From: Armatimonadota bacterium
Lineage (GTDB): Bacteria; Armatimonadota; Zipacnadia; Zipacnadales; UBA5352
NCBI GenBank assembly: GCA_034722055.1
Contig: JAYENL010000149.1
Span: 54,307-67,929, forward strand
Reading direction: 5' to 3'
Length of the DNA: 13,623 nt
Under the pieces are notes generated by a model that was given only the letters and a program-made list of their open reading frames with translations, was not told the origin of the DNA and made no database searches. The position numbers were made by a program, and so were the translations under genes. Shown one piece after another: positions 1 through 13,623 of this stretch; positions within the stretch are counted from its first letter, which is position 1, and every line of letters begins with the position of its first letter.

Positions 1-1
1 G

Positions 2-1261
2 CTGCTGGCCCTGGGTCGCGACCGGGAGGCTGCGGAGGCCCTGGAGCGGCTTGAGGACCCACCTCTGGTGTGCTTCCCGCGCCTGAGCTGGCCCGACGGG
101 CAGAGAGCTCGGGTCCGGCAGGCGTGGCTGATGCGCTCGGAGCTGGCGGAGCGGGAGCGGGACTGGGGGCTGATGGAGCGCTGCCTGGACGAGGCGCTGG
201 CGGTGGAGCCCGAGGACCTCGTCTCGAAGGCCCGCCGCACGTGGGCGCGGGTGCAGCGGCTGCACGACGGCGCGGCGGACGAGAGCGACCGAGCGGACCT
301 TGAGGGTCTCGTGGAGGAGGACGTGACGGAGCTGCGTGAGGCCCCGATGAGCGGTGGGGCCATGTTCTACCGCAGCCGCGTGCTCGAGGGGCGCTGCCCC
401 GAGCGCGCCGTTCGGGACTGGCGCGCGCTGGTTGGGCAGCGCGAGTGGCTGGCCGAGTGCGGGGACGCCCGCGAGCCCCGCCTGGTCTGGCTCGGGGATC
501 GACTGGCGCGCAGGGGCGCGTGGGAGGACGCCGAGGTCGCCTACCGGGGCGCGGCCGACGCAGGCGCGGACGTGCAGGAGCGCCTGGAGATCACCCGGAT
601 CGCCAAGCTCATGCACGAGCCGCCGGCGGAGCAGGTGCGTGCCTGCCAGGACGCTGCCGAGCGGCACCCCGATAGCGGCCTGTGGCCGCTCCTGGGCGCA
701 CTGGCGGCTCTGCAGAGCGAGCCGCCCGACACGGACGGCGCGCGAGAGCTGGCGGCTGAGGCGCGCGAGCGCGGGGCTGCTGCTGCGGCCATCGTCGAGG
801 CGCTGTGCGGCGTGCTGGATGGCGATGACCGGGCGGGGGATGTTCTGTCCGACCTGCTCGATGGGGGCGACAGGCGGGATGTCCCGCCCGTGGTTGAGGC
901 CGGGCTGAGGCTGCTCGCCGGCGACGGCGACAGGCTCGCGGGGCTGTGGCAGTTCAGGAAGCAGGCCGGGGAGGAATGGATGTCGCTGCTGCCGGTCGAT
1001 CCCGGGGCGGCACTGGGCAGCGCGCTGGCCGAGGCCCGGCAGGGGGATCTCGCGCGAGCGGCTGAGCTGGCAGAGGACCTGCGGGAGCAGGGCGTGGAGC
1101 TGCAGACGGACGAGGTTGTGCGCCTGCTGTGCCTCCACGCGATCGAGCTTGCCAGCCAGGGGCGCTTCGACGAGGCCGATGACGCGGCGGTGACGGCGCG
1201 AGCGCTCACCCATGATCAATGGGGGCGGAGTGAGAGCGATGAGGCTCTTCGACGGGAATGA
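2..1261 (+). CDS. Alpha-helical, TPR-like repeat protein; 5'-partial (starts upstream of the window)
   Basis: The frame of ORF 68..1261 is open from position 2 (LLALGRDREAAEALERL...), so GTG68 is probably not the true start. It has Ala/Leu/Glu/Arg-rich helices with TPR-like motifs: LDEALAVEPED, LGDRLARRGAWEDAEVAYRGA, AAERHPDSGLWPLLGA, LASQGRFDEA. The stop overlaps the start of the next gene. Confidence 0.75.
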   Translation: MLALGRDREAAEALERLEDPPLVCFPRLSWPDGQRARVRQAWLMRSELAERERDWGLMERCLDEALAVEPEDLVSKARRTWARVQRLHDGAADESDRADLEGLVEEDVTELREAPMSGGAMFYRSRVLEGRCPERAVRDWRALVGQREWLAECGDAREPRLVWLGDRLARRGAWEDAEVAYRGAADAGADVQERLEITRIAKLMHEPPAEQVRACQDAAERHPDSGLWPLLGALAALQSEPPDTDGARELAAEARERGAAAAAIVEALCGVLDGDDRAGDVLSDLLDGGDRRDVPPVVEAGLRLLAGDGDRLAGLWQFRKQAGEEWMSLLPVDPGAALGSALAEARQGDLARAAELAEDLREQGVELQTDEVVRLLCLHAIELASQGRFDEADDAAVTARALTHDQWGRSESDEALRRE

Positions 1262-3218
1262 GCTGGACCTCGACTGCTTCGATCCGGAGCTGATCACGGC
1301 GACCGAGGGCATGGGGACGGTCATCGCCGCGGCCACCGCCACGGGCAGCCCGGAGATCGAGAGCACCCACTTCCTGATGGCGCTCGTCGGAATCGACGAC
1401 GGCCTGACGCGGCGGGTGTTCGCCGGCCGGGGCTTCGCGCCTGGTCAGTTCGAGAGCGGGCTGGCCGCCTGCGCTGTCTGCGACCGGGAGAGTGTGCCCC
1501 CGGCCTTCATCTCCCGGGACTGCATGCATGCAAGCGCCATGCGGGCCTTCGAGGACCTGGCGGCTCTGGCGGACGAATGGCGTCTGGCGCGGGTAACGGA
1601 GGGAGCGCTGCTCCTAGCTATGCTCCGCAACCTCACCGACGTCGCCCGGCGGCGGCTGGGTGAGCTCGTTGACCTGCCGCAGGTCATTGAGGAGGTGGAG
1701 TTGGAGGCGGGGCCGACGCCGGAGCATGCGGAGGTCTTCGGCCCACAGGACCGCCCACCTGAGGAGCGAGAGGCGCAGCTTGACGCCTTCTCGCCAAGCG
1801 GCCGCCGAGTGCTGCGGATCATGGCGCGCGAGGCGGAGGCCCTGGGGTTCGACCAGGCCGATGCCCGGCACCTGCTCCTGGCCTGCCTGGCCGGGCCGGG
1901 CGAGACGCTGAAGCTCGCCCTCCACCAGCAGGACATCCCGCCCAAGCGCCTGCAGGAGGGGCTGATGCTGGGCCTGCAGGGTCCAGGCGAGCGAGCGCAG
2001 ACCACGGTGGCGCTCAGGGCTGAGGACATGCAGACGGCCGTGCGGCACGTCATCGAGACGGCCGCGGACATCGCCGCCAGGGAGCGCGTCGAGCATATCT
2101 CGGAGAAGCACATCGTCCTGGCCTTCCTGACGGTTGAGACGCTGGCGCGCCGTCTGCTGCTCGACTACGGCTTTGACCCGGGCGCGGCCGTTGACATCAT
2201 CGCCCGGCACGAGATCGACGAGGAGCTGGAGCCTGAGCCTGGCGAGCGGCCGGCGGACCTCGAGGCCGTTCGGGAGCAGCTCGAGACCGCGGTCCTGGGC
2301 CAGAGCGAGGCCGTCAATCAGGTCTTCCGCTATGTCAAGCGCATGATGATGGGCTATCGCGTGCCCGGAAGGCCGGCCGGCGTCTTCCTGTTCTGCGGTG
2401 AGTCCGGGACGGGGAAGACGGAGCTCGCGAAGGCCGTCGCGCGAGCCATCTACGGATCCGAGGAGGCGCTGGTGTTCCTGGAGATGGGCCAGTACCAGAC
2501 ACGCGAGAGCATGAACATGCTGGTCGGCGCCCCGCACGGATACGTGGGCTTCGGCGAGGGGAAGCTGACCAACGCGCTGCGAGACGACCCCCGGCGCGTG
2601 ATCCTCTTCGACGAGTTCGAGAAGGCCCACAGTGAGGTCTACAACGCCGTGTTGCGCTTCCTTGACGAGGGCCGCATTGAGGACCCGGCCGGGCCGGTGC
2701 GCGACGGCCGCGAGTGCATCGTGGTGTTGACCAGCAACGTCGGCGCGGGCGAACTGGCGCAGTTGTGGGAGGGCGTCCCGCCCGGCCCCGAGGGCTATTG
2801 GGAGATCCGCCAGCGCCTGCGGCAGAAGCTGCTGGAGCTGGAGTTCCGACCCGAGCTGCTCAACCGCGTGGATGAGTGCATCCTGTTTCGCGATCTCGGG
2901 GACCAGGTCCTGACCGCCATAGCGGACCGAGAGATCGGCAGATGCGTCGCCTGGCTCGAGAACGAGCTGGGCGTCGAGGTCGAGGTGGCACGGGACGTGG
3001 CCGACCAGATCGGCTCCTTCTGCTCGCAGTCAAAGGAGGGCGCGCGGCTTGCGCACCGCGTGGCCCGAGCCGTGATCCTCGACCCGGTGCTCGACTTCGT
3101 GCTGGAGGCGGCAGAGCCGGAGCTCGACCGAGTTGAGGTGCGCGCGCGCCCCGGTCAGGACGGTCACCCCTACGGGACCGTCTCGGCGGCCTCCGAGGCA
3201 CCGCGGCCGGGTGAGTGA
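1239..3218 (+). CDS. Atypical Clp/Hsp100-family AAA+ ATPase: four Clp-N repeats plus a single ClpA/B-type D2 module (659 aa)
   Basis: D2 motifs: entry VLGQSEAV, Walker A GESGTGKT (2397-2420), pore loop GAPHGYVG, Walker B ILFDEFEKAH, FLDEGRIED, sensor-1 TSN, FRPELLNRVDE and sensor-2 GAR. The N-terminal half has four Clp-N-like repeats (IESTHFLMAL, VTEGALLLAML, ADARHLLLACL, ISEKHIVLAFL). ATG1239 is preferred over ATG1212 because GGAG lies at 1227-1230. Confidence 0.9.
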   Translation: MRLFDGNELDLDCFDPELITATEGMGTVIAAATATGSPEIESTHFLMALVGIDDGLTRRVFAGRGFAPGQFESGLAACAVCDRESVPPAFISRDCMHASAMRAFEDLAALADEWRLARVTEGALLLAMLRNLTDVARRRLGELVDLPQVIEEVELEAGPTPEHAEVFGPQDRPPEEREAQLDAFSPSGRRVLRIMAREAEALGFDQADARHLLLACLAGPGETLKLALHQQDIPPKRLQEGLMLGLQGPGERAQTTVALRAEDMQTAVRHVIETAADIAARERVEHISEKHIVLAFLTVETLARRLLLDYGFDPGAAVDIIARHEIDEELEPEPGERPADLEAVREQLETAVLGQSEAVNQVFRYVKRMMMGYRVPGRPAGVFLFCGESGTGKTELAKAVARAIYGSEEALVFLEMGQYQTRESMNMLVGAPHGYVGFGEGKLTNALRDDPRRVILFDEFEKAHSEVYNAVLRFLDEGRIEDPAGPVRDGRECIVVLTSNVGAGELAQLWEGVPPGPEGYWEIRQRLRQKLLELEFRPELLNRVDECILFRDLGDQVLTAIADREIGRCVAWLENELGVEVEVARDVADQIGSFCSQSKEGARLAHRVARAVILDPVLDFVLEAAEPELDRVEVRARPGQDGHPYGTVSAASEAPRPGE

Positions 3219-3223
3219 GGAGG

Positions 3224-3228
3224 GGAGG
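3224..3228 (+). promoter_or_regulatory. Shine-Dalgarno site of the kinase gene
   Basis: GGAGG lies 6 nt before ATG3235. Confidence 0.7.
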
Positions 3229-3234
3229 CGGAGG

Positions 3235-4563
3235 ATGAGCGCGACTGACGGTGAGCTGCTGATGGGCCGGTACCGGCTCTACGAGAGGCTGGGCCAGGGA
3301 GGGTTCGGCACGGTCTACCGCGCCGACCAGATGACCTTCGGCCAGCCGCTGCGCGAGGTGGCCATCAAGATCTCCAACAGGCCGCTCAGCCCCTCCGAGG
3401 CGCGAGCTACCTTCGCCGACGCGCTTCTGCTGGCCCGGCTGAGCGATGAGTGTGGCGACCCGACCATCAAGTCGCGTCTTGTCACCATCTACGACGCCGG
3501 CCACTGCGGCGACGGGGAGTTCCAGGGACGCGCCTACTGCGTGATGGAGATAGCGCGCGGCGGGAGCCTCCGACGGCGGCTCACGGGCAGGCCCCTGCCG
3601 CTGAAGCAGACGCTGCACTACATGTCGCAGGTGCTGGAGACGGTGGCCTACATGCACCAGGGGAGCACCGATCGCCATGGGCAGCGTCGCCCCGTCGTAC
3701 ACCGCGACCTGAAGCCCTCGAACGTTCTCATCGCCACGGCGGGTGCAGACAGTAGCCGCGGCGAGCAACTGAAGGTCAGCGACTTCGGGCTCGCTGTTGA
3801 CGTAGGACCGATGCTGGGGTGGGCCGAGGCGGGCGGCACTCTCGCATACATGGCCCCGGAGTCCTTCTCCGAGCAGCGCTGTTCGCCGGCCACCGACGTC
3901 TACTCCCTGGGGCTGATGTTCTACGAGATGCTCACGGGCGTCCAGCCGTTTGCCGACGTGGCCGCTCATGTGCGCGGCAGCACCGGCGAGCGAGCGCCCG
4001 AGGTGAGAGAGGCGCACATGCGGGCCCGCGACCGCGAGACCTTCGGCCTGCTCGACCAGGCCGCCGAACTGCGCGACGAGCCCGCGCTGCGGGCCGTCAT
4101 TCACCGATGCCTGGAGGCCGAGGAGGCGGAGCGCTACCAGGACGCGCGGGATCTGCTCGCAGACCTCAGGCGCGCAACAGGCGAGGACAGGGGCGGTCCG
4201 CTGCTGCCGAGGGAGGTCTCTCCCCGTGAGGAGATCCTGGGGCTGGTGGAACGCGCGCGGCGCCTGCTGCAGTTGGGGGAGCGTGACGCGGCGCGGCAGT
4301 TGGCCGACCAGGCGATGGCGACGAATCGCGAGCCCACGCTGGTGTCCGACGAGCAGGTGGTGGGCGCGGCGTACGAGCTGACGGTTCGGCTGATGCTCGA
4401 GGACGGGGAGGTCGATGAGGCGCGGCGAGTGGCCAACGAGGGATACCAGCGGCGCCGCTGTCGGGGAACGTGCCAGGCCATGGCGATGTGCCTGGAGCGG
4501 ATGGGGGCCGGTGCCGCCCGCGCTTTCCGCGCCGAGGCGCAGAGGCACCCGCCGGAGAGCTGA
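3235..4563 (+). CDS. Hanks-type Ser/Thr protein kinase with a C-terminal helical TPR-like extension (442 aa); no transmembrane segment evident
   Basis: Motifs GRYRLYERLGQGGFGTVY, VAIK, VVHRDLKPSNVL, DFG, GTLAYMAPE, DVYSLG and CLEAEEAERYQ. ATG3235 has a good RBS, and the upstream part of track ORF 3133 overlaps the Clp gene. The last ~120 aa are helical (LLQLGERDAARQLADQAM, MLEDGEVDEARRVA). Confidence 0.95.
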   Translation: MSATDGELLMGRYRLYERLGQGGFGTVYRADQMTFGQPLREVAIKISNRPLSPSEARATFADALLLARLSDECGDPTIKSRLVTIYDAGHCGDGEFQGRAYCVMEIARGGSLRRRLTGRPLPLKQTLHYMSQVLETVAYMHQGSTDRHGQRRPVVHRDLKPSNVLIATAGADSSRGEQLKVSDFGLAVDVGPMLGWAEAGGTLAYMAPESFSEQRCSPATDVYSLGLMFYEMLTGVQPFADVAAHVRGSTGERAPEVREAHMRARDRETFGLLDQAAELRDEPALRAVIHRCLEAEEAERYQDARDLLADLRRATGEDRGGPLLPREVSPREEILGLVERARRLLQLGERDAARQLADQAMATNREPTLVSDEQVVGAAYELTVRLMLEDGEVDEARRVANEGYQRRRCRGTCQAMAMCLERMGAGAARAFRAEAQRHPPES

Positions 4564-4598
4564 CGAGAGGCGGACCGCCTCCGGACTGAGATGCGACC

Positions 4599-5723
4599 AT
4601 GAGTGGCGAGTTGAGCGAGATCACCGTGGAGGTTCAGAGCGGCCTGAGAGAGGCCCGCAGGCTGTTGTGGGCCGCTCGAGGCTGGGAGCAGCTCGGCGGC
4701 CAGCAAGCGGGCTCGCCCTATCAGCCCCAACCGCACAATGACCGGGCGCGCGCGACCTTTGAGGCGGGCCTGCAGGTGCTGGGGGACGATCCTGCGCTCC
4801 TGCACCACCTTGCCGTGGCCGAACATGCCCGGGCGTGGGACCTGGAGCTGGAGGGCTCGGTCCTGGCGCCGGACGCCTGGCGCCGGGCCCTCGACATCTG
4901 GCACCGCCTCCACGGCTGCCCTGCGTTCTGGCAATCGATGCGGGAGAGGGCCGCGCAGCTTCAGCCCCCGGTGGATCCGGCGGTCGTGGACGAGCTTCGG
5001 GCCGCGCTATACGGGGAGCTGCTGGGGATCCACGTGGCCTTCGTGCGTCACTACTGCGACCAGGGCGACGTGAGCCGAGCCCGTCCGCATGTTGAGCTGA
5101 TCCGACAGACGCAGCTTCCGCCCGCCGTCCATGAGGAGATGCCCGAGCTGCTGTATGCGGCGATGACCGGCTCGCTGGGCGATCTGATGGCGAGCCAGGA
5201 ATACGACCAGGCGGCGCGGACCATCGAGCGCTATCTTGAGTTCTACCCCGATCACCTGCGGGCGCTGCAGACGCTCGCAGAGATCCTCCGCGACTGGGCG
5301 CGGGTGACGTCGGCGGCAGACGACTGGCCAACCGTCATGGAGATCGCACAACGCGCAGGAACATGGGCGCGAGAGCTGGATCAGCACGAGGCTCTCGAGG
5401 AGGCGCCTCTGGCCCGGCTGGCGCTGACGCGGCTGGGGGCCACGCTGGCGCGCAGATTCTACAGGAAGCTCAGCCAGGTTTTCAGTGACGCTCCTGATAC
5501 GACAGCCTGGATCGGCGACGAGCACCTGGCTTGGGCAGACCAGGCCGTCCGCTGGGCTGAGCTGGCCCACGATTACGATGCGTCGCGCGAGTACATGCTC
5601 CTGCTGAGCGCCAGCCTCTACCTGCGCGCCCGGTGCGCGACGGCGCTGGGCGACACGAGCCTTGGCTTGACGGATTACCAGCGACACATCCAGCTTACGA
5701 GGCGCATCGAGCAGGAGGAGTAG
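4599..5723 (+). CDS. Alpha-helical, TPR-like hypothetical protein (374 aa)
   Basis: Fills the operon gap with host-like codon bias. TPR-like segments include ARATFEAGLQVLGDDPALLHHLAVA, QEYDQAARTIERYLEFYPDHLRALQTLA and RARCATALGDTSLGLTDY. Confidence 0.8.
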   Translation: MSGELSEITVEVQSGLREARRLLWAARGWEQLGGQQAGSPYQPQPHNDRARATFEAGLQVLGDDPALLHHLAVAEHARAWDLELEGSVLAPDAWRRALDIWHRLHGCPAFWQSMRERAAQLQPPVDPAVVDELRAALYGELLGIHVAFVRHYCDQGDVSRARPHVELIRQTQLPPAVHEEMPELLYAAMTGSLGDLMASQEYDQAARTIERYLEFYPDHLRALQTLAEILRDWARVTSAADDWPTVMEIAQRAGTWARELDQHEALEEAPLARLALTRLGATLARRFYRKLSQVFSDAPDTTAWIGDEHLAWADQAVRWAELAHDYDASREYMLLLSASLYLRARCATALGDTSLGLTDYQRHIQLTRRIEQEE

Positions 5724-5736
5724 CCGCTCCGAAGGG

Positions 5737-6288
5737 ATGACTGCGCCTGCTCCGTGCCTGCTGCCCAGCCCATCGGGCAAAGGAGATGCACTCGGGATAA
5801 TGCACAGCAGCCCGTGGCGAAGAGGTCCGCTGAGCCGCAATCCCTACTACTACACGGCATTCCATGTGCTGAGGATGCCCCCATCCGTGGTGCAGCGCCA
5901 CGCCGTCCGCCAGCACGTCCTCCAGGCCCGCAACCTGGCCGCCGCCATGCCCCAAGCGCACCGGATATGCGGCGAGCTGGTCACCGAGTCGGAGATCAAC
6001 GAGGCCAGCGAGATCCTGGCGGGTGGCCCCAGCCGCCTGTGGGAGGAGCTGGTGGCGCATCGACCGGAGGAGTACATCACGCCCGGACTGCAACGGCTCC
6101 GAGAGCGGCTGCATTCGCTCGCGCCGGAGGCGCCGATGGCTGATGACGGGCCCCCACTGCGCCTGCCTGCGTTGCTCAGGCGCTGGATGGAGCACCTGCT
6201 TTCGCAGCAGGTGGGGGAGACGACTGACAGCGAGCTTGTGTCAGCCTCGACCTACCGGCCGATCCCGCCATGCGGAGGAGGCACCTGA
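5737..6288 (+). CDS. Degenerate J-domain-like protein lacking the HPD motif; start uncertain (5737 or 5800)
   Basis: NPYYYTAFHVLRMP resembles J-domain helix I (xPYxVLG). EINEASEILAGGPSRL resembles helix III-IV (EINEAYEVLSDPxKR). The gene lies directly upstream of the GrpE-like and Hsp70 genes, and its stop is 1 nt before the next start. Confidence 0.6.
   Translation: MTAPAPCLLPSPSGKGDALGIMHSSPWRRGPLSRNPYYYTAFHVLRMPPSVVQRHAVRQHVLQARNLAAAMPQAHRICGELVTESEINEASEILAGGPSRLWEELVAHRPEEYITPGLQRLRERLHSLAPEAPMADDGPPLRLPALLRRWMEHLLSQQVGETTDSELVSASTYRPIPPCGGGT
6274..6281 (+). promoter_or_regulatory. Shine-Dalgarno site of the GrpE-like gene
   Basis: GGAGGAGG lies 8 nt before GTG6290, inside the 3' end of the preceding gene, which is consistent with translational coupling. 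Confidence 0.7.
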
Positions 6289-6289
6289 C

Positions 6290-6805
6290 GTGGACCCAAG
6301 CTTCGAGATCGGCGCCAGGCAGAGGTCGGTGGCGCCACTGGTCGAGGCGGATGCCACGCCCGTGACGCTGGCCTGGCATGCGCAGAGCCGATGGGAGGGC
6401 GAGCGGGCGCGGCAGCGCCAGGCGCTGCAGGAGGCGTGGAAAAGCGCCCAATCGGCCTGGATCGCGCTCGCCGATGAGTACCATCGCCTGACGGGCATTG
6501 CCGACAGGCTCCGGCCGGTGCTGGAGGAGGTGGGCGAGAGCGAGGCGCTGAAGGCGCTGGAGGTGATGGTCGCCCGCCTGGGCCGGTGCCTGTCAGACGC
6601 TGGCGTGGAATGCGTCCGCCCGGAGGGCGACGCCTTCACTCTGGAGCTGGGCGAGTACTTCGAGAGCGTGGCTCAAAGGCAGTGCCCTGAGACGACCGTG
6701 CTGATTGTCCTGGACGTGGTCGAGCCCGCCATCGTGATGCAGGGGGCTCTGATCCGCCAGGGCAAGGCCGTCATTGGGATCCCGACGGGAGACGGGCAGT
6801 CATAG
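6290..6805 (+). CDS. GrpE-like nucleotide exchange factor, divergent (171 aa)
   Basis: A long N-terminal helix is followed by the GrpE head pattern LSDAGVECVRPEGDAF...FESVAQ...VLDVVEPAIVMQGALIRQGKAVIG (canonical LxxxGVxxIxPxGxxFDP...HEAV...VxxVxxxGYxxxGRLIRPAxVxV). The start is reassigned from 6023 to GTG6290 based on the strong RBS and removal of the overlap. It is adjacent to the Hsp70 gene. Confidence 0.75.
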   Translation: MDPSFEIGARQRSVAPLVEADATPVTLAWHAQSRWEGERARQRQALQEAWKSAQSAWIALADEYHRLTGIADRLRPVLEEVGESEALKALEVMVARLGRCLSDAGVECVRPEGDAFTLELGEYFESVAQRQCPETTVLIVLDVVEPAIVMQGALIRQGKAVIGIPTGDGQS

Positions 6806-6832
6806 CGACGGCGTTCACAGGGGCGTGAGGTC

Positions 6833-9367
6833 ATGCCTATCATCGGAATCGATCTCGGTACGACGTTCAGCGCCGTGGCGGTGCCCGGCGCCCGGGAGGG
6901 CGAGCGGTTCGAGGTTCACGGCGATGTGTCGGTCATCTGCGACCAACACGGGCGCTACGCGGTGCCCTCGGTGGTGGGCCTGGATCGCAATGGCGAGGTC
7001 ATCGTGGGGCATCGCGCCAAGGCCCAGGCGGGGCTGACGCCGGGGCCGATCATGTTCGTGAAGCGCTACATGGGCGGGGATCGGACCTTCCGCCTCGGCG
7101 ACCGGGAGCTGCAGCCCCAGGAGGTCTCCGCACATGTGCTCCGCCACCTCAAGAGGATGGCCGAGGAGGCTCTGGGCGAGCCCGTGGAGCAGGCGGTGAT
7201 CACGGTCCCGGCCTGGTTCAACCTCTTGGCCAAGGACCGCACCGAGGAGGCCGGAGAGCTGGCCGAGCTTGAGGTGGTGAGGGTCGCCCAGGAGCCGGTG
7301 GCCGCGGCCCTGGCCTACTTCAGGGAGTGGCTGGACGAGGAGAGCGGAGAGGGCCCGGAGACGATCCTCACCTACGACCTGGGCGGGGGGACGTTCGATG
7401 CCGCCGTGGTGAGCCGCGCCACCGGCGTGCCGGAGGTGCTCTCCTCCAGGGGCGATCCCTTCCTGGGCGGGTACAACTTCGACCGCCGGTTGGCGCTGCT
7501 GATAACCGAGCGCCTCTGCGAGCAGGACTACGCTCTTGATCTGGACCCGGACGAGGAGAAAGATGCCCTGGCGTGGGCCAAGCTCTTGGTGCTGGCCGAG
7601 CGGGCCAAGATCGAGCTCTCGCGTGAGGCCGTGCACGTCATGCAGGAGCCCAGCACCGGCATTGTCGATCACGAGGGCGTCCCGGTCACCATCGATCTGG
7701 AGATCCCCCGGTCTCAGTTCACTGAGCGGATCGCTCCGCTGATCGACCGCACGATGCAGCTCTGCCAGGCAGCGCTGACAACCGACGATGGTGAGGAGAT
7801 CCCCCGGGAGAGCATCGACGAGGTCATCATGGTGGGTGGCTCCTCGCGCATCCCCATGGTGTCGGAGCGGATCGAAGAGGAATTCGGCATCGTGCCGGAG
7901 CTGCTGGACCCGGACCTGTGCGTGGCCATCGGCGCAGCGGTGCTGGCGGCCGGCGGGCCGCTCTTCAGTGGACAGGTGCGGCTCGACCGAGCACCGGAGG
8001 AGACCGACCAGCGCTTCATCCAGGTCACGGGGAGTGTGCTCCCGGATGGAGAGGAGACGGACCTGGCCGGCTGGCGCGTGGAGCTTGCTCGGGCCGATGG
8101 CGGGTACAGCGACGAGCAGACCACCGGCGAGGCCGGGGGCTTCGCATTCCTCCAGGCCCCGTTGGCGGAGGGCCGGGACAACGAGTTCCGGCTGCGCGTC
8201 TTCGATCTCGATGGCGAGGAGCACTTCTCCCATCAGTTCACGGTCAAGCAGACCGCCGAGCCCAGGGCCGGCGACGTCATCAGCGTTCCTGACACCAACC
8301 GCCTGGCCAAGCCGATCATCCTCCTCACAGCGGACGGGCGCTACACCGCGGCCAGGGCGGGCACGAATCTGCCCTTCAGTTGCACCATCACCGCCGAGAC
8401 CACGACCACCGGCATTCTGCGCGTGCCGGTCCAGGAGGGGGCGACGAAGCTGGGCGAGTGCGTCGTGGAGAATATCCCCCCGGAGGTCCCCGTGGGCACC
8501 GGCGTCGAGATCCACCTGGAGATCAGTCGCAACTACGAGGCCGTGACACGCGCCTACATCCCGGCCATCGCCATGGAGGACGAGCTGCGCGCTGGCCTGA
8601 CCCCCCCGCCCCGGAAGACCATCGAGGAGCTGCGCAGCGAGTTCGCCGCCCTGGAGGTGCGGGCGGGCGACGCGCTGCGAACGGCCACGCCCGGGGAGCT
8701 GTTCCAGGATGGGCGCGGCGACCAGATTCAGGAGGTCACGGAGCACATCCGGGAGGAGTTCGAGAGCGGCCATCCCGACCCCGACCGCACTCAGGAGCTG
8801 GTGAGCGAGCTGGGCTTTTTGGTTGATGATCTTGCCGCAGTGTGGGAGCCCGACCCCTCCCGCCCGGCGTACGACCGCCTGGTCGCCGAGATCGAGCGGC
8901 TGCTCGAGGAGGCGGAGCAGGCGGACGCAACAGTGCGCGACTACGGCTATCGGGAGCGCTTCGCGGCCCTCTGCGACGCCGCCGAGGAGGCCTTCGCGGA
9001 GAAGAACGACACCGGCTGGCGACGGAGTGTGGAGGACCTCCGGGAGCTCAAGGACCAGCTCCGGGGGATCATAGGCGGCGGTGGCGGTACCGATCAGATG
9101 GAGCCGGGCGCCATGATCCTCGCCCTCGGCCAGCACCTCGAGGGTATGCGCGAGGACGCCCGGAAGCAGGGCCTGGAGGCGGAGCTGGATGAGTGTGTGG
9201 CGAGGCTGCGGGAGATCCGCGCCAGGGATTCGGATGCCATGGCCGATGTCTCGGCCCTCTACGTGGACAGGGTCCAGCCGCTGGAGCAGAAGCTCAAAGG
9301 GCGTGCCCCCACGGGCGAGAAAGGCTGGATACGGATTACCGGGGAAGACCAGCCGAATGGTGGATAG
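6833..9367 (+). CDS. Hsp70-family protein, non-canonical (844 aa); not the housekeeping DnaK
   Basis: Nucleotide-binding domain (NBD) motifs IIGIDLGTTFS, VKRYMG, AVITVPAWFN, QEPVAAALAY, YDLGGGTFD, LGGYNFD, AERAKIELS, MVGGSSRIP and DPDLCVAIGAA. After ~7950 it departs from DnaK: there is no DVLLLD linker, and there is an extra beta-rich segment, a divergent substrate-binding-domain (SBD)-like region and a long helical tail. Confidence 0.95.
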   Translation: MPIIGIDLGTTFSAVAVPGAREGERFEVHGDVSVICDQHGRYAVPSVVGLDRNGEVIVGHRAKAQAGLTPGPIMFVKRYMGGDRTFRLGDRELQPQEVSAHVLRHLKRMAEEALGEPVEQAVITVPAWFNLLAKDRTEEAGELAELEVVRVAQEPVAAALAYFREWLDEESGEGPETILTYDLGGGTFDAAVVSRATGVPEVLSSRGDPFLGGYNFDRRLALLITERLCEQDYALDLDPDEEKDALAWAKLLVLAERAKIELSREAVHVMQEPSTGIVDHEGVPVTIDLEIPRSQFTERIAPLIDRTMQLCQAALTTDDGEEIPRESIDEVIMVGGSSRIPMVSERIEEEFGIVPELLDPDLCVAIGAAVLAAGGPLFSGQVRLDRAPEETDQRFIQVTGSVLPDGEETDLAGWRVELARADGGYSDEQTTGEAGGFAFLQAPLAEGRDNEFRLRVFDLDGEEHFSHQFTVKQTAEPRAGDVISVPDTNRLAKPIILLTADGRYTAARAGTNLPFSCTITAETTTTGILRVPVQEGATKLGECVVENIPPEVPVGTGVEIHLEISRNYEAVTRAYIPAIAMEDELRAGLTPPPRKTIEELRSEFAALEVRAGDALRTATPGELFQDGRGDQIQEVTEHIREEFESGHPDPDRTQELVSELGFLVDDLAAVWEPDPSRPAYDRLVAEIERLLEEAEQADATVRDYGYRERFAALCDAAEEAFAEKNDTGWRRSVEDLRELKDQLRGIIGGGGGTDQMEPGAMILALGQHLEGMREDARKQGLEAELDECVARLREIRARDSDAMADVSALYVDRVQPLEQKLKGRAPTGEKGWIRITGEDQPNGG

Positions 9368-9405
9368 TCGGCACTCGCCGCGTAGCAGCACCAAGGGGTA
9401 TGTGC

Positions 9406-9834
9406 ATGTACTCATGTCCGGCGTGCAAGCGCCACGTCGAACCTGATATGGACCGCTGCACGTGCGGCGCCGATCTGCGCCTGCTGCGCGAGCTCCACGC
9501 ACTTGCAGACGCGTGGTTCAACGAGGCCCTCGCCGCAGCCGAGAGGGGTGATATGGCGGCGGCACTCAGGCTCATTGGCGCTTGCTGCACGGCGCGCCCC
9601 CGGGACGCGCAAGCGCGATACGTGATGGCCCAGCTCTTCGCCCAGCTCGGCTGTCTGGATGAGGCGGAGGCCACGCTGGCACGCTGCCATCAGCTCGACC
9701 CCGGCCATCCTGGCGTGGCGGAGTTGCAGCGCGGCCTGGCCCGAACCCGACAGCGCCAGGCGGGCGTGTGGCGAAGGCCCCACCGTGCGTGGGCCGGGAT
9801 GCGCTACGGGAGGCGAGCCGGGCGACTAACCTGA
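9406..9834 (+). CDS. Small zinc-ribbon plus TPR protein (142 aa) with a basic C-terminal tail
   Basis: The N-terminal Cys cluster CPAC-x10-CTCGADL is followed by TPR helices (WFNEALAAAERGDMAAALRLI, ARYVMAQLFAQLGCLDEAEATLARCHQLDPGHP). AAGGGG at 9393-9398 supports ATG9406; ATG9400 is an alternative start. Confidence 0.8.
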   Translation: MYSCPACKRHVEPDMDRCTCGADLRLLRELHALADAWFNEALAAAERGDMAAALRLIGACCTARPRDAQARYVMAQLFAQLGCLDEAEATLARCHQLDPGHPGVAELQRGLARTRQRQAGVWRRPHRAWAGMRYGRRAGRLT

Positions 9835-10036
9835 CGAGGCTTCTGAAACATCCCCCGGCGATGTGCCGCTGGTGACTGTGCAGGACCTCCCCTCAAGAGC
9901 GGGTCCAGGTGCAGGTGCCAGGATACCTGAGCATCTGGGTCGGTGGAGATTCCCCGCGATCGTGCGGCGTGGCCTCCCGCAGCGCCCTGCCGGGCTACAG
10001 AGCTCGCTGAGATGATCGATGTCGCCGTCGCACCCC

Positions 10037-11101
10037 CTAGACGAAATCCGACTTGAGTCCTTCTGACATTCTTCTGTAGTGGGCGAACGCGCCTTGGTAG
10101 TCGCCTGACAACACCATCTCGACCGCTTCCACTATCTCGCTGTAGATCATCCGCCATACGCGCATTGCTTCGGGGTCCTGGCCGATAGCAGCGACAACCT
10201 CCGGGGCTTCCTCGTAGTACTGCTCAACGGCCATACTGCCTGCCGCTGTCGGCAGCAGTCGCTCGTCCCTGAACCACCGGAGAGCTCGCAGCTCAAAGCA
10301 GCCATCCGGTAGCCCCATTGCATCTGCGCAGGCTGTCGTCAGGTAGCATAGCCCCCGTCTTCTCTCTTCCTCCAGGTCTCGCGCCGCCTTTCTGATGGCC
10401 GGATGATCCAGAATCTGGTCGGGTATCGGGACATCTTCCGGACCATCACCGAAGTCGAGCCTGACCTTCCGCCGACGCTGGTGGCGATATCGCTTGAACG
10501 TCAACGACGTCGAGTCGGCGGACGAGGAGGGCTCGTCGTCCATTATCACCCAACCGTCGGCCCCCGACTCCTCGTCCGCACCTTCCTCTTCGTCCTGCGG
10601 TGTACCGGGGGAGGCGGACGGGGAGAGTTGAGCCAACGCCTCATCAGCCGCGTCTCGGATCCACTCGTACTCTCCGACCCGCGTCTGATGCTCTCGCAAC
10701 TGCCTCAAGACTGATATGGCCTTCCTGCCGCCGATCTCTCCGATCAGGCCGCACAATTCTGCACGCCCGCTGACGTCCTTGTCTACCCCTCGGTAGTCCA
10801 ATATCACCTCTGCAAGGGCCTCAATCGCAGCCTCACCACCAGCCAGCAGCTGCGAGCCTTCCTCTTCCTGAGAAGGCCGCGCTGCAGGCACCCACTCGCG
10901 ATCGAAAACCAGGCTTCTCGCAAGCGCACAGTAGTCAGGCGAATCCTGCACCTGCTTGGGCCCCGCAGCATCGAAGACCGTGTCGATCTGCGCGTCACTC
11001 CAGCCTGCCCCGCGCAGCGTCTTGCGTATCGAGGCGTCACTGTGCCCCTTTGCGCGCATCTTCTCGACGTATGACACGGTTTCATCCATGTGCTCCGTCA
11101 T
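10037..11101 (-). CDS. CFI-box-CTERM domain-containing protein with a central HEAT-like repeat (354 aa)
   Basis: The C-terminus GLCYLTTAC...ELRALRWFRDERLL...GSMAVEQYYEEAPEVVAAI matches the CFIATA...LRxFRD...G...YY...P pattern. A central HEAT-like segment reads AELCGLIGEIGGRKAISVL...IRDAADEALAQL, and there is an acidic linker. AAGGTG on the - strand (11109-11114) is a plausible RBS. Confidence 0.8.
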   Translation of the reverse strand: MTEHMDETVSYVEKMRAKGHSDASIRKTLRGAGWSDAQIDTVFDAAGPKQVQDSPDYCALARSLVFDREWVPAARPSQEEEGSQLLAGGEAAIEALAEVILDYRGVDKDVSGRAELCGLIGEIGGRKAISVLRQLREHQTRVGEYEWIRDAADEALAQLSPSASPGTPQDEEEGADEESGADGWVIMDDEPSSSADSTSLTFKRYRHQRRRKVRLDFGDGPEDVPIPDQILDHPAIRKAARDLEEERRRGLCYLTTACADAMGLPDGCFELRALRWFRDERLLPTAAGSMAVEQYYEEAPEVVAAIGQDPEAMRVWRMIYSEIVEAVEMVLSGDYQGAFAHYRRMSEGLKSDFV

Positions 11102-12056
11102 TCTCTCTCACCTTCCCGGGGCAACTGGTCGGAGGCTATTCTGGGGAGCGAAACGAGCAACGCCGTGCTGGGCAACGCACCGAGGAGCACGTGGCGCCCA
11201 TTCATGATAACCCTCTTCGTCAGGGGATGTCGGGCTGGTTCAGGCTGCTCCGCGCGTCGGCTTGAGGGGGCATGGAAGTGGTGGCGTGCGGCAGTGAAGG
11301 GGCAGAGGGCAGAATCGGTGGGCACGCAGCCGCGATTCCGCGCAACGCGGCCCGGACGCGGCGGTACCCTGGTGCAGGGACGTTGTCCGGGGCCTGGGTG
11401 GGAGGCCCATGGCTGTCTTCCAGAACATAGTTTGAGGACTTGTGTATCAATTCCGCGCTCAGGGATACCGACCTCTGGCTGGTTCCTCACGATTGCCTCA
11501 CACTGGTGAGGTGAGCTTGGACGAGTCGGCAGAGCGAACACGACAAGTCGTCGGGGCGGGTACTCGCGGCACCTCACGCTCGGGACGTAGGCCTCACTTT
11601 GGAACGGTTTGATGGCAGCGCCGTGAAAGACCGTAGCAGACCGCCGATGCTGAGACAGGTCCTCCTGTCGGTGTCACCGCCCATCGGGAACTGGAACAGC
11701 TCACACAAGAATTGCACATACCGACGCGCCAGCAAGACATGAGCCGCGAACCAGGCGATAGGTACGATGGCTGTACTGGTACCGACGAAGTGAACAAGGC
11801 CGAAGCCAGGGCCCACCGGGACCATGGGACCGAGCAGACGCCTCACAGGACGCCACATGGAAAAGAAGCCATTGACGGCATGCATCCGGTCGCGACCACG
11901 ACCTTCCCGACCTGACCATCACTGTCCGCGCGGCCGAGCGGTAACCGATGGAGGCCGAGCGAGCGCTGAGGACGAAGAGGCCCGCGGAGGCCAACACGAG
12001 CACGGCAACGACCGATCCGAGATGGAGGCGTTGAGCCCCAGAACCCTCGCGGCTCT

Positions 12057-12063
12057 GAGGTGA
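12057..12063 (+). promoter_or_regulatory. Shine-Dalgarno site of the last gene
   Basis: GAGGTGA lies 6 nt before GTG12070. Confidence 0.7.
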
Positions 12064-12069
12064 TCTATT

Positions 12070-13623
12070 GTGCGCAGATCAGCATGCCTGGCGGTCCTTG
12101 CGGCGTGCCTGCTCGGCTCAGCGACGGTTACCCTGGAGGGCCGCGTCAAGCTGGAGGACAACCGGCTCTACGTGGACGGGAAGCCGTTCTTCCCCTACGG
12201 CTGCTGGGGCTGTATCGAGTCAGTGGAATCGATGAAACAGCATCACTTCAACTGCGTGTTCAGCGGCATGGACGGGACGGCCGACCTGCTTGAAGAGGCC
12301 GCAGAGGAGGACTTCTTTGTCATCACCTATCCCTATGCGCCGAGGTGGGGCATGCAGCATGAGGAGCACATCCTGGCTGTCCGCGATCACCCCAACCTCC
12401 TGGCCTGGAATATCGGCGACGATCTGAAGGCCACGGATGTCGAGAAGGTCCGCCATGCCTACGAGTACATCCGTCAGCACGATCCGTATCACCGCCCTGT
12501 AATGCTGGACGTTATCCATGGCTGGGAAAAGTACACGTGGTTCGAGCAGATGTTCTGCGCCTACACGTATCCGCTTGTAAAGCGGCCCACGCTGCTGGAG
12601 TACCAGCAGTTCCTGCGTGACCGGCACGCCATCGTGGGAGCCGACAAGTTCCTGTGGACCTGGGCTCAGGCGCATGTGCAGGACTGGTATACGGCCATGT
12701 ATCTGGGCCCGGAGGCCAGCCTGCCCAGGTCGCTGTATCCGGACGGGACGGAGATGCGGCTGGTGGTCTACTCGGCGCTGGCAGCCGGCTGCAGGGGCAT
12801 ACTCTACTTCCCCAGCCCATTTTTCACCGAGGACTTCCACGGTGTGGATCGCTACGCCGAGGCGGCGCTGATCGGCGTGGAGTTGAAGGTCATCGGGCCG
12901 TGGCTGGCCGAGGGTGTGGTGGGCAAGCATCTGTGGACGTCGGAGCCGACGCTGCACGCCTGGCCGGTGGACTTCCCCGGCGGGACACTGGTGCTGCTGA
13001 TGCACATCGATGACGAGACCCAATACCACGTGGGCGCGGCACGCGCGGAGGGCACGGTGATGCTGCCCCGGCGGTCGCGCGCCGGCGAGCATGTGTATGA
13101 ACTCTCGCTGGGTGATGGCGCCCGGGAGATCACGTCCCGCGTTCGGGATGGCAAGTGCGGCGTGAGCTTCCAGATGACGGACCTGCTGCTGATCACCGAT
13201 GACCAGGCGCTTGCACGTGAGGCCGATGCCAAGCTGGGGAGGCTGCTGGCTGATTCGGCCCGGTATGCCGCCCAGGCGGCCGGGGCGAAGCGCCGGAAGG
13301 TGCAGCGGGTGTTGGCGGCGCTGCACAGAACCCGCTACCCGGACGCCGAGGCCCTGAGCGCCTCGGTGCGGTCTGCCGGGGCCCTGATCCACGACGCCAA
13401 TGAGCTTATTGCGCGGGCGGAGTTCGCCGCGGCGTTTCGATCCGCGCGTGGCGCCGATCGGGTGCTGCGCGAGGCGGTTCGCGATCATTGGCGGCGCATG
13501 AACGCGGACCCATTCGTGCGCGAAATGATGGTGCTCCCGAACTTCTACCTGGCGGAGGGCTACTACCCGATGGTGCGGGCAATGACAGAGGCGGAGCCCT
13601 CAGGGAACCTGCTGCCGAACGGA
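12070..13623 (+). CDS. Putative secreted glycoside-hydrolase-like (clan GH-A-type TIM barrel) protein; 3'-partial
   Basis: Translated by hand, because it is absent from the ORF track (no stop in the window). It begins with a signal-peptide-like MRRSACLAVLAACLLGSA, then RLYVDGKPFFPYG, HFNCV, VRDHPNLLAWNIGDD, YEYIRQHDPYHRPV, FLWTWAQAH and EMRLVVYSALAAGCRGILYF. It ends in GNLLPNG at the window edge. Confidence 0.8.
   Translation, partial: MRRSACLAVLAACLLGSATVTLEGRVKLEDNRLYVDGKPFFPYGCWGCIESVESMKQHHFNCVFSGMDGTADLLEEAAEEDFFVITYPYAPRWGMQHEEHILAVRDHPNLLAWNIGDDLKATDVEKVRHAYEYIRQHDPYHRPVMLDVIHGWEKYTWFEQMFCAYTYPLVKRPTLLEYQQFLRDRHAIVGADKFLWTWAQAHVQDWYTAMYLGPEASLPRSLYPDGTEMRLVVYSALAAGCRGILYFPSPFFTEDFHGVDRYAEAALIGVELKVIGPWLAEGVVGKHLWTSEPTLHAWPVDFPGGTLVLLMHIDDETQYHVGAARAEGTVMLPRRSRAGEHVYELSLGDGAREITSRVRDGKCGVSFQMTDLLLITDDQALAREADAKLGRLLADSARYAAQAAGAKRRKVQRVLAALHRTRYPDAEALSASVRSAGALIHDANELIARAEFAAAFRSARGADRVLREAVRDHWRRMNADPFVREMMVLPNFYLAEGYYPMVRAMTEAEPSGNLLPNG

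Follow-up and report, generated by a model that had tools for sequence, protein, structure and literature searches.

The window, a stretch of 13,623 nt from an Armatimonadota bacterium, encodes Hsp70, J-like, GrpE-like and Clp proteins side by side with a kinase and TPR-type proteins, and it raises the question of whether such a set serves general proteostasis or constitutes a machine of its own and, in the latter case, what that machine would act upon. The cluster looks like an undescribed protein-remodelling switch. Its reading as an insulated, dedicated machine is well supported, and the odds that it plays a role in biological conflict are about even.

Organization of the gene run

Eight ORFs, all on the + strand and confirmed as real in the window by an ORF check, follow one another in the order TPR, ClpN-AAA, kinase, TPR, J-like, GrpE-like, Hsp70 and Zn-TPR, with intergenic gaps of -23, 16, 35, 13, 1, 27 and 38 nt; the description of eight co-oriented, tightly packed genes in the earlier note is thus borne out. 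The first ORF (2..1261, + strand) covers only the C-terminal portion of a large, helical protein of TPR-like type. The full gene, of ~777 aa, begins before the window at G000:C149:53007, ahead of a 100-N scaffold gap; a 127-nt exact overlap spans the gap, and a single unbroken G007 homologue aligns to both halves at 62-63%. In most loci, a large gene lies directly upstream of Clp. The last gene of the run encodes a small zinc-ribbon and TPR protein identified by Pfam (9406..9834, + strand; start at 9400 or 9406), homologues of which come after Hsp70 in many loci. Beyond it, an ORF on the minus strand converges on the run and ends at 10037, and no informative promoter or terminator was found at the 3′ end of the run. 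On the other side, the cluster reaches ~12 kb further upstream of the window and includes a paralogous Hsp70 module with hydrophobic, TM-like segments in its sequence, an ECF sigma factor, an anti-sigma-like gene and a CHAT-ClpN protease.

The fourth gene (4599..5723, + strand) encodes the core TPR-like solenoid, in which Pfam detects weak TPRs and for which an all-helical structure model was obtained (pLDDT 92). A structure search with this model returned only TPR-like matches and no specific one. The gene was found in 34/35 loci, and its product carries a cluster of invariant histidines: H69, H70, H76 and H145 are present in 35/35 sequences and H164 in 33/35. No match to it was found in plasmid and phage collections.

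The third gene (3235..4563, + strand; Pfam Pkinase, E 5e-38) encodes a protein with a helical C-terminal tail that is a Hanks-type Ser/Thr kinase, as its catalytic K, D and N (H-x-D-x-K-x-x-N) and DFG are kept in 36/36 members; HRD occurs in 17/36. The kinase gene is present in 37/47 loci, missing in 10/47, and absent from 4/4 of the Streptomycetaceae loci inspected. The kinase is therefore accessory, an obligatory switch is rejected, and the earlier suggestion of phosphorylation control, taken as a core feature, is not supported in that form.

Divergence of the chaperone components

The Clp ATPase (1239..3218, + strand) has four ClpN repeats, arranged as two double units, and one D2-type AAA+ domain (Pfam Clp_N, AAA_2 and ClpB_D2-small). 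It contains a single AAA domain by Pfam, with D1 and the M-domain absent, as the earlier note had claimed. Clustered at 50%, the family set numbers ~40 full-length relatives, and its alignment has 41 rows; word-index protein searches picked up no more than 1 and 2 relatives. All 46 members keep Walker A, Walker B and GAR/AAR, and 42/46 keep the pore loop. The scores of 150-235 bits compare with equivalog cut-offs of 885-1900 (ClpA/B/V/G/K), and the window Clp has neither the two AAA domains nor the equivalog score that would make it a ClpB, ClpC, ClpA, ClpV or ClpG; judged by sequence, it represents a distinct family. The IGF/L loop is the ClpP docking motif in ClpA/C/X. No IGF-like loop is present in the 60 residues after the Clp family motif in any of the 46 members, and the ClpN-AAA protein would therefore remodel its substrates and not feed ClpP. 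The TEH motif, which is part of the phospho-arginine site in the ClpC-type N-domain, occurs in 1/46 family members versus 48/69 canonical N-domains, and reading of phospho-arginine by the ClpN repeats was rejected because of this loss.

The 844-aa Hsp70 (6833..9367, + strand; Pfam HSP70, E 3e-76) belongs to the Hsp70 superfamily, having SBD-beta and an intact, actin-like NBD whose ATP-site residues D7, T10, K77, E154, D182 and T187 are invariant in 24 rows; its model matches ATP-state BiP (5e84) with a Z of 45.7 and an rmsd of 2.5 over 455 residues. An all-beta insert of ~100 aa, a beta-sandwich at residues ~376-475, replaces the linker, and an extended helical tail is also present. No DVLLLD-type linker occurs in any system Hsp70 inspected, in agreement with the earlier note, versus 8/9 of the DnaK/HscA/HscC references; the only reference without one is HscC, which has a variant. 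The window Hsp70 reaches 272 bits against NCBIfam DnaK cut-offs of 648 and 823 (host DnaK, 884 and 852) and is not a DnaK by either the equivalog cut-off or the linker. In a tree from which five rows were left out as their NBD ends were not found, the system Hsp70s form one branch, split from DnaK/HscA/HscC at 100/97 support. HscC sits opposite them at this split, and its exact place is unsure because its branch is long.

The J-like protein (5737..6288, + strand) has no Pfam match and is predicted to have a J fold; a His that follows the J helices is invariant. Searched against PDB, its family profile gave J-domains in 13/15 matches, a weak but consistent result (best E 0.018); hhalign against the host DnaJ gave E 4e-4 with a probability of 34%, and the structure-atlas neighbours were of DnaJ type, though under the atlas naming bar. 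The absence of HPD claimed earlier extends to the other family members compared (HPD in 0/23); HPD of the J protein and the linker of Hsp70 have been lost jointly. The candidate GrpE-like protein (6290..6805, + strand) is divergent and matches Pfam GrpE at E 0.002, below the curated cut-off. Its family profile recovers the canonical-looking host GrpE at E 3e-10, and a pairwise profile test (hhalign) gave a weak result with another GrpE (E 0.07). The J-like gene was found in 23/24 loci, the Hsp70 gene in 19/21 and the GrpE-like gene in 12/21; the last is an optional component.

The host separately encodes a canonical dnaK-dnaJ-clpB-groEL set, grpE and clpC. The presence of this set elsewhere, the gene order fixed across genomes and the separate Hsp70 branch sustain the earlier proposal of an insulated machine. 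The function of bacterial DnaK derivatives with altered linkers has been posed as a question, and the available text of that work suggests a loss of J-protein control (PMC13580251). The co-occurrence of a linker-less Hsp70 with a dedicated HPD-less J protein and a Clp of a new family points to a rewired, not a lost, cycle.

Distribution and effector-type neighbours

The gene order recurs in 55 distinct metagenome loci, and genomes from three phyla or more also carry it; in the tally, the order is fixed across 56 loci. Of 62 pattern loci, six were dropped as chance matches and one was merged as a duplicate, and gene calling lost the motif in two short ones. Similarities of Clp, TPR and Hsp70 co-vary across 19 loci (Spearman 0.62-0.80), which indicates joint inheritance only, since kin share history. 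The distribution is rare and patchy, a feature that the earlier note had named as support for its claim. In most samples the system occurs at 0-5%: it was found in 2/40 relatives, 1/250 other genomes of the phylum, and 1/251 and 0/201 in further samples, and is commoner in Streptomycetaceae (9/81 genomes). The four Streptomycetaceae loci inspected all have a 7-gene core at a common chromosomal position. This core lacks both the kinase and any CHAT/TIR gene; such an arrangement is unlike a mobile defence island. One family member is recorded from cultured Embleya scabrispora. Because of this compact, kinase-free version and the cultured member, the system is directly testable.

A CHAT- or TIR-type ClpN-fused gene lies upstream in 11/19 loci with at least 6 kb of upstream sequence (ClpN was seen in 10), and G442 also carries one; these counts are lower bounds because the metagenome loci end within 10 kb and are not extendable. 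A genome-collection scan with the Clp alignment picked up generic motifs, giving 80 loci that matched the AAA core only, none of which was taken as a family locus. Used as a control set of canonical-type ClpB loci, they showed CHAT in 1/80 and TIR in 0/80, a comparison that favours the system side as the CHAT/TIR profiles were derived from system loci. In both the window's host and G442, an anti-sigma-like gene with the HxxxCxxC motif lies ahead of the CHAT-type ClpN protein, and the host CHAT keeps its His and Cys. The effector ClpN repeats score higher on the system Clp profile than on the canonical one in 7/11 cases, the host's own being higher on the canonical profile, so that they are not cleanly closer to the system Clp than to ClpB/C.

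Other conflict-type neighbours are GAP1-N2/double GTPase genes (L006, L106, L144), SLATT (L148), Hsp70-TIR (L112), Hsp70-kinase-CHAT (L091) and vWA/PP2C (L089, L116, L148). No CHAT/TIR-type effector was seen in L095 and G117, and no nuclease was found in the locus. A YidC-like domain is fused to the upstream TPR in L126 and L136 or encoded just ahead in L106 and L144, and OmpA occurs in L112. The CHAT, TIR and GAP1-N2 neighbours lend indirect support to a conflict reading, and the effector-free, syntenic Streptomycetaceae copies weaken it.

Relation to known systems and possible functions

PADLOC 2.0, run on 18 proteins, gave only generic kinase, AAA, WD40 and TPR matches and one weak BovA match, with no system-level match, and a literature search of open papers found no description of the cluster; the earlier impression that this is not a named, characterised system therefore stands. 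With DnaK-DnaJ-GrpE and ClpB, the cluster shares the NBD and SBD-beta of Hsp70, the predicted J fold, an AAA ring of ClpB-D2 type whose motifs are intact and, as a candidate, a GrpE-like protein. It differs in its lack of HPD, linker, M-domain and D1, its separate Hsp70 branch and its scores below the equivalog cut-offs, and it adds TPR, kinase and effector genes in a host that keeps the canonical set elsewhere. The type III-E CRISPR Craspase axis consists of a CHAT protease, the anti-sigma protein Csx30 and a sigma factor, and a CHAT gene likewise lies beside ECF sigma and anti-sigma-like genes upstream of the window. However, no CRISPR effector is annotated there and this CHAT carries ClpN repeats in place of TPRs; the link between the two is one of analogy alone. 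The single ClpB-like AAA domain is shared by Dodola DolB and PDC-M37B (E 1e-24 to 1e-33 across the AAA core), but the match spans only Clp residues ~346-514 and the other core genes are unmatched save by generic kinase models; Dodola membership was rejected.

The GTPase-centric GAP1-N2 conflict systems include a theme 2 with HSP70, GrpE and DnaJ or TPR fusions and a theme 3 with kinase, PP2C and vWA, and chaperones have been proposed to act in them as thresholds; no ClpN-AAA is described in the available part of that account (Kaur et al., 2020; PMC7159879). Such systems adjoin the conserved core in three related loci (L006/L154, L106 and L144). In the window and the upstream genes scanned, Pfam recognised no GAP1 or GTPase gene, and thus no GAP1-N2/double GTPase pair, and membership was rejected. 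The Hsp70-vWA type of the GAP1-N2 systems groups on the DnaK side of the tree, apart from the system Hsp70s. CoCoNuT was rejected as well, as its Hsp70 is fused or linked to McrBC and the available text makes no mention of Clp (PMC10542128). The sporadically distributed HscC-DjlB/DjlC-YbeQRTU cluster of E. coli (PMC8215388, in the part available) likewise puts a specialised Hsp70 together with J proteins of its own and with helical-repeat genes, which are Sel1 in that case. Yet HscC has 556 aa and no insert, DjlB/C are annotated as J-domain co-chaperones, and the cluster is without a Clp, kinase or GrpE-like gene; HscC lies beyond the 100/97 split, and membership was rejected.

We prefer, and give an even chance to, a reading in which the module is a private remodelling switch driven by ATP and kept apart from housekeeping DnaK/ClpB; in most cases it would control an effector, self-harming or signalling, that takes part in a conflict response. 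The large TPR protein and the pair of His-rich TPR and J-like proteins would recognise a trigger or client; the pair probably acts as one unit because the two genes are fused in some loci. The HPD-less J protein would load the client onto its own linker-less Hsp70 via a co-evolved interface, holding one state, and the single-ring ClpN-AAA would pull the complex apart. ClpN-carrying effectors (CHAT protease, TIR or both) may be recruited to, or released by, this motor; in the window's host, cleavage of the neighbouring anti-sigma-like protein by the CHAT would release the ECF sigma factor. The kinase, where encoded, would tune the threshold. If the ClpN-fused effectors are indeed clients, the system adds a chaperone-gated route to bacterial caspase-like and TIR activation. 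A bolder version, which we hold only tentatively, is that of an undescribed class of conflict systems in which an orthogonal Hsp70 cycle and the new single-ring Clp set the threshold, ClpN is a homotypic adaptor for swappable caspase-like/TIR effectors, and the His-rich TPR protein is a metal- or phosphate-sensing trigger.

Slightly less probable than this bolder version is a dedicated module for envelope or membrane-protein assembly and stress, comparable to HscC-DjlBC, in which the private Hsp70/Clp set would act on a membrane client by folding, inserting or extracting it, and the ECF sigma factor and CHAT genes would be a stress-signalling add-on. The YidC-like and OmpA neighbours, the TM-like segments upstream and the stable retention without effectors in Streptomycetaceae favour it, as does the placing of HscC function at the membrane in the available part of PMC8215388; however, Pfam matched no membrane family among the eight window genes, YidC-like domains occur in 4 loci versus 12 with CHAT/TIR ClpN-type genes, and TIR, SLATT and GAP1-N2 neighbours would be unexpected. 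That the set is a spare disaggregase or refoldase of general scope, for use under harsh conditions like the ClpG/ClpK stress islands, is improbable. Although every chaperone class of the DnaK-ClpB machine is represented with intact ATPase motifs, the lost domains, HPD and linker, the low Clp scores and the canonical DnaK, DnaJ, GrpE, ClpB and ClpC of the host argue against it, and small heat-shock or protease genes do not recur in the loci.

Myxococcus Hsp70-like proteins provide a model for an Hsp70 that acts as a nucleotide switch on a kinase, and a developmental or cell-fate scaffold of this kind, with no link to infection, is just as improbable as the spare disaggregase: the kinase follows Clp directly in most loci, half of the kinases are non-RD, additional kinase, PP2C and vWA genes lie nearby and filamentous actinomycetes are among the hosts, but the kinase is absent from 10/47 loci and from the actinomycete loci inspected. 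That unrelated genes were assembled by chance or are decaying is scarcely credible; metagenome contigs account for most loci and certain parts can barely be recognised, yet the order is kept across 41 Clp clusters (46 sequences clustered at 70% identity) with invariant catalytic residues, and this conserved order across loci already refutes a chance assembly.

Gene content of the locus and its upstream extension

The eight co-oriented plus-strand genes described in the earlier note are present, with spacings of -23, 16, 35, 13, 1, 27 and 38 nt, and their products match Pfam families for ClpN with a single AAA domain, a Ser/Thr kinase, TPRs, Hsp70 and a zinc-ribbon TPR; the Pfam GrpE match of the GrpE-like product is sub-threshold. 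The window starts directly after a 100-N scaffold gap whose flanking sequences share an exact 127-nt overlap (window 1-127 equals the 127 nt preceding the gap). The gap is an assembly artefact, and the overlap identifies window gene 1 as the end of a gene for a protein of ~777 aa, an uninterrupted homologue of which occurs in the closest relative, G007.

The locus exceeds the window, as eight more co-oriented genes lie ahead of the start of gene 1 on the host contig (G000:C149, 42164-54206). They encode a 541-aa protein with a J-like domain (E 1e-5) fused to a homologue of the window core TPR (E 6e-18), a 200-aa member of the GrpE-like family (E 4e-15), a second Hsp70 (844 aa; 28% identity to the window Hsp70), a TPR/coiled-coil protein, an ECF sigma factor, a protein with an HxxxCxxC motif that we take to be anti-sigma-like, an 807-aa CHAT-ClpN protein and a WD40 protein. 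The J-like/TPR fusion and the GrpE-like family member indicate that this upstream set is a paralogous module. The WD40 gene sits between the CHAT-ClpN and TPR genes (L001:15250-16570, equivalent to G000:C149 about 51750-53070) and is bordered by a direct repeat of ~170 nt (roughly 80% identity) that copies its end and stop codon; the gene resembles a cassette that has been duplicated or swapped. Downstream of the cluster, a 354-aa ORF of lower GC (window 10037-11101, minus strand) matches the upstream WD40 protein over its first 45 residues (E 3e-7), and the domain at its other end contains Cys and belongs to no Pfam family. At window 12070-13623 (plus strand) a further large protein begins; its N-terminus resembles a signal peptide, it has no Pfam match and it is apparently unrelated to the cluster.

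Conservation and distribution

A Clp search of 1.84 billion representatives returned about 40 proteins that are full-length (roughly 650 aa) and share the layout (alignment of 41 rows). A family-specific Clp motif, absent from all of the longer ClpB-like hits with two rings, picked out 62 metagenome loci; 56 of these encode the family, two of them being duplicates. The tally of 56 loci combined the window's own locus and those of two relatives with 53 from metagenomes. The 46 full-length Clps form 41 clusters at 70% identity; thus, the family is not a single clone. The expectation that homologues co-occur in conserved order was borne out: among loci with enough sequence, the core TPR gene follows in 34 of 35, and the J-like, Hsp70 and GrpE-like genes are present in 23/24, 19/21 and 12/21, respectively, the J-like, GrpE-like and TPR profiles being derived from the tallied loci after initial detection of the homologies with the window's own proteins. 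Phosphorylation control, raised as one possibility in the earlier note, is not supported as a core feature, the kinase being present in 37 of 47 such loci. A subtype without the GrpE-like gene (L089, L092, L110, L116, L123, L130) encodes two tandem insert-type Hsp70s instead, and it may be speculated that the second acts, by analogy with Hsp110, as an exchange factor. When 19 loci are compared pairwise, the similarities of Clp, TPR and Hsp70 rise and fall together (Spearman 0.62-0.80), which shows that the three are inherited together but does not show interaction.

Genomes with a match numbered 2 of 40 relatives, 1 of 250 additional genomes from the host phylum, 1 of 251 sampled around a Planctomycetaceae record, none of 201 in an actinobacterial class sample and 9 of 81 in a Streptomycetaceae sample. 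For the Streptomycetaceae query, P0064, the recorded source is Embleya scabrispora, and from identities of 83-100% we infer that the remaining matches there are also Embleya. Four of the nine (G783, G748, G788, G759) have a seven-gene core lacking the family kinase, with flanking genes in common, and CHAT and TIR searches found no match at these four loci. Several kb from three of the four inspected Streptomycetaceae loci, the opposite strand encodes an unrelated kinase of 860 aa.

Protein anatomy and probable insulation from housekeeping chaperones

Walker A, Walker B and GAR/AAR are present in all 46 family Clps and the pore loop in 42, and an IGF-like loop was found in none of the 46; the TEH motif occurs in 1/46, versus 48/69 canonical N-domains. 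The catalytic residues of the kinase are kept in 36/36 sequences, 17 of which have HRD. The core TPR protein is modelled as a confident helical solenoid with four unvarying histidines (35/35), and is fused to the J-like domain at L133, L140 and L112.

In the Hsp70, the ATP-site residues are unvarying, and residues 376-475, approximately, form an all-beta insert in the model; its NBD and SBD-beta superpose on ATP-state BiP (Z 45.7, rmsd 2.5, 455 residues). In an NBD tree (42 rows, 5 excluded; rooted at the midpoint solely for drawing), 27 system Hsp70s split from DnaK, HscA and HscC at 100/97. The J-like profile found J-domains in 13 of 15 PDB hits (best E 0.018), and the loss of HPD reported in the earlier note extends to all 23 proteins. 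According to PMC13580251, HPD works by contacting the linker of Hsp70; the joint loss of HPD and linker is therefore compatible with a private interface, which the J-like protein and Hsp70 may share.

The host has canonical dnaK, two Hsp20-type genes, dnaJ, a ClpB/C gene and groEL on contig C29, with a second on C120, and a grpE-like gene on C21; the DnaK cut-offs are passed by the host DnaK and failed by both locus Hsp70s. The proposal of a dedicated, insulated machine is supported by the fixed gene order, the separate Hsp70 branch and this canonical set, and insulation from the housekeeping chaperones is judged very probable.

Neighbouring genes and the proposed role of the core

Searches of open-access full texts found no description of the cluster, and supplements of PMC7159879 gave no hit; its figure source data could list such neighbourhoods. 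Among described systems, the conflict systems of that paper, in which chaperones are proposed to set thresholds, come closest, but they are MoxR- or GTPase-centred. The system is real, conserved and assembled from known folds, and no earlier description was found.

We commit to the core as a private remodelling switch, in which every interaction is deduced from gene context and motifs. The TPR and J-like proteins would charge the cognate Hsp70 with a client, the single-ring Clp would dismantle the client complex without degradation, ClpN-tagged effectors would be the commonest output, and the kinase would be an optional tuner. That the output serves conflict is judged about as likely as not. 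A ClpN-fused-type CHAT or TIR gene lies upstream in 11 of the 19 loci whose flank upstream of the Clp reaches 6 kb or more (the window's locus, L098, L110, L112, L113, L129, L130, L133, L134, L141 and L148; the L098 sequence ends before the ClpN part), and 80 canonical-type ClpB control loci gave CHAT in 1/80 and TIR in 0/80, with profiles built from system loci and hence biased in favour of the system. G442 encodes a CHAT-like ClpN-AAA-AAA protein together with an anti-sigma-like gene and a further CHAT. Other neighbours are TPR-CHAT at L143, vWA/PP2C genes at L089, L116 and L148, SLATT at L148, and GAP1-N2 double-GTPase systems at L006/L154, L106 and L144. Counted against a conflict role are the effector-free syntenic Streptomycetaceae copies, together with L095 and G117; a mixed ClpN kinship test, in which the family profile was closer for 7/11 effectors; and YidC-like (60KD_IMP) domains fused to or right before the upstream TPR gene at four loci (L126:1171-3222, L136:2163-4217, L106:13148-14293, L144:6754-8331).

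Several neighbouring architectures were also observed. In G007, the GAP1-N2 system (Hsp70-vWA, GrpE, a second Hsp70, double GTPase and GAP1-N2) immediately follows the core (L006:11552-20000 and L154:1-3716). An Hsp70 NBD is joined directly to a kinase and CHAT at L091:1997-5260 (minus strand), and a degenerate Hsp70 is fused to TIR at L112:17441-19519. Giant proteins (1550-1820 aa) with a CHAT-(ClpN)n-AAA-AAA layout, which combine a caspase-like protease with a two-ring Clp motor, are encoded at L113:1-5466, L133:638-5362 and L155:1953-6605.
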